NCBI GenBank assembly: GCA_964591955.1
Contig: CAZQBT010000003.1
Span: 28,890-92,889, forward strand
Length of the DNA stretch: 64,000 nucleotides
Direction of reading: 5' to 3'
Source: an uncultured Brevinematales bacterium
GTDB lineage: Bacteria > Spirochaetota > Brevinematia > Brevinematales > CAZQBT01
Within the stretch, counting starts at the first letter, position 1, and every line of letters starts with the position of its first letter. The notes under the pieces are model-generated. The model saw nothing but the letters and a program-made list of their open reading frames with translations. It had not been told where the DNA came from and made no database searches. This document shows positions 1 through 64,000 of the stretch, piece after piece. Made by a program: the position numbers and the translations under genes.

Positions 1-355
1 GCGCTTCGGCAAAATCGGTAAGTATTTCCACGAACTGGTCGATAATTCTCTGTATAAAAATAAGACGGTCTATATTAGTGCTGTATGTATAATGCTTTAT
101 TACATAAAAATTAGTGATATTCGGGCTTATCTGTTCCGTAATTTTTTGTAATTTTGCAAACAGGGTGTATAGGAAATAAGGAGTGATTTCCTTATCAAAA
201 AAGTCAAAGGTTAAATCAAGGAAGAGGTTTTTTGTTTTAATCTCCAAATTTTCATAATCAACGGGAATCATATCAAGAATACCGGTCATCCTGAATTTAT
301 CCTCAATCGCAAAAAGCTCTGTATGTCGCGGGGTAAGTATGATTGCAGAATCCAT
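1..355 (-). CDS. Hypothetical protein, 5' part (runs off the window start)
   Basis: Hand translation of the minus strand: ATG at 355 after GGGAAGAGG RBS, open to position 1 (MDSAIILTPRHTELFAIEDKF...). Absent from the ORF track because it has no stop in the window. Confidence 0.6.
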   Translation of the reverse strand, partial: MDSAIILTPRHTELFAIEDKFRMTGILDMIPVDYENLEIKTKNLFLDLTFDFFDKEITPYFLYTLFAKLQKITEQISPNITNFYVIKHYTYSTNIDRLIFIQRIIDQFVEILTDFAEA

Positions 356-387
356 CGTAGCCTCTTCCCGTATAATATGATAATAAA

Positions 388-478
388 ATAATAAAGAGAG
401 ATAATAGTATTGTCAACCGTATAATAAACGAAATTTAAACGCTGTGCCTATTGACAAAACGGAAATTTATTATATCAT
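388..478. promoter_or_regulatory. Divergent sigma70-like promoters
   Basis: Plus strand TTGACA(451-456)-16 bp-TATCAT(473-478). Minus strand TTGACA(416-411)-17 bp-TATTAT. Confidence 0.55.
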
Positions 479-506
479 AAGAAAACCAAAAAAAGGAGAG
501 TGTAAG

Positions 507-1769
507 ATGAAGAAGATATTGATTATCATAGCTTTGGCATTGTTTAGTTTAATGTCTTGCGGAAGAGGACCTCAACTGACCTTTATGGTCGGAGGAGCGC
601 CGAATGAATTGGCATACTGGGAAGAGGTTTTGGATGCGTTTGAGAAAGAAACCGGAATTTCCGTAAATATGATAAGGCAGGCAAGCGACACGGAACAGCG
701 CAAGCAAAGTATCCTTATAGCGCTTCGCGGACAGCGTCCCGACCCGGATGTTATGCTTATGGACGTTGCGTGGATAGGACAACTTGCATCCTCGGAATGG
801 CTTGAGCCTCTTGATGATTACAACATCGACGCGTCTCCGTTTTTCCCGAGCATTGTCAATCTTGCAGACACATACGAAAGTCAACTTGTCGGGCTTCCCG
901 TTTACGTGGACGGCGGTTTGCTTTACTACCGCAAAGATTTGCTTGAGAAATACGGATATAATAAGCCTCCCGCATATTGGAGCGAACTTGTTGAGATGGC
1001 TAAGAAAATCCAGGCAGAGGAACGAAAGACAAACCCCAATTTCTGGGGGTATGTATGGCAGGGCGCTCAATATGAGGGGCTTATTTGTAATGCGCTTGAG
1101 GTGTTTGCATCGGCAGGCGGAGGGTTTTTGGGACCTGAGGGAAACTCTATCGTAAATTCTCCCGCTAACGTTATAGCGTTACAAACGATGGTTGATTTTA
1201 TCAATAAGCATAAAGTATCTCCTCCCAACACATATACCGATATGAAAGAGGAGGAAGTGAGGCAGATGTTCCAAAACGGGAATGCTCTGTTTGAACGCAA
1301 TTGGCCCTACGCATACGGTCTCCATCGCGCGGAGGATTCCACCGTTCGTGATAAATTCGATACCGCGCCTTTACCGTCTTTTCCCGGCGGTAGCAGCGCA
1401 TCAACTCTCGGCGGATGGCATATCGGCATATCAAGGTTTTCCGATATGAAAGAGGAAGCCGCAAAATTGGTTGAGTTTATTACATCTTATGAAACCCAGA
1501 AAAAATTAGCGGTTACTCTCGGATGGAATCCGGGTCGAATGGATGTTTACACGAACCCAGAGGTTATCGAGGCTAACCCCAATATCCAAAATCTTAAGGA
1601 GATATTTATGGGGGCAATCCCGCGTCCGACAGTCCCGTATTACTCCCAGCTTTCGGTTATACTTCAGCGTCATCTAAACGCGGCGCTTGCCGGTAACGTT
1701 GAACCCAATAAAGCTATTGAAGCGGCGCACACTGAAATTTCCAAGGTTCTTGAAGAATATGCAAAGTAA
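507..1769 (+). CDS. Sugar ABC transporter substrate-binding lipoprotein (trehalose/maltose-binding type)
   Basis: ATG at 507 after AGGAG; lipobox LMSC; motifs PDVMLMDVAWIGQ, GLLYYRKDLL, FERNWPYAY and STLGGWHIGI typical of CUT1 trehalose/maltose binding proteins. Confidence 0.88.
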   Translation: MKKILIIIALALFSLMSCGRGPQLTFMVGGAPNELAYWEEVLDAFEKETGISVNMIRQASDTEQRKQSILIALRGQRPDPDVMLMDVAWIGQLASSEWLEPLDDYNIDASPFFPSIVNLADTYESQLVGLPVYVDGGLLYYRKDLLEKYGYNKPPAYWSELVEMAKKIQAEERKTNPNFWGYVWQGAQYEGLICNALEVFASAGGGFLGPEGNSIVNSPANVIALQTMVDFINKHKVSPPNTYTDMKEEEVRQMFQNGNALFERNWPYAYGLHRAEDSTVRDKFDTAPLPSFPGGSSASTLGGWHIGISRFSDMKEEAAKLVEFITSYETQKKLAVTLGWNPGRMDVYTNPEVIEANPNIQNLKEIFMGAIPRPTVPYYSQLSVILQRHLNAALAGNVEPNKAIEAAHTEISKVLEEYAK

Positions 1770-2655
1770 ATTTTTAGTCCAATATGAAAAGCGAGAGGTG
1801 AGGAACGCGTATGCGTTCCTCACCCCTATTTTAATTGTCATTTTTCTTTTTATTCTTTTTCCCGTTATCGGAACTCTGTGGAAAAGTTTTTATCAGGACA
1901 CGTCCTTTCTTCCCTTTGAGTTTGTGGGGTTCAGGAATTACGCGCAAATCCTGTCGGACACGAAGTTCTGGAGCGCTTTGGTTTTTACCCTGCTTTTTGC
2001 TCTTGCAACGGTAGTTCTTGAGGCGGTTTTCGGGCTTATTTTCGCCCTTCTTTTAAACGAGAGTTTTAAGGGCAGGGGTATAATGCGCGCAGTTATTCTA
2101 ATTCCCTGGGCTATTCCCACTATAGTTTCCGCTCAAATCTGGCGTCTGATGTATGACTATACCTACGGGATTATTAACCATCTACTGACATCGTTGGGCT
2201 TTATAGCGGATAAGGTAAGCTGGATGGGGACAACATCAAGCGCGTTCTGGGCGCTTGTTATTTCCGATGTATGGAAGACTACGCCGTTTGTGGTGATTAT
2301 ACTTCTTGCGGGATTACAGGCTATACCGCAGGATATTTATAAACAGGCGCGCGTGGACGGAGCTAAGATGTTTAAGCGGTTTCGTTCTATAACGCTTCCG
2401 CTTGTTGCGCCGGTTTTGCTTATCGCGCTTATTTTCCGCACTATTGATGCTATCAGGATATTCGACCTCGTTTATGTTCTGACGGGCGGGGCGCCCGGCG
2501 GCACTACCGAAACCCTGTCTTTTATCGGGTATAATTATTTCACCGGGGACATTTTCGGGATGGGGTCGGCTATTTCGGTAATCACTTTTATTGTCTCCTT
2601 TATGATTACCATACTTTACATAAAGCTCGGACGTTTCGAGAAAAATATCAAATAG
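1759..2655 (+). CDS. Sugar ABC transporter permease (MalF-like)
   Basis: Multiple TM segments; EAA-loop-like IYKQARVDGA; start moved to ATG 1759, which overlaps the end of the binding protein gene. Confidence 0.9.
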   Translation: MQSKFLVQYEKREVRNAYAFLTPILIVIFLFILFPVIGTLWKSFYQDTSFLPFEFVGFRNYAQILSDTKFWSALVFTLLFALATVVLEAVFGLIFALLLNESFKGRGIMRAVILIPWAIPTIVSAQIWRLMYDYTYGIINHLLTSLGFIADKVSWMGTTSSAFWALVISDVWKTTPFVVIILLAGLQAIPQDIYKQARVDGAKMFKRFRSITLPLVAPVLLIALIFRTIDAIRIFDLVYVLTGGAPGGTTETLSFIGYNYFTGDIFGMGSAISVITFIVSFMITILYIKLGRFEKNIK

Positions 2656-2665
2656 GAGATTCATC

Positions 2666-3499
2666 GTGAGAGAAAAAAACATAAAGTCCATACTGATTTT
2701 TGCTGGGGTCTTGTTTTTACTTGCTTTTGCGCTCTCCCCGTTTATATGGATGATGATAATATCCTTGTCGGATCGCCCTGATTTTCTCGGAAATGCCGAA
2801 GTGGATTATATATTTACTCTTAAAAATTATGTAGAGATTCTTACCTCAAGACGTCTCCATTTTATGGACTATTTTAAAAACAGTCTGTTTATTTCAATAA
2901 TAGTGTCGGTAGCGGTGTCGGTAATAGCGAGTTTTGCGGGCTATGCCGTATCAAGGCTTCGCTTTCCCGGACGGATTGCTGTTCCGCTTTTTGTGCTTGC
3001 TATGTCGATGTTTCCCCAGATAAGTATAGTCGGGTATCTTTACACTATATTCGCCGATTTAGGGCTTCTGAATACATACATCGCGCTGATACTTCCCTAT
3101 ATAGCGTGGACGGTGCCTATCGCGCTGTGGATAAATATGAGCTATTTTGCGCAAATACCCGTTGACTTGGATAAAGCGGCGCTTGTGGACGGGGCGAGCC
3201 GCACCAAAACGTTGTTTAAGGTAATACTTCCCATAGCCCTCCCCGGCATTTTTTCCTCGTTCCTGTTGGTGTTTATAGCGTGTTTTAACGAATTTCTTTT
3301 TGCGATGATGCTTACGACCGACCATATAGCGCAGACAATTCCTGTGGGTATTGCGCTGTTCAGGGGAACTCACGGCGAAATCCCATGGGGTAATATGATG
3401 GCGGCATCGGCTATCGCCTCGGTTCCGCTTGTTATCCTGACTTTGATTTTCCAGAAATATATTGTGCAGGGTTTATCTGCAGGCTCGGTTAAGGGCTGA
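2666..3499 (+). CDS. Sugar ABC transporter permease (MalG-like)
   Basis: LDKAALVDGAS EAA loop; C-terminal FQKYIVQGLSAGSVKG. Confidence 0.9.
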   Translation: MREKNIKSILIFAGVLFLLAFALSPFIWMMIISLSDRPDFLGNAEVDYIFTLKNYVEILTSRRLHFMDYFKNSLFISIIVSVAVSVIASFAGYAVSRLRFPGRIAVPLFVLAMSMFPQISIVGYLYTIFADLGLLNTYIALILPYIAWTVPIALWINMSYFAQIPVDLDKAALVDGASRTKTLFKVILPIALPGIFSSFLLVFIACFNEFLFAMMLTTDHIAQTIPVGIALFRGTHGEIPWGNMMAASAIASVPLVILTLIFQKYIVQGLSAGSVKG

Positions 3500-3521
3500 T
3501 AATTTACAAATTTAGGAGAAA

Positions 3522-4643
3522 ATGATGAAAACTACAAGTATAACGCTTGAAGCAATAGAAAAGGGATGGAACACCCTTCGCGGGAAAGTTACCGCGCTGA
3601 AAAAAATTGATTTGCATATAGAAAAAGGGGAGTTTTTTGTCCTGTTGGGACCATCGGGATGCGGAAAAAGCACATTGCTGAACCTTATAGCCGGGCTTGA
3701 GAAGCCCACATCGGGCAAGATAGTTTTCGGCGAACGAACGGTCGCCTCGCCAAGCGATAAGATTATGCTTGCGCCGTTTGAACGCGACGTTGCGATGGTT
3801 TTCCAGAGTTACGCTCTCTATCCGCATATGACTATTGAGGATAACCTGATTTTTCCTCTGACAAACCTTAAACCCAGACCCAAAAAGTCTGAAATGAAAA
3901 AGAAGGCGCATGATGCGGCAAAACTTCTTCAGATAGAAAATCTTTTGGACAGGAAACCCTCCGAACTCTCCGGCGGGCAACGTCAACGCGTGGCAATCGG
4001 GCGCGCCATAGTCCGCGACCCGGAAATTTTCCTTATGGATGAGCCGTTGTCCAACCTCGATGCAAAACTTCGCGGGGATATGCGCGCACAGTTAAAGGGT
4101 CTCCAGCAAAAACTCGGCGTTACGACTGTCTATGTAACCCACGACCAGCTTGAGGCGATGACTCTCGGCGACCGTATCGCTGTCCTTAACGACGGGTATG
4201 TCCAGCAGCTCGGAACTCCTATGGACGTGTTCAACAAGCCTACAAACGTGTTTGTAGCAAGGTTTATCGGTTCTCCTACAATGAATATCTTTGAAGGCGA
4301 TATAGGTATCAAGGACGGGGTTCCTGTTTTGGATTCCCCGTCGGTAACGGTATTTCTCCCGCCGGAAATATCCGAAAAATTCCACAAGGCAGGCGGAACT
4401 CATTTTACAATCGGCGTGCGTCCCGAACATTTCGATATCCTTCCCAAGGGCGAGGGGGATATTGAGGTTAAGGTTGACGTTGTCGAGCATATCGGCACGG
4501 AGCATCTCTTGTATGTCTTTCTGCCCGACGGAAACCAGATTGTGATTAAAACTACCGAAATGCCGGACGGCGACGAGTTTTCGCTGGGGATAATCCCGGA
4601 GAAAGCCCATCTCTTTGACGAAATGGGGTTCAGGTTAGGATAG
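3522..4643 (+). CDS. Sugar ABC transporter ATP-binding protein (MalK-like)
   Basis: Walker A GPSGCGKST, signature LSGGQRQRVA, Walker B FLMDEP, C-terminal GVRPEH TOBE region. Confidence 0.93.
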   Translation: MMKTTSITLEAIEKGWNTLRGKVTALKKIDLHIEKGEFFVLLGPSGCGKSTLLNLIAGLEKPTSGKIVFGERTVASPSDKIMLAPFERDVAMVFQSYALYPHMTIEDNLIFPLTNLKPRPKKSEMKKKAHDAAKLLQIENLLDRKPSELSGGQRQRVAIGRAIVRDPEIFLMDEPLSNLDAKLRGDMRAQLKGLQQKLGVTTVYVTHDQLEAMTLGDRIAVLNDGYVQQLGTPMDVFNKPTNVFVARFIGSPTMNIFEGDIGIKDGVPVLDSPSVTVFLPPEISEKFHKAGGTHFTIGVRPEHFDILPKGEGDIEVKVDVVEHIGTEHLLYVFLPDGNQIVIKTTEMPDGDEFSLGIIPEKAHLFDEMGFRLG

Positions 4644-4780
4644 GGGAAAAGGGGGTAGGTTGACTATGACTATATTTTTCCCCGAATATCTGCCGGAGAA
4701 ATTAAATAAACTACACGCTTGCAGATAGCGAAGGTATTAAAAAACTATTTCGCTTTTTCGGCATCATAATCAAAAAAGAC

Positions 4781-4831
4781 TTGACATATATTGCCCTACA
4801 CATTATGATTATTGCGACAATAGTAGGGCAA
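4781..4831 (+). promoter_or_regulatory. Sigma70 promoter with overlapping inverted-repeat operator
   Basis: TTGACA(4781)-17 bp-TATGAT(4804); inverted repeat TTGCCCTAC(4791-4799)/GTAGGGCAA(4823-4831); inner palindrome TATTG-cga-CAATA(4810-4822). Confidence 0.7.
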
Positions 4832-4836
4832 CAGGA

Positions 4837-5154
4837 GTGGCAATGATTATAAAAGATGTTAATCGCGAAGAATATGAGCGCCAGTTGAAACTTCTTGAGA
4901 GTTACCGCGCTATGATTTCACAATTGCCGAAGGGCTGTATAAACAAAAAAAAGCGGGGAAATGGAATATATATCTATCTTAATTATCGTGAAGGTTCTAA
5001 AGTAAAAAGCCGTTATATTGGGAAATCGGGTTCGGATGCTGCCGAAAAAATTGTCGTTCAGATTGAAAAAAGACGGGATATAGAGAATAAGCTAAAAGAA
5101 GTAAAAAACAATATTTGCGAATTAGAAAGGGTAAAAAAATGGTTTCAAACTTAA
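4837..5154 (+). CDS. Small basic hypothetical protein, probable DNA-binding/antitoxin-like (DUF6788-like)
   Basis: GTG after AGGA; pattern LPKG..KK..G..YIYL.YREG.KVKSRYIG followed by a coiled coil; overlaps the next gene. Confidence 0.6.
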   Translation: MAMIIKDVNREEYERQLKLLESYRAMISQLPKGCINKKKRGNGIYIYLNYREGSKVKSRYIGKSGSDAAEKIVVQIEKRRDIENKLKEVKNNICELERVKKWFQT

Positions 5155-5483
5155 AGGAATTTCGCAGTATTTTAAAGAAATTTGACGAAGCGGACTTGTT
5201 TGATGTTTTTATTGTAATCGGGAGTTGGGCGGTTTATTTATATCAATTTATTTTACCAAACGGGGGAAAATTGTCTTCTGTAAGAACATTAGACTTGGAT
5301 TTATTGGTTCGTGATAACCATAATTCGGAAAAGCAAACGGATGTTTCGGTATTAATGACTGATTTAGGGTTTAATTTAATATTTGATTATTACACAGGGC
5401 TATATAAATTCTCAAACCCAAATTTGGAAATAGAGTTTTTAATTAATCAAAAAGGCGCTGTCCGCTTAGAACAACGCCTTTGA
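5139..5483 (+). pseudogene. Truncated Pol-beta-fold nucleotidyltransferase (GSU2403/AbiEii-like), probable toxin remnant
   Basis: IVIGSWA...RTLDLDLLV (GS + DxD) and EIEFL motifs; ends abruptly after FLINQKG at about 114 aa, against a convergent lipoprotein gene. Confidence 0.55.
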
Positions 5484-5505
5484 TAAACCCTTTTGACGAA
5501 ACTGT

Positions 5506-5838
5506 CTAAATCCTTTCCCATTCTGAAGTGCCGCCACCATCTAATGTAAACATAAGGGTGTTTCCGGAAATACTATAAGTAAATGATTGTTTCGCATCTT
5601 CTTTTCCTTCCACCCAACGCGTTCCACTGCCTCCGGAAGCTTCATACTTAAATTCCGATACCTGAGTTTCGGATGAATAGCCACGCATATAGCCGTCGGA
5701 AGTAAATTCAATACTAAGGCTTGGTAGGACTACCGATCTCCACTTTCCAACTAACTCTTCATCAATAGCGGGGCCACAACTTGATAACATAGCTACAAAG
5801 GCAAGTGCAAAAAACAACACACTGATTTTTTTAAGCAT
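5506..5838 (-). CDS. Small lipoprotein of unknown function
   Basis: AGGAGG RBS; signal peptide with lipobox LSSC; LVGKW start of a small beta-rich domain. Confidence 0.75.
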   Translation of the reverse strand: MLKKISVLFFALAFVAMLSSCGPAIDEELVGKWRSVVLPSLSIEFTSDGYMRGYSSETQVSEFKYEASGGSGTRWVEGKEDAKQSFTYSISGNTLMFTLDGGGTSEWERI

Positions 5839-6086
5839 AGGTGTTCCTCCTAAATTTAAAGATATATTTTTTTTAAAATTTACAATCCCATTTTTGTATT
5901 TTCGGAAATTTGCAATTACTTTTCGCCGATATAATACACGTTGCCCTTTTTTTTGTCAAATTTAACGTTAGAATTTTTTATTAATTTTTCTTTCGTCCTG
6001 CGGGTTTCAACCCAACCTCTCCGTTGCTTGATAAAAACAGCCGTTTTGCTTAAAATTATACTAACGTTTATGTTTCAGGGAAAATT

Positions 6087-8903
6087 ATGAATCTTTACGA
6101 GGTTAAAGAAAAACTTGAGGGGTATCTCGGCGAAATAGGGTTTGCAGACACGGGAAATGCATATTACAGGGTTAAGGAGTTGTTGGACTATGCCCCCGAT
6201 ATACCGGATATTATCGGGAAGGCGCTTGTATCCTGCGGGGATAGTCTTAACCCCGATGATTGTCTTTTTAATCTGACTAATTTTGTCGGGCGTTCCATAT
6301 CGCCTTATACGGTCTTGAAAGAGCTTGTAACGGATGAGCGGTATCTTAACACGGCTTTTACTATATTCAGCGCGTCAAAATATTTATCCTCTATACTGAT
6401 GGTTGACCCGAATTTGTTTTACTGGCTTTTTGAGTCGGGGACTCTCTATGTTCCATCTGTGGAGGAAATACGCGGGGAGGCTTTTTCGCTTATCGACAGG
6501 TTTAAAACCCGCGAGTTTTTTTTGGATGCTTTAAACCATTTTAAGATGAAATACCTGCTTTTGTTTGCAGTCCGCGAACTGATAAAATTAGACGATATTA
6601 ACAGGACTACGCTTTATTTATCGAATCTTGCGGATATTATCCTTGAAACCGGTTACCGTATAAACAAGCGGGATTATCCCGACAGCGAATTTGCCGTGCT
6701 GAGCTTAGGCAAACTCGGCGGACGTGAGGTGAATTTCAGTTCCGACCTTGACTTGATTTTTGTTTCGGATAATAAACAAGACCGTCGGGTGATTAATTTT
6801 GCCCGAAGCGTCATTGACGACCTTACTTTTCGCTCAAAGAACGGGTATCTTTTCCGTATTGATATGAGACTTCGTCCCGAGGGCGAATTGTCTCCTCTTG
6901 TTACGGACTTTGGTTATATGAGGAATTATCTTGAAACTCGCGCCCGTGCGTGGGAACGTCAGGCTTATATCCGCGCGAGACTTTCCGCAGGCGATATTAA
7001 TATCGGGAATAAGGCGCTTGACGTTATCGGGAATTTTGTCTATCGCGAGACCTTGACTATCTATGATATTCGCTCCATTATCTTTATTAAAAACGAGATG
7101 GACGGGTCGGTATCGGGTGCGCCTGTTGCTAATGTCAAGAAAGGTATGGGAGGTATCCGCGATATCGAGTTTATCGTTCAGGCTTTTCAGCTTCTTTTCG
7201 GCAAACGTATTAAAGAGCTTCGCAGCGCCAATATTTTCTTTGCGCTTGATACTCTCTATTACAGCGAAATTATCAGTCTTGATGAGGTTGAATTGCTTAA
7301 AGAGGGGTATTATTTTTTACGAAGGCTTGAACATTACCTCCAGTTACAGGAAAACCTGCAGGTCTTTGAGCTTCCCGACGACAAGGGTAAGCTAAAGATA
7401 CTTTCCAACCTGATGGGATACGGCGATACGGATAGTTTTAACGATTATTATATGGATATGCGTTCCCGTATCCGCGAGCTTTTTACCGAAATATTTTCCC
7501 GCTTGTTCGGAGAGGGTGAAATTGCTCCCGTCAGTGAAATCGTTATGAATACCGGGGCGGAGGAGAAACAGTCGCTTGAGATTCTTTCAAGCTACGGGTT
7601 TAAAGAACCGAAAAATATCCTGAGATTTTTACAAAATATTGCAAGTATTTCGCCACGCATAAAAACCTCGCTTGCCCTTTCGTTGAATTTTGTTCTCAAG
7701 GAGTGTTCGGTGTCTTTAAGCCCCGATGAGACTTTTTTTAACCTCTTTTCGATAATGCAATCCTACGGGGCGCTTTCTATGTTTTTACGTCTTATCCGTT
7801 ACGACAATAAATTCCGTGATTTGTTGGCGGGGGTTATTTCGGGTAGCGGTATTTTAAGTTCATTGGTTAAGGACAGCCCCGGCATTATTGATATGTTTCT
7901 CGACCCCGAAGCGTTGGATACCGATGATGATATCGGGGAGTATTTCGGGATGGTTATGGACGTGTTCGGCGGAGATTTTAAAAAATCGCTTGAGCGTTTA
8001 AAGGATGAGCTTTTCTTTAAAACATCCATACGCGAATACGGCGGCGCTATTGATTTTTTTAAGGCGGGGATGATTTACAGCGACGTTATCGATTTTGTTA
8101 TAGACAAATCCGCTTCTTATATTGAGCGCCCGGAAACGTCAAAGTATGTTATTATAGCTATGGGGCGGTTGGGATGCCGTGAGATGATGTATGGTTCGGA
8201 TGCCGATGTTGTTTTTTTGTATGACGGGGACGTTTCGCAGATTGCCGATTACTCCTCGTTTTTCAGGGACTTGATTAAGTTTTGTTCAAAGTCGGTTGAG
8301 CTTGATGCAAGACTTCGTCCTAACGGCAAAAACTCTTCTTTATGTATGAATCTTTCCGGGTTTAGGGAGTATCTTCACGATAAGGCGGAATTCTGGGAAA
8401 AGGTCGCTTACCGGAAATCCCGTATCATTTCCCGTTATGATACAAAAAGCGCTTGTAAGATTGAGGATACTATCAGGCGGTTTGTTTTAGACGGCGATAA
8501 CTCTCAAGACCGCAGTGAAATATTAAATCTCAGGGAGAAAATCCATTCGGCATATACGGTCGCAGGGGAATTCAATATAAAAAAGGATGCCGGCGGGATT
8601 ATGGATATGGATTTTATAGTTTTTGAGGAAATACGAAAACGGAAAATCGAGGATTTCAGTTATTCCACTTACGTTAATTTGCGTAATTTCGGTATGGACA
8701 AGCTCGCCGAAGTTTATCAATTTTACCGTCGTATGGAAAACGCATTGCGTATTACTAAGGAAAATATCGGTAGCGGTATAAAACTTGATAATTCGGAGTT
8801 TATGCAATGGTTCGGGATGCGGTTGGGTTTTTCGAATAAATCCGAGTTTGAGGCTGTTTTGGAAAAAAAACGAAATTATGTAAAGGGTTTTTTGGAGACT
8901 TAG
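6087..8903 (+). CDS. glnE: Bifunctional glutamine synthetase adenylyltransferase/deadenylylase
   Basis: Two NT domains (GKLGGREVNFSSDLDLIF; GRLGCREMMYGSDADVVF), DMRLRPEG / DARLRPNG, KKGMGGIRDIEF. Confidence 0.9.
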   Translation: MNLYEVKEKLEGYLGEIGFADTGNAYYRVKELLDYAPDIPDIIGKALVSCGDSLNPDDCLFNLTNFVGRSISPYTVLKELVTDERYLNTAFTIFSASKYLSSILMVDPNLFYWLFESGTLYVPSVEEIRGEAFSLIDRFKTREFFLDALNHFKMKYLLLFAVRELIKLDDINRTTLYLSNLADIILETGYRINKRDYPDSEFAVLSLGKLGGREVNFSSDLDLIFVSDNKQDRRVINFARSVIDDLTFRSKNGYLFRIDMRLRPEGELSPLVTDFGYMRNYLETRARAWERQAYIRARLSAGDINIGNKALDVIGNFVYRETLTIYDIRSIIFIKNEMDGSVSGAPVANVKKGMGGIRDIEFIVQAFQLLFGKRIKELRSANIFFALDTLYYSEIISLDEVELLKEGYYFLRRLEHYLQLQENLQVFELPDDKGKLKILSNLMGYGDTDSFNDYYMDMRSRIRELFTEIFSRLFGEGEIAPVSEIVMNTGAEEKQSLEILSSYGFKEPKNILRFLQNIASISPRIKTSLALSLNFVLKECSVSLSPDETFFNLFSIMQSYGALSMFLRLIRYDNKFRDLLAGVISGSGILSSLVKDSPGIIDMFLDPEALDTDDDIGEYFGMVMDVFGGDFKKSLERLKDELFFKTSIREYGGAIDFFKAGMIYSDVIDFVIDKSASYIERPETSKYVIIAMGRLGCREMMYGSDADVVFLYDGDVSQIADYSSFFRDLIKFCSKSVELDARLRPNGKNSSLCMNLSGFREYLHDKAEFWEKVAYRKSRIISRYDTKSACKIEDTIRRFVLDGDNSQDRSEILNLREKIHSAYTVAGEFNIKKDAGGIMDMDFIVFEEIRKRKIEDFSYSTYVNLRNFGMDKLAEVYQFYRRMENALRITKENIGSGIKLDNSEFMQWFGMRLGFSNKSEFEAVLEKKRNYVKGFLET

Positions 8904-9027
8904 CGGGCATTGCAAATTTTATAATTGTAGCGCAAAATTTTATTTCTTTAAAAATAATTCAAAATTTAGCTTGAGTTTTTATTGAATTCATTTTAATCTA
9001 TTAGTATAAAGTATTCGGGAGGGAAAA

Positions 9028-10518
9028 ATGCCTAAAGATAAAATAAAAGTTTTGCTTGTTGCAAGCGAGGCTGTGCCTTTTGCCAAAGTGGGCGGGCTTG
9101 CCGACGTTGTAGGGGCGCAGGGCAAAAATCTTGCAGAGGCGGGACTTGACCTTCGTGTTGCTATCCCTAAATTTTCTATGGTTTACGACAATATTGTGCG
9201 TTTCGGCGCTAAGATTAAACGCAGCGAGGATATTACTATTTCTATGGAGGGGGGCGAAGAAACCGGCACTATTCAGGAAGTCGAACATCTCGGCGTAAGG
9301 TATTTTTTTGTTGACCATCCCGGGTTTTTTAAACGTAACGGTATTTATCTTGATGAACATACCAAGCAGGATTTTTCCGATAATCTTAAACGTTTTGTAT
9401 TTTTCAGCAAGGCGGTGCTTGAAGGCGCTAAAATTTTTGATTTCCAGCCCGATATTATCCATTCCCACGATTGGCAGACAGGGCTTCTTCCCGTTTACCT
9501 TAAAACTATCTACAAATTGGACTCATTTTATCGTCTGGCGCAGTCGGTTTTTACTATCCATAACCTTGCTTATCAGGGGATATTTCCGGTGGAGCAGTTT
9601 ACAATTACCGGGCTTAACTGGAAATATTTTACAATCAACGGTTTGGAATACTACGGGCATCTCAATCTTATGAAGGGCGGGATTGTGTTTTCCGATGTTA
9701 CCACTACGGTTAGCGAAACCTATGCTAAGGAAATACAAACCCCGGAATACGGTAACGGGCTTGAGGGCGTTATGCGCACCAAGGATATGTATGGTAATTT
9801 GCATGGCATAGTAAACGGCGTTGATTATTCCGAATGGAATCCCGGTATTGATACTTATCTCAATGATAAATATAAACTTAACTATGATTTTGATAACCTT
9901 GAAAACAAGAAAAAAATAAAAGAAATGTTTTTAAAGGAAAATGGTATTAAAAAACCCGATGTTTCCCGCCCGCTTCTCGGCGTAATATCAAGGTTGGTTG
10001 ACCAGAAGGGATGGGATATTCTTTTGGAGATTTTCGACAAACTTATTAAAGAGGATGTTTATATTACCGTTTTGGGGACAGGTAAATACGAATACGAATC
10101 CCGTCTTCGTGAGTTCGGCGAAAAATACGCCGACAAAGCGGTAATTTCCATCGGGTTTGATATTCCGCGTTCACATTATATTGAGGCGGCATCGGATATT
10201 TTCCTTATGCCGTCACGCTTTGAGCCTTGCGGACTAAATCAGCTTTACAGCCTTCGTTACGGCACAATTCCCGTTGTCCGTGAGACAGGCGGGCTTGCGG
10301 ATACGGTCAAGGACGGCAAAACGGGGTTTGCTTTCAAGAATTATAACCCCGACGAGCTTTTCAACACCATAAAGAAAGCGCTTGATTTATTCAAAAAGAA
10401 TCCCGATAAATGGCGCAAAATGATGGAAAGCGGTATGAAAGAGGATTGGTCGTGGGCAAAAGCGGCTAAAAAATATGTCGAGCTTTATAAAAAGGCTGTT
10501 GCCAAAAAGAAAGACTAA
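9028..10518 (+). CDS. glgA: Glycogen synthase
   Basis: KVGGLADV, HSHDWQTG, TIHNLAYQG, PSRFEPCGLNQL, TGGLADTV. Confidence 0.95.
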   Translation: MPKDKIKVLLVASEAVPFAKVGGLADVVGAQGKNLAEAGLDLRVAIPKFSMVYDNIVRFGAKIKRSEDITISMEGGEETGTIQEVEHLGVRYFFVDHPGFFKRNGIYLDEHTKQDFSDNLKRFVFFSKAVLEGAKIFDFQPDIIHSHDWQTGLLPVYLKTIYKLDSFYRLAQSVFTIHNLAYQGIFPVEQFTITGLNWKYFTINGLEYYGHLNLMKGGIVFSDVTTTVSETYAKEIQTPEYGNGLEGVMRTKDMYGNLHGIVNGVDYSEWNPGIDTYLNDKYKLNYDFDNLENKKKIKEMFLKENGIKKPDVSRPLLGVISRLVDQKGWDILLEIFDKLIKEDVYITVLGTGKYEYESRLREFGEKYADKAVISIGFDIPRSHYIEAASDIFLMPSRFEPCGLNQLYSLRYGTIPVVRETGGLADTVKDGKTGFAFKNYNPDELFNTIKKALDLFKKNPDKWRKMMESGMKEDWSWAKAAKKYVELYKKAVAKKKD

Positions 10519-10758
10519 GACATCAAACGACGATTGTTCTTGTAATTAACGAAAAACGGGTTTTTCCGTGAGGCTAATATTGTAGTTTTGCTTTATTCTT
10601 TAATTGTTTGATTCGGTTTGCAGAAGATTCCAAAAAATTTTGTCTTTTAAAGTTGTGTTGCGGTTAAGAATGTTCAGGCGCAAAGATGAGCAATGAGGCT
10701 TTTGATTCCTTGTGTTTATTATGCGACGGGCGACCGTGCGGATGTTTTTACTGCTTAT

Positions 10759-11781
10759 CTATATAAAAAGGAAAATCAGGATTAGCAGGAGCAACAAAGC
10801 CATACCGCCGATAATAAAGAAAATCAGGTAAGCATTTTTTTCTTTCTTTTCTTCTTGAACTTCGGTAAGAGGGGTGGAAGCGGGCACGTTGAAAGCGTGT
10901 TGCGGGGATGTTTGTTGCGGAATATTTTTGCGTTTATCCTGAGCCGGATTATACAGCTTGGCTTTGAGGTTATCCTCCGTTATAGACTTTCCGTAGATAC
11001 CGGGTCCTATGTTTACAAAAACGTTGTAATATTTACCGGAAAACGTTATTTTTTCGATGTTAGCGGGAATCGGCACAATTTCGTTTTCGACCGATGCACC
11101 GAGCAGGTCTATAAAATATTGTCCCCGGCTGGTTGTTTCGCTGATTTTTACAAGGATTTTATCTCCCTGCTTTAGTTCGGTAAGAAGCACTCCCGAAATG
11201 GGAGAAAGCACTATGTCAACATCAAGCACCACCGCTGATTCCGCTATATTTAACCCGTCGCTTGAATGTGTTTCGGATGCAGCGCCGGATGATTTTAGTA
11301 AATCCTGGCTGTTTTTTTCCGTTCTTTCTTTTTTAATCTGCTCTATATCGCTTTTGTTGACCGTTTCTATGGCTATTTCGCATTTTACTTGCTTGTCGCC
11401 TGTCGGTCGCATAAGGTATTCTTCAAACACGGCTACCGCTTTGGATACCTGCAATTTTTTTAAAGCCTGCCATATATCCAAACCTCTTCCCGTTCCCGGC
11501 TCAAACAAATCTTCAAGGCTTGCCTGCACATCATGCGTGAGATTATTGGCGTATTCTCCTTTCCATTTCATTTTGGTAATCAATTCTTCCTGCTCACTCC
11601 AGGGTATATTTATATTGTTTTCAAATACCGTGCTGAAATGAGATGCTAAAACATCAAATCTCTCTACATTTTTCGACAGGTTATCCATAAAAGCTATAAA
11701 AAGTCCAAAAGAGCTGCTCGCCGGTGCTTTGAACTTTCCTTTGATGATAGTCAAAGTTGAATCGGTTCTAAATTCTTCCAT
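10759..11781 (-). CDS. Conserved hypothetical protein with C-terminal membrane anchor
   Basis: Long ORF; likely start ATG 11781 after GAGGGG; C-terminal hydrophobic helix; VLSPISG..L..GD.I.V segment resembles spirochaete/Thermotogae hypotheticals (from memory). Confidence 0.65.
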   Translation of the reverse strand: MEEFRTDSTLTIIKGKFKAPASSSFGLFIAFMDNLSKNVERFDVLASHFSTVFENNINIPWSEQEELITKMKWKGEYANNLTHDVQASLEDLFEPGTGRGLDIWQALKKLQVSKAVAVFEEYLMRPTGDKQVKCEIAIETVNKSDIEQIKKERTEKNSQDLLKSSGAASETHSSDGLNIAESAVVLDVDIVLSPISGVLLTELKQGDKILVKISETTSRGQYFIDLLGASVENEIVPIPANIEKITFSGKYYNVFVNIGPGIYGKSITEDNLKAKLYNPAQDKRKNIPQQTSPQHAFNVPASTPLTEVQEEKKEKNAYLIFFIIGGMALLLLLILIFLFI

Positions 11782-12000
11782 AAACCCCTCGCTTTTTATC
11801 ACGTAATCAAAATGTGCTTTACGCAATCTCTAAAAACGCTTTTTACATCATTTTTATTTTACATCTTATTTTTTTTATTTACAAATTTTTGCCGAATTGC
11901 CGATTTAAAATTTTAAAAAGGCTTTTTTTTTACTTTAATCGTTATTTCCTTTATAATCATATACATTTTAAAATATCGGAAACAAATAAGGGTTTCTTGA

Positions 12001-13284
12001 ATGAATATTATTTTATATCTTGCGTCAAAGTATTTAAAATTTAAGGCGAGTGATCGCGGTATTTCCGCAATTGCGGTAATAGCCTTTTTATCCATAGTGG
12101 TAAGTAGCGCCGCTGCTATTGTGATACTTGCCGCAGCTAACGGATTCCATTCCAATCTTCGTGAAAAGCTGATGTATCGGGATGCGCATATCATTATACT
12201 CGGGCCCGGACGCGGTATCGGGAATTACGAGCAATATATTGACAAAATCCTTGAGATAGAGGGGGTTGAAGACGCCGTTCCTTATTTTGACCGTCAGGCT
12301 TTGATTAAAGGAAGGCTTAATACTTGGGGGGCGCTTGTCAAGGCTTATCCCGGAAAATTTTATGAAACCGACAGAGAGTTTTCCGAGCAATTCAGGCTTA
12401 TAGACGGGGAATTTGATTTTTCATCCCCTCATTCCATTATTCTCGGCGAAAACCTTGCTATAAATATCGGCGCAACCGTCGGAAGCTGGGTTCATCTAAC
12501 GGTTTACAGCGAGGAGTTTTTCAGTCTTCAATACCGCTTCCGCGTAAGCGGCATTTTTAGTGCGGGGTTCGCCGAATATGATTCCACTCTCGCTTTTATG
12601 TCTTTTGAGGATGCCCAGAACGTTTTTGATGCTGTGGGGTATGCTTACGGTATCGCCGTTCGCGTAAAAGACCCTATGAATGTCGAAAAATATATGCCTC
12701 TAATCAGCGAGGTTTGTCCTTATCAGAAATGGCATTGGAAATCGTTAAATCGCAACAGCCTTATTGCCCTTGAAAACGAAAAGATGCTTATGCAGATTAT
12801 TCTTGCATTTTTCTTTGTCGTTGTTTCTTTTAATATGCTCAGCACTATGATTGCTATGGTTCTGGATAAAAAAGAGGAGATAGGCATTTTAAAGGCGATG
12901 GGGTTAAAGCCGGGGGATGCTTTGCACGTATTTTTGTTTGACGGATTTTTGATTGGAAATATCGGCAGCGCCCTTGGGACAGTTCTCGGTCTTTTGCTTA
13001 CCAATTCCCTTAATTCCATCCTTCGCGGTATAGAAAACGTTGTGAATTTTATTAATCGTATTTCCTATTATATAGCGAGTCTGTTTGTGGCGGCGCCCCC
13101 CCCTCAACGCTTTGAGTTTTTCAAGCCGAGCGTTTATTATATTACGGAGTTTCCGTTGGAAATCCAATACGGGGATGTGGCATTTGTTATTATGCTTTCC
13201 GTTATAGTCAGCACGCTTGCGGTGATAATTCCCGCAAGAAAAGCATCAAAACTTCGCCCCGTGGAGGTGCTTAGAAATGACTGA
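12001..13284 (+). CDS. Lipoprotein-releasing ABC transporter permease (LolC/E family)
   Basis: N-terminal TM, periplasmic domain, KKEEIGILKAMG, C-terminal PARKASKLRPVEVLR. Confidence 0.88.
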   Translation: MNIILYLASKYLKFKASDRGISAIAVIAFLSIVVSSAAAIVILAAANGFHSNLREKLMYRDAHIIILGPGRGIGNYEQYIDKILEIEGVEDAVPYFDRQALIKGRLNTWGALVKAYPGKFYETDREFSEQFRLIDGEFDFSSPHSIILGENLAINIGATVGSWVHLTVYSEEFFSLQYRFRVSGIFSAGFAEYDSTLAFMSFEDAQNVFDAVGYAYGIAVRVKDPMNVEKYMPLISEVCPYQKWHWKSLNRNSLIALENEKMLMQIILAFFFVVVSFNMLSTMIAMVLDKKEEIGILKAMGLKPGDALHVFLFDGFLIGNIGSALGTVLGLLLTNSLNSILRGIENVVNFINRISYYIASLFVAAPPPQRFEFFKPSVYYITEFPLEIQYGDVAFVIMLSVIVSTLAVIIPARKASKLRPVEVLRND

Positions 13285-13957
13285 TATGTCGAACGTTATT
13301 ATTAAGGGTGAAAATTTAAGTAAAACCTACAAGACCGTTGTCGATGAGGTAAAAGTTTTCGGTAATTTGGATATAGAAATTTATCGGGGTGAGGCTATCG
13401 CGATTATGGGTAAAAGCGGGGGCGGGAAGACTACGCTTCTTAATATCCTGAGCGGACTTGACCGCCCCACCACGGGCAACGTTATGTTTGATAACAAGCG
13501 AATTGATAATATGGATGAAACCTCGTTGTCCGTCTTTCGCAACAGGAACGTCGGTTTTATCTTTCAGCATCATTATTTGCTTGAGGATTTTACCGCGATA
13601 GAGAATTTGCTTATCCCGTTGAGGATAGCCGAGGCGGAGATGGGAACGACGGCGTATAAAAAAGCATTTGCCCTGTTAAAGGCGGTAGGGGTGAACAAAC
13701 GGGCGTTTCATTACCCCGACCAGCTTTCCGGCGGCGAGCGCCAAAGGGTTGCTGTGGGGCGCGCCCTGATTAATAACCCTCAGGTCGTTTTTGCCGATGA
13801 ACCTACGGGCAGTCTTGACAGGAAAAACGCCGCCATCGTGGAAGACCTTCTTTGGGAGCTTAAGGATAAGTTTAACAAAACTTTGGTTATTGCCACCCAT
13901 AGCCTTGAAATTGCCGAAAAATGTGATAAGGTTATTAATATGGATGAGCAAGGGTAA
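13277..13957 (+). CDS. lolD: Lipoprotein-releasing ABC transporter ATP-binding protein
   Basis: GKSGGGKTT, GFIFQHHYLL, LSGGERQRVA, FADEPTGSLD; coupled to the LolC/E permease. Confidence 0.85.
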   Translation: MTDMSNVIIKGENLSKTYKTVVDEVKVFGNLDIEIYRGEAIAIMGKSGGGKTTLLNILSGLDRPTTGNVMFDNKRIDNMDETSLSVFRNRNVGFIFQHHYLLEDFTAIENLLIPLRIAEAEMGTTAYKKAFALLKAVGVNKRAFHYPDQLSGGERQRVAVGRALINNPQVVFADEPTGSLDRKNAAIVEDLLWELKDKFNKTLVIATHSLEIAEKCDKVINMDEQG

Positions 13958-14128
13958 AATTTTGCTAAAACTTACGGTTATTATTTCTTATCCTTGCAAA
14001 ATATATTGAAAAGGGTATGAAACGGCTCACCGATTATCATATCTTAACGAAAATTTGCATAATTATCAAAAATCAATTTATAATTAAAGATTGTCTGTTG
14101 TAATTGCAGATTCTTACCGGAGGTTTTT

Positions 14129-15004
14129 ATGGGAAAGTATGTTTGCTTAAACGGAAAACTGGTTGAACGCGACAATGCGGCTATTTCCGTTTTTGATCAT
14201 GGTGTCTTATATGGTGATGGGGTTTTTGAGGGTATTCGCGCTTATAACGGCAGGGTTTTTAAACTTGATGAGCATATTGACCGTCTTTATAATTCCGCTA
14301 AAATTATTATGCTTGATATTCCCATAAGCAAGGATGAGTTTAAGTCTTTGATTGTCGAGGTGTGCAAGGCAAACGGTATTGTCGATGGATATATTCGTCC
14401 CGTTGTTACGCGAGGTGCGGGGACTTTGGGGCTTGCCCCTTGGCGATGCTCCAATCCTAATTTCTTTATTATCGCGGATAAAATCCAGCTTTACCCTCAC
14501 GAGTTTTACGAAAACGGGTTGCCTATTGCTACCGTTGCAACAAGACGGAATATTCCCGAAGCGCTTAGTCCGATTGTAAAGTCGCTTAATTATCTCAACA
14601 ATATTATGGCTAAAATCGAAGCGCATAACTACGGGGCTGAAGAAGCTATTATGTTGAATCAGGACGGGTTTGTCGCGGAATGCACGGGTGATAATATCTT
14701 TGTTATCCAGCATGAAAAATTGTTTACTCCTCCCGTATCGGCGGGAGCCCTGCCCGGCATTACACGTCAGGTCGTGATTGATTTGGCAAACGAGCTTGGC
14801 TATGAAACATGGGAAAAATTGTTTAGCAGGGCTGAACTTTATATCAGCGCCGAGGTTTTCCTTACAGGCACTGCAGCTGAGGTTGTTCCCGTCGTTAAGG
14901 TTGACGGCAGACCTATCAGCGACGGAACTCCGGGTAAGATAACCCGCGAGCTTATTAAGGCTTTCAAGGAATATGCAAACAGCACGGGGACACCGATTAA
15001 ATAA
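14129..15004 (+). CDS. ilvE: Branched-chain amino acid aminotransferase
   Basis: YGDGVFEGIRAY, KSLNYLNN (PLP lysine), LPGITR, FLTGTAAEV. Confidence 0.93.
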   Translation: MGKYVCLNGKLVERDNAAISVFDHGVLYGDGVFEGIRAYNGRVFKLDEHIDRLYNSAKIIMLDIPISKDEFKSLIVEVCKANGIVDGYIRPVVTRGAGTLGLAPWRCSNPNFFIIADKIQLYPHEFYENGLPIATVATRRNIPEALSPIVKSLNYLNNIMAKIEAHNYGAEEAIMLNQDGFVAECTGDNIFVIQHEKLFTPPVSAGALPGITRQVVIDLANELGYETWEKLFSRAELYISAEVFLTGTAAEVVPVVKVDGRPISDGTPGKITRELIKAFKEYANSTGTPIK

Positions 15005-15879
15005 TGGTTATAAACTCTTATGCCAAAATCAACCTGTTTTTGGAGATCACGGGCAAAGATAATGCCGACGGGTATCATTATATTGATAGTATATTTCAGG
15101 AAATCACCCTGTGCGATACTATCGAAATTAACGATAGTCTCTCCGACAGGGTGGTTTTTATAGATGAGAACGGGCAAACTCTAAGCGATGACGGATTGTC
15201 CCGTTCCACCGTGCATAAGGCGTTGGATTTGTTTAAGACACGGTTTGGTATAACCGATAATTTTGAGGTAATAGTAAATAAGACAATCCCTGTCGGTGCG
15301 GGATTGGGCGGCGGAAGTTCAAACGCCGGGAATTTACTTTGCGCGCTTGCAGAAAAATACGGTATTAACCGAACGGAAATACTGAAAATTGCACCTGAAA
15401 TCGGCAGCGATGTTCCCTTTTTTGCTTTCGGGGGACTTTGCAGGGTTTCGGGGAAGGGCGAGATTATTGCCCCTTTGGATTCCGTTCTTGATGATGTCGA
15501 ATTTATTGTAGTTTATCCCGGTTTTCCTGTCTCAACCCGTGTCGCTTATTCTTTTGTCGAGAATTTCGGTGATGCAAAAGGAATAGAATTTTTTATGAAA
15601 AAAAGTTCTATTAATATTGATTTTCTTGAGGATTTTGTGTATAATAGATTTCAATGTATTGTTATCGAAAGGGATAACAGGTTGTCTGCTATAAAAAGCG
15701 AATTAGATAAAAGATTAAAAGCGAGGTTCTCGTTTATGAGCGGGAGCGGTTCCTCGCTTGTATTTGTTTATAAAGGGGGAAATGAGGCAAAGTCGGATTT
15801 CGATATTTTAAGGAATAGCGATTTTGCCGTCATTTATCCGGGGGCCAGGGTGTTCCATTGCTTCCCGGTTTATAAATGA
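15004..15879 (+). CDS. ispE: 4-diphosphocytidyl-2-C-methyl-D-erythritol kinase
   Basis: AKINLFL, IPVGAGLGGGSSNA (GHMP kinase), IGSDVPFF, MSGSGS. Confidence 0.92.
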   Translation: MVINSYAKINLFLEITGKDNADGYHYIDSIFQEITLCDTIEINDSLSDRVVFIDENGQTLSDDGLSRSTVHKALDLFKTRFGITDNFEVIVNKTIPVGAGLGGGSSNAGNLLCALAEKYGINRTEILKIAPEIGSDVPFFAFGGLCRVSGKGEIIAPLDSVLDDVEFIVVYPGFPVSTRVAYSFVENFGDAKGIEFFMKKSSINIDFLEDFVYNRFQCIVIERDNRLSAIKSELDKRLKARFSFMSGSGSSLVFVYKGGNEAKSDFDILRNSDFAVIYPGARVFHCFPVYK

Positions 15880-15929
15880 CAGACTTTTTTACCTGCAAAT
15901 CAATGCAATTTTGCTAGGAGGATAAGCTA

Positions 15930-16181
15930 ATGGAGATTACCGACATCAGGATTAAGAAGGTTGAGGGTGAAACCAAGCTCAAAGCTTATGCGTCTGTTAC
16001 TTTTGAGGACAGTTTTGTTGTCCACAATATCAAGGTAATTGAAGGCAAAGCCGGACTTTTTATCGCTATGCCTTCACGTAAGACAAAAAGCGGCGAGATG
16101 AAGGATGTTGCTCATCCGATTAATTCCGATTTCAGAGAGAAACTTCAAAGCGCAATTTTAGAAGCATATCAGTCGGAATAA
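15930..16181 (+). CDS. spoVG: SpoVG family nucleic-acid-binding regulator
   Basis: [45 protein letters not shown]. Confidence 0.95.
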
Positions 16182-16188
16182 AAAAGAT

Positions 16189-16261
16189 TGGGGAGTGGTG
16201 CAATTGGCAGCACATCGGTTTTTGGTACCGAGTGTTGGAGGTTCGAGTCCTTCCTCCCCAG
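16189..16261 (+). tRNA. tRNA-Gln(TTG)
   Basis: Acceptor stem TGGGGAG/CTCCCCA, anticodon arm TCGGT-TTTTGGT-ACCGA (anticodon TTG), T-loop GGTTCGAGTCC; CCA not encoded. Confidence 0.95.
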
Positions 16262-16360
16262 TTTTTATATATTTTTCCCGGTTTTCCGGGACTTTGACGG
16301 GGGGTTCCGCTGTTGATTAATGCGAGTTTGCTCGATTATTTTCTGTAAGGTGGATTGAGA

Positions 16361-17329
16361 ATGCCGGTTTCTACGATGAAGTTGATTTCCGGGAGGGCTA
16401 ATCTTGTCCTCGCTGAAAAAATTGCCGATTATCTCGGCATTGATTTGGGAGACCTGTATATTACGGATTTTGCGGATAGCGAGATTTTCGTTAAAATTAT
16501 CGACAATATCCGCGGGATGGATGTCTTTTTGGTTCAGCCCACGTGCAACCCGGGACACAAAAACCTTATGGAGATGCTTATTATAATTGATGCGTTAAGG
16601 CGGGCATCGGCGGAGCGTATTACCGCCGTTATCCCTTACTACGGTTATGCGCGTCAGGAACGTAAAGCCGAACCGAGGGTCCCGATTACCGCCAAGCTGG
16701 TGGCTAATTTGCTCACCGGCGCAGGCGCTACAAGGGTTCTTACTATGGATTTGCACGCCGCGCAGATACAGGGCTTTTTCGATATCCCCGTTGACCATCT
16801 TTACGCTACCCCGGTTTTCCTGCAAACCGCGCTTAATATGGGGGATATGAAAGACTTTGTCGTGGTTTCTCCCGATGTCGGAGGGGTGGAGCGGTCGAGA
16901 TTTTTTGCCAAGCATCTTGATACCGACCTCGCTATACTCGACAAACGACGGGAGCGTAAAAATCAGGCGGAGGTTATGAACCTTATCGGTAGCGTTGAGG
17001 GGATGAATGTTTTTATGGTGGACGACATGGTTGATACTGCGGGAACTATTACCCAGGCGGCAAGTTTATTGAAAAAACGCGGAGCTGTTTCCATTAATGT
17101 TTTTTCCACGCACGCCGTTTTGTCGGGACCCGCTGCAGAGCGTCTCGGTTCGTCCGAGATTGATAATATATTTTTTACCGACACTATTCCCGTTTCTCAG
17201 GAAAAACAGAAAATTATCGGGGATAAACTTAAAATTTTGAGCGTTGCGGAACTTTTCGGAGAGGCTATACAAAGAATTCATCTTAATTCTTCGGTTAGTT
17301 CGCTGTTTATTTCGCAAACTAAGGTTTAA
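16361..17329 (+). CDS. prs: Ribose-phosphate pyrophosphokinase
   Basis: PYYGYARQERK, DLHAAQIQGFF, VSPDVGG, DDMVDTAGT. Confidence 0.96.
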   Translation: MPVSTMKLISGRANLVLAEKIADYLGIDLGDLYITDFADSEIFVKIIDNIRGMDVFLVQPTCNPGHKNLMEMLIIIDALRRASAERITAVIPYYGYARQERKAEPRVPITAKLVANLLTGAGATRVLTMDLHAAQIQGFFDIPVDHLYATPVFLQTALNMGDMKDFVVVSPDVGGVERSRFFAKHLDTDLAILDKRRERKNQAEVMNLIGSVEGMNVFMVDDMVDTAGTITQAASLLKKRGAVSINVFSTHAVLSGPAAERLGSSEIDNIFFTDTIPVSQEKQKIIGDKLKILSVAELFGEAIQRIHLNSSVSSLFISQTKV

Positions 17330-17354
17330 ATTTTATAGATTACGAGGTGATGAA

Positions 17355-17903
17355 ATGTCCGAAAATAAGGTCTTGAAGGCTGAAACAAGGGAAAATTTGG
17401 GCAAGGAAGGTTGCGCCCAAATACGTGATGAAAAAAGTTTACCGGCTGTGGTTTATGGCCCCGAATTAAAAGATAATATCTATATTAGCGTAAATTACGG
17501 CGATTTTGAAAAAACGTTTCAGGTATGCGGAAAGCACTCCGTTATTGAACTTGAAGTCGGAAAGAACAAGCATAAAGTTATTATCAAGGATTTTAAGTTT
17601 CATCCGCTTAGCCGTCGCTTTATGCACGTTGATTTTTATGCCGTTTCCAAGAAAAAACCCTTTACTACCGAGGTTCCTCTCAATTTTGTCGGAACTCCTG
17701 TCGGTGTGAAAGAGGGTGGAAATATGTTTGTCTTTAAAAGCAAACTTAAAATCCGAACTACGCTTGATGCTATTCCTTCTAAAATTGATGTTGATATTTC
17801 CAAACTTAAGGTTGCTCAGTATCTTATTGTTAGGGATATTCCCAAATCCGAGGCTTATAAGATTCTTACCCACGAAGGGAATGTTCTTGTCGAGATTAAG
17901 TAG
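17355..17903 (+). CDS. rplY: 50S ribosomal protein L25/Ctc
   Basis: ATG 17355 after GAGGTG; LPAVVYG, HVDFY, GTPVGVKEGG; prs-rplY-pth synteny. Confidence 0.92.
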   Translation: MSENKVLKAETRENLGKEGCAQIRDEKSLPAVVYGPELKDNIYISVNYGDFEKTFQVCGKHSVIELEVGKNKHKVIIKDFKFHPLSRRFMHVDFYAVSKKKPFTTEVPLNFVGTPVGVKEGGNMFVFKSKLKIRTTLDAIPSKIDVDISKLKVAQYLIVRDIPKSEAYKILTHEGNVLVEIK

Positions 17904-17921
17904 GAATCTCGGAGGCTCTGT

Positions 17922-18494
17922 TTGAAATTAGTTGTTGGTTTAGGTAATCCGGGTGAAGACTACGAGAGAACGCGGCATAATTTAGGCTTTATGGTGCTTG
18001 ACAGGCTTGCGGCGCGCAACGATATTACTGTCGATACCAAGAAAAAAAAGTCTATGATTGGGCGGTTTAGACTCGGTAAAGAACGCATTATGCTTCTCAA
18101 GCCCCAGACTTTTGTCAATCTTAGCGGTGAGGCTGTCCTTTATATGGCAAGTTTTCTCCGTATTATGCCCGAAAATATTATTGTTGTCTGTGATGACGCG
18201 AATCTTCCGCTTTCCACTATTCGTATCAGGAAATACGGCTCAAGCGGCGGGCATAACGGTATTAAGTCCCTTATTCAATTTCTTAAATTCGATAATTTCC
18301 CGCGTATCCGCGTAGGCGTCGGTATTCCGCCGGAAGGGATGCGTCTTGAGGACTATGTTCTCGGAAGATTTACCCCGGAGGAGCTTAACGAGCTTGACCC
18401 CTCTATGGAAAGAGCTTGCGATGCTATTGAGTTGATTATTCAGGACAGGATTGATGAGGCTATGAACTTGTTTAATCGCAAGGATAACGGATAA
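17922..18494 (+). CDS. pth: Peptidyl-tRNA hydrolase
   Basis: VGLGNPG..Y..TRHNLGF, KPQTFVNLSG, GGHNGIKS. Confidence 0.96.
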   Translation: MKLVVGLGNPGEDYERTRHNLGFMVLDRLAARNDITVDTKKKKSMIGRFRLGKERIMLLKPQTFVNLSGEAVLYMASFLRIMPENIIVVCDDANLPLSTIRIRKYGSSGGHNGIKSLIQFLKFDNFPRIRVGVGIPPEGMRLEDYVLGRFTPEELNELDPSMERACDAIELIIQDRIDEAMNLFNRKDNG

Positions 18495-18514
18495 TTTCCT
18501 GAAGGTATTTCAAA

Positions 18515-19897
18515 GTGCATTATGTGGAATCTCAGTTCTTTGATATAATCCGCAAATATTCTCTTATAAATGATAATGACGGGATTATTGTCGGGTTTTC
18601 CGGCGGCGCGGACTCCTGCGCGCTTCTTTATTTGCTTAATAAATTCCGTAACGACCTTTCAATAAATATCACGGCGCTTCATATTAACCACAACCTTCGG
18701 GGCGAGGAAAGTCTGCGCGACCTCGATTTTGCCCGCAAGTTCGCATCAAATCTATCCGTGGATTTTTTATCCGAATCCATAGACGTTTTAACTTTCGCTG
18801 AAGAAAACAAACTTTCCGTTGAGATGGCGGCTCGCGAACTCCGCTATAAAGCCTTTTATGATACTTTAAAACGGATTTCCGCCGATAAAATCGCCGTTGC
18901 CCATAACCGTAATGACCTTGCCGAAACCGTGCTTCTCCGTCTTTTTACGGGAACGGGGGTTTCCTCCGTTAAGGGTATTCCGGTTTCCCGCGACAGGATT
19001 ATCCGTCCCCTTTTGTATGTTTCCCGCGACGATATAGAACGCTACCTTGCCGACAACGGGATTTCGTTTATAGTCGACTCCTCTAATTTAGAGGATTGTT
19101 GCCAACGTAATATTATCCGCCGTCATATTTCCCCGATTATCGAGGAGAAATTTCCCCGATTCAAAGAGAAAATCGCATCTTTAACAAGGATTGTTGCGAG
19201 CGAGGATGAAGTATGGGACAAGCTTTGCGGGAAGCTTTTGTCTTTTTGTGCAATTTCGCACGGCACGGTGATTATACACAAGAAACTGTTATCTTGCGGT
19301 GTTGAGTATGCGTTAATCGCGAGACTTATCCGCAAACTTATTGCAGATAATATTTGTCCCGATTTCAGGGCAAACATGGATTTTGTCGATTTATTTTTTA
19401 AATTTGCGAAACATAGCGAGGGTAACAAGGTTATTTTTGAAAACAATTATTTCCGCGTTGTATCATCTTACGGGGATTTTGTGATTGAAAAAACAGACCA
19501 AAACTTTCGGAATGTCGAAAAATATGTTAAACTATTGGATAAATCGTTACTGTATTATGAGGGTTATAGGCTTCGGGTTTCTGCGGATGAGACTGATGAA
19601 AAACATATCTGCAAGTTTAACGCCCGTAATACGGATAGCGTAATAATAAGGAAACGCAAAGACGGAGACCGTTTTTCGGTATTTAAAAAAGACCGCAGTA
19701 TTGCGCGGAAGAAAGTTAAGGACTTTTTTATCGACAAAAAATTCAGTCTTTCGCAGAGGGAGCGGGCTTTTATTATAGAGGACGGTAAGGGTAAAATTAT
19801 CGCCGTTTTTGTTCCGCAATTCGGGTTCAGGGTATCCGCAGAGTTTTATACGGATTCTAAGTCCGATACGCGGTATATTTCCGTTTCCGAAATTTAA
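18515..19897 (+). CDS. tilS: tRNA(Ile)-lysidine synthase
   Basis: PP-loop SGGADS, HINHNLRG, ARELRY, AHNRNDLAET, IIRPLL. Confidence 0.94.
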   Translation: MHYVESQFFDIIRKYSLINDNDGIIVGFSGGADSCALLYLLNKFRNDLSINITALHINHNLRGEESLRDLDFARKFASNLSVDFLSESIDVLTFAEENKLSVEMAARELRYKAFYDTLKRISADKIAVAHNRNDLAETVLLRLFTGTGVSSVKGIPVSRDRIIRPLLYVSRDDIERYLADNGISFIVDSSNLEDCCQRNIIRRHISPIIEEKFPRFKEKIASLTRIVASEDEVWDKLCGKLLSFCAISHGTVIIHKKLLSCGVEYALIARLIRKLIADNICPDFRANMDFVDLFFKFAKHSEGNKVIFENNYFRVVSSYGDFVIEKTDQNFRNVEKYVKLLDKSLLYYEGYRLRVSADETDEKHICKFNARNTDSVIIRKRKDGDRFSVFKKDRSIARKKVKDFFIDKKFSLSQRERAFIIEDGKGKIIAVFVPQFGFRVSAEFYTDSKSDTRYISVSEI

Positions 19898-19911
19898 TAA
19901 CGGAGTTTGAT

Positions 19912-20430
19912 ATGGGACACAGGGTATATATTTCCGCCGATAAAATCAAAACTAAGGTCAAGGAACTTGCCGCCGAGCTTGAAAAATTTATCGGTGATGA
20001 TGAAGCGGTTTTGATTGCCAATCTCAAAGGCTCTGTGGTTTTTTTTGCCGACATTATCCGTGAGATTAAAAGCGAGAGGATTATGCTGGATTTCCTTTCT
20101 ACGGAAAGTTATGTCAACAATGAATCCTCAGGCGCGGTTAAAATAACCCGCGACCTCAGTCTTGAGATTTCGGGAAAAAAGGTTGTTCTTATTGAGGATA
20201 TTCTCGATACGGGTTTGACTTTAGACCATATCATTCGTTATATTAGAGATATACACGAGCCTTCCCAAATGAAGGTTTGTGTTTTATTGGATAAACCGCA
20301 AAACCGTAAAATTGAGTTGGAAGCGGATTTTGTGGGATTTACCATAGAAAACGAGTTTGTAATAGGGTATGGGCTTGATAATAATGAATACAGTCGTAAT
20401 CTGCCTTATATTGCAGTGCTCAAGCAATAA
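19912..20430 (+). CDS. hpt: Hypoxanthine phosphoribosyltransferase
   Basis: VLIEDILDTGLTL, FVIGYGLD; tilS-hpt-ftsH synteny. Confidence 0.94.
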   Translation: MGHRVYISADKIKTKVKELAAELEKFIGDDEAVLIANLKGSVVFFADIIREIKSERIMLDFLSTESYVNNESSGAVKITRDLSLEISGKKVVLIEDILDTGLTLDHIIRYIRDIHEPSQMKVCVLLDKPQNRKIELEADFVGFTIENEFVIGYGLDNNEYSRNLPYIAVLKQ

Positions 20431-20447
20431 TAATTTGGGAGCAAAAG

Positions 20448-22355
20448 ATGCCGCCTAATAAAAGACCCCCGAAAGGAAATTTCCCTGTTGACAATCAAAA
20501 GCAGGGTCTTTATTTCGGGATTTTTCTTGTAATCGTATTGATTGTGTTTGCCGCCGTTATGTTCTTTGTAAAACCACCGCCGGTTATCTCGTATTCCGAA
20601 TTTCTTGAAAATGTCGAAAACGGGTATGTCGGCAAGGTTGTCATACAGGGACAGGTTATTGAGGGTGATTATACTCAGTCCGTCAGAGGATATAATTCTT
20701 TTAAAACCGTGATGCCGATGAATGACACGGAACTCTTACCCCTTCTTAAAAATGAAAACATTGTCATTGAAGGCGAGGTGGTCAGGGACGGTGGCGGAAA
20801 TATTATATGGTGGATAGTAATCGGAACGGCGATAATGTTCGGGCTGTGGTTTTTACTTATGCGCGGGGGGCAGGGAGGCGATTCCGGGCGCGCTATGTCT
20901 TTCGGTAAAAGCAAAGCCCGTCTTCATAAGGATATGAAAAATAAAATCAAGTTTATTGACGTTGCCGGATGTGATGAGGCTAAAGATGATTTAAGCGAAA
21001 TTGTTGAGTTTTTAAAAAGCCCCCAGAAATTCACATCGCTTGGCGCGCGTATTCCCAAGGGCGTTATGCTTGTAGGTCCTCCCGGAACGGGCAAAACCCT
21101 GCTTGCCAAGGCGGTTGCCGGGGAGGCGAATGTCCCGTTTTTCAGCGTAAGCGGTTCGGAATTTGTCGAGATGTTTGTAGGCGTGGGGGCTTCCCGTGTG
21201 AGAGACCTTTTCGCACAGGGAAGAAAAAATGCCCCGTGTATTATATTCATAGATGAACTTGATGCCGTAGGACGTTCGCGCGGTGCGGGTGTCGGCGGTT
21301 CTCACGATGAGAGAGAGCAAACCCTGAACCAGATTTTGGTTGAGATGGACGGGTTTGATTCCTCCGAGGGGCTTATCCTGATGGCGGCTACGAACCGTCC
21401 CGATATTCTTGACCTCGCTTTATTGCGTCCCGGCAGGTTTGACCGTCGTATAGTTGTCGATAAACCCGATATTAAGGCTCGTGAGCTTATCCTGAAAGTC
21501 CATACGCGCAAAATCCCTATGCAGAAAGACGTCAATCTTGAGGTTATAGCACGCGGAACTCCGGGGCTTACCGGCGCCGATATAGAAAACCTTGTAAACG
21601 AGGCGGCGCTGAAAGCCGCACGGGAAAACAGAAAAGAGGTTTCTATGGTTGATTTTGAGTTTGCGCGTGAAAAGGTGCAGATGGGACCGGAGCGCAAAAG
21701 CCGCGTTATTCTCGATGAGGATAAGACTATTACCGCGTATCACGAAAGCGGACATGCCGTTGTCAGCCATTCATTACCATACACCGACCCCGTGCATAAA
21801 ATCACGATTATCCCGCGGGGATTTGCCAACGGATATATGCTTCCCTTGCCGGAGCATGAGAGGTCGCATGTTTTCAAGAAACGTATTTTGCAGGACTTGA
21901 TGGTGTATCTCGGCGGGCGCGCTGCCGAAGAATTGATTTTCGGCAAGGAATGGGTTTCCGCAGGTGCATCGTATGATATTGAACAGGCTACCAAAATCGC
22001 CAATATGATGGTTTGCGAGTGGGGTATGAGCGATGAGTTAGGTCCTGTCCGTTACGGCGAGAAAGAAGGTCCCGTGTTCTTGGGGAAAGACCTTGTTACC
22101 CGTAAAAATTTCAGCGAAAAAGTCCACGAGATTATAGATAATGAGGTTAATAAGATTATTTCCGATGCATATAATAGAACCGTTGAATTGCTCAAGAAGT
22201 CCCGTAAAAAACTTGAGGCTTTGGCTAATGCGGTTTTGGAGAAGGAAACTTTAAGCGCCGAGGAGATTACTAAAATTCTCGGTTTATCCAAGAAAGACAA
22301 TTTCCCGATTTTGGCGGCTTTGAATAAATCCAAGGCGGCAAAATCGACCAAATAG
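20448..22355 (+). CDS. ftsH: ATP-dependent zinc metalloprotease FtsH
   Basis: Two N-terminal TMs, [29 protein letters not shown] zinc motif. Confidence 0.97.
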
Positions 22356-22413
22356 AATGGCAGGAAGGCGCGGTTGTTGAGTGAAGTCGAAATACGGTCG
22401 CTTAGATGGTTGT

Positions 22414-22560
22414 GTCATTCTGATTTTACTCCCCCACAACAATTTGCAGGCTACTTTAGGTGCGCTTTACAAATTGGTGTGGGGCTGTTCCCCTGAAGAA
22501 TCTAATTTGGTTTGTTGGATTCTTCAGGGATTAGACTGTCGATGGTGTAATCAGAATGAC
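22414..22560. repeat. Palindromic intergenic element, family A (copy 1)
   Basis: Terminal IR GTCATTCTGATT/AATCAGAATGAC; internal stems CCCTGAAGAATC/GATTCTTCAGGG and CCCCAC..AATTTG/CAAATT..GTGGGG. Confidence 0.8.
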
Positions 22561-22635
22561 GTTGTCAGCGCAGTCGGGGATGACCGCTTTACCGCTTTGT
22601 TTCAAATTTAATCAAATAAATTCGGGGAGTGAATT

Positions 22636-23598
22636 TTGGCGGCTCATGCGAGTATTTTTGATAAAATCCGTGAGGAAATTTCAAAGACTATTATCGGGCA
22701 GGACGACGTTATAGAGCTTTTGCTTGTGGCGATGCTTTCGGAGGGGCACGCTATCCTTGAGGGGGTGCCGGGCTTGGCTAAAACCCTTATTGTAAACAGT
22801 CTTGCTAAAACTATGGATTTATCTTTTAACCGTATCCAGTTTACTCCCGATATGGTGCCTTCCGATATTACAGGCACGGAGATAGTCAGCCTTGCATCAA
22901 AGGGCGAGAGGGATTTTCGTTTTATTGAGGGTCCTGTATTTTCCAATATTATCCTTGCCGATGAGATAAACCGCACTCCTCCCAAAACCCAATCGGCGCT
23001 TTTACAGGCTATGCAGGAAAGGCAGGTTACTATTCTCGGGAAAACTTACGAGCTTCCATCCCCGTTTTTTGTTTTAGCTACGCAAAACCCGATAGAGTAT
23101 GAGGGAACTTATCCTTTGCCCGAGGCGCAACTTGACCGGTTTCTTTTGTATATATACGTGAATTATCCTTCCAAAGAGGAGGAGATGGCAATAATAGAAG
23201 CCGACCCCCGCAATTTGAATAAAATCCGTGCCGTTGTGTCCCCTGCGGAACTTAACGATATGATAAAAAATGCATCAAAGCAGGCAGTCTCCGATGTTGT
23301 TAAGGATTACGCGGTAAATATTGTCAGGAATACCCGTCCCGATTTGTCGAAGGTTTCGCTTGTCGGGAAATATGTTGAATGGGGGGCAGGTCCCAGGGCT
23401 TCACAGATGCTTGTCAGGCTTGCCAAGTCATTTTCCTTTATGAAAAACAAAAAAATTGTCGATAAACAAGATATAGATGCGGTTTTAGTCCCCTGTTTGA
23501 AACATCGCATAGTCCTCAATTACAACGCCGTTTCGGACGGGGTTTCGGTGGACGAGATTATCCGCGAAGTTCAAATTGAAGTGGAGAAAAAGTTATGA
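22636..23598 (+). CDS. MoxR family AAA+ ATPase
   Basis: LEGVPGLAKT, RIQFTPD, LADEINRTPPKTQSALL, ATQNPIEYEGTYPLPEAQLDRF. Confidence 0.93.
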   Translation: MAAHASIFDKIREEISKTIIGQDDVIELLLVAMLSEGHAILEGVPGLAKTLIVNSLAKTMDLSFNRIQFTPDMVPSDITGTEIVSLASKGERDFRFIEGPVFSNIILADEINRTPPKTQSALLQAMQERQVTILGKTYELPSPFFVLATQNPIEYEGTYPLPEAQLDRFLLYIYVNYPSKEEEMAIIEADPRNLNKIRAVVSPAELNDMIKNASKQAVSDVVKDYAVNIVRNTRPDLSKVSLVGKYVEWGAGPRASQMLVRLAKSFSFMKNKKIVDKQDIDAVLVPCLKHRIVLNYNAVSDGVSVDEIIREVQIEVEKKL

Positions 23599-24311
23599 AA
23601 CGTTTTCCGTATGTTGTTTTGTTTATCGGCGTTTTTTGCGTAACCGCGGTTGCGCGTTCTTTATGGAACGAAGTCAATATTTACAAGCCTCGCGTGAATG
23701 TCGGCGACATTATCCGCGTCCGTTTCGATAAAGAGACGCAAATCCGTTATCGTATTGAGGGAAGGATGTCCCGTTATCAGGAAAGTCACGGCAAACGCGG
23801 TGAGGGACAGGCTTTTGATTTTTATCCCGAAGCCCGTATTACCGATAACGACGACCGTAATTTCAGGAATACCCTTGAGGTTCGCAACAATAATAATTTT
23901 ATAGTCCCGTCGATTGTCGGCGCGGTTGAGGGTAATACTATCGTTTTGCACGGCAATACATCCACAACCATAGATAATCAGATTTTTGCACTTGAATTAA
24001 GAGGTATGTGTAATATTAACTCGATTCGTCCTGATTTTTCGGTTGCAAGCGAGGATATTTATAACCTGGATTTCCATATCAAAAATTACTCTCTTACCGA
24101 TGATACATTTTTGTCGGGAGAGGATTTGATTTTTGAAACCAATTTTACGGATATTTCCACAAATATTGTAGTTGAGAATGAGGCAACTAATTATATAATT
24201 TCAACAAATGAGGAAGCGTTTACCTTGAGATTTAGCGGTATCCGTGATGAGAAAAAGCGCGAACTTATAATTCATTATCTTAATGTGCTTGTAAATTCGC
24301 TTTTCAGATAG
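23595..24311 (+). CDS. Exported protein with FlgH (flagellar L-ring)-like N-terminal region
   Basis: Signal peptide, then SLW....VGDIIRV reminiscent of FlgH-family N-termini; no clear lipobox; Thr-Asn-rich C-terminal region. Confidence 0.45.
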   Translation: MKRFPYVVLFIGVFCVTAVARSLWNEVNIYKPRVNVGDIIRVRFDKETQIRYRIEGRMSRYQESHGKRGEGQAFDFYPEARITDNDDRNFRNTLEVRNNNNFIVPSIVGAVEGNTIVLHGNTSTTIDNQIFALELRGMCNINSIRPDFSVASEDIYNLDFHIKNYSLTDDTFLSGEDLIFETNFTDISTNIVVENEATNYIISTNEEAFTLRFSGIRDEKKRELIIHYLNVLVNSLFR

Positions 24312-24371
24312 TTTTAATTTATAATAATGAACGCGATATAAAACCGAATTGGTGGTGATTTAGAGGAGATA

Positions 24372-26249
24372 ATGTCGTTATTAGATAAAATAAATAGTCC
24401 GTCGGATTTAAAGGGGCTTAGAAATTCGGATTTAAAGCAGCTTGCAGTCGAGATACGCAGCTTTTTAATAGAGAATGTAACCAAAACGGGCGGGCATTTG
24501 TCACCTAATTTGGGGGTTGTGGAATTAACAATTGCATTACATTATGTCTTTGACAGTCCTCAGGATGGTATTATTTGGGATGTTGGTCATCAGTCCTATG
24601 TGCATAAGATTTTAACCGGCAGACGTAGCGGATTTAATTCGCTTCGTATGAAAGGCGGGCTTTCGGGTTACCCATCCCCTATGGAAAGCGAGCATGATAT
24701 TATCCATGCAGGACACAGTTCCACATCTCTTTCAATTGCTTCGGGTATTGCTCATGCCAAAAATATCAACGGTGAAAAGACCGCCACTATTGCGGTTATC
24801 GGGGACGGGTCATTTACGGCCGGGCTTGTTTACGAAGCGTTGAATACTATCTCACATTTGGGTTTGCCGATTATTATTATACTTAATGATAACGGCATGT
24901 CCATTTCCGAAAATATCGGCGGTATTTCAAGCTATTTTAATCTTATCCGCACCTCTGAGACTTATCTTAAGTTTAAAAGGCGGATAGAGTTTATGGCGGG
25001 TAAAATGCCGGGAATCGGGCGTCCTATAAAACGGGTTTTGTATAATTTGAAGGAGTCCGTAAGCGATATTCTTATACCGGGAAAATTTTTCCATGATATA
25101 GGTATTGCTTATTACGGTCCTTTTGACGGGCATAACATAAAAAAATTAACGGATATATTTGAGGAAATCCGTTATACCGAAAAACCCATACTTTTGCATT
25201 TGCTTACGAAAAAGGGCAAGGGTTATGCGCCCTCCGAGGAAGACCCGACTCATTATCACGGTATTTCCGGGATTTCGGTCAATTGCGATGACAGTATTCC
25301 GGTTAAGGCGGATGGGATTAGTTATTCCAAGACGTTCGGAAGCAAAATTTGCGAGCTTGCCGCTAAGGATGACGGGATTTTTGCCGTAACCGCCGCTATG
25401 GAAACAGGAACAGGGCTTACGGAGTTTGCGCGTTTATTTAAAGAACGGTTTGCCGATGTGGGTATTGCCGAACAGCACGCCGTTGATTTCGGCGTAGGGC
25501 TTGCGCTTAAAGGATACAAACCCGTTGTTTGTATCTATTCCACTTTTTTGCAGAGAGGGTATGACCAGCTTTTGCATGATGTCGGTATCGGTAATATTAA
25601 AATGCTTTTTTGTCTTGACAGGGCGGGGCTTGTTCCCGATGACGGCGAAACCCATCAGGGTATATTTGATATTGCTTATATGCGGATGATTCCCAATTTC
25701 AGGATTATGTTGCCGTCCTGTAAGAGCGAACTTGAGATGATGATGGAATTTGCGTTGGACAATTTAGAGGGACCCTGCTCAATACGGTATCCGAAGGACG
25801 TTGCGGATAATTTTATTGAATACAACCCTTATGAGTATCCGATAGAGTGGGGAGCGGGAAATGTCGTGGTTAAGGGTGATGATTGTATCCTGGTTTCTTG
25901 CGGGACTTTGCTTAAAGAGGCGTTGGCGGCGCGGAAGTTGTTAGAAAATAACAATATAGTTGCTGAAATATTCAACTTAAGATTTGCAAAGCCGATAAAT
26001 AAAGAGACCTTGTTTTATTTATCCGACGCCGACAAACCGGTTTTTCTTATTGAAGAGGGGATAGAAAGCGGTGGAGTTGGCGAATACCTTTATACTCGGA
26101 TAAAACAGTTGAACCCGTCAAAGCAAGTCGGGTATTCCGCGATATGCGATTCGTTCCCGCCGGTCGGTTCGCGTGAGGAATTGCTTTTATATTATGATTT
26201 GACAGCATCTAAAATTGCTGATAAAATAAAAGTTTTAGTTAATAAATAA
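24372..26249 (+). CDS. dxs: 1-deoxy-D-xylulose-5-phosphate synthase
   Basis: GGHLSPNLGVVELT, WDVGHQSY, IGDGS..NDNGMSIS, GIAEQHA, DGETHQG. Confidence 0.96.
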   Translation: MSLLDKINSPSDLKGLRNSDLKQLAVEIRSFLIENVTKTGGHLSPNLGVVELTIALHYVFDSPQDGIIWDVGHQSYVHKILTGRRSGFNSLRMKGGLSGYPSPMESEHDIIHAGHSSTSLSIASGIAHAKNINGEKTATIAVIGDGSFTAGLVYEALNTISHLGLPIIIILNDNGMSISENIGGISSYFNLIRTSETYLKFKRRIEFMAGKMPGIGRPIKRVLYNLKESVSDILIPGKFFHDIGIAYYGPFDGHNIKKLTDIFEEIRYTEKPILLHLLTKKGKGYAPSEEDPTHYHGISGISVNCDDSIPVKADGISYSKTFGSKICELAAKDDGIFAVTAAMETGTGLTEFARLFKERFADVGIAEQHAVDFGVGLALKGYKPVVCIYSTFLQRGYDQLLHDVGIGNIKMLFCLDRAGLVPDDGETHQGIFDIAYMRMIPNFRIMLPSCKSELEMMMEFALDNLEGPCSIRYPKDVADNFIEYNPYEYPIEWGAGNVVVKGDDCILVSCGTLLKEALAARKLLENNNIVAEIFNLRFAKPINKETLFYLSDADKPVFLIEEGIESGGVGEYLYTRIKQLNPSKQVGYSAICDSFPPVGSREELLLYYDLTASKIADKIKVLVNK

Positions 26250-26276
26250 TTTTTTGTAGTTTTGGAGCTTTATTTA

Positions 26277-27389
26277 ATGGAATCAAAAAAACCTGCACAG
26301 AAACGCCCCAATTATAAGCGTCAGTTTGTTAAGCGAGACAGAGCGGTTAAGATTATCAAGGAACTCAGCGAGTTTTTGAGGATTTTAGACTTGCGCGAGG
26401 GGAATATTCTCCAAACTATGGTTGTTCGCTTTGCTATCGAATCCATTGAAGCATCTCAAGGCTCTCTATTAAGCTATGATGAAGAAAAAAACGTTCTTCG
26501 CTATCAGGATACATATATTTACGAAAATAATAAGATTATTCTCGAAAATTACGGCGAACTTTTACAGGATATTTATGTCAGGCCGGGTGAAGGTATTGTC
26601 GGTGAGGCTTATATAAAAGGAATACCTATACTTGTTGATAATATTCAGGCTACCGATTATGAAAAACCTCTTATCGCGGATACGGTTAAGGTGGATATTA
26701 ATTCGGTTATTGCTATGCCTCTGCAGGTGGATAACGAGGTTGTCTCGGTGCTTGAGATAGCCAATGCCGCCGATAAACAGGCTTTTTCAGGTGAAGACCT
26801 CGAAATTATTATGATTATTGCTAATTTTGCCGCAACTATCCTTGAAAACGTCAAATGGTTTAATTGGGCTATCCACGACAGTCTCACCGGTTTATATAAT
26901 AATCATTATTTTTACAAAGAACTTGATGATGAAGTTGACAGAAGTATGCGATACGGGAGAATTTTCTCGCTGGTTATTTTCGATATAGATAATTTTAAAC
27001 AGATTAACGATACTTACGGGCATAGTATCGGCGATAAAGCATTACAACTCCTTTCCGAATGTATCCAGAAAACCATCCGAAAAGAGGTTGATATTGCGGC
27101 GCGTTACGGAGGAGATGAGTTCGTTATTGTGCTTCCCAATACCAACGCGGAAGAGGCTTATACCGTATGTAACCGTCTTGCCGCCCTTGTGGCTAAAACT
27201 CCCGTCAAATCCAACGAAGGCAAAGAATTTTTCCTCACCCTTAGTATCGGTATTGTTGAATTTCCCCGCGACGGCGAAGAGGTTTATTTCTTGTTTAATA
27301 ACGCCGATGAGGCTTTATACGAGTCCAAGCGCGCCGGAAAGGATGCTATCACTATTTTCGGTGAAAAAAGCCGTAAAAACAAATTCTAA
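26277..27389 (+). CDS. GAF-domain diguanylate cyclase
   Basis: GAF (GEGIVG..IAMPL..VLEIAN), HDSLTGLYN, DIDNFKQINDTYGH, intact RYGGDEF. Confidence 0.92.
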   Translation: MESKKPAQKRPNYKRQFVKRDRAVKIIKELSEFLRILDLREGNILQTMVVRFAIESIEASQGSLLSYDEEKNVLRYQDTYIYENNKIILENYGELLQDIYVRPGEGIVGEAYIKGIPILVDNIQATDYEKPLIADTVKVDINSVIAMPLQVDNEVVSVLEIANAADKQAFSGEDLEIIMIIANFAATILENVKWFNWAIHDSLTGLYNNHYFYKELDDEVDRSMRYGRIFSLVIFDIDNFKQINDTYGHSIGDKALQLLSECIQKTIRKEVDIAARYGGDEFVIVLPNTNAEEAYTVCNRLAALVAKTPVKSNEGKEFFLTLSIGIVEFPRDGEEVYFLFNNADEALYESKRAGKDAITIFGEKSRKNKF

Positions 27390-27393
27390 TCCC

Positions 27394-28008
27394 TTATAAA
27401 TACATCTCCAAAAGAGTGGCGTATTTTTTAAACCCCGATGCTTCATCGTGCGTGATAATCACAACGCTGCGGATTTTTGCAAAATAGTCGATAAGTTCGA
27501 GAAACCTATCGCGATTTTTTCTGCTTAAAAACGAGTCGGGTTCATCAAGAAAGGTGTATCTTACCGGCGGAATAAGCGCGCGGGCAATTCGCGCAAGTTG
27601 ACGCTCTCCTCCGCTAAGCGTATCTACCGGCTTATCCAACATAGAAGAAAGTCCCATTACCTCAATGGTTTTATCGAAATAAGATGACAGCGGATTTTCA
27701 AACGGGTAGAGGGATTGAGAAATAAAATCCTTTACGCCGACATCAATATCGGTGTTGGATATTTGGGGAAGATACGATATTATACGCGCCGTTTTAATAC
27801 GGGGAATTTTGCGGTTTTCCATACCGTCGATTAATATTTCACCCTTATAGGACGGCAGAATATTTAAAATTGCGCGAACCAGACTGGATTTTCCCGTGCC
27901 GTTATCGCCGGTTATTATAAACCCTCCTTTTTCGGGGATATTCAGGTTTTCCAAATTCAGAACGATTTTGGTTTTATATGATATTTCGAGGTTTTTTATT
28001 GTAATCAA
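27394..28008 (-). CDS. ABC transporter ATP-binding protein (no adjacent permease)
   Basis: GDNGTGKSS, LSGGERQ, FLDEP, ITHD. Confidence 0.85.
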   Translation of the reverse strand: MITIKNLEISYKTKIVLNLENLNIPEKGGFIITGDNGTGKSSLVRAILNILPSYKGEILIDGMENRKIPRIKTARIISYLPQISNTDIDVGVKDFISQSLYPFENPLSSYFDKTIEVMGLSSMLDKPVDTLSGGERQLARIARALIPPVRYTFLDEPDSFLSRKNRDRFLELIDYFAKIRSVVIITHDEASGFKKYATLLEMYL

Positions 28009-28018
28009 GTCTGCTCCT

Positions 28019-30292
28019 TTATAACGGGATGTAGATATAGAAAGTTGTTCCTTTTCCTGCTTCGGTTTTAAAGTTGACGTTTCCGCCGTGTGCTTCTATA
28101 ACTTTTTTTACGATAGCCAAACCAAGTCCCGTTCCGTTGGATTTTCCCGATGTGAAAAACGGTTCAAAGATTTTATCGCGGATATCCTCGGGTATTCCGG
28201 GACCATTGTCCTGCACTTTTATTACCAAATCGTAAATCTTTTTTTCCGAGGTTATTGTGATATTTCCCCCGAACGTTAAAGCATCTATAGCGTTACCGAC
28301 AATATTCCCGATAGAGCGCCAAATTCTGTCGCGGTCTATAAGAAGCGTTACGCCTGATTTTAAGTCGGAATGGATTTTTATTCCGCTGTCGTTTACCGCT
28401 CCTTTATAGAACATAACGAGTTCGTTGAGAAATTCGTCGATATTTATTTCGGTGCGATGGAGGCTCATCTGCCCCTTTGAAAAATCAAGTATATCGTTAA
28501 GCATATTGGTTAGCAAATTTATTTCTTTGTAGAGGATTTGCTTGTAAGCCTCTTTTTCTTCCGTAGTGTAATCATCATCGGTGAAAATTTCTATAGAGCT
28601 TTTAATAGTGGTCAGGGGATTTTTTATATCGTGGATAATCGTGCTTGCGAACTGACCGAGACTTGCGAGTTTATCCGATTCGAGTTTGCTTTTGTTAATC
28701 CTGATGGAATATATTTTCATAGACAACAGGTTGTTTATTGTAGTCATAGAATCCCGTATAAAATTGAGTTTTCTCCTTTCTCCTATATAAAACAGGCAGT
28801 ATTCTATCTGGTCGATAAAATAAATCGGCGAGGTAAAAACACTGATATTTCCCCCGCTTTTTATAATTGTGTCGCCTGTGTGGAACACCCTGTTTACTAC
28901 ATTTTTTTCAAGTTTTTCGATTTTTTTGCGGACAGCCTTTTTAGTAACCCCGGTTTCGGAATAGAAGTAATCGAGTTTTTTTGGGGTCTGTTTTTTAAAC
29001 CAAAAAATTGAGATATAACCGAGATTCAGCAGGTCTTTGAGGCTGATTAGAGATTTTTTTATAAACTTAATTTCGTTTAAATAGTCTATATTCATAATAA
29101 AAGAGCTGAAATCATTGATAAGCGTAAGGCTCCTGATTTTATTCATCAAGTCGCGGGTTTGCTCTTCCACTTTTCCGCTAAGCTTAGTATTGAATGTGTC
29201 TGCGCCTTCTTTGTAAAGCAATATATTTTCCGACATAAATCCGAGGCTGTTTTGCAGATGGGTTATCTCATCAATAACCTTGGGTGGACGGGGGACGGGG
29301 ACAAAGTTTTTCTCAAACTCATTCGCCATCTGTGAAAGATTCATAATCGGGACGGAAATTCTGTTACCGAGATAAAGCGCGACTATTATTGCCGCGATTA
29401 AACTTGCCAAAAATATTGAAATAGCAACGCCCTGAAAAATTTCCATAAACCTGTTGACGCTTTTAAACCCGTAAAGGATGCCTAATGTAACGACCTTTTC
29501 ATCGAGCAAGGAAAAAAACGGAATTTTATATAAATAAAACTGCCCCAATCCTTTTATCCTGATGATTGAGGATGATAAATCGGGGGTATCGGATATTGTT
29601 TTATATAATTTGTTAATATCCGAGTATCCTGCAATTTCTTTGTTGCTGAATGCATAATGTCCATCCACCTCGGCAAATACGACCAAATCAGGGTTGTCCC
29701 CGGTAAGGGAATGTAAAAACTCTCTGTCTAATGCAAAACTTGCGATAGCCATTCCAATTTTCTCATCGCTATCTTCGTCATAGATTAACGAGGCGTTTCT
29801 AATCATCACGGTATTTGAGACAAGTTCCGCAAAGGACATAGAAAATCGCCTGTGAAAATGTGGGCTTGTTAGGTATTCCCACATATATTTAGAAAAATTT
29901 GAGGTTGTGGTTAGATTAACAATGGGGAGAGTGGTTATAGTAACCCCGGCGGGTTCTGCAAATTCCCGGCGGATTATATTACTTTGGTAGCTTATTTCAA
30001 GCATAGGGACACGGTAAAAACTCAGAGTAAAAGGTTCGGTAAAATGGGCAAACATATAATCGTGTCTTTTAAAGATTGTTGTAATTCTCGAAAACATCGG
30101 CGCAAGAGATCTAAGTTTTTCCATTTCATCATTAATATTATCGGAAACTTTATCCATAGTAACTTCAAGTTTTTGTTCAATATCGTGGCTTGCCCGCCTC
30201 ATAGTTATAATATTTATTAATAAGAACGCAAAAAGTATGGGTAGCACTGCAATAAGAAGGTATGAAAGAATAAATCTCTGTTTAATCCTCAT
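28019..30292 (-). CDS. Membrane sensor histidine kinase (2 TM, HAMP, HisKA, HATPase)
   Basis: Start likely ATG 30292 (MRIKQRF); H-box IIHDIKNPL; N box NAIDA; DNGPGIP, FEPFFT, GTGLGL. Confidence 0.92.
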   Translation of the reverse strand: MRIKQRFILSYLLIAVLPILFAFLLINIITMRRASHDIEQKLEVTMDKVSDNINDEMEKLRSLAPMFSRITTIFKRHDYMFAHFTEPFTLSFYRVPMLEISYQSNIIRREFAEPAGVTITTLPIVNLTTTSNFSKYMWEYLTSPHFHRRFSMSFAELVSNTVMIRNASLIYDEDSDEKIGMAIASFALDREFLHSLTGDNPDLVVFAEVDGHYAFSNKEIAGYSDINKLYKTISDTPDLSSSIIRIKGLGQFYLYKIPFFSLLDEKVVTLGILYGFKSVNRFMEIFQGVAISIFLASLIAAIIVALYLGNRISVPIMNLSQMANEFEKNFVPVPRPPKVIDEITHLQNSLGFMSENILLYKEGADTFNTKLSGKVEEQTRDLMNKIRSLTLINDFSSFIMNIDYLNEIKFIKKSLISLKDLLNLGYISIFWFKKQTPKKLDYFYSETGVTKKAVRKKIEKLEKNVVNRVFHTGDTIIKSGGNISVFTSPIYFIDQIEYCLFYIGERRKLNFIRDSMTTINNLLSMKIYSIRINKSKLESDKLASLGQFASTIIHDIKNPLTTIKSSIEIFTDDDYTTEEKEAYKQILYKEINLLTNMLNDILDFSKGQMSLHRTEINIDEFLNELVMFYKGAVNDSGIKIHSDLKSGVTLLIDRDRIWRSIGNIVGNAIDALTFGGNITITSEKKIYDLVIKVQDNGPGIPEDIRDKIFEPFFTSGKSNGTGLGLAIVKKVIEAHGGNVNFKTEAGKGTTFYIYIPL

Positions 30293-31109
30293 CAAACTTT
30301 TCCTTTCGCAATATGTTTGCAAAATGTTTTTGTTTTTTTGTGGGTAAAACAATAGTAAATTCCGACCCTTCACCCCACGTGCTTTGAAGGTTTATTGTGC
30401 CGTCGAACAACTCAACTATTTTTTTTACAAGGGACAATCCTATGCCCATCCCGGAAGTATCTGCCGTATCACCGTTTTCAGTCCTGAAAAATCGTTCAAA
30501 TATTCGTTTTTTGAATTTGTCTTTAATACCTATACCGTTGTCGCGTATTTTCAGTATTGCGTGATTGTTGGATTGCTTTAACGATACCGATATTATTGCT
30601 TTTTCGGATGGTTTTTTGTAAAAATAGGCATTATTCAGGATTTCAAAAAACATCAGCGTAAAAAGTTTTTTATTCCCTGGCACCTCAATATTTAACTCAA
30701 CCTCGCTGAAAACGGCAAAATCATCATAATCCTCATAAAAAAATTTGAATTTATTTATTGCTGCGATAACCGTATTGGATAGATTTATTTGAGTCTTGTA
30801 AACGGATTGTGGATTAAAGTCAAGCACCGATATTTCGATAAGGTTGTCAATCAGGCGAACCATCTCTTTACTTTTATTGTAGATAACTTTTGCCGCTTCA
30901 ATATTTTCTTTGCTTTTTACATTTTCGGCAAGCATCTCCGAGTATGCGAGTATGCAGGTCAGGGGAGTTCTTAATTCGTGGCTCAGACTTATTTCGATTT
31001 CACGCTTGATACGTTTTTCAATTAAAGCCGTATGTTTGGCGAGTATTTTTTTCCATATCCAGCGGAACGGGAAAAATATGAAATTAAGAATTTTGCGTAA
31101 AAATCTCAT
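30282..31109 (-). CDS. Short histidine kinase lacking an obvious sensor domain
   Basis: SHELRTPLT H-box about 45 aa from the start; DNGIGI, FERFFR, GMGIGL. Confidence 0.88.
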   Translation of the reverse strand: MRFLRKILNFIFFPFRWIWKKILAKHTALIEKRIKREIEISLSHELRTPLTCILAYSEMLAENVKSKENIEAAKVIYNKSKEMVRLIDNLIEISVLDFNPQSVYKTQINLSNTVIAAINKFKFFYEDYDDFAVFSEVELNIEVPGNKKLFTLMFFEILNNAYFYKKPSEKAIISVSLKQSNNHAILKIRDNGIGIKDKFKKRIFERFFRTENGDTADTSGMGIGLSLVKKIVELFDGTINLQSTWGEGSEFTIVLPTKKQKHFANILRKEKFDED

Positions 31110-31477
31110 TCGGTTTTTCCCAGCAAGTCATTTATAAAAGACAAAAGCTCTTTTGGGGAAAACGGCTTGGGTATAAAACCATCCGCTTTAAGCTCATCCG
31201 CCTTTTTGCGCGTAAAATCCATATCTTTTGCGGTAAGAAAGACAACTTTAATGTCTTTCAACTGCGGGTCGGATTTTATCTGGTCGCATAAATCAAACCC
31301 CGTTATTTTCGGCATCATTATGTCAAGAAGAACCAAATCCGGCATAATACGACGGATTGTTTCAATAGCCGTTGTAGCATCATTAACCGGCGTTACATCA
31401 TACCCGTTTCGGCTTAATTTGGTTGTGATAATGTTTAAGATTTCACTATGGTCATCGACCGCTATTATTTTTTGCAT
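31106..31477 (-). CDS. Single-domain response regulator (receiver only)
   Basis: VDD, LLDIMMP, FLTA, KPF; 123 aa with no output domain. Confidence 0.92.
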   Translation of the reverse strand: MQKIIAVDDHSEILNIITTKLSRNGYDVTPVNDATTAIETIRRIMPDLVLLDIMMPKITGFDLCDQIKSDPQLKDIKVVFLTAKDMDFTRKKADELKADGFIPKPFSPKELLSFINDLLGKTE

Positions 31478-31685
31478 ATTTCAGTCCTTTTTTTCGTAAT
31501 AGTTTTGCTATCTTTAATTTTCGACTAATTTTAACTATTAGTGAAAAATAATCAAGTGATTTTTCTAAAATTTCCGGTTTTTTACCCCGAAAACACAAGA
31601 TATTCTTGATTTTAACCGATGATAAAGTTATATTATATATGGCAATTTTTTTTGTATTGCCTGTGCAAATAAGGAGGCATAATTT

Positions 31686-32744
31686 ATGGATAAAGCTCTG
31701 ATTTTTAAGATATTTTTTGCGGGTGTGTTTTTATTAACTGCCGTTTCGTGTAGTCCTCCCCCGACGGATGAGGATGATGATGCCGATTCCAAAGGGCTTA
31801 TTTTAGTCGATGAATATAAAGGCACTGAAAGTATTATGACGGTGAAGGTGTATGGGGGTTATCTTTATGCCGCCGCCGGTGAAGAAGGGGTTTTGGTTTT
31901 TGATATAAGCAACCCTTCAAATATGACAAGGGTTAAAAAATTCAAAGATGAAGACTTTCTTCCCGTTAATACTGTGGATTTTGAACGGATTGGAGGGAAG
32001 GACTATGCTTTTCTGGGAATTAGCGCCGGCGGAGAAGGCGGGATAGCGGTTCTTGAGGTTACGGACGGGACTAATTTTAATGTTGACCCCGCGGAATCTA
32101 TCAGTGAAATAGACGTTGCGGGACATTTTCCCGTAGCTATTGTTGCCGATACTGCCCGTGTCTATACCGCAGATAAAAATCAGGGCGTTATGGCTTATGA
32201 TTTGAATTTCGTGGCTTTTACGGCGGCTGCCGATGCAGGTTTTGCGGCATTTGATTTGTTTAATAAAGGCGCAAGCGTAGCTATAGACGGCGATAATCTT
32301 TTTATTGCCGCGAGAGACCACGGCGTTTTTATTTTGAATAAAGCCGATGCTTCTACGGTGTCGGAAATTTATTTCTCGCTTATAGATGTTAATTCCCTTG
32401 CGGTTGACGGCACTGCCGGACGAAAACGTCTTATTGTCGCCGATACTTATTTCGGTGTGATTATATATAATATTATGACTGCTGCAACCCCAAAGCTTAT
32501 AGGAAGATACAGCACTCTCGGCGAGGCGCGCGACGTTATTGTTAACGGGGATGAAATTTATGTTGCGGACGGTTCCAACGGGGTCCTGTGGATTGATAAG
32601 ACTACCGAGACCTCTCCGCGATTAAAAGGGGAGTTTCAGGATGCGGTCGGGTTTGCTTACAACCTTGATTATGACGGCGGGTTTGTTTATGTGGCTTACG
32701 GGCCCAACGGGATTAAAGTTTTACAAAAGGAAAGCGGGTTTTAA
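31686..32744 (+). CDS. LVIVD-repeat beta-propeller lipoprotein
   Basis: Lipobox AVSC; repeats YLYAAAGEEGVLVFDISNP, IYVADGSNGVL, VYVAYGPNGIKV. Confidence 0.82.
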   Translation: MDKALIFKIFFAGVFLLTAVSCSPPPTDEDDDADSKGLILVDEYKGTESIMTVKVYGGYLYAAAGEEGVLVFDISNPSNMTRVKKFKDEDFLPVNTVDFERIGGKDYAFLGISAGGEGGIAVLEVTDGTNFNVDPAESISEIDVAGHFPVAIVADTARVYTADKNQGVMAYDLNFVAFTAAADAGFAAFDLFNKGASVAIDGDNLFIAARDHGVFILNKADASTVSEIYFSLIDVNSLAVDGTAGRKRLIVADTYFGVIIYNIMTAATPKLIGRYSTLGEARDVIVNGDEIYVADGSNGVLWIDKTTETSPRLKGEFQDAVGFAYNLDYDGGFVYVAYGPNGIKVLQKESGF

Positions 32745-32770
32745 TAGGCAAAATTTTTGAGAGGTTATTT

Positions 32771-33430
32771 ATGTTGAATAAATCGTTGTTTTTAGCCGTA
32801 ATGCTGATTTTTATGTCAAGCGCCGTTTCGTTTGCAAATACCGAAGCGCGGGATTTGTTTCAGCAGCTTAGGGAAAAGACTTTCGCAAGACTTCCCGATA
32901 AATTTACCGCGCGGCTTAGCGGAAGGTCTATTGACGAGAAACTTGAATCGATTCCGAAAGATTATATAGAGGAGGGTAAATCGGCTTTTGCGCAGTTGGA
33001 GTTTTCCAAAGAAAACGGTATCTCCATAAAAGTCAAAAATGTGGATTTTCTTTATGAAGACCTTTTTGAGCAGTATGTGAGATTTTTCAGCTTGGGCCCC
33101 GTTTTATCTACCCGTATGGATTCATCTATGCTTGACAGATATGATATTAATTTTGCGGGTGATTCTCCGGGCAACAGGTCTATATTGGACGTTAAATTTC
33201 GCAACGCGCAGAACAAATTTCTTTTTTATCTTGCTCTTGAGAATTTTGACATTATGAGAGTTGACTATTTGATTGAAGACAGGCTTCTTTCATCCACCCT
33301 TATTCGATACAAAGACCATAAAGTGGGCAATAAAACTTACCGAATACCCGACAGGTTTATTGTCAGAACGCCTGAAGCCGCACAGGGACGGCCGGAGTAT
33401 TTTGACGTATCCGATATCCGTTTTGATTAA
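32771..33430 (+). CDS. Exported hypothetical protein, possibly LolA-like fold
   Basis: Signal peptide (..VSFA); beta-rich C-terminus YKDHKVGNKTYRIPDRF resembles LolA-like sorting proteins (inference). Confidence 0.6.
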   Translation: MLNKSLFLAVMLIFMSSAVSFANTEARDLFQQLREKTFARLPDKFTARLSGRSIDEKLESIPKDYIEEGKSAFAQLEFSKENGISIKVKNVDFLYEDLFEQYVRFFSLGPVLSTRMDSSMLDRYDINFAGDSPGNRSILDVKFRNAQNKFLFYLALENFDIMRVDYLIEDRLLSSTLIRYKDHKVGNKTYRIPDRFIVRTPEAAQGRPEYFDVSDIRFD

Positions 33431-33508
33431 AACCTGTCTATTTCAAAAATTGACAAAAACAAAAAACCTGTTAAAATAAATGACCACATATTTTAGTGAG
33501 AGGTAATT

Positions 33509-35365
33509 ATGGAATCTTTTTCTCAGGCTGACCGGAACCATAACGATATTTTCCTTGAGGCTATGGAAAAGGGAGACAAAAAAGGCGGTGCTTTTGTTAA
33601 TCCCGAACCGGTCAAAAAAGGTGTTGTTGTTGAAATAAGCGAAAGCGGGGTTTTTCTCGACCTTGGTAGTAAATCCGAAGTTTTTGTTCCTTTGGATGAG
33701 TTTGGTAAGAATCCCCCGTCTATCGGTGATGAAATTACCGTGATTATTAAAGAAATGAAAGACGGTATCCAGATTGGTTCAACCAAAGCCGCCAGCCGTT
33801 TTGCCCGTATGAGCGAGATTAAACACGCATCTTACGACGGGCTTCCCGTTCGCGGGTCTATCAAAGAGGTTATTTATCGCGATAGTTCCCCGAAAGGCTT
33901 TACCGTGGATTTGGGGTATGATATTTCAGCTTTCCTTCCTTATTCTCATATTGATACAAAAAAAGTCGAAAAACTTGAAGATTTTATCGGAAAGTCTATG
34001 GATTTTGCCATACTTGAATATAAACCTAAAAATATTACCGTCTCACGTCGCGATTTCCTTCGCAAAACAATCAAAAAGGTTTATGAGAATTTCTATAATT
34101 CTCATTCCGTTGGTGATGTGGTTAAAGGGACTGTCGAAGAGGTGTATGAGGCGTTCCTTATACTTAACGTGGAAAATATTCGCGCTTTTATGCATATTTC
34201 GGATTTTTCATGGAAATACCTTAAAGACCTTAATTCCGTTGTGAAAATCGGCGATGAGTTTGAGGTTCAGGTTTTGTCGATTGAAAAGGCTAAGGATTCC
34301 GTTAAAATCGGACGCAAACAGCTTCTTGAAAATCCATGGAATAACGTTGAAGACAGGTATTCATCCGGCGATATGGTTAAGGCTAAGGTGCTTCGTTTTA
34401 GACGCGACGGCGCTATTGTTGAAATTGAAGAGGGGATTGAGGCGTTTGTCCATGTAAATGAAATGTCCTGGACCCAAAAATCCAAAAATCCCAAGAAGTT
34501 CCTTAAAGTCGGCGATATTGTTCAGGTTAAGATTAAAGATATTGATGTTGAAAATCTTAGAATAGACGTTTCCGTTCGCGATGTTGAGGAAAACCCATGG
34601 GAAAAAGCCGCCCAAACTTATACCCGTTACAGAAAGCTCAAGGGCATTGTATCCTCGGTTTTCGATTTCGGCGCGTTCGTTAAATTTGATGACGGTATTG
34701 AGGGGCTTCTTCGCAAAGAGGATATAGACTGGGTGGATACCGATATTGACCCTAAAAAGAAATTAAAGAAGGGCGAGGAAATTGAGGTTATTGTCCTTTC
34801 TTTGGATGCTAACCGCGAAAAGCTCAGACTTGGCATCAAACAGCTTTCCGATAACCCGTATAAGGTTTTTTCAATGAATTACCCGAAAGGCTCTCCCGTA
34901 ACGGGCAAGGTCAAATCCATACTTGAAAACGGTGTTATTGTTGAGCTTGAGAATAATCTTGAAGGGTTTATCCATATTTCACAAATTGATAAGGCTAATA
35001 TAGAAAACGTAGCGGATGCGGTTAGCGAGGGTGAGGAAATTACCGCCCTTGTTAAATTCGTTGACTTTACTAAAAATAAAATCGAATTGAGCAGAAAGGA
35101 CTATCTTTTCTATGAAGAGAGACAGGAAGTCGATAAGTATATTGTTACCGGTAATGACGGCGCTTTGGAGACTTCTACATCACTCGGTTCTCTTCTTAAA
35201 GACCAGTTTGATAACTTGAATTTAGCCGATGATAAAAAGGCTAAAAAAGAGACCAAGACAAAAGCTAAAAAGGATACAGAGGCTACAAAAAGCACAAAGA
35301 CTGCAAAAGATACGGATGCTAAAAAAACTACCAAGACAAAAAAAGAAAAGCCGAAAGAAGAGTAA
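33509..35365 (+). CDS. rpsA: 30S ribosomal protein S1
   Basis: Tandem S1 domains (AFLPYSHID, AFVHVNEMSW, GFIHISQI), KQL.ENPW linkers; upstream TTGACA-16-TAAAAT. Confidence 0.93.
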   Translation: MESFSQADRNHNDIFLEAMEKGDKKGGAFVNPEPVKKGVVVEISESGVFLDLGSKSEVFVPLDEFGKNPPSIGDEITVIIKEMKDGIQIGSTKAASRFARMSEIKHASYDGLPVRGSIKEVIYRDSSPKGFTVDLGYDISAFLPYSHIDTKKVEKLEDFIGKSMDFAILEYKPKNITVSRRDFLRKTIKKVYENFYNSHSVGDVVKGTVEEVYEAFLILNVENIRAFMHISDFSWKYLKDLNSVVKIGDEFEVQVLSIEKAKDSVKIGRKQLLENPWNNVEDRYSSGDMVKAKVLRFRRDGAIVEIEEGIEAFVHVNEMSWTQKSKNPKKFLKVGDIVQVKIKDIDVENLRIDVSVRDVEENPWEKAAQTYTRYRKLKGIVSSVFDFGAFVKFDDGIEGLLRKEDIDWVDTDIDPKKKLKKGEEIEVIVLSLDANREKLRLGIKQLSDNPYKVFSMNYPKGSPVTGKVKSILENGVIVELENNLEGFIHISQIDKANIENVADAVSEGEEITALVKFVDFTKNKIELSRKDYLFYEERQEVDKYIVTGNDGALETSTSLGSLLKDQFDNLNLADDKKAKKETKTKAKKDTEATKSTKTAKDTDAKKTTKTKKEKPKEE

Positions 35366-35408
35366 GCAAACGAATTTTTGGCTAATTTAGAATTTAATCG
35401 GAGGAATT

Positions 35409-36224
35409 ATGTCCCGGGTTTCAAAAAGACGCGAAATGACAATGAAGCAGATAAGAGAACAGCAAAAAGGCGGGTTTAGCCGGTTTATAGAAAGTATTTT
35501 TGACTGGGCGGTTCATCATAAGAATTATGTTTTTATCGGGTTAGGGGTTATAGTTGCGGCTACTGTAGGAACTTTGGTTTATGTAAACAACCAACGTTCT
35601 AATCTTGAAGAGGCGCGCGCTATTTACGATACCGCCATTTCTACTTTTGAGAATATTATGTATTATCCCGAAGAGGAAAGGATGGATGTTTATAATAGTC
35701 AAATCGGAAGTTTAATGGAGTTAGTTCAACTTTATCCTAATACCGTTCCCGCAGTTAAGGCACGTCTCTTTCTCGGCAGGGCTTTTTTTGACCAAGCTTA
35801 CCAGATGCAAGACCAAAATTCCATTAATATCGCTTTAGACCATTATACTCAGGCTTATGAGTATGCTTCGTCCGATTTTTTCCGCGCTCTTGCGCTTATA
35901 GGTATGGGGCAGTGTTATGAGCAGAAAAATGATTTCAGCTCGGCTTTCAGGCAATATGAAACGGTTATCGAAAAATATAAAGATGCGGGGTTTGCTCCTT
36001 ATGCGCTTATAAGTATGGCAAGATGCCGCGAGATGCTTAACGACCCTTCGGGTTCGCTTAAATTCTACGAGAGAGTCGCTAAAGAGCATACCGATTCCGT
36101 ATGGGCGCGTTATGCAAAAGCCAAGATTTATCTTGAGAAGGGAATGAAAGCCCCTGAGGGCGCTATCCAGCTTTCTCCAAACGATATGTTTATGGACCCG
36201 TCATCAGGACTTATGTTCCGGTAA
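35409..36224 (+). CDS. Membrane-anchored TPR protein (YfgM-like)
   Basis: Single N-terminal TM followed by TPR helices (ALIGMGQCYE, ALISMARCRE). Confidence 0.78.
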   Translation: MSRVSKRREMTMKQIREQQKGGFSRFIESIFDWAVHHKNYVFIGLGVIVAATVGTLVYVNNQRSNLEEARAIYDTAISTFENIMYYPEEERMDVYNSQIGSLMELVQLYPNTVPAVKARLFLGRAFFDQAYQMQDQNSINIALDHYTQAYEYASSDFFRALALIGMGQCYEQKNDFSSAFRQYETVIEKYKDAGFAPYALISMARCREMLNDPSGSLKFYERVAKEHTDSVWARYAKAKIYLEKGMKAPEGAIQLSPNDMFMDPSSGLMFR

Positions 36225-36253
36225 ATTTTACGATAATATAGTCAACAATAAAC

Positions 36254-36285
36254 AAAAAAGGGTATCGTTAAACGATACCCTTTTT
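36254..36285. terminator. Bidirectional rho-independent terminator
   Basis: AAAAAAGGGTATCGTT-a-AACGATACCCTTTTT between convergent genes. Confidence 0.9.
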
Positions 36286-36305
36286 CTATATCGGCATAGG
36301 AGGTC

Positions 36306-37805
36306 TTATCTTCTTCTGACGCTTCTGTAAACCAAGAACCCTTCGCGAACAATCATAAATGTAAATGCGCGGGCATTTTTATTTCTATCGGCAAATCTTT
36401 GTATATCGTCTATGTTGCGTATGGTTTCGCCGTTTACGCCGACAACGATTTCTCCTCTTCGCAATACTCCCGCAAAAATCGAACCGCGTTCAACGTTAGC
36501 AACGACAACCCCATATTCCGCGCCGTGTCTTTGCAGATATTGAGAGGACGGGGCTTCAAAGGTCGCACCGTGAAATTCAACCGTTCCCGACGGTTTTTCC
36601 TCTTCAGGTTCTCTGTCGGGACGACGGTCTCTTGTCCACTCATCACCGACAGGTCTTCTTGTGAGAGTAACCTTTATTGTTTGTCTTCGGTTTTCGCGAA
36701 GTATCTCAATATTAACCTCGCTGCCGGGAGGCAGTTCCCCGATTTCTCTTTGGAGACGGTCGGGGCGGTTTACCGGAGTATTATTAACTTTAGTAATAAT
36801 ATCGCCCATCTTTAAACCTGATTTTTCGGCGGGGCTGTCCGGTTCCACTCTTGATATCAGAACTCCCTCGTTGTCGCGAAGCCGAAATGTTTCACGCGTT
36901 GTGGCATCAAGCTCGCCGGGAACTACGCCGAGATACCCCCGCACTACCCTTCCCGTTTCAACTATCTGGAAAGCCACGTTTTTAGCCGTTTCAATCGGAA
37001 CTGCAAAACTGATACCCATATACCCGCCCGTTCGTGAGTGGATAGCCGTGTTAATTCCTATAACCTGTCCGCGAATATTAACGAGAGGTCCTCCCGAATT
37101 TCCCGGGTTGACGGGGGTATCGGTTTGTATAAACTGCTGGAATCCCGATTGCATACCGGGACGTCCTATTGCGCTGACAGTTCCGAACGTGTAGGTGCCT
37201 GCAAGCCCGAACGGATTACCGATAGCTATAACCCAGTCTCCCACTTCGGATTCCGTAGCGTTGCCGAGCGCGGCGACGGGGAGATTTTCCCCCTCTATTT
37301 TGAGTATTGCAATATCGGTTTCGGGGTCTGTTCCGATAACCGTTGCATCAAATACCCTGTCATCGGAAAGCGTAACGGTTATTTTTGTTGCTTTATCTAC
37401 TACGTGATGGTTAGAAAAAAGATAGCCGTCGGTGGTAAATATAAATCCCGAACCGTGAGCCTGCATAGGTCTTTTTTGTTCCTCGCCCGGGTCGCCGAAA
37501 AATCTCCTGAAAAACGGGTCATCACGGAACATATCGGGAAACGGATTTTGCACCGCAACCTCGCTTTCTACGTTTATTGACACCACGGCGGGCATCACCG
37601 AACGGGCTATTTCCCGAAATACGTTTTGGATTTGTATTGCGGTTTGCAATCCGTCAATTTTTTCCACTTCAGGGTTTTCTGTCTTGAAATTCAAGGGACG
37701 GGTTTGCGAATAGGTATTATTACACGAACCCGATTGTAAGATTAAAAAAAGTCCTGCTATCGCAATCAGAATTGGCGCGTATCGAGTTTTGAGTACCATA
37801 TTCAT
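36306..37805 (-). CDS. degP: DegP/HtrA serine protease with two PDZ domains
   Basis: GSGFI, SNHHVV, DIAILK, NPGNSGGPL, RGYLGV PDZ. Confidence 0.9.
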   Translation of the reverse strand: MNMVLKTRYAPILIAIAGLFLILQSGSCNNTYSQTRPLNFKTENPEVEKIDGLQTAIQIQNVFREIARSVMPAVVSINVESEVAVQNPFPDMFRDDPFFRRFFGDPGEEQKRPMQAHGSGFIFTTDGYLFSNHHVVDKATKITVTLSDDRVFDATVIGTDPETDIAILKIEGENLPVAALGNATESEVGDWVIAIGNPFGLAGTYTFGTVSAIGRPGMQSGFQQFIQTDTPVNPGNSGGPLVNIRGQVIGINTAIHSRTGGYMGISFAVPIETAKNVAFQIVETGRVVRGYLGVVPGELDATTRETFRLRDNEGVLISRVEPDSPAEKSGLKMGDIITKVNNTPVNRPDRLQREIGELPPGSEVNIEILRENRRQTIKVTLTRRPVGDEWTRDRRPDREPEEEKPSGTVEFHGATFEAPSSQYLQRHGAEYGVVVANVERGSIFAGVLRRGEIVVGVNGETIRNIDDIQRFADRNKNARAFTFMIVREGFLVYRSVRRR

Positions 37806-37953
37806 TACCTCCTGAAAATGTTTCTATATACTGAATTTAATAAATTCATTTTTCAAAATCAAGTGTTGCGTTTATTCCATTAGATTTAAAAACGGGTTTT
37901 CGGGATAGATTTTTTTTAACTAACTTTGGCTTTGTGATATGAGGCTGAAGCAA

Positions 37954-38445
37954 TTACCCGTTTAAGCGCTTTTGAAATTCGGCGTTATTCAGCGCGCAAA
38001 TAGCCACGGCAAGCGCATCGGCGACATCATCGGGAGATGGAACTTCCTTTAGCGACAGGATAAGTTTAACCGCGGATTGTATTTGGGACTTGCCTGCCCT
38101 GCCATAGCCCGTAACCGAGGTTTTGACTTGGAGAGGCGCAAACTCACTGACGGGTTTTTGTTTTTTTTCGCAAAGGAGCAACAGGACGCCGCGCACCTCC
38201 GATACCGTAGTTGCGGTTTTGGTGTTTTTTGCGAAAATCAATGTTTCAAGCGCGACTATGTCGGGGTGGTATTTGTCGATGATTAGAGACATGTCGTCAT
38301 AAATCTGCGCGAGACGTTCCTGCTTGGAGAGTTCGGGGGCGGTGGAAATAAGCCCGTAGGATACGGGGATAATCTCGCTCTTTTTGGATTTAACTATTGC
38401 AAACCCCAGACGGTGGAGGCCTGGGTCTATTCCAAGCACGGTCAT
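37954..38445 (-). CDS. ruvC: Holliday junction resolvase RuvC
   Basis: VLGIDPG..GFA, E-T-L-I-F, VTGYGRA.K.Q, DDVADALAVA. Confidence 0.95.
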   Translation of the reverse strand: MTVLGIDPGLHRLGFAIVKSKKSEIIPVSYGLISTAPELSKQERLAQIYDDMSLIIDKYHPDIVALETLIFAKNTKTATTVSEVRGVLLLLCEKKQKPVSEFAPLQVKTSVTGYGRAGKSQIQSAVKLILSLKEVPSPDDVADALAVAICALNNAEFQKRLNG

Positions 38446-38455
38446 TTTAACCCCT
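38439..38455. repeat. 17-bp direct repeat, left boundary of the MTase-nuclease cassette
   Basis: CGGTCATTTTAACCCCT, identical to 40359-40375. Confidence 0.85.
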
Positions 38456-39125
38456 CTTGTATTTTCCTTTCTGCAAGAATTAATACGGTTTCTTCGGTCG
38501 AATAAAGGCGTTTATTGTCGGCATTAAATTCATATTTAACATCAACCGATAAATTTTCTAATGAGATAATTTTAAAGCCGGCACATTTATAAATATGGTC
38601 ATTGCCTTGCTCGCCCGCTACAAATATTTCATAAGACAGGAGTAGGTGAGGAGCGTTATGGGTTATTTTAAAATCATCGGATGGAGAAAAATAAAAACTT
38701 CGGAAAGTTGTGTCGATATTTTCTTTGTTGTAAGTCTTGCACTCCAAATAATATGGGTTTTTATTATACCAAAACAGGATATCTGGGTATCCGGTTGATT
38801 TTTTTTTGCCTGAATTTGTGGTTGGCGTATCTGCGGATAATCCCAACCCGCTTAAAGCCTGTTTTATAAACGGTTCTATGGCATATCCGACTTCGTTTGC
38901 TCGCGGTCGAAATATGCCGTTTTTGTTTATTTCTTTACCGGCTTCGGTTGCCGCATTTATTAGTATGTTCAAAAGTTTTTTGTTATGGCTTATTTTTATA
39001 TTAAAAGGCAGAATTTTTTTACCGCTCATAGCTTCAATAACTAATTTAAAGGGAATATCTTTTATAGGTCTAAGCATTTGCTTTATGACGTTTTCCAAAT
39101 TATTGATATAATCGTCTTTTTCCAA
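38442..39125 (-). CDS. Putative type II restriction endonuclease (PD-(D/E)xK fold)
   Basis: NEVG...GYPDI....YLECK catalytic pattern; directly downstream of a DNA methyltransferase; AT-richer than its neighbours by eye. Confidence 0.7.
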   Translation of the reverse strand: MEKDDYINNLENVIKQMLRPIKDIPFKLVIEAMSGKKILPFNIKISHNKKLLNILINAATEAGKEINKNGIFRPRANEVGYAIEPFIKQALSGLGLSADTPTTNSGKKKSTGYPDILFWYNKNPYYLECKTYNKENIDTTFRSFYFSPSDDFKITHNAPHLLLSYEIFVAGEQGNDHIYKCAGFKIISLENLSVDVKYEFNADNKRLYSTEETVLILAERKIQEGLK

Positions 39126-39126
39126 A

Positions 39127-40365
39127 TTAAGCCCCCTTTCTGAAAAGAATTATTCTATTGGTATTAGTGCCTTTGCTGTTATTGTTTACTCCCCAGATAT
39201 TGGAAGTCTTGGTGAAAGTTTGGGAGTTTATCAAGACCGCAACGCATTCAAAACCTGCGTTAATCCCCGATGGAATTACCGAATTTTCAAGTTTAATCGT
39301 TCCGTTTCTCACCTCCCCTACCTCAAAAGCAACCCATCCGCCCGGCTTTGTAATCCTGTAAAGCTCGCGGAAAACATCATCCGTAAAGGTTTGCCAGCTT
39401 TCAAGATTTTTACATATAGTAATATTCTTACTTATGTTTTCGGTGTTGACATTATTAAACCAACATCGAAGCCAGTTGTCTGTCGAATAATCCACTACGT
39501 CAAGGAAAGGCGGAGAAGTTACCGTAAGCTGGACAATATTGTCCGGGATTTCTTTGGTTTGACGGGCATCCTTGCAAAGAAATATTCCGGTTTCTCCTGA
39601 ATATCTAAGGTTGTCGATATCGCTCTGACTAAGATTTCTTATAAGCGATTTGCTTTTATTAATGACGACTTCCTTTAAATTACGGTATTCGGGAGCTTGG
39701 TTGCGGGTTTTATTAATCTTAATCTGGCGTTCCGGTGTTACTGCCTGATTAGGGGGAAGCGTATAAACCGAGAGGAACCCCTTTGAATGCCCCGTCAGCC
39801 GATTTGTAGCGACCATTCTAATCCACGTATCAATACGGTCGTTCTCCCGATTAATTAAATAATTTCGTAATGATACTATTTCCGCTTCCGTTTTGTGATG
39901 GTAAAACATTGAAAGGTCAATATCAGCTTTAGCGTCTTTATCAAATCGGATATCGTCAAGTCTTTGTTCTATGTCTTGAATTGATGGAACAAAGAAACGC
40001 GGTTTTAAAAGTATTTCACTAAGGGGGTTAATATCATTGGAAATTATATTTCTTCCAAGCAAACCGGCTTCCAAAAGAGCCGTTCCCCTGCCGGCAAACG
40101 GGTCATAAACCATATCACGCTTGTGAGTAAGCAATTTGATAAAGAAATTAGGCAGTTGGGATTTAAAACAAGCCCTGTAAGATATTTCATGGATACTCGC
40201 GCCTTGCCTTTGCTTTGAAGTCCAAAGCTCATTAACAATCAAAGGTATTTCATTATTGCCGAAAGTAATATACTCAATATCTTGCGACCTGATAGCAAAT
40301 AAGGAATTTTCGAAAGAAAATCCGTTGAAGTAATCAATCAAATCGGTATTATTCAAACCGGTCAT
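39127..40365 (-). CDS. DNA amino-methyltransferase (likely N4-cytosine; motif I before motif IV)
   Basis: SAM motif YDPFAGRGT, then catalytic VTSPPF (SPPY-like), plus ELYRITKPGG. Confidence 0.85.
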   Translation of the reverse strand: MTGLNNTDLIDYFNGFSFENSLFAIRSQDIEYITFGNNEIPLIVNELWTSKQRQGASIHEISYRACFKSQLPNFFIKLLTHKRDMVYDPFAGRGTALLEAGLLGRNIISNDINPLSEILLKPRFFVPSIQDIEQRLDDIRFDKDAKADIDLSMFYHHKTEAEIVSLRNYLINRENDRIDTWIRMVATNRLTGHSKGFLSVYTLPPNQAVTPERQIKINKTRNQAPEYRNLKEVVINKSKSLIRNLSQSDIDNLRYSGETGIFLCKDARQTKEIPDNIVQLTVTSPPFLDVVDYSTDNWLRCWFNNVNTENISKNITICKNLESWQTFTDDVFRELYRITKPGGWVAFEVGEVRNGTIKLENSVIPSGINAGFECVAVLINSQTFTKTSNIWGVNNNSKGTNTNRIILFRKGA

Positions 40366-40375
40366 TTTAACCCCT
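40359..40375. repeat. 17-bp direct repeat, right boundary of the MTase-nuclease cassette
   Basis: CGGTCATTTTAACCCCT, identical to 38439-38455. Confidence 0.85.
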
Positions 40376-41534
40376 GTATGGCGGTGTTTTCGACAATAAA
40401 ATGCGCGACCTTGTCTTTGATTTCGTTTTTCAGTTCCAAAGTTTTCCCGTCTTTGGAGATAACCGTAATGCTGTTTGTATCCGAGCCGAGAGGAGAAAAG
40501 TCATTGCTGATTTCGTTAAGCACAATAAAATCCAGACCTTTATCCTTAAGTTTTTTTTGCGCGTTGGATAAGCCGTTATCGGTTTCAAGCGCAAACCCGA
40601 CAAGGGTTTTATCCTTGAATTTAGAACGGACTTCTTTAAGTATATCTGGGTTTTGCGTAAGATTAACGGTAATCTCGCTATCCGTTTTTTTAATTTTGGA
40701 CTTGGAGATATCCTTTGCACGGAAATCCGCCGGCGCTGCCGCCATATAAACCCCGTCATAGTCGGCAAGATTTTTCAATATTGCGTTCATCATCTCCCGC
40801 GTGTCCGATACTCTGATGGATTTTATATAAGACGGAATACCGATATTCACGAACCCGCAGATTAATAAAACATCCGCGCCGTAATAAAAAAGCGTGCGAG
40901 CAATGGCTATCCCCATCTTTCCGCTTGAGAAATTGGAGATATAACGGACGGGGTCGATTTTTTCCAATGTAGCGCCCGCGCTTACTATATAGCGTTGCCC
41001 TTTCAGGGGCTTGTCGGGGTCTTTGTCGATAATGCCCGCAATATATTCCTCATCGGGAAGCCTTCCCTTCCCCGAATACCCGCAGGCAAGGTCGCCCATT
41101 GACGGTTCATAAACCTCAAACCCGTAATGAAGTAGTTTGCGGATATTATCCTGAGTGATACGGTTTTCATACATCTTGACATTCATTGCGGGAAAAATGA
41201 CTCGACGTTTATCAAAAGCCAGCATAGCAGAGGTCAGAAGGTTGTCGCCGATTCCGTTGGCGATTTTGGCTATGGTATTTGCGCTAGCCGGGGCAATAAC
41301 AAAGACATCCGCCCAATCGGGAGTTTGAATATGAGCAAGCGGCGCGGATATGTCAAAATCCTGCGTATAAACCTCATCGGCACAGATTGTTTTAAAAAGT
41401 ATCGGGTTAATAAATTTAGTCGCGCTTTCGGTCATTATTACCCTGACCGAATGCTCCTGTTTTTTTAGTATCCTTATGATGTTTAAAGTTTTGTAGATTG
41501 ATATACCGCCGGTAACCCCGAAAAGTATATTCAT
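40362..41534 (-). CDS. coaBC: Phosphopantothenoylcysteine decarboxylase/synthase
   Basis: GVTGGISIYK, APASAN, PAMNVKMY, IDPVRYISNFSSGKMG, VGFALET. Confidence 0.95.
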   Translation of the reverse strand: MNILFGVTGGISIYKTLNIIRILKKQEHSVRVIMTESATKFINPILFKTICADEVYTQDFDISAPLAHIQTPDWADVFVIAPASANTIAKIANGIGDNLLTSAMLAFDKRRVIFPAMNVKMYENRITQDNIRKLLHYGFEVYEPSMGDLACGYSGKGRLPDEEYIAGIIDKDPDKPLKGQRYIVSAGATLEKIDPVRYISNFSSGKMGIAIARTLFYYGADVLLICGFVNIGIPSYIKSIRVSDTREMMNAILKNLADYDGVYMAAAPADFRAKDISKSKIKKTDSEITVNLTQNPDILKEVRSKFKDKTLVGFALETDNGLSNAQKKLKDKGLDFIVLNEISNDFSPLGSDTNSITVISKDGKTLELKNEIKDKVAHFIVENTAIQGLK

Positions 41535-41535
41535 T

Positions 41536-42687
41536 TTATGCCTCGGTTAATTTTTTTAATTTTTTCCATCTTATAAGAACAAAATGCGCGTTGTCTTTTA
41601 TGAGGATGCTGTAAATATCGCCGGAAGGGTCAATGAAATGACGGGTGGATGGGTAAAACTCGGCAATATTCGGAGCGTAATGGAATTCCTCGCGTATCTG
41701 GGCATCGGATATATTAATAAATCGGAAACGTATTGCGTTATTTCTATCATCGTAGGAATACAGGACTATTTCATCATCGCGCGTGATGGCAAGCATCCCG
41801 TCTATATTCTGTTTTGAATTGAATATATTTTTAGTTATGGCGTTTTGAAGAATACTGTAAACGTTAAGCGAGTTGTAATAATCCGTGGGGGTTTCGATTT
41901 TTTTTCCGTCGTCTTCAATCAGGTAATAATTCATATAGAAAAGCATTCGCTCATCGTTTTTCAGGTTATAAACATCGCTAATCTGTCCGGCATAGGTTTT
42001 GTTTCCCGTTTGATTTGTCATTGATATATATTTGGTATTAAAGCTGAAATTCATTTCGCCGGATGTGGAAAACCTGTTTACCTGCCATTTCAGATAATCA
42101 TCCGAGTAGTCTCTGTGATAAACGTATAGATTATCAAAAAGGTCAATATCAATCCTGTCGGGATATTCCATAGGAGCGCTGTTAATCCCGTTTACTCCCA
42201 ATCGGTAAATAAACTTTCCTTCAAAAGAGAATTTATAAATATAATATTGCTCGTAATTTGTCGGGTCGCTGTTGGTGCTTTCGGAAGCTAAAACAAAGAT
42301 TTCGCCGTATTTGTTCAGAGCAACCTGAAAAGGTATCCCGAACTCGTAATCCGCGCTCTTATTCGGAATAATCATATTGGTTATGGGATTCATCGAGAGA
42401 TTAAAAACCGAGATTCGGCGGTTGTATTTATCGGCGATATAGAGCTTGTTCCTGAAAATCTGGAAACTGTCGGGTATATCTATATAGCTTTCAAACAGAT
42501 AAGATTCATCCTCATTCATAGTCATTTTTAAAAGAGGAAGGTTGCTGCCGACCTCATTAAGTTCCTCGCCCAAAGTTGTGTGAAAAACAGTCTCAAACTC
42601 CATCATACGGGGTTTCGGTGAACAAGCCCCGATAACGGCAACGGTTATCACTACAAGAAATTTTATAACGGATTTTTTTTGAAACAT
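41536..42687 (-). CDS. Lipoprotein with NHL-like/beta-propeller character
   Basis: Lipobox IGAC; LYIADKYNRRISVF, IYKFSFEGKFIYRLG, PDRIDIDLFDNLYV; resembles a conserved spirochaete lipoprotein family (from memory). Confidence 0.7.
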   Translation of the reverse strand: MFQKKSVIKFLVVITVAVIGACSPKPRMMEFETVFHTTLGEELNEVGSNLPLLKMTMNEDESYLFESYIDIPDSFQIFRNKLYIADKYNRRISVFNLSMNPITNMIIPNKSADYEFGIPFQVALNKYGEIFVLASESTNSDPTNYEQYYIYKFSFEGKFIYRLGVNGINSAPMEYPDRIDIDLFDNLYVYHRDYSDDYLKWQVNRFSTSGEMNFSFNTKYISMTNQTGNKTYAGQISDVYNLKNDERMLFYMNYYLIEDDGKKIETPTDYYNSLNVYSILQNAITKNIFNSKQNIDGMLAITRDDEIVLYSYDDRNNAIRFRFINISDAQIREEFHYAPNIAEFYPSTRHFIDPSGDIYSILIKDNAHFVLIRWKKLKKLTEA

Positions 42688-42701
42688 TATTATTTATCTC
42701 C

Positions 42702-43808
42702 TTAAAACTCGTTAGCAAGCTTATTAAGAATCTCAACCCCTTTTTCGAGGTCGTTATCTTTCGAGGCAAACGATATTCTGAAATTGGTGTTTTTCTCAGA
42801 GAAAACGTTGCCGGGAATAATAAGCACCCTGTTTGCGATAGCCTTTTCGACAAATTCGGAAACGTTACCGCTTTTCAAACGGGGGAATATATAAAAAGCC
42901 CCGTTGGGTTTTATTATATCGAAATTGTCTTTAAGCCCGTTGTAAACAATATCGCGTTTCTTTTTGTAAGCCTCTTTAAATTCGCTCATATCCGTATTAA
43001 GTGCTTCAAGCGAGGCGTATTGAAAAGGCGAAGGCGCACACACGAACGAGTATTGCTGAATTTTTATCATCTGCGCGATAATATCCGCATTTCCCGCAGC
43101 GTATCCCATTCTCCATCCCGTCATAGCGTAAGTCTTGGAAAACCCGCCGAGAACCAAAGTATTGTCGTAAATTTCAGACGGGCTATGAAAACCCCCGTCA
43201 TATACAAACCCGTCGTAAATCTCATCGGATATTAAAAGCAGATTTCGCGATTTAGCCGCGCTTACGGCATTATTAATATCCTCCTGCGTGTAAACATAAC
43301 CGGTGGGATTGGACGGCGAATTTATTATAATTGCTTTGGTTTTATCGGTAATTGCCGCCTCAAGTTTTTGCTTGTCTATTTTAAAGTCGGGATATGAATC
43401 GACAATGACGGGAGTTCCGCCGAGAAGGTTTACCAGATGTTTATACATCACGAAATAAGGGTCAAAAAAGATAATCTCATCACCAGGGTCGATTATAGAC
43501 ATAAGGGCAAGCATCAACCCTCCCGAAACCCCCGATGTAATTAAAATCTGGTCGGGTTTGAATGATGAGCCTCTTGTTTTGTTGATATAATCAAGGGATT
43601 TTTCACGAAGCTCCGCTATACCCTGAGTGAGAGTGTATCTGTTAAAACCTTTTTGTATGGCATCAATAGCCGCATTTTTAATATTTTCAGGCACATCAAA
43701 ATCGGGTTGTCCTATACTCAGATTTATCGGGTTTTCGATTTTTGACGCGAGTTCAAAGACTTTTCTTATTCCCGAAGAATCAACTTTTAAAGCGCGTTTG
43801 GAAATCAT
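42702..43808 (-). CDS. PLP-dependent class I/II aminotransferase (aspartate aminotransferase family)
   Basis: INLSIGQPDF, NSPSNPTG, ISDEIY, GFSKTYAMTGWRMG. Confidence 0.93.
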   Translation of the reverse strand: MISKRALKVDSSGIRKVFELASKIENPINLSIGQPDFDVPENIKNAAIDAIQKGFNRYTLTQGIAELREKSLDYINKTRGSSFKPDQILITSGVSGGLMLALMSIIDPGDEIIFFDPYFVMYKHLVNLLGGTPVIVDSYPDFKIDKQKLEAAITDKTKAIIINSPSNPTGYVYTQEDINNAVSAAKSRNLLLISDEIYDGFVYDGGFHSPSEIYDNTLVLGGFSKTYAMTGWRMGYAAGNADIIAQMIKIQQYSFVCAPSPFQYASLEALNTDMSEFKEAYKKKRDIVYNGLKDNFDIIKPNGAFYIFPRLKSGNVSEFVEKAIANRVLIIPGNVFSEKNTNFRISFASKDNDLEKGVEILNKLANEF

Positions 43809-43943
43809 CTAAACTACCTCCGTATTTGGTTATCTAAAATTTTATGATATTTTCGGAATAAATGCAAGATAAGGCGAGGCAGCGGAGTTTTTTTATATTA
43901 TCTGTTGATTTGATATATAGACAAGTTATGAGGAATGGTTTGG

Positions 43944-43998
43944 TTACAGGATTAGATTCTTCACGGGTTAGATTATCAATAGTGCAATCAGAATGACA
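43944..43998. repeat. Family A element, right half only
   Basis: TTACAGGATTAGATTCTTCACGGGTTAGA...AATCAGAATGACA; first 29 bp match 63711-63739 with one mismatch. Confidence 0.75.
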
Positions 43999-44369
43999 TA
44001 GCCAAGACGGTTGTTTCGATGAATTATATTGATAGTATCGCAGTCATCCGATACTGTGGGCACCGCTTCCCGCTAAGTGTCATTCTGATTTGACTTCTTC
44101 AGCGTTTCCACTGAAGAATCTGATTAGGTTTAAAGAGATACACTTTAATAAGTTAGATTAACGCGGGTATAGTCAGTATGACATAGCCAAGACGGTTGTT
44201 TCGATGAATTATATTGATAGTATCGCAGTCATCCGATACTGTGGGCACCGCTTCCCGCTAAGTGTCATTCTGATTTGACTTCTTCAGCGTTTCCACTGAA
44301 GAATCTGATTAGGTTTAAAGAGATACACTTTAATAAGTTAGATTAACGCGGGTATAGCCAGTATGACAT
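43993..44369. repeat. Tandem duplication, 2 x 185 bp, each unit containing a family A element
   Basis: Units 43993-44177 and 44178-44362 are identical except one T/C (44173 vs 44358); elements at 44078-44183 and 44263-44368. Confidence 0.92.
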
Positions 44370-44554
44370 TCTGCGGGGGCGGTTATCTGTGGGTTTTGCC
44401 TCTTCAGGCAAGTTTAAAAAAACATTAGTCAAAACTTGATATTTTATAAAGATGGTGGTAATATAAACTTATGTATTCATACCATATTTGTATGGTTTCT
44501 TGGTTAAATTGCCGGGCTATCCCGAAGGATTGCCCGAAAAAATAGGAGGAGTTT

Positions 44555-45679
44555 ATGAAAGGTTTTGTTTATGGCTTAAGAGGGATGCTGATTGTGTTGA
44601 GTTTGAGCTTTGCTGCTTGTATTAGTATTGGGACTCCGAGTTGCTCTATCGGAGGTGGCGGGGGTCCTGTAGAAGAGGAAGACCCGTTACCGCCTATGGT
44701 GTCTATTACAAGTCATACAAACGGGCAGGAAGTGGGTTCGACTTACGTTCTTTCGGGGAGTTATTCCTTCGGTGAATACAGCGGCGATAATGTATATTAT
44801 AATACCGACGGCGGGGAATGGCAGGTTGCGGAATTGGGTTCCGGATGGAGTTGCGAAATCAGCCTTACGGAAGAGGGTATGCACACAAACCGCGTTTATG
44901 TAAAGGATTCAAAGGGTAATACATCCGCTGTCGGTATTGTGGTGGTTGATGCTTTGTTTGCCCTGTATGTAACTACCGACGGGGAGAATAATAATTCAGG
45001 AAAAAAAGATTCTCCATTAAAGAATATTCAGGATGCCGTAACCAAGGCGGGAAATATCGGTATTTCCGATATTAACATAGCTTCAGGCGTATATACTCCC
45101 GGTAGCGGATTGAATTATCAGTATCTTGGTTATCTGAATAGCGGAATATTTGTCGGCACATCAAACCTGAATATACTCGGCGGATGGGATACCGACTTTA
45201 TATCCCGCGACGGTATGAGCGAATTGGACGGGAACGGAGAGCTTTACCATATTATTACCATAGGCGGGTTTGATAATATTACCGTTGACGGGTTTGTTAT
45301 TCGCGGAGGAGACGCATCCGGCGGAGACGGTCCATATTCGGGACACGGAAGCGGTATTTGCGTTATTGAGGGAAGCGGGCATTTTATTACCAATGTAATA
45401 ATAACCAATAATACCGCTTTTTATCAAGGCGGTGGAGTGTATGTGTATAAAGGTATAAACCATAGTTTCGGCGGGATAATCAGCGATAACTCTGCCGATG
45501 AAGGCGGCGGGGTTTATTTTTATGATGATACCGCAAACGACACGCATACGTTTCTGTCTCCTGTAATAGAGGGTAACACGGGATACGGCGTTTACCGTTA
45601 TGATGATAATTCTAATCCTCAGGGGGTTGCTTCTGTTAACTGGGGGAGCGGGAACAGTCCCGATGATAAGAACTGGTAG
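44555..45679 (+). CDS. Surface lipoprotein: Ig-like domain, DUF1565-like segment and right-handed beta-helix
   Basis: AGGAGGAG RBS; lipobox FAAC; PPMVSITSHTNG Ig-like start; SGKKDSPLKNIQDA; GGGV coils; paralog of 62523-63593. Confidence 0.8.
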   Translation: MKGFVYGLRGMLIVLSLSFAACISIGTPSCSIGGGGGPVEEEDPLPPMVSITSHTNGQEVGSTYVLSGSYSFGEYSGDNVYYNTDGGEWQVAELGSGWSCEISLTEEGMHTNRVYVKDSKGNTSAVGIVVVDALFALYVTTDGENNNSGKKDSPLKNIQDAVTKAGNIGISDINIASGVYTPGSGLNYQYLGYLNSGIFVGTSNLNILGGWDTDFISRDGMSELDGNGELYHIITIGGFDNITVDGFVIRGGDASGGDGPYSGHGSGICVIEGSGHFITNVIITNNTAFYQGGGVYVYKGINHSFGGIISDNSADEGGGVYFYDDTANDTHTFLSPVIEGNTGYGVYRYDDNSNPQGVASVNWGSGNSPDDKNW

Positions 45680-45810
45680 GTATAGGGGGGTATCTCGATA
45701 CTCCAAGCCCTTACCGCGTAAAAGCCCGAAACTTGATAACCGGTTGGTTTAAGGAAAGACTTTAGATAATGTTACGGCATTGAGTGCGCTTCGGCTCCGC
45801 TCAGGACAGG
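45671..45810 (+). repeat. Family B repeat-containing trailer downstream of the beta-helix lipoprotein
   Basis: ATCTCGATACTC...ACTTGATAACCGGTTGGTTTAAGGAAAGACTTT, homologous to reverse complement of 62413-62532; followed by CTTCGGCTCCGCTCAGGAC. Confidence 0.75.
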
Positions 45811-45843
45811 CATATCAGCGACCGTAAAGAATAACCTGTATAA

Positions 45844-45885
45844 AACAAAAAAGCTGTCTTATCACGCGATAAGACAGCTTTTGTT
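45844..45885. terminator. Bidirectional rho-independent terminator
   Basis: AAAAGCTGTCTTATC-acgc-GATAAGACAGCTTTT between convergent genes. Confidence 0.85.
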
Positions 45886-45898
45886 ATGGAGGTAAAAA

Positions 45899-46159
45899 TC
45901 ATAGAAAGAAAGATGCCAGTTCGCTATTTGTCTGCAAAATAGCGGTAGCCTTATCAATTCGTGTGGGATAAAGCTCGGAGGGGACTTTTTCAGCGCCCAT
46001 AATATCTGCAACCATATAGCGGGCGCACTTATCATAACCGCCATGACAGAAACTTGTTTCAATCCACATATTGAGACTGTTTTTCGCGAAATTCACCTCG
46101 CTTAATTTTTCCGCCATAAAACGACATTCATTGAAATACGGGCACATACTCATATCCAA
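45899..46159 (-). CDS. Small Cys-containing hypothetical protein
   Basis: AAGGAG RBS; CPYFNEC...FCHGGYDKCARY four-Cys pattern. Confidence 0.65.
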   Translation of the reverse strand: MDMSMCPYFNECRFMAEKLSEVNFAKNSLNMWIETSFCHGGYDKCARYMVADIMGAEKVPSELYPTRIDKATAILQTNSELASFFL

Positions 46160-46289
46160 ACTCCTTACAAGTTTTTTCAGCGCCCTCCTGATTTTATTGC
46201 CTATTCGATAATATTAGACACGGGATAATACAATGGGGTTAGATAAAGTTTGAATATTTCATTCCTTACTGCTAATTAAATAACGTAAA

Positions 46290-46318
46290 TTGACTTTGAA
46301 ACTTAAACAGTTTATAAT
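46290..46318 (+). promoter_or_regulatory. Sigma70-like promoter of manC
   Basis: TTGACT-17 bp-TATAAT. Confidence 0.65.
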
Positions 46319-46347
46319 TATTAACTTGAAAGGATGAGGAGAGCTTA

Positions 46348-47736
46348 ATGACCTCTATTATAATGGCGGGGGGAAGCGGGACACGACTTTGGCCTCTCTC
46401 TCGTAAAAATTTCCCAAAACAATTTTTGTCTCTTGACGATAAGGAAAGTTTTATCAGGATTACCGCAAGAAGACTTATGCTTTTTACAAAACCCGAAGAC
46501 ATTTATGTAGTGGGTGGGGAATCTCATAAGTTCAACGTGATAGAGCATCTAAGCGGGGTAACGGAAAGCGAGTTTAAAAATCTTATACTTGAGCCGAGCG
46601 GGAGAAATACCGCACCGGCTATCGCTTTGAGCGTAAAATATCTGATAGACAAATGCAGCGCGGATAACGACACCGTTCTTTTCTTTTCCCCCGCAGACCA
46701 TATTATAAAACCGGAAAACGGGCTTAAAGAGGCGGTTGAAAGCGCAACGCCTTTCGCTAAAGACCATATCGTAACCTTCGGGATTGTCCCGTCAAAACCC
46801 GAAACGGGATACGGTTATATTGAACTCGGCAATGAAAGCGGGGATAATATTTGTGAAGTTGCAAGGTTTGTCGAAAAACCCGATAAGAAAACCGCCGAGG
46901 GGTATCTCGAATCGGGAAAATATATGTGGAACTCCGGGATGTTTATGTTTTCGGTCGGGGTTATTTTAGATGCATTTAAGCGGTTTGTTCCCGAACTTTT
47001 TACTATGATTACCGAGTGGGATTACGACAAGGCTTTACGGGATTATGAGAGCTTGCCCTCCGTTTCGATTGACTATGCCGTTATGGAGAAAGCGGACAAT
47101 ATCCTTTGCAGGAAAATCGACCTTGAATGGAACGACGTCGGCTCATGGGATTCCGTTTATGATATGCTTGATAAAGACCAAAACGGCAATGCGGTATTGG
47201 GGAACGTGGAGTATGTGGACACCACCGGCAGTCTTGTCGTGGGAAGCAACAGGCTTGTAACGCTTATCGGGATAGATAACGCCGCGGTGATAGCTACGGA
47301 GGATGCAATTCTTGTAACCAAGCGTAAAAACACCCAGCAGGTTAAAACTTTAGTCGATAAAATGAAAGACAAGGGGCGTAAAGAGGTTGACGAACATATT
47401 ATCACGTATCGTCCGTGGGGAAGTTATACGGTGCTTGAAGAGGGCGAACGGTATAAAATCAAACGGATTGTGGTTCATCCGGGCGCAAAGTTAAGCCGTC
47501 AGCGCCATAAACATAGAAGCGAACACTGGGTTGTGGTATCGGGTATGGCTGAGGTGGAAATCGGGGATAAGGTTGATATTCTTCACGAAAACCAGAGCGT
47601 CTATGTTCCCATATATGAATTGCATCGCCTGTCCAATCCCGGCAAAATTCCCCTTGAGATTATAGAGGTGCAAAACGGGGAATATGTCGGCGAGGATGAT
47701 ATAGAGCGTTTGGATGATACCTACGGGAGAGGCTAA
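46348..47736 (+). CDS. manC: Mannose-1-phosphate guanylyltransferase/mannose-6-phosphate isomerase
   Basis: IMAGGSGTRLWPLSR..PKQF, EPSGRNTAPA, WNDVGSW, C-terminal cupin RPWGSY..HRSEHWVV. Confidence 0.95.
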   Translation: MTSIIMAGGSGTRLWPLSRKNFPKQFLSLDDKESFIRITARRLMLFTKPEDIYVVGGESHKFNVIEHLSGVTESEFKNLILEPSGRNTAPAIALSVKYLIDKCSADNDTVLFFSPADHIIKPENGLKEAVESATPFAKDHIVTFGIVPSKPETGYGYIELGNESGDNICEVARFVEKPDKKTAEGYLESGKYMWNSGMFMFSVGVILDAFKRFVPELFTMITEWDYDKALRDYESLPSVSIDYAVMEKADNILCRKIDLEWNDVGSWDSVYDMLDKDQNGNAVLGNVEYVDTTGSLVVGSNRLVTLIGIDNAAVIATEDAILVTKRKNTQQVKTLVDKMKDKGRKEVDEHIITYRPWGSYTVLEEGERYKIKRIVVHPGAKLSRQRHKHRSEHWVVVSGMAEVEIGDKVDILHENQSVYVPIYELHRLSNPGKIPLEIIEVQNGEYVGEDDIERLDDTYGRG

Positions 47737-48239
47737 CGCGTAAAAAGCGGAACAACAAACTCTTTCTTTAACTCATCGTTGACATACACCTTGATTGTGT
47801 ATATCCCGAAATGAGAGGGGTTGTCGCTGTTTACCGATGGGAAGACTATGGGGCGCACTACAAGCGCGCGTTGAAATGTTCCGTATTTTGCCGCTATATC
47901 CTCAAGTGAGAATTTATAGCGGTCGGTGTATATCGGGCGGGCTATTCCGGGACGGTATAATTCTATCCTGTGGTTAAAGGTGTGGTAAACGGGGGTGGTG
48001 GTATTTATGTAATGTATGTATAATTTCATAGTGAGACTTTGGGTTCCGCCCTGCCCGATGATTGCGTTTTTTGGTCTTACGCCGTTTTGCCAGTTCTCGG
48101 TTTCATCGTGAAGCAGGATTGTGTTTATTTTAAGGCTGTTTGCAGACGGTAAAGTCTCCAAAGAGGTTTCCAATAAATCTGCGCGAACGGTATTTAATGA
48201 AAAAAGCAAAATCATAATTATCAGTATTTGTCGGGTCAT
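47733..48239 (-). CDS. Exported hypothetical protein
   Basis: GGGGG RBS; signal peptide ending VRA; GIYTIKVYVND Ig-like C-terminus. Confidence 0.7.
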   Translation of the reverse strand: MTRQILIIMILLFSLNTVRADLLETSLETLPSANSLKINTILLHDETENWQNGVRPKNAIIGQGGTQSLTMKLYIHYINTTTPVYHTFNHRIELYRPGIARPIYTDRYKFSLEDIAAKYGTFQRALVVRPIVFPSVNSDNPSHFGIYTIKVYVNDELKKEFVVPLFTR

Positions 48240-48354
48240 TTGATACCCCCTCTGTGCGGCTTACTTGTTATATCGGAAAAAGGGGCGTATTATATAAATC
48301 CCGAAAACGGCTCCTCGTAGCATTAAAAAAACTTCAATAATTTGACCTTATAAA

Positions 48355-48447
48355 TTGACACTAAGTGCATTTTTCTATAAAATATATAATAGTATTTTGT
48401 GCCGTAAGTAACCGCAGACAATAGAGGCTAATCTATATTGTCGGCGG
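48355..48447 (+). promoter_or_regulatory. gap promoter and 5'-leader hairpin
   Basis: TTGACA(48355)-17 bp-TAAAAT(48378); leader stem CCGCAGACAATAG/CTATATTGTCGGCGG. Confidence 0.6.
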
Positions 48448-48488
48448 GTATCTGAAAGTTTGTATTTTAACTTATTAGGAGGATATAT

Positions 48489-49505
48489 ATGGCAGTGAAA
48501 GTTGCTATTAACGGATTCGGAAGAATCGGGCGACAGGTGTTTAAGGTCTATATGGAAAAATATCAGAAAGACTACGAAATTGTAGCTTTGAATGATTTGA
48601 CCGATACTAAGACTCTTGCTCATCTTTACAAGTATGATTCCATTTACGGAAGAGCGAAAGAAACGGTTAGCGCTACCGATGACGCTATCGTTATTAACGG
48701 TAAAAACGTAAAAGTTTACGCGGAAAAAGACCCCGCCAACCTTCCCTGGAAAGAATTGGGTGTAGATATCGTAATCGAATCTACCGGCTTTTTCAGAAGC
48801 AAAGCCGCTATGCAGAAACATATCGATGCCGGCGCTAAGAAAGTTCTTCTTTCCGCTCCCGCAAAGTCAGGTGATGATGTTGACCTTACCGTTGTTATCG
48901 GTGTCAACGACGGCAAAATCACCAAAGATATGACTATGATTTCAAACGCATCCTGCACAACCAACTCTATGGCTGGTGTGGTTAAGGCTATTAACGATGC
49001 TTTCGGTATCCAGACCGGTCTTATGACTACCATTCACTCTTACACCAATGACCAGAAGATTTTGGATGCTCCCCATAGCGACCTTCGCAGAGCGAGAAAC
49101 GCCGCTACCAACATTATCCCTACATCTACCGGCGCTGCAAAGGCTATCGGGCTTGTTATTCCCGACCTCAAGGGCAAACTTGACGGTATAGCTATGCGTG
49201 TTCCTACCGCTGTCGGTTCGGTTACCGATATGACTTTCAAGGTCGGCAAGAATACCACTGCCGAAGAGGTAAACGGTGCGGTTAAAAAGGCTTGCGATAC
49301 TTACCTCAAGGATACCGTTGAATATTGCACCGACCCTATCGTTCTTTCCGATATAGTAGGAAGCCCTTATTCCTCTATATTTGATTCTCTTTTGACTTCC
49401 GTTATGGACGGAAATATCGTAAAGGTTTGTGCTTGGTATGACAATGAGTGGGGTTTCTCAAACAGACTCGCTCATCTTACCTCTATTGTTTCAAAGATGG
49501 TATAA
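48489..49505 (+). CDS. gap: Glyceraldehyde-3-phosphate dehydrogenase (type I)
   Basis: INGFGRIGR, ASCTTN, PTSTGAAKA, WYDNEWG. Confidence 0.98.
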   Translation: MAVKVAINGFGRIGRQVFKVYMEKYQKDYEIVALNDLTDTKTLAHLYKYDSIYGRAKETVSATDDAIVINGKNVKVYAEKDPANLPWKELGVDIVIESTGFFRSKAAMQKHIDAGAKKVLLSAPAKSGDDVDLTVVIGVNDGKITKDMTMISNASCTTNSMAGVVKAINDAFGIQTGLMTTIHSYTNDQKILDAPHSDLRRARNAATNIIPTSTGAAKAIGLVIPDLKGKLDGIAMRVPTAVGSVTDMTFKVGKNTTAEEVNGAVKKACDTYLKDTVEYCTDPIVLSDIVGSPYSSIFDSLLTSVMDGNIVKVCAWYDNEWGFSNRLAHLTSIVSKMV

Positions 49506-49521
49506 ATTAGTTTTATATACG

Positions 49522-49559
49522 GGGCGGCGGTTTCCCGTCGCCCTTGTCTTTATTTTTTT
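49522..49559 (+). terminator. Stem-loop/terminator between gap and pgk
   Basis: GGGCGGCGG-tttc-CCGTCGCCC followed by a T-rich tract. Confidence 0.7.
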
Positions 49560-49632
49560 CGCGGTTTTCATTTATATCGAATAAAGGAAACGCGGGAGTA
49601 ATAAATTTTTGCTGTTTCAACAGGAGGAAACG

Positions 49633-50901
49633 ATGGCTATTACAAAGAAAACGGTAAAGGATATTGATTTAAAGGGAAAAAGGGTGGTAATGAGAGTGGA
49701 TTTTAATGTCCCGATGGATAACGGGGAGGTTCAGGATGATACCCGTATCCGAAAGGCTTTACCCACTATTAAATATATACTCAACGGGGGGGCAAAATAC
49801 ATTATACTGATGTCGCATCTCGGCGACCCCGCTAAGGATATTCCAAAGGCTAAAGAAAAGGCTGAAAAAGCAGGCAAGTCCTTTGATGAAGAAAAATGGG
49901 TTGAGGCAAAACATAAACTTGCTCCCGTTGCTGAGTATTTGTCGAAACTTATCGGTAAGGAAGTAAAGGTTGCGCCCGCTTGTTTCGGTGCTGAAACGGA
50001 TAAATTAGTCGAAAGCCTTAACGACGGCGATATACTTATGCTTGAAAACACCCGTTTTCATAAAGAGGAAAAGGCTAAAGATGAGCAGACCCGTCAGATT
50101 ATGGCAAAGGAAATCGCTAAATACGGCGACGTTTTTGTAAACGATGCATTCGGCTCGGCTCATCGCGCGCACGCTTCCACCGAAACTATCGCTCATTTTC
50201 TTCCCGCAGTGGCGGGCTTTCTTATGGAAAAGGAACTTGAGTTTATAGAAGATAAGGTTGTGCGTTCTCCCGAAAAACCGTTTGTCGCTATAATCGGCGG
50301 GGCAAAGGTATCATCGAAAATCGGCGTTATTGAAAATCTGATGGAGAAAGTCGATAAACTTATTATCGGCGGCGGTATGTCTTATACGTTTTTCAAGTCA
50401 ATGGGATATGAGGTCGGGGATTCTCTTTGCGAGGATGACCAGCTTGATGTTGCAAAGACTATTCTTGAAAAAGCCAAATCCAAGGGCGTTGAGTTTCTTC
50501 TTCCCGTTGATATTAAAATTGCCGATAAATTCGACCCCAACGCCGATACCAAAATAGTAGAATCCGATAAAATACCCGCAGGATGGCAGGGTTTGGATAT
50601 AGGTCCTAAGACTATTGAGCTTTATAATAACGCGCTTAAAGGCGCTAAAACGGTGTTCTGGAATGGTCCTGTCGGCGTGTTTGAATGGGATAAATTTGCC
50701 GAAGGGACTTTGTCTATTGCGAAAACCCTTGCCGAACTTAGCGATGCAACAACCGTAATAGGCGGCGGGGATTCCGTATCTGCGGTTAATAAAGCCGGGC
50801 TTGCCGATAAAATGACCCATATTTCCACCGGCGGCGGCGCATCTATGGAATTGGTAGAGGGCAAAGCTCTTCCCGGTGTTGTTGCTTTGACGGATAAATA
50901 A
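49633..50901 (+). CDS. pgk: Phosphoglycerate kinase
   Basis: ATG 49633 after AGGAGG; [34 protein letters not shown]. Confidence 0.98.
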
Positions 50902-50952
50902 GCCGGTAATTACAGGATACCGTTAATTAAAGTCTTGTAATCGGAGGCTGTT

Positions 50953-51249
50953 ATGGTTAGGCATATCGTTATGTGGAAACTGAAAGACGGTGAGGATAAG
51001 GAGGAAAACCTCCAAAAAATGAAGCATCTTTTGTTGGGTATGCGCGAAAGATTTGACTACGTGCGGGGGTGGGAAGTCGGTATAAATTTCAGCAAAGCCC
51101 CTACCGCTTACGATATTGTGCTTTTTCAAAGTTTTGAAACTCGCGATGACCTTGATAGATATAAAAGGCAGGCGGAAGGTTTTACCGAAGTCTTTGATTT
51201 TATCAGGATTGTAAGAAAATCAAGAATCGTCGTGGATTACGAAACATAG
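50953..51249 (+). CDS. Dabb family (stress-responsive A/B barrel) protein
   Basis: MVRHIVMWKLK...WEVGIN..AYDIVL...VVDY. Confidence 0.85.
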   Translation: MVRHIVMWKLKDGEDKEENLQKMKHLLLGMRERFDYVRGWEVGINFSKAPTAYDIVLFQSFETRDDLDRYKRQAEGFTEVFDFIRIVRKSRIVVDYET

Positions 51250-51259
51250 GGGGCGGATT

Positions 51260-51550
51260 ATGTTTAAACATATTGTTATGTGGACTTTTAAGGAAGAAAA
51301 TAAGCAGGATAATCTGCGGAAAGCCCGTGAGGTTTTTCTCGATATGAAAAATAAAATCGACGTTATTCGCGGGGTTGAAGTGGGGATTGATACTATCCGC
51401 GGTGAAGCATCTTACGATATAGTTCTGACCGTTACGTTGGATAGTGCAAATGATTTGCCTGTTTATATAAACCATCCCGAACACAAAAAGGTTGCGGATT
51501 TTATAGGCAAGGTTCGCGATAAACGCGTCAATGTGGATTACGAAATTTAA
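51260..51550 (+). CDS. Dabb family protein (tandem paralog)
   Basis: MFKHIVMWTFK...EVGID..SYDIVL...YINHPEH..VDY. Confidence 0.88.
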   Translation: MFKHIVMWTFKEENKQDNLRKAREVFLDMKNKIDVIRGVEVGIDTIRGEASYDIVLTVTLDSANDLPVYINHPEHKKVADFIGKVRDKRVNVDYEI

Positions 51551-51562
51551 GCGGAACGGTTG

Positions 51563-51664
51563 TCTTGATACTCCAACCCATTGCTTCGCAAGAGGCTGGG
51601 AACTTGATGACCGGATAATTTGAAGGAAGCCTATTAAAAAGTCATTGAGCAAAGCTGAAATGAC
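51563..51664 (+). repeat. Degenerate family B element plus short GTCATT/AATGAC hairpin
   Basis: TCTTGATACTCCAACCC...GGGAACTTGATGACCGG matches the 45693-45743 pattern; GTCATTGAGCAAAGCTGAAATGAC at 51641-51664. Confidence 0.6.
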
Positions 51665-51727
51665 TGCCGCAGGGTTATATCCCGTGTGTTTATATTACCG
51701 TGTAGATTACAAATTTAGGAGGAATAG

Positions 51728-52480
51728 ATGAGAAAACCGTTGATGGCGGGAAACTGGAAAATGTATAAGACCATTTCCGAGGGTGTCGATGTTATTAAGG
51801 CATTGAAGGGTAATGTAAAAGACGTTACGGACAGAGACGTTTTGCTGTTTGTGCCTTTTACTATGCTTAAAGCGCTTGCCGATGAGGTGAAAAACTCAAA
51901 TATATGGATAGGCGCGCAAAATATGTATTTTGAGAAAGAGGGAGCTTTTACGGGGGAAATATCCCCTATAATGATAAAAGACGCCGGCGCAGGCTCGGTA
52001 TTGCTCGGGCATTCCGAGAGACGCCATGTTTTCGGCGAGTCCGATGAATTAATCAATAAAAAAGTCAAATCCGCATTGGATAACGAACTTTGGCCTGTCC
52101 TTTGTGTTGGGGAATTGCTTGAGGAACGCGAGGCGGGCAAGGTTGAGGATGTTTTGAGGACACAGGTTACCGGCGGGTTTAAAGGGCTTTCACGCGATGA
52201 GGCTTATAAGGTTACAGTCGCTTATGAACCCGTTTGGGCTATCGGGACAGGCAAGACGGCAACTCCCGAAGATGCCGATAATGCTCATTCGATTATCCGC
52301 AAACTTCTTGAAGAGCTTTATGATGCCGAACTTGCCTCGCATTGCAGGATTCTCTACGGGGGGTCGGTGAAGCCGGATAACGTTGACGGGCTTATGGCTA
52401 AACCTAATATTGACGGGACTTTGGTCGGCGGCGCAAGCCTTAAAGCGGATTCGTTTACCCGTATAGTAAAATTTCAGTAA
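51728..52480 (+). CDS. tpiA: Triosephosphate isomerase
   Basis: AGNWKM, GHSERR, AYEPVWAIGTG, YGGSVKP. Confidence 0.98.
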   Translation: MRKPLMAGNWKMYKTISEGVDVIKALKGNVKDVTDRDVLLFVPFTMLKALADEVKNSNIWIGAQNMYFEKEGAFTGEISPIMIKDAGAGSVLLGHSERRHVFGESDELINKKVKSALDNELWPVLCVGELLEEREAGKVEDVLRTQVTGGFKGLSRDEAYKVTVAYEPVWAIGTGKTATPEDADNAHSIIRKLLEELYDAELASHCRILYGGSVKPDNVDGLMAKPNIDGTLVGGASLKADSFTRIVKFQ

Positions 52481-52690
52481 ATAATTTTCACAAAATAGCT
52501 TCTTGGTATTCTCAATAGGGGGCATCTCAAGCAGATATGTTGGCTTATCGGGATCCCGGATGGGTTTTCCTGTTCCGAGATAAGCCGGAAGTTGCTTGTC
52601 CGTAATTGTCAGGCTAAGGTTATTTTTAGGCATATAAAAAAATACTTGACTTTTTACGGATTGCTGTTAAATTATATGGGAGAGAGTATT

Positions 52691-52909
52691 ATGGTGAGAA
52701 GTATAATGTCTGAGAGGCGGTTGATGAAGTGTTTTGACTTGAAGTCGGAACTTGAAGCAGTTGTGCAGGAAATTATGGATTATAAATGGATTGAAAGCGA
52801 AAGAGAGGGTCATGATATTGGCACCCGTCGTGCCGCTTTTGAATGGATTGAAAGGTATTATGACACTTGGTTCGCCCATAATTGCAATAAATTTTTCAGG
52901 GAACAATAG
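52691..52909 (+). CDS. Small DUF4032-like protein
   Basis: EIMDYKWIESEREGHDIG..AAFEWI..Y pattern; start uncertain (ATG 52691 after GGAGAG chosen). Confidence 0.65.
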   Translation: MVRSIMSERRLMKCFDLKSELEAVVQEIMDYKWIESEREGHDIGTRRAAFEWIERYYDTWFAHNCNKFFREQ

Positions 52910-52915
52910 TCTCTT

Positions 52916-54961
52916 ATGAAGGAAAGTCAAGCCGACGACCATCCGAAAAAACACTCAAAACCGCGCAGGTTTCGACGATTTTTAAAAACCTTTTTCTTAA
53001 TCTTTGTCTTTTTACTTGTTGCCGTAACAGGCGGGGTTATTTACCTCTATTATACCACCGACCCCTCTATGCTTGTCGATGTTTTATCCGATGAGATTAA
53101 GGCGCGATACTCCCGTGAACTTCGCGTGGATAAAATCGAGGTTTCGATTCTAAAAGGCGTAAGTTTGCAGGGTATTACCGTTTCAAAGCGGGGCGGGTTT
53201 CGTTACGGCACATCGCTTAATTTCAAGGACGGGAGTCTTATCTATAATCCCGTCGCTTTAATTCAACGCGAGTTTGATATTGTGCGTATATCGGTGGGAG
53301 GGTTTTACTCGACTTACGAAAATCTTGTCGAGGTTATAGAGGATATAACCAAGGATATAAAATCGCAGGACAGCAGCGCGAAAAGTGATTCTCCATTTCT
53401 GAGTTTCAGGATTCGCAGTATTGAGATTAACGATTCCCAGTTCCTTTATAATAACATACCGTTGAATTTCCGCGCCCTGATTTTTCCCGAAGAGGATTTA
53501 AACGACTGGAGATTTGACGTTGCAGTCCGCTCAATGTATGGAAATTTCGGGTTTGACGGCAAACTTTCGCACGGTGATGTTTATATCAGGGAAGCGGATT
53601 TGTCTAAATTCGGCGAAGGTATCCCCGCGCTTAATATTGATACCGTTACCGCGGTATTTCGTCGCGTGGACGATAATACCCTCGCGCTTGACGGTAAAAA
53701 AGTGCGCTTGAAATTCGGCGATTTTGATGTTACCTCTTATACCGAATTTTCAGGAAGTTACGGTATTCGCGGACAGTCTATTTTGATACGCGATTTGGGT
53801 TTAAAGGTCAACAACAGCCGCGCCTTTGTAGAAAGATTTTCTTATCATATTCGCTCAAAGCGTCTTGATGCTAATATTAAGCGGATTGAGGCTAACCTTT
53901 CCGATTTTTATAAAGAGGGTTCGGGCAATATCACGGGGAACTTGGATATTATCCTTACCGAAAGGATGCTGTTGTCGGGGCAGCTTGAGGTTTCCAATTT
54001 GAATTATGCGTTTATAGAAAAAGCCAACGCTTCTATAAGCGCGGATAGAAACCGTATCAAGGGCGACTTATTTCTAAACACATCCGGCGGCAACCTTGAT
54101 ATTTCGGTTGCATCGGAAAACCTTGTCTCTTCGCCTATACGGGTTAATGTGCGAAGCTCCTCTTTAGATATTCTCCCGTTTTTGGAAGACATAGCAAAGG
54201 ATAGTTCCAAGTCGGAAAAGACCGGTGAAGATAAAGGCGAAAGCCCCAAGTTACCGCAAATTGCGCCGGTTCATATCGACGTTCGCATAGATAAGATGAT
54301 GTATGATAAATTTGAGATGCAAGACGTTACGGCACGCGGGATTTATCGCAATAACGTATTTAATTTGGAAAACTTGCGTCTTGTTCTTTATCGGGGTATA
54401 ATGACCGGAGAAGGGCAGCTTATAAATAATGTTTTCAGCGGAAGCCTGAAATATGAAGACGGCCGGTTGCGTGAGTTTTCTCAAGTGTTTTTTGATGAGC
54501 CTCGTGCTTTATACGGCAATGTCGATATGGATTTGAGGTTCAGGCTTAATCTTGATAATCAGGCGGAGTCTATCGCGCAGCTTAACGTTCGCGCTCATAG
54601 AGGCGAGATTCGTAATTTTATTATCCAGAGGGAGCTAAGCCAAATTTTGCACAATGTTCCGTTGGATAATATATTTTTCGATAACGTAACGCTCAACGCA
54701 TCCCTGCGGGATAATAAACTTAGCGTAATCGGGTTTAATTTTGATAGTCGCGATATAAAAATTAACGCGACCGGAGACGTTATGATGGAAGATTTCGGGA
54801 TGAATTTTAAGGCGTTTTTATCGGTTTCGGATGATTATCTTTTGGGGTTGCCTAATATTGCAAGGTTATATACGATGGGGTTTCGCGAAGGGAACAGGGT
54901 GAATTTTAATTTGAAAATCAGCGGGAAATTCGATAAACCCTCCGTTTCAATTGAAAGATAA
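52916..54961 (+). CDS. AsmA-like family membrane-anchored protein
   Basis: N-terminal TM, long beta-rich body, C-terminal ISGKFDKPSV typical of AsmA-like C-termini. Confidence 0.75.
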   Translation: MKESQADDHPKKHSKPRRFRRFLKTFFLIFVFLLVAVTGGVIYLYYTTDPSMLVDVLSDEIKARYSRELRVDKIEVSILKGVSLQGITVSKRGGFRYGTSLNFKDGSLIYNPVALIQREFDIVRISVGGFYSTYENLVEVIEDITKDIKSQDSSAKSDSPFLSFRIRSIEINDSQFLYNNIPLNFRALIFPEEDLNDWRFDVAVRSMYGNFGFDGKLSHGDVYIREADLSKFGEGIPALNIDTVTAVFRRVDDNTLALDGKKVRLKFGDFDVTSYTEFSGSYGIRGQSILIRDLGLKVNNSRAFVERFSYHIRSKRLDANIKRIEANLSDFYKEGSGNITGNLDIILTERMLLSGQLEVSNLNYAFIEKANASISADRNRIKGDLFLNTSGGNLDISVASENLVSSPIRVNVRSSSLDILPFLEDIAKDSSKSEKTGEDKGESPKLPQIAPVHIDVRIDKMMYDKFEMQDVTARGIYRNNVFNLENLRLVLYRGIMTGEGQLINNVFSGSLKYEDGRLREFSQVFFDEPRALYGNVDMDLRFRLNLDNQAESIAQLNVRAHRGEIRNFIIQRELSQILHNVPLDNIFFDNVTLNASLRDNKLSVIGFNFDSRDIKINATGDVMMEDFGMNFKAFLSVSDDYLLGLPNIARLYTMGFREGNRVNFNLKISGKFDKPSVSIER

Positions 54962-54979
54962 AATTTAAGGATGTGAAAA

Positions 54980-55690
54980 ATGGCAAAGTATCGGGAACGT
55001 GAGAGGACGGGGATTTTAGCGAGGTTGCTTTTTTGGGGAATTTTTGCGGCGGTTTTATTTTTGTGGAGTTATCCGCCGTTGATACCGTTAAGAGCGCTTA
55101 TTGTTTTTATCCACGAGGTGTTTCACGGGTTTGCCGCAATTTTGAGCGGGGGAAGTATGGTCGCAATTGAACTTGGGGATAATTTTACGGGCAGGGCTTT
55201 TACCGAGGGCGGTTCACAGGAGCTTATACTTGTTTCGGGATATATCGGTAATATACTTTTCGGCGCTATTTTGCTGGTTATAGCTTTTCTTACAAGGCTT
55301 GACAGGTTATTGTCTATTGCTTTAGGGGCGGGGATGATTCTTATTTCAGTCTTTTTTATAAGCACGCCCGCGTCAATGATTTTCGGTATTATTATTGGCG
55401 TTGCTTTCGGTTTGGTCGGATTAATTCTTCCCACCGTGGTTAATGAGTTTATGCTGAAAATTATCGGTATGACTTCTATGCTTTACCCTCTGATTGACGT
55501 TAAGGAAGACCTGCTTTTCCGCGCCGTTCCCGGTTCGGATGCATACATTATGGGCGAGACGTTCGGTATAGCGCCGCTGTTCTGGATAATTTTGTGGGTC
55601 GTTATATCGGTAGTTTCGGTTTATTTGATTTTCAGGTTTATCGCCTTTAAAAGAATCCCGAAAGGCAATAATATCAGCATCGAAAATTAA
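54980..55690 (+). CDS. M50B-like intramembrane metallopeptidase
   Basis: HEVFH zinc motif, SGY, SDA motif, multiple TMs. Confidence 0.85.
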   Translation: MAKYRERERTGILARLLFWGIFAAVLFLWSYPPLIPLRALIVFIHEVFHGFAAILSGGSMVAIELGDNFTGRAFTEGGSQELILVSGYIGNILFGAILLVIAFLTRLDRLLSIALGAGMILISVFFISTPASMIFGIIIGVAFGLVGLILPTVVNEFMLKIIGMTSMLYPLIDVKEDLLFRAVPGSDAYIMGETFGIAPLFWIILWVVISVVSVYLIFRFIAFKRIPKGNNISIEN

Positions 55691-55797
55691 GTTTTTGCTT
55701 ATTAACAAATGCCCGCTTTTAATCCTTGATTTTATTTAAAAAGACAGTTATCATAAATGAAGGTTATTCTTTATATGAAATTCGGGAGGTAGCAACG

Positions 55798-56784
55798 ATG
55801 AAAATAATAATGCCTGTTGCAGGAAAGGGAACCCGCCTTCGCCCGCATACCCACGCTATTCCCAAGGCGTTAATCCGTGTAGCGGGAAAACCCATTATTT
55901 CCCATATTATCGAACAACTGCTCGGGCTTAATTACAGCGAATTTATATTTATTATAGGTCATCTCGGCGACCAGATAAGGGATTATCTTGAGTATAAATA
56001 TCCCAATGTTAATATGAAGTTTATCCGTCAAAGAGAATACAAGGGTTTGGGGCATGCGATTTATCAATCGAAGTCCGCTTTTAAAGAGGATGAGCCTATG
56101 CTTGTTGTTCTCGGCGATATAATTTTCAGCGCGGATGTGGTATCCGCCGCGGAGTCCGATTACAATATGGTCGGCGTGATGGAGGTTGAAGATGCTCGTA
56201 AATTCGGTATCGTTATGGTCGATAAAAACGATATGGTTACCAATATGATTGAAAAGCCCGATAATCCACCTACGAATCTTGCTATTACGGGGCTTTATTA
56301 TTTCAAGAGCGCGCATACCCTTTTTACCTCAATTGAATATATTATACAGGAAAAGATTAAAACCCGTAATGAATATCAGCTTACCGATGCTATGAAAAAT
56401 ATGATGTATGGCGGGGAAAAGTTTCGTATTTTCCGAGTTCCCGAGTGGTATGACTGCGGCGCTAAGGATTCCTTGCTTGAAACCAATGAAATTATGCTTG
56501 CCCGCTATGGGACTAATGATTCCGTTTACGGCTCGATAATAGTTCCGCCGGTGTTTATCGGTAATAACGTTATAATCGAAAACTCTATTATAGGTCCTAA
56601 TGTTTCGGTATCGGAGGATTCGGTTATCCGTAATTCGATAGTTAAAAGCTCAATTCTCGGCGTGGGCGCTACGGTTGAAAATACTATTCTTGAACGTTCG
56701 CTTATCGGGGATTATGCTTATCTCCATCAGGCTTCCGTAGAATTTAATATCGGTCCTGATTCCGAAATTATTTACACAAAATAG
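55798..56784 (+). CDS. Sugar-phosphate nucleotidyltransferase with C-terminal LbH domain
   Basis: ATG 55798 after GGGAGG; PVAGKGTRLRPHT..PK, EKP, EYQLTD, hexapeptide repeats. Confidence 0.9.
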   Translation: MKIIMPVAGKGTRLRPHTHAIPKALIRVAGKPIISHIIEQLLGLNYSEFIFIIGHLGDQIRDYLEYKYPNVNMKFIRQREYKGLGHAIYQSKSAFKEDEPMLVVLGDIIFSADVVSAAESDYNMVGVMEVEDARKFGIVMVDKNDMVTNMIEKPDNPPTNLAITGLYYFKSAHTLFTSIEYIIQEKIKTRNEYQLTDAMKNMMYGGEKFRIFRVPEWYDCGAKDSLLETNEIMLARYGTNDSVYGSIIVPPVFIGNNVIIENSIIGPNVSVSEDSVIRNSIVKSSILGVGATVENTILERSLIGDYAYLHQASVEFNIGPDSEIIYTK

Positions 56785-56794
56785 CGGAGAGACA

Positions 56795-57271
56795 ATGGAC
56801 GCTATAAAACTATATTTTTTTATATTCCTGTTGATTTTCGGGATTCGCGCGGGTTTAAAATGGAGAGATACACCGCTTGTTGACTATGAGCCTCAGGATA
56901 TTAGTATTGCTGTCGAAACCGAATCCGATTTTACCCCTCCCCATTTCCTTCGCAAAGAAGCGGAACCTATGAAAGTCAGTGTGGCTTTTTATGTTATTCT
57001 TGTTTTAACGGAGCTTATCGCGCTTTTGGGTATTTTCGGTATGGCGTTTAATAAACAGATTTTTTTCCCGCTTTTTTGGAAAATTTTCCTTGTTCCTTTT
57101 ATCGCAGTCGAGGGATATTTGATTTATACCACGAGTTTTCAGGAAGCGTTTTTAGTTTTTCTTTATTCGCTTGCATTAATTCTTCCTGCCCCTTATACTA
57201 TTTTCCTATATGGTTTTAAATACAAATGGGTTACCAATACAAAAACGGAGGAAACAAATGACGCAGCTTGA
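56795..57271 (+). CDS. Hypothetical membrane protein
   Basis: GGAGA RBS; about four hydrophobic segments; overlaps the thiC start. Confidence 0.65.
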   Translation: MDAIKLYFFIFLLIFGIRAGLKWRDTPLVDYEPQDISIAVETESDFTPPHFLRKEAEPMKVSVAFYVILVLTELIALLGIFGMAFNKQIFFPLFWKIFLVPFIAVEGYLIYTTSFQEAFLVFLYSLALILPAPYTIFLYGFKYKWVTNTKTEETNDAA

Positions 57272-58550
57272 GTATGCAAAAAAAGGTATTTTTACTTCCG
57301 AAATGGAATATATAGCTTCAAAAGAGGGAATTGATAAATCCGGGCTTATTGAAAATATAGCGAACGGTTACACGGTGATTTTAAAAAATAACGCCCACGA
57401 TATTCGTCCGGCAGGTGTAGGTCGCGGGCTTTCCACCAAAGTCAACTCCAATATAGGAACATCACCCGAACGTATGAGTATTCAAGCGGAGATTGATAAA
57501 CTTCGCATATCGGAAAAATACGGGGCGGATACGGTGATGGATTTAAGTCTCGGCGCAATTTTAAATCAGGTGCGTAAAAAAATCCTTGAAATATCAACCG
57601 TGCCTGTCGGGACTGTGCCGATTTATCAGGTCGGGTTTGAGATTTCCCGCGACAAGCGCAATATTGAGGAGATGACTATTGATGATTTCCTTCGCGTGCT
57701 TGAAATGCAGGGCGCCGAGGGGGTGGATTTTGTTACTATCCACTCCGGCGTTACTATGAAATCATGGGAGTATATCAAACACGGCGACCGTATCCTTGAC
57801 GTTGTCAGCCGCGGCGGGTCTATGCTTTGTTTATGGATGGAACACAACAACGAGGAAAACCCTCTTTATACCCATTTCGACAGGATTCTTGATATTTGCT
57901 ATAAATATGATATGACCATAAGTCTTGGGGACGGGATGAGACCTGGGGCTACCGCCGATGCCGGCGACCGCGCGCAGGTTCAGGAACTTATTACCTTAGG
58001 CGAGCTTGCTTCCCGCGCTCAGGAGGCAAACGTGCAGGTTATGATTGAAGGTCCCGGACACGTCCCTTTAGACCAAGTCGAAACACAGATTAAGATGGAA
58101 AAGGATATATGCAAGGGAGCGCCGTTTTATATATTGGGTCCTCTTGTTACCGATATTGCGCCGGGCTATGACCATATAGCCGGTGCGATAGGCGGTGCGC
58201 TTGCCGCATCGGTCGGTGCGGACTTTTTATGCTACCTCACCCCCGCGGAGCATCTTCGCCTGCCGGAAATCGACGACGTTCGCGAGGGCGTTATCGCTTC
58301 ACGGATTGCCGCACACGCCGCCGATATGGTGAAGTATCCCGAAAGGTTCAGGAAATTCGATAACGAAATGTCGCGCGCAAGAAAGCGTCTTGACTGGGAG
58401 ACTATGTATAGCCTTTCTATCGACCCCGAACTTGCGATTAAGAAGCGCAAGGAAAGCGGTATCGCCGATAAGGACTACTGCTCAATGTGCGGGGAGTTCT
58501 GCTCGGTTAAAAACCTCAGCGAGATTAAAAAGCATTTCGTTAAGAAGTAG
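57258..58550 (+). CDS. thiC: Phosphomethylpyrimidine synthase (short ThiC/Bza family radical SAM)
   Basis: TKVNSNIGTS, DTVMDLS, VSRGGS, GDGMRPG, IEGPGH, C-terminal CSMCGEFC cluster motif. Confidence 0.85.
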   Translation: MTQLEYAKKGIFTSEMEYIASKEGIDKSGLIENIANGYTVILKNNAHDIRPAGVGRGLSTKVNSNIGTSPERMSIQAEIDKLRISEKYGADTVMDLSLGAILNQVRKKILEISTVPVGTVPIYQVGFEISRDKRNIEEMTIDDFLRVLEMQGAEGVDFVTIHSGVTMKSWEYIKHGDRILDVVSRGGSMLCLWMEHNNEENPLYTHFDRILDICYKYDMTISLGDGMRPGATADAGDRAQVQELITLGELASRAQEANVQVMIEGPGHVPLDQVETQIKMEKDICKGAPFYILGPLVTDIAPGYDHIAGAIGGALAASVGADFLCYLTPAEHLRLPEIDDVREGVIASRIAAHAADMVKYPERFRKFDNEMSRARKRLDWETMYSLSIDPELAIKKRKESGIADKDYCSMCGEFCSVKNLSEIKKHFVKK

Positions 58551-58573
58551 GGTAAATATCGGAGATTGGGAGT

Positions 58574-58957
58574 ATGAATAATAAATACGAAAAGGTTGTT
58601 TTTTACAGTGAAGAGGATGAGGGCTTTATTGCCGAGGCGGTTGACTTGCCCGGCTGTTCGGCTTTCGGCAAGGATGAAATATCCGCAATTAAAGAGCTTG
58701 AGACTGCAATAAAACTTTGGATTGAAAGCGCACGGAAAAACAATATTCCAATACCGCCGCCCAAAAAGGCTAATTTCAAAAACCGGAAAAACGTTTCCAT
58801 TACCTTGCAAGTGCCTGAAGACGTTAAGGAGAGATATGTCCGTTTTAGAGAACATTACAAAACCACTTACAACGGTCCTTTTATTGATAAATATGTGATT
58901 GAAGAAGGCGAACGGGCTTTTGAAAAAAATATTGCGCGGAATGCTCAAAAATTATAG
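58574..58957 (+). CDS. HicB family antitoxin (no adjacent HicA)
   Basis: YSEEDEGFIAEAVDLPGCSAFG.....AIKLWIE...IPIPPP HicB N-domain. Confidence 0.82.
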   Translation: MNNKYEKVVFYSEEDEGFIAEAVDLPGCSAFGKDEISAIKELETAIKLWIESARKNNIPIPPPKKANFKNRKNVSITLQVPEDVKERYVRFREHYKTTYNGPFIDKYVIEEGERAFEKNIARNAQKL

Positions 58958-58977
58958 GTTTGGGTATCGTAAAACCT

Positions 58978-59496
58978 TTACCCAAGTTCTTTATACAATC
59001 CGCTTACCTGTATCTCAGCGTTGTTCTGGTATTTACCCTCATAGCGCTCAATTTTACCCTTAACCTCGTTATAGTATATCTGGCAAATTTCGGTAAACGG
59101 GTAAATTACAACAGGCTGAACCACCGATATTTCCAAAGTCCAGTATCCGGTGAAACCGAGGTCGCCGAAACCCGCCGTAGCGTGTATAAATATCCCGAGC
59201 CTTCCGATACTTGAACGCCCCTCAAGAAGCGGAACGTGGTTCAGGGTCTTTGTAAACTCCTCAGTCCTTCCAAGATACAATCTTCCCGGCTCCAGCATAT
59301 ATCCGGTTTCGGGGATAAGCACCTCGCGGGTTTTTGTCGCTTCTTTCATATCCAAAACGCCCTCTTCCACAACAAGCATCTTGTTATGAAGCCTGAGGTT
59401 ATATGAATTAGGGTTTAGACGCGATATGTCAAACGGGGAAATTTCTATATTTCCCTTTTTTATTTGCTTAAGAATTTCATCACCGGTTAAAATCAT
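58978..59496 (-). CDS. dcd: dCTP deaminase
   Basis: MILTGDEI, NPNSYNLRL, EGRSSIGRLG, GFTGYWTLEI, GKYQ. Confidence 0.92.
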   Translation of the reverse strand: MILTGDEILKQIKKGNIEISPFDISRLNPNSYNLRLHNKMLVVEEGVLDMKEATKTREVLIPETGYMLEPGRLYLGRTEEFTKTLNHVPLLEGRSSIGRLGIFIHATAGFGDLGFTGYWTLEISVVQPVVIYPFTEICQIYYNEVKGKIERYEGKYQNNAEIQVSGLYKELG

Positions 59497-59512
59497 TATT
59501 TTCCTCTCAGTT

Positions 59513-62152
59513 TTATTTTAAAGCCGACAGATTCTTTTTAAGTTTTGCAAGCTCATTTTCAAGATACGCGAGCTTGTCTTTTTCTTTTTGAACGATTTGT
59601 TCGGGCGCTTTTTCGGTAAAACTTTTGTTTGTAAGTTTAGCTTTAGTTCCTTTAATTGACCCTTCAACGCGGGCAATTTCCTTTTCAAGTTTTTCGATTT
59701 CCTTATCGGTGTCGATAACGCCCTCAAGCGATATAAAAAGCTCAAACCCCGGTCCTATTCCGGCAATTTCAGTATTATCCTTCTTATATTTTTCGACCGT
59801 TTCAAGTTTGCCGATTTTGGCAAGCTTGCTTATAACATCACGGTTATTCCCGATAATGCCGAGATTTGATTTATTATCAAGCGACAGTTTGACATTAACC
59901 TCGGCGCCCGGCGGGATATTATTTTCCCCGCGAATATTTCGCACCGTATAGACAACCTCTTTAAGCAGGTCTATCGACTTAGCGGTTTTATCAAACATAA
60001 GTTTTTTATCCGCAACGGGAAAATCGCTTATCATAATCGACTTGTCCGTATCCGGGAGATTTTGGTATATCTTTTCGGTTATGTAAGGCATAAACGGGTG
60101 AAGCATCTTGAGACTACCCTCTAAAATATATATAAGTATTGAGAGCTTGTCGCGTTTTTCCTCCTGCGTGCCGTTGTAGATTTTTACCTTCGACGTTTCA
60201 ATGAACCATGCGCAAAACTCGCCCCAGATAAAATCATACAGCGTGATAGTTGCCTCATTGAATTTAAAACCCTCAATCTCCGCGCGAACCTTGTCGATTG
60301 TGCGGTTATATAAAGTGAGTATCCATTTATCGAAATCGTCTTTGGAAGTTTTATCAAGAGGCTTTAAATCAATATCCTGTATATTTTGGAGGATAAAGCG
60401 CGATGCGTTCCACGTCTTGTTGGCGAAATTTCTCCCGAGTTCGCATTTTTCATTATTGTAAAGTATATCGTTGCCGAGTGGTGCAAGACGGGTTACGGTG
60501 TAGCGAAGCGCATCCGCGCCGTATTCCGATATAACGTCGAGAGGGTCGGGGGAGTTGCCCAATGATTTGCTCATCTTGCGCCCCATCTCATCACGGATAA
60601 GTCCCGTAAAATAGACTTTATCAAACGGGATTTTGTCCATAAACTCAAATCCCGCTATAATCATCCTTGCAACCCAGAAAAATATAATATCAGGCGCGGT
60701 AACAAGGGTGTTTGTGGGGTAGTAATATTCCAAGTCGGCGGTTTTATCGGGCCATGAATGAACGGCAAAGGGCCAGAGCCATGATGATGCCCATGTGTCC
60801 AATACGTCATTATCCTGACGCAGATTTTTATTATCGCATTTGGGGCATTTATCGGGCGATTTTTCATAAGCCCCGTAAAACCCGCACTCATCGCAGTAAT
60901 ACACGGGGATTCTGTGTCCCCACCAAAGCTGACGGGATATGCACCAGTCGCGGATATTTTCAAGCCAGTGGAAATAGGTCTTTTCCCATCGTTCGGGGAA
61001 AAACCTGATTTTCTTGCTTTTAACCGCTTCAATAGCGGGCTTGACCAATTCCTCCATCCGCATAAACCATTGCTCCGAGAGGTAGGGTTCAATAGCGACA
61101 TGCCCGCGTTCGCTGTATCCGACTTTGTGGGTATAATCCTCTATTTTGGATAATAGTTTCAAAGCCTTGAGCTTTTCGACAATCGCCTCGCGCGCCTCAT
61201 AACGGTCAAGCGTGCGGAACTCCTCCGGCACGTTATCGTTCAGCGAGGCATCCTCGTTGAAAATATTTATAAATTGCAAGCTATATTTTTTTCCGATTTC
61301 ATAGTCGTTGGGGTCATGCGCCGGCGTGATTTTAAGCGCTCCCGTTCCGAACTCCATATCGACATACTCATCGCATATAATCGGTATCTCCCTGTCTGCC
61401 AACGGAAGTATTGCGGACTTACCTATCAGATGTTTATAGCGTTTGTCCTTGGGGTTGACGGCTATTGCGGTATCGCCGAGCATTGTTTCGGGACGGGTTG
61501 TTGCTATCTCGATAAACTCGTTACTATCCTTAACGGGATATTTTATATACCAAAGGTTGCCCTTAACCTCCTCGTAATACACCTCCTCATCGGATATAGC
61601 CGATTTGGAAACCGGACACCAGTTCACGAGACGGAATCCCTTGTAGATATATCCTTTGTTGAAAAGTTCTACAAAAGAATGGATAACGGCGCGGTAATAC
61701 CCGTCGTCCATAGTGAAACGTTCCCTGTCCCAGTCGCAGGAAGCGCCGAGCTTTTTTAGTTGCTTGAAAATAATTCCGCCGTATTTGTCTTTCCATTCTA
61801 CGGCGTATTCCAAAAACTTTTCGCGTCCTATTTCAAATTTATTTATTCCTTTTTCAGCCAAGTGCGCCACGACTTTTGCCTCGGTTGCAATAGATGCGTG
61901 GTCGGTGCCGGGTATCCAGCATGCCTCATACCCGTTCATACGATAGTAACGGATAAGTATATCCTGCAATGTGTTGTTGAGGATGTGTCCCATGTGGAGC
62001 ATTCCCGTTACGTTCGGGGGAGGGATTACGATTGTGTAGGGTTTTTTGTTTGGGTTAGGCGAGCTTTTAAAATAGCCCCGCTCTTCCCATTCACGGTAAA
62101 TTTTGTCCTCAAACTCGGACGGGTTATAGGTTGCCTCCAAATTTAGCGCCAT
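59513..62152 (-). CDS. valS: Valine--tRNA ligase
   Basis: PPPNVTGMLHMGH, ATTRPET, DWCISRQLWWGH, KMSKS, C-terminal coiled coil. Confidence 0.98.
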   Translation of the reverse strand: MALNLEATYNPSEFEDKIYREWEERGYFKSSPNPNKKPYTIVIPPPNVTGMLHMGHILNNTLQDILIRYYRMNGYEACWIPGTDHASIATEAKVVAHLAEKGINKFEIGREKFLEYAVEWKDKYGGIIFKQLKKLGASCDWDRERFTMDDGYYRAVIHSFVELFNKGYIYKGFRLVNWCPVSKSAISDEEVYYEEVKGNLWYIKYPVKDSNEFIEIATTRPETMLGDTAIAVNPKDKRYKHLIGKSAILPLADREIPIICDEYVDMEFGTGALKITPAHDPNDYEIGKKYSLQFINIFNEDASLNDNVPEEFRTLDRYEAREAIVEKLKALKLLSKIEDYTHKVGYSERGHVAIEPYLSEQWFMRMEELVKPAIEAVKSKKIRFFPERWEKTYFHWLENIRDWCISRQLWWGHRIPVYYCDECGFYGAYEKSPDKCPKCDNKNLRQDNDVLDTWASSWLWPFAVHSWPDKTADLEYYYPTNTLVTAPDIIFFWVARMIIAGFEFMDKIPFDKVYFTGLIRDEMGRKMSKSLGNSPDPLDVISEYGADALRYTVTRLAPLGNDILYNNEKCELGRNFANKTWNASRFILQNIQDIDLKPLDKTSKDDFDKWILTLYNRTIDKVRAEIEGFKFNEATITLYDFIWGEFCAWFIETSKVKIYNGTQEEKRDKLSILIYILEGSLKMLHPFMPYITEKIYQNLPDTDKSIMISDFPVADKKLMFDKTAKSIDLLKEVVYTVRNIRGENNIPPGAEVNVKLSLDNKSNLGIIGNNRDVISKLAKIGKLETVEKYKKDNTEIAGIGPGFELFISLEGVIDTDKEIEKLEKEIARVEGSIKGTKAKLTNKSFTEKAPEQIVQKEKDKLAYLENELAKLKKNLSALK

Positions 62153-62181
62153 TGAATACTCCTTAAAAAATTAGCCGTTAA

Positions 62182-62210
62182 ATTGTAAACAAAGAAAGGA
62201 GTATTGTCAA
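62182..62210 (-). promoter_or_regulatory. Sigma70-like promoter of valS
   Basis: Minus strand TTGACA(62210-62205)-17 bp-TACAAT(62187-62182). Confidence 0.65.
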
Positions 62211-62286
62211 TTTAAAGAGGAGTGTTCCGCACCGATTTGACTTTAATTTATAGGCAGGGGCGGTCGCCTCGACACCCGGTTTTAAG

Positions 62287-62389
62287 TGTCATTCCGATTA
62301 TGTTACTTCATCTCTACCCGTGAAGAATCTACTTTGCTGAATAGAGATACTTCAAAGGTTAGACTAATACGGGTATAATCGGAATGACA
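62287..62389. repeat. Palindromic intergenic element, family A
   Basis: Perfect 15-bp terminal IR TGTCATTCCGATTAT/ATAATCGGAATGACA; internal TGAAGAATCT/AGATACTTCA; GGTTAGAC..CGGGT. Confidence 0.85.
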
Positions 62390-62412
62390 TAGCGGGGTGT
62401 ATCAAGTGGAGC

Positions 62413-62532
62413 GAAACATTACCTAAAAGTCTTTTCTTAAACCAACCGGTCATCGAGCGCCGTCCTGAGCGTGGTCGAAGGATAGCCGACAGGCGAGTAT
62501 CGAGATGACCCGCCCCCTATACCTACCAGTTT
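62413..62532 (-). repeat. Family B repeat-containing trailer downstream of the second beta-helix lipoprotein
   Basis: Minus strand AACTGGTAGGTATAGGGGG..ATCTCGATACTC..CTTCGACCACGCTCAGGAC..CTCGATGACCGGTTGGTTTAAGAAAAGACTTT; homologous to 45671-45773. Confidence 0.78.
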
Positions 62533-63593
62533 ATATTTTCAGGAGTATTTCCGCTACCCCAGTCTATTGTATCCAAGCCCTGCGGGTCGCTCTTGTCATC
62601 AAGACGGGCTACACCGTAATTTTCGTTATTTTCTATAGTAACAGGTGAAGCAAAACTGTGGGTACTGTTAATATCCCCGTCCATAAAGCATACGCCGCCT
62701 CCCCAGCCCGCGGTATTGTTGCTTATAGTTGCGCTAATAGTATGTCCCGTTCCCCTGTCTATAAACACCCCGCCTCCGTTTTCGGCAGTATTCCCGCTGA
62801 TAGTTCCGCTTATAGTTACATTATGGCTGCCCTGTCCTACACATATACCGCCTCCGTTCATATCTGCGGTATTACCTGATACGGTTGCGTTTATAGTATT
62901 ATTTGTGCCTGCGGCTATAGTTATACCGCCTCCCCAATCGCCGGTATTGTCGCTTATAGTTGCGGTAATAGTATTGCCGGGACTTTGATAAGCAAAAATC
63001 CCTCCGCCGTCTCCATCTGCGGAATTGTTGGATATGACCGTGTTTTTTATCTGATGACCGCTACCGAGGTTGATATGAATACCGCCGCCTTGGTTATGAG
63101 GAATAATACCTGCATCTGCATTACCGCCGCGGATTACAAACCCGTCGATAGTAACGTTATTTACGACATGCAACCAGATAACGTGATTAAGCACGGAGTT
63201 TCCGTCAAGTTCGCTTTTCCCGGTGCGGGTCGTAAAATCGCTGTTCCATCCGCCGAGTATATCCAAGTTGCCGACATTGATATACGCACCGCTGTTTTGA
63301 TAAGATGAGCTTTTGGAATTCAACCCGCTTCCGGGAGTGTAAATCCCCGATGTTACACTGATATTGGTTGAATTTTTCTGCGAGGCAATATAGAGTGCGG
63401 TCTGGATAGTTTTGACGGGGGAATTCTTTGTTCCCGGGTTGCCGTCATTGCCGTTGTTGACACAAACGAAAACGGCAGGCATATCCTCGCCGTTTCCGTT
63501 CCCGTTCCAGTCGTCATCAATAGGACTGCAACTAACAACACCTAAAACCACCGCCAAAAGGAAACTTAATGGTAAACAGATAAACCTTTTCAT
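62523..63593 (-). CDS. Surface lipoprotein: DUF1565-like segment and right-handed beta-helix with GGG[IV] coils
   Basis: ATG 63593 after GGAGGT; lipobox VVSC; GTKNSPVKTIQ; six GGG[IV] coils; paralog of 44555-45679. Confidence 0.82.
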   Translation of the reverse strand: MKRFICLPLSFLLAVVLGVVSCSPIDDDWNGNGNGEDMPAVFVCVNNGNDGNPGTKNSPVKTIQTALYIASQKNSTNISVTSGIYTPGSGLNSKSSSYQNSGAYINVGNLDILGGWNSDFTTRTGKSELDGNSVLNHVIWLHVVNNVTIDGFVIRGGNADAGIIPHNQGGGIHINLGSGHQIKNTVISNNSADGDGGGIFAYQSPGNTITATISDNTGDWGGGITIAAGTNNTINATVSGNTADMNGGGICVGQGSHNVTISGTISGNTAENGGGVFIDRGTGHTISATISNNTAGWGGGVCFMDGDINSTHSFASPVTIENNENYGVARLDDKSDPQGLDTIDWGSGNTPENINW

Positions 63594-63710
63594 ATAACCC
63601 ACCTCCAAACTATTTGAATTATTTTCTCTTTTAAACTTAAAAATATCAAATTTTTGATGAGATATTTTTGTCTGAGTTTTGGGATTTTGGCAAATAATTT
63701 TGAAAGGAGC

Positions 63711-63764
63711 TTACAGGAATAGATTCTTCACGGGTTAGACGGATACGGGTATAATCGGAATGAC
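63711..63764. repeat. Family A element, right half only
   Basis: TTACAGGAATAGATTCTTCACGGGTTAGACGGATACGGGTATAATCGGAATGAC. Confidence 0.78.
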
Positions 63765-63881
63765 CGCTATATCCGCACGGGATAGAAACCCTGTTTTAAA
63801 GGCATAGGCTGATAAATTTCTTTATCAAAAGCTATATGTAAATTTTCGGTGATATTGAACGGCAATTCAGATAATGTCGGA

Positions 63882-64000
63882 TTAAACGGCGATTTCGTTG
63901 CTCCATTTGTAGCTTTCAAGATTAACTTCGGTGAGGTTTTGCATAGAGATGTCGATTTGTTCAAGCAGGGGCAATATCTCATCAATTTTTATCTCGCTTT
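63882..64000 (-). CDS. 3' end of a gene entering from beyond the window
   Basis: Minus-strand frame ...SEIKIDEILPLLEQIDISMQNLTEVNLESYKWSNEIAV* with TAA at 63884-63882; too short to assign a function. Confidence 0.4.
   Translation of the reverse strand, partial: SEIKIDEILPLLEQIDISMQNLTEVNLESYKWSNEIAV

Follow-up and report, generated by a model that had tools for sequence, protein, structure and literature searches.

A predicted restriction-modification gene pair inserted at the coaBC/ruvC stop/start overlap of an uncultured Brevinematales bacterium, with a 17-bp duplicate of the host junction at either end

We found that two genes predicted to form a Type II restriction-modification (R-M) system interrupt the junction of coaBC and ruvC in an uncultured Brevinematales bacterium, and that a 17-bp direct repeat marks both ends of the insertion. 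The repeat derives from the host target. The observations are probably explained by a promoterless, horizontally acquired R-M pair that entered the stop/start overlap of coaBC and ruvC by illegitimate, recombinase-independent insertion, in the course of which a target of about 17 bp was duplicated. Coordinates refer to the window, that is, the whole 64,000-nucleotide stretch of DNA that was analyzed.

The repeat and its operon setting

The 17-mer CGGTCATTTTAACCCCT occurs at 38439-38455 and 40359-40375, 1920 bp apart, and reads AGGGGTTAAAATGACCG on the minus strand, which also carries coaBC, the methyltransferase (MTase) gene, the restriction endonuclease (REase) gene and ruvC. The features of the region are as follows.

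36254..36286, minus strand: terminator-like hairpin of 15 pairs followed by a T run, after htrA (consensus scan only)
37954-38445, minus strand: ruvC, Holliday-junction resolvase (Pfam RuvC 7.6e-43), resident gene downstream of the insertion
38439..38455, minus strand: downstream 17-bp copy, with the REase tail (E)GLK and its TGA stop, an SD-like AGGGG and the ruvC ATG-ACC-G start
38442-39125, minus strand: REase, predicted Type II restriction endonuclease, 227 aa, TTG start
38456..40358, minus strand: segment between the repeat copies, 1,903 bp, spanning MTase codon 3 through the final native codon of the REase
39127-40365, minus strand: MTase, predicted Type II DNA methyltransferase, 412 aa
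40359..40375, minus strand: upstream 17-bp copy, with the last coaBC codons and TGA stop, an SD-like AGGGG run and the MTase ATG-ACC-G start
40362-41534, minus strand: coaBC, phosphopantothenoylcysteine synthetase/decarboxylase (Pfam DFP 1.7e-60, Flavoprotein 8.1e-35), resident gene upstream of the insertion
41536..42687, minus strand: conserved upstream gene (383 aa) of the same tight array, with a weak LIC_12708-family match under the curated cut-off

The two copies form the coaBC/MTase and REase/ruvC boundaries. A preliminary description of this DNA had reported the positions and spacing of the 17-mer and its exact bracketing of two genes, and our coordinates and reading frames agree. It had also stated that the repeat provides the GLK* ends of CoaBC and of the nuclease together with the ribosome-binding site and ATG-ACC start of MTase and ruvC through an ATGA overlap, which the letters bear out. 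Both copies have the anatomy of a coupled junction, an ATGA stop/start overlap with an SD-like run close before the start (AGGGG, 5 nt before the ATG). CoaBC ends in ..IQGLK* and the REase in ..IQEGLK*, the TGA of each overlapping the following ATG, and the downstream products begin MTG.. (MTase) and MTV.. (RuvC). Outside the 17 bp, identity drops to 15% and 32% in the adjoining 60 nt of the flanks. By eye, ATAC can be aligned ahead of both copies only by admitting a 3-nt indel, which would bring the repeat to 21 nt at most, and similarity beyond ATGACCG is weak.

The 17-mer has exactly two copies in the 2,699,972-base assembly, with no third match at up to 1 mismatch, and no third copy in the window at up to 2 mismatches (shuffles expect 0.01). 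A bare 17-nt repeat is not in itself unique in this genome, because 119 isolated exact direct-repeat pairs of at least 15 nt are present at 0.4-8 kb spacing, against 22 15-mer pairs in the shuffled genome; 13 of the 119 are exactly 17 nt long and 38 are at least 17 nt. These counts come from a filtered list, the unfiltered scan being mostly paralogues and repeat elements. Chance does not account for a pair whose two members each coincide with a stop/start overlap and which exactly brackets a two-gene cassette missing from every relative.

The 1,903-bp segment has no untranslated flanks of its own and is missing from all relatives examined. Upstream, the stop codon of the 383-aa gene lies 2 nt before the coaBC start. 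The hairpin after htrA is the sole strong terminator-like one in the region, other terminator signals not exceeding shuffles, and it is likely the 3' end of the transcription unit containing the cassette. A promoter scan of the region returned 28 sites versus 24 +/- 5 in shuffles, so there is no excess, and a promoter may lie inside the cassette. GC content is 39.5% in the MTase gene and 34.4% in the REase gene, versus 43.7% in coaBC and 50.2% in ruvC; the REase gene thus falls in the 5th percentile of the ORFs of the genome and the adjoining ruvC in the 99th. The preliminary description had noted no adjacent integrase or transposase, and this extends to about 10 kb around the cassette, with no integrase, transposase or other mobility gene among the ORFs from 28 to 51 kb. 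Inverted repeats were likewise not found at the cassette ends (38456, 40358), and the cassette accordingly shows none of the marks of site-specific or transposable elements (recombinase, transposase or terminal inverted repeats).

The cargo and the uninterrupted junction in relatives

The cargo is a predicted Type II R-M pair, judged by a separate MTase with motifs I and IV adjoining a PD-(D/E)XK endonuclease. The MTase matches Pfam PF01555 (E 1.3e-16) and PADLOC MTase_II PDLC03325 (E 5.8e-143). Motif I (DPFAGRGT) is found around residue 88 and motif IV (SPPF) occupies residues 284-287, an order permuted relative to the Pfam profile, and DPFxGRGT and SPPF are invariant across 16 aligned MTase sequences. 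Matches among PDB sequences were N4-cytosine MTases, aligned over motif I only, and the enzyme is probably an N4-cytosine or N6-adenine MTase. A plasmid search with the MTase gave only generic 'DNA methyltransferase' matches and no named homologue.

The REase gene follows after TAA, one base and TTG, with AAGGGGG preceding. Its product has a PD...ExK core (P114 D115 ... E128 C129 K130) that is invariant in 15 sequences, matches PADLOC REase_II PDLC03511 (E 6.8e-43) and belongs with 1161 homologues in the precomputed family PF27324; the local Pfam and NCBIfam profile sets held no matching model, and no match was found in PDB sequences, plasmids or viral contigs. An AF2 model (pLDDT 70.8) gave SfiI, BglI, EcoRV, HincII and SwaI as best Foldseek matches at TM about 0.4, which weakly suggests a fold nearest to EcoRV-branch enzymes. 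The closest homologues of the cargo are only 63-66% identical and are scattered over many phyla and archaea, and we take the pair to be foreign and acquired horizontally.

The end of the REase is informative as to the origin of the repeat. The C-terminal EGLK has no counterpart in 14 of 14 homologues, all of which stop directly after an invariant Ile, and these four residues are best read as a copy of the coaBC tail. Because they are missing from all 14, the repeat represents duplicated host target and not part of the travelling element. Part of the 17-mer could still be native to the cassette, given that 5 of 15 MTase homologues likewise begin MT and that an REase end in ..AG is conceivable. 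In that event the real duplication might come down to about 8-10 nt, and both joints would show microhomology.

The site is uninterrupted elsewhere in the order. In all 21 order-level genomes that gave a coaBC match, ruvC follows on the contig and strand of coaBC, at most 35 nt downstream and without cargo. In 6 of 6 related metagenome contigs (CoaBC at least 52% identical), coaBC likewise leads directly into ruvC. The order of the 383-aa gene, coaBC and ruvC is kept without cargo in 17/17 loci of relatives. Among 23 junctions in relatives, 17 have the 4-nt NTGA overlap; in the others the two genes overlap by 1 nt (1 junction), abut (2) or lie 1-8 nt apart (3). The empty junction of one relative, G031, reads ..LAGLK* / MTVLG and is identical to the repeat at 13 of 17 bases. 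The preliminary description had suggested comparing close relatives for an empty coaBC-ruvC site with a single 17-mer; in the order-level relatives the empty site is there, with the same 4-nt overlap in 17 of 23 cases and the partial match in G031. A degenerate pattern of the 17-mer and ruvC start gave 0 matches in metagenome contigs, where no CoaBC relative was closer than 57% identity. The comparison set consists of same-order relatives, the nearest empty sites being about 55-59% identical at the protein level, and because these are only order-level relatives, we infer rather than read off what the junction looked like before the insertion and how old the insertion is. Other cargo at this junction, which the same description had thought worth surveying, was absent from the 21 genomes and 6 contigs. 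Taken together, the uninterrupted relatives, the EGLK tail and the G031 junction uphold the earlier claim of an insertion into an ancestral coaBC-ruvC junction with target duplication, and the anatomy of the relatives' junctions supports a translationally coupled ancestral arrangement.

Route of insertion and alternative explanations

We propose that an MTase-then-REase pair entered the ..GLK*/ATG overlap between coaBC and ruvC and that the segment duplicated on entry carried the stop of coaBC and the start of ruvC together with an SD-like AGGGG. On this proposal coaBC would have kept its own end, the copied ruvC start codon would start the MTase, whose translation would be coupled to coaBC, and the REase would run four extra codons into the copied coaBC tail and stop there, while ruvC would retain its native coupled start, now behind the REase. 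In this arrangement the cassette would most likely depend on the promoter of the host operon for its transcription and on coupling for its translation. With the MTase first and the REase on a weak TTG start, the gene order would favor protection before restriction, if the enzymes are active. Selection probably accounts for an in-frame, non-polar outcome being the one seen. The descriptions 'non-polar' and 'borrows expression', applied to the cassette earlier, are plausible on gene anatomy, since the gene spacing leaves no room for an intergenic promoter.

The cassette had also been described as reversibly excisable. According to that explanation the 17-mer is an att-like or short-homology site at which a circular R-M unit with one copy integrates by a single crossover and from which it can leave again. 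Correctly oriented direct repeats do bracket the cassette exactly, and a deletion between them would restore a junction resembling that of G031. There is nevertheless no recombinase nearby, and 17 bp is a poor substrate for homologous recombination, shorter than RecA usually needs to recombine efficiently; cells that lose a Type II R-M system are moreover expected to be counter-selected, since post-segregational killing penalizes the loss. The 17-mer occurs nowhere else in the genome, and the absence of the EGLK tail from all 14 REase homologues also speaks against a repeat that travels with the cassette. The stretch is present in 18 sludge-metagenome runs, all as assembled contigs of the same strain, and no RNA run is listed among those containing it. 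In the contigs of four of these runs (X10, X13, X14, X16) there is no deletion allele, circle or joint, which weighs little because contigs drop rare variants. These four runs show no differences from the stretch and consist of low-depth fragments only; their lower word shares, considered as a sign of an empty-site allele, reflect fragmentary assembly and were rejected as such. A hypothetical release life cycle of repeat-flanked R-M units is discussed in Furuta et al. 2010, and the same discussion states that release is without experimental support. Reversible excisability is therefore not supported for this cassette, and we consider this explanation unlikely.

A non-autonomous transposon-like insertion, served by a transposase in trans and leaving a target-site duplication, is less likely again. 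Flanking direct repeats of target are a hallmark of transposition, and with microhomology discounted the real duplication would be about 8-10 nt, a typical size; R-M units with inverted repeats and 8-bp duplications are indeed described in Furuta et al. 2010. Here, in contrast, there are no terminal inverted repeats at 38456 or 40358 and no transposase gene nearby, the foreign DNA starts and stops inside coding sequence without element ends, there are no conserved termini in other copies of this cassette, and 17 bases exceed the under-10 bp typical of DNA transposons (Figure 1 legend of the same paper). Equally small is the chance that homologous recombination of coaBC and ruvC flanks brought the arrangement in from an unsampled cassette-bearing relative, the duplication having arisen elsewhere. 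The restriction of the comparison to order-level relatives leaves room for it, but it merely shifts the original event to another lineage, and no cargo of any kind sits at this junction in the order, either in the 21 genomes or in the 6 contigs. That the repeat is a product of chance or an assembly artefact is scarcely credible. The 38 isolated pairs of at least 17 nt and the nature of the genome, a 120-contig metagenome bin, would allow it, yet both copies fall exactly on stop/start overlaps with four reading frames intact. In addition, the REase/ruvC copy is bridged without differences by contigs of two runs not flagged as source (X10 record 2, 37556-39041; X14 record 19, 38199-38504), and five runs contain all sampled 31-mers of the 4.1-kb stretch. 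Among the contig pieces listed, none spans the coaBC/MTase copy: X10 record 5 stops at 40364, and three of the four runs have no listed piece in bin 40366-40579.

Relation to known R-M insertions and parallel cases

Target-duplicating insertion of R-M genes, the explanation we prefer, has precedent. Furuta, Abe and Kobayashi 2010 (PMC2853133) define a class of R-M 'insertion with long target duplication', for which their reference list includes Nobusato et al. 2000. Their definition of the class asks for R and M homologues, an insert under 20 kb without mobility genes, a target duplication of more than 30 bp and, in a comparison genome, an empty site where one copy of the repeat can be aligned. 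The coaBC-ruvC cassette has both homologues, is 1,903 bp long, lacks mobility genes and has repeats that correspond to one copy at uninterrupted junctions, the last by order-level relatives only where the cited empty sites are in strains of the same species. It differs in its duplication, which is 17 bp exact (21 at most with a 3-nt indel) and so falls short of 30 bp. As described there, the repeats often span a translation start or stop, leaving target genes intact, one Type II R-M system is inserted in an operon-like structure, and one such insertion has made a gene fusion. Compared with the cases described there, the duplicated segment here is a complete SD-stop-start overlap module, and both cassette ends are fused in frame with no untranslated DNA of their own, so that the MTase takes the start of ruvC and the REase the stop of coaBC. 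An equivalent case may be shown in Supplementary Figure 7m of that paper. A target-duplicating R-M insertion did happen here, as the preliminary description had it, but it is less new than implied there. Section 18 of Furuta et al. 2010 states that no experiment has yet shown the molecular mechanism of the class.

Two other systems resemble the cassette. The same paper cites the SsuDAT1I R-M genes of Streptococcus suis (Sekizaki et al. 2001, J Bacteriol 183:500) as an earlier operon-like insertion; going by the citing sentence, this too is a Type II R-M system between housekeeping genes of one cluster without mobile-element genes. Integron gene cassettes and other promoterless cassettes similarly rely on upstream expression signals of the host or platform. 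Unlike integron cassettes, the present one has no integrase, attC or attI; its site is a host stop/start overlap and its repeat is duplicated host sequence.

Related arrangements were found at other loci. In an Endomicrobiia genome, a cassette of the same REase family lies between psd and pssA; the repeat on either side of it is exact over 15 nt (20 of 21 nt) and takes in the ATG of pssA, and psd-pssA is uninterrupted in a close relative (PssA 85% identical). Repeats also flank other loci of the REase family, with lengths of 132 nt (93% identity), about 300 nt (88%) and 35 nt (91%). A second R-M pair in the Brevinematales genome itself is bracketed by an exact 35-nt repeat containing the -10-like box and SD of polA; no empty site could be shown for it, polA and der not being neighbors in relatives. 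Two further repeat pairs of this genome were rejected as insertions, C79 representing TPR paralogues and C60 a palindromic element around metX/metW. Windows of +/-60 nt could be compared at 37 other family loci, and in 36 of them there is no repeat beyond the control range at MTase start and REase stop; target duplication is therefore not constant in the cassette family.

Three independent cases are thus at hand: coaBC/ruvC, the polA ribosome-binding site of the same genome and psd/pssA in Endomicrobiia.

Stop/start overlaps and ribosome-binding regions might be recurrent landing pads for promoterless defense cassettes, reached because the ends are joined in a specific way, such as through microhomology at ATGAC-type starts, and not because selection acts on random events; we put this forward tentatively and think it more doubtful than not. 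If it were true, the SD/stop/start module would be duplicated, the operon would heal itself and the cassette would be expressed by coupling without any non-ORF DNA, and the short repeats might permit rare precise loss. The concept is largely in print already and the practical importance is modest. The coaBC/ruvC locus nonetheless shows with unusual clarity how, in nature, a selfish or defensive R-M pair could enter an essential operon without polarity: with the 17-base module copied, four reading frames stay intact and the cassette would need no promoter, ribosome-binding site, MTase start codon or REase stop codon of its own. It widens the Kobayashi-type "insertion with target duplication" to include short duplications and cassettes fused in frame at either end and, together with the parallel cases, offers concrete substrates for testing how this route of insertion works.

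The coaBC-ruvC locus and its two-gene cassette

Direct search confirmed the 17-mer pair that the preliminary description had placed at both ends of a methyltransferase-nuclease cassette. The two copies (38439-38455 and 40359-40375) are exact and read AGGGGTTAAAATGACCG on the coding strand, with no third site at up to 2 mismatches in the window or at up to 1 mismatch in the 2.70-Mb assembly (120 contigs). The region is organized as follows:

41536-42687, minus strand: up383, 383-aa gene upstream of coaBC
40362-41534, minus strand: coaBC, clear Pfam match
39127-40365, minus strand: MTase, 412-aa methyltransferase (PF01555, PADLOC PDLC03325)
38442-39125, minus strand: REase, 227-aa nuclease, TTG start (PF27324 homologues, PADLOC PDLC03511)
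37954-38445, minus strand: ruvC, clear Pfam match
36306-37805, minus strand: htrA, 148 nt past ruvC

CoaBC ends in IQGLK-TGA and the REase in IQEGLK-TGA; each TGA has 3 bases in common with the ATG of the following gene, opening the MTase (MTG..) and RuvC (MTV..), respectively. The MTase/REase joint consists of AAGGGGG, then a TAA stop, 1 base and the TTG start. Isolated exact repeat pairs of at least 15 nt, 0.4-8 kb apart, number 119 genome-wide (13 of exactly 17 nt), with 22 15-mer pairs in a shuffled-genome control; a bare 17-nt repeat is statistically not unique in this genome, and its significance is in the placement of the copies.

The two cassette genes form a predicted Type II restriction-modification (R-M) pair. 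The MTase matches PF01555 (Pfam) and, over nearly its full length, the PADLOC Type II methyltransferase model PDLC03325 (E 5.8e-143). All 16 aligned sequences share motif I DPFxGRGT (residues 88-95) and motif IV SPPF (284-287) without change. Since motif I is N-terminal here and C-terminal in the Pfam PF01555 profile and M.PvuII, the motif order (I near the N-terminus, SPPF near residue 285) is reversed and the enzyme is a circularly permuted form. The REase has 1161 homologues carrying the precomputed label PF27324, matches the PADLOC Type II restriction enzyme model PDLC03511 (E 6.8e-43) and contains a PD(115)...E(128)CK(130) core that is invariant in the homologue alignment. The structures nearest to its AlphaFold model (pLDDT 70.8, pTM 0.73) are SfiI, BglI, EcoRV, HincII and SwaI, at a TM of only about 0.4. 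For both proteins the best non-self homologues are 63-66% identical and spread over many bacterial phyla and archaea, as is usual for horizontally moving R-M genes. GC content is 39.5% in the MTase and 34.4% in the REase (5th percentile of ORFs), against 43.7% in coaBC, 50.2% in ruvC (99th percentile) and 41.4% in the genome.

The junction in relatives and the origin of the repeat

The comparison genomes belong to the same order, none to the same family or genus. Nothing lies between the genes of up383-coaBC-ruvC in 17/17 loci holding both coaBC and ruvC, and an order-wide protein search of 35 genomes detected coaBC in 21 relatives, all 21 with ruvC on the same contig and strand no more than 35 nt past the coaBC alignment. 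The same order was found in 6/6 metagenome contigs with CoaBC of at least 52% identity, while ruvC was absent beside CoaBC in all 46 more distant ones. The 23 junctions fall into four types: a 4-nt NTGA overlap in 17, a 1-nt overlap in one, directly abutting genes in two and a gap of 1-8 nt in three. Because relatives keep this uninterrupted, mostly overlapping junction, coaBC and ruvC were probably translationally coupled in their ancestor. Cargo at the junction was found only in the window's own genome (G000), and none in the order-level genomes and metagenome contigs. That the cassette was inserted into a conserved coupled junction is therefore well supported by comparative sequence.

Among 12 genomes (1.4-2.3 Mb) of one family of the order (f6; G005, G010, G014, G018 and others), none gave a coaBC match and 11 contain ruvC, possibly because CoA biosynthesis has been lost in a lineage with reduced genomes. 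At one locus (L015, G017:C17) the coaBC match is split (residues 1-242 and 272-381), possibly by a frameshift or an assembly error; that genome is 73% complete.

The preliminary description had proposed comparing close relatives for an empty site with a single 17-mer. The uninterrupted junction was present in the order-level relatives; in one of them, G031, ..LAGLK* overlaps MTVLG.. and 13/17 bases are identical. In addition, 14/14 aligned REase homologues stop 1-3 residues past an invariant isoleucine, and the cassette REase runs on through EGLK, exactly the codons given by the 17-mer. The REase would thus have lost its own stop and borrowed a copy of that of coaBC. Likewise, MTase homologues begin M-(S/T)-L-N.. 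and the cassette MTase M-T-G-L-N, its start codon being a likely copy of the ruvC start. Together, the EGLK tail and the copied start would make the foreign DNA ORF-precise, 1,903 bp from MTase codon 3 to the last native REase codon. That the 17-mer is a duplicated target sequence is well supported by these alignments. As 5/15 MTase homologues also start with MT, ATGAC.., and perhaps AG at the other joint, may be shared microhomology, in which case strict duplication of the target might extend over as little as 8-10 nt.

Repeat-flanked cassettes elsewhere

Three further cassettes were found in G000:

G000:C31:4999-7085 (L141 1500-3586): second R-M pair, exact 35-nt direct repeat at both ends
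G000:C8:14702-16653 (L139): two-gene cassette, exact 31-nt repeats overlapping the stop of a CheA-like kinase
G000:C10:7139-8683 (L143): two-gene cassette, exact 25-nt repeats overlapping the stop of a PLP decarboxylase

In the second R-M pair, the gene for a 326-aa nuclease with weak similarity to DpnII/BanI precedes that for a 322-aa PF01555 methyltransferase; the flanking repeat includes a TATAAT box and the AAGGAGG upstream of polA, with one copy before the nuclease ATG and the other before the polA GTG. The C8 cassette encodes an HD/dGTPase-like protein and a weakly DarG-like 172-aa protein, and that of C10 a SocA/Panacea-domain protein and an uncharacterised 242-aa protein. A 44-nt palindrome-like element on both sides of metX-metW (G000:C60:12151-14640, L142) looks like a repeated hairpin and was rejected as a target duplication.

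Of 37 other testable members of the nuclease family, 36 had no repeat exceeding the control range at the start of the MTase and the stop of the REase (+/-60-nt windows), so the duplication is not inherent to the cassette. The one exception is L136, on an Endomicrobiia genome contig, and wider windows revealed longer flanking repeats in three further loci:

L136, 650-670 and 2873-2893: 15 nt exact, 20/21 nt overall
L078, 1-132 and 2259-2390: 132 nt, 93%; touches the contig end
L084, about 117-552 and 4019-4455: about 300 nt, 88%
L099, 2885-2919 and 4651-4685: 35 nt, 91%

L136 is a close parallel to the coaBC/ruvC cassette. Its insert, between psd and pssA, comprises a methyltransferase, an ORF of 151 aa and a broken nuclease (split into two frames). 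The genes psd and pssA are adjacent in 14/15 relatives' loci, and in the closest relative (PssA 85%, Psd 82% identical) the site is empty, with the start region present once. The repeat contains the ATGA overlap and first pssA codons; from the duplicated start, a short ORF of 13 codons runs to a TGA that overlaps the ATG of the methyltransferase.

In many family loci (L076, L077, L078, L092, L111, L119, L123, L125, L131), a conserved ATGGCGACAC-type start follows the nuclease stop within a few bases, which suggests that the usual cassette has a third conserved small gene or element; the window's cassette lacks it.

Excision, expression and mode of entry

The preliminary description regarded the cassette as reversibly excisable. 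The cassette region occurs in 18 public runs, all sludge metagenomes in the form of assembled contigs; the 4 compared contain the occupied form only, with no differences and no deletion joints, although contigs may miss rare alleles. Reversible excision is not supported. The absent intergenic space and the one strong terminator-like hairpin, located beyond htrA, make it plausible that the cassette is expressed from the host operon promoter, and a non-polar insertion is likewise plausible.

As previously claimed, no integrase or transposase gene is adjacent, with none in the ORFs between 28 and 51 kb of the window, and the cassette ends lack inverted repeats. A class of R-M insertions with long target duplication described by the Kobayashi laboratory, as outlined by Furuta et al. 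(2010, PMC2853133), likewise comprises R-M genes without mobility genes, with direct repeats at the flanks and a single copy at the empty site. In that account the repeats often extend across a translation start or stop, an operon-like structure had been the site of one Type II R-M insertion, and a gene fusion resulted in one case; double-strand breakage is suggested to underlie such insertions. The cassette shares this geometry, unlike the class in that its 17 bp fall short of the >30 bp duplication used there to define it; the repeats of L078, L084 and L099 fit the class. Given this geometry and the lack of mobility genes and inverted repeats, we favour illegitimate joining, in which incoming DNA would have been joined at a staggered or re-copied target and selection would have kept the rare outcome that disrupted neither the four frames nor the coupling module. 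The kind is already in print, and the novelty is limited to recurrence and to the short-duplication, seamless double-fusion variant. By analogy, the cassette would work like the published class, as a short-duplication variant with a double in-frame fusion.
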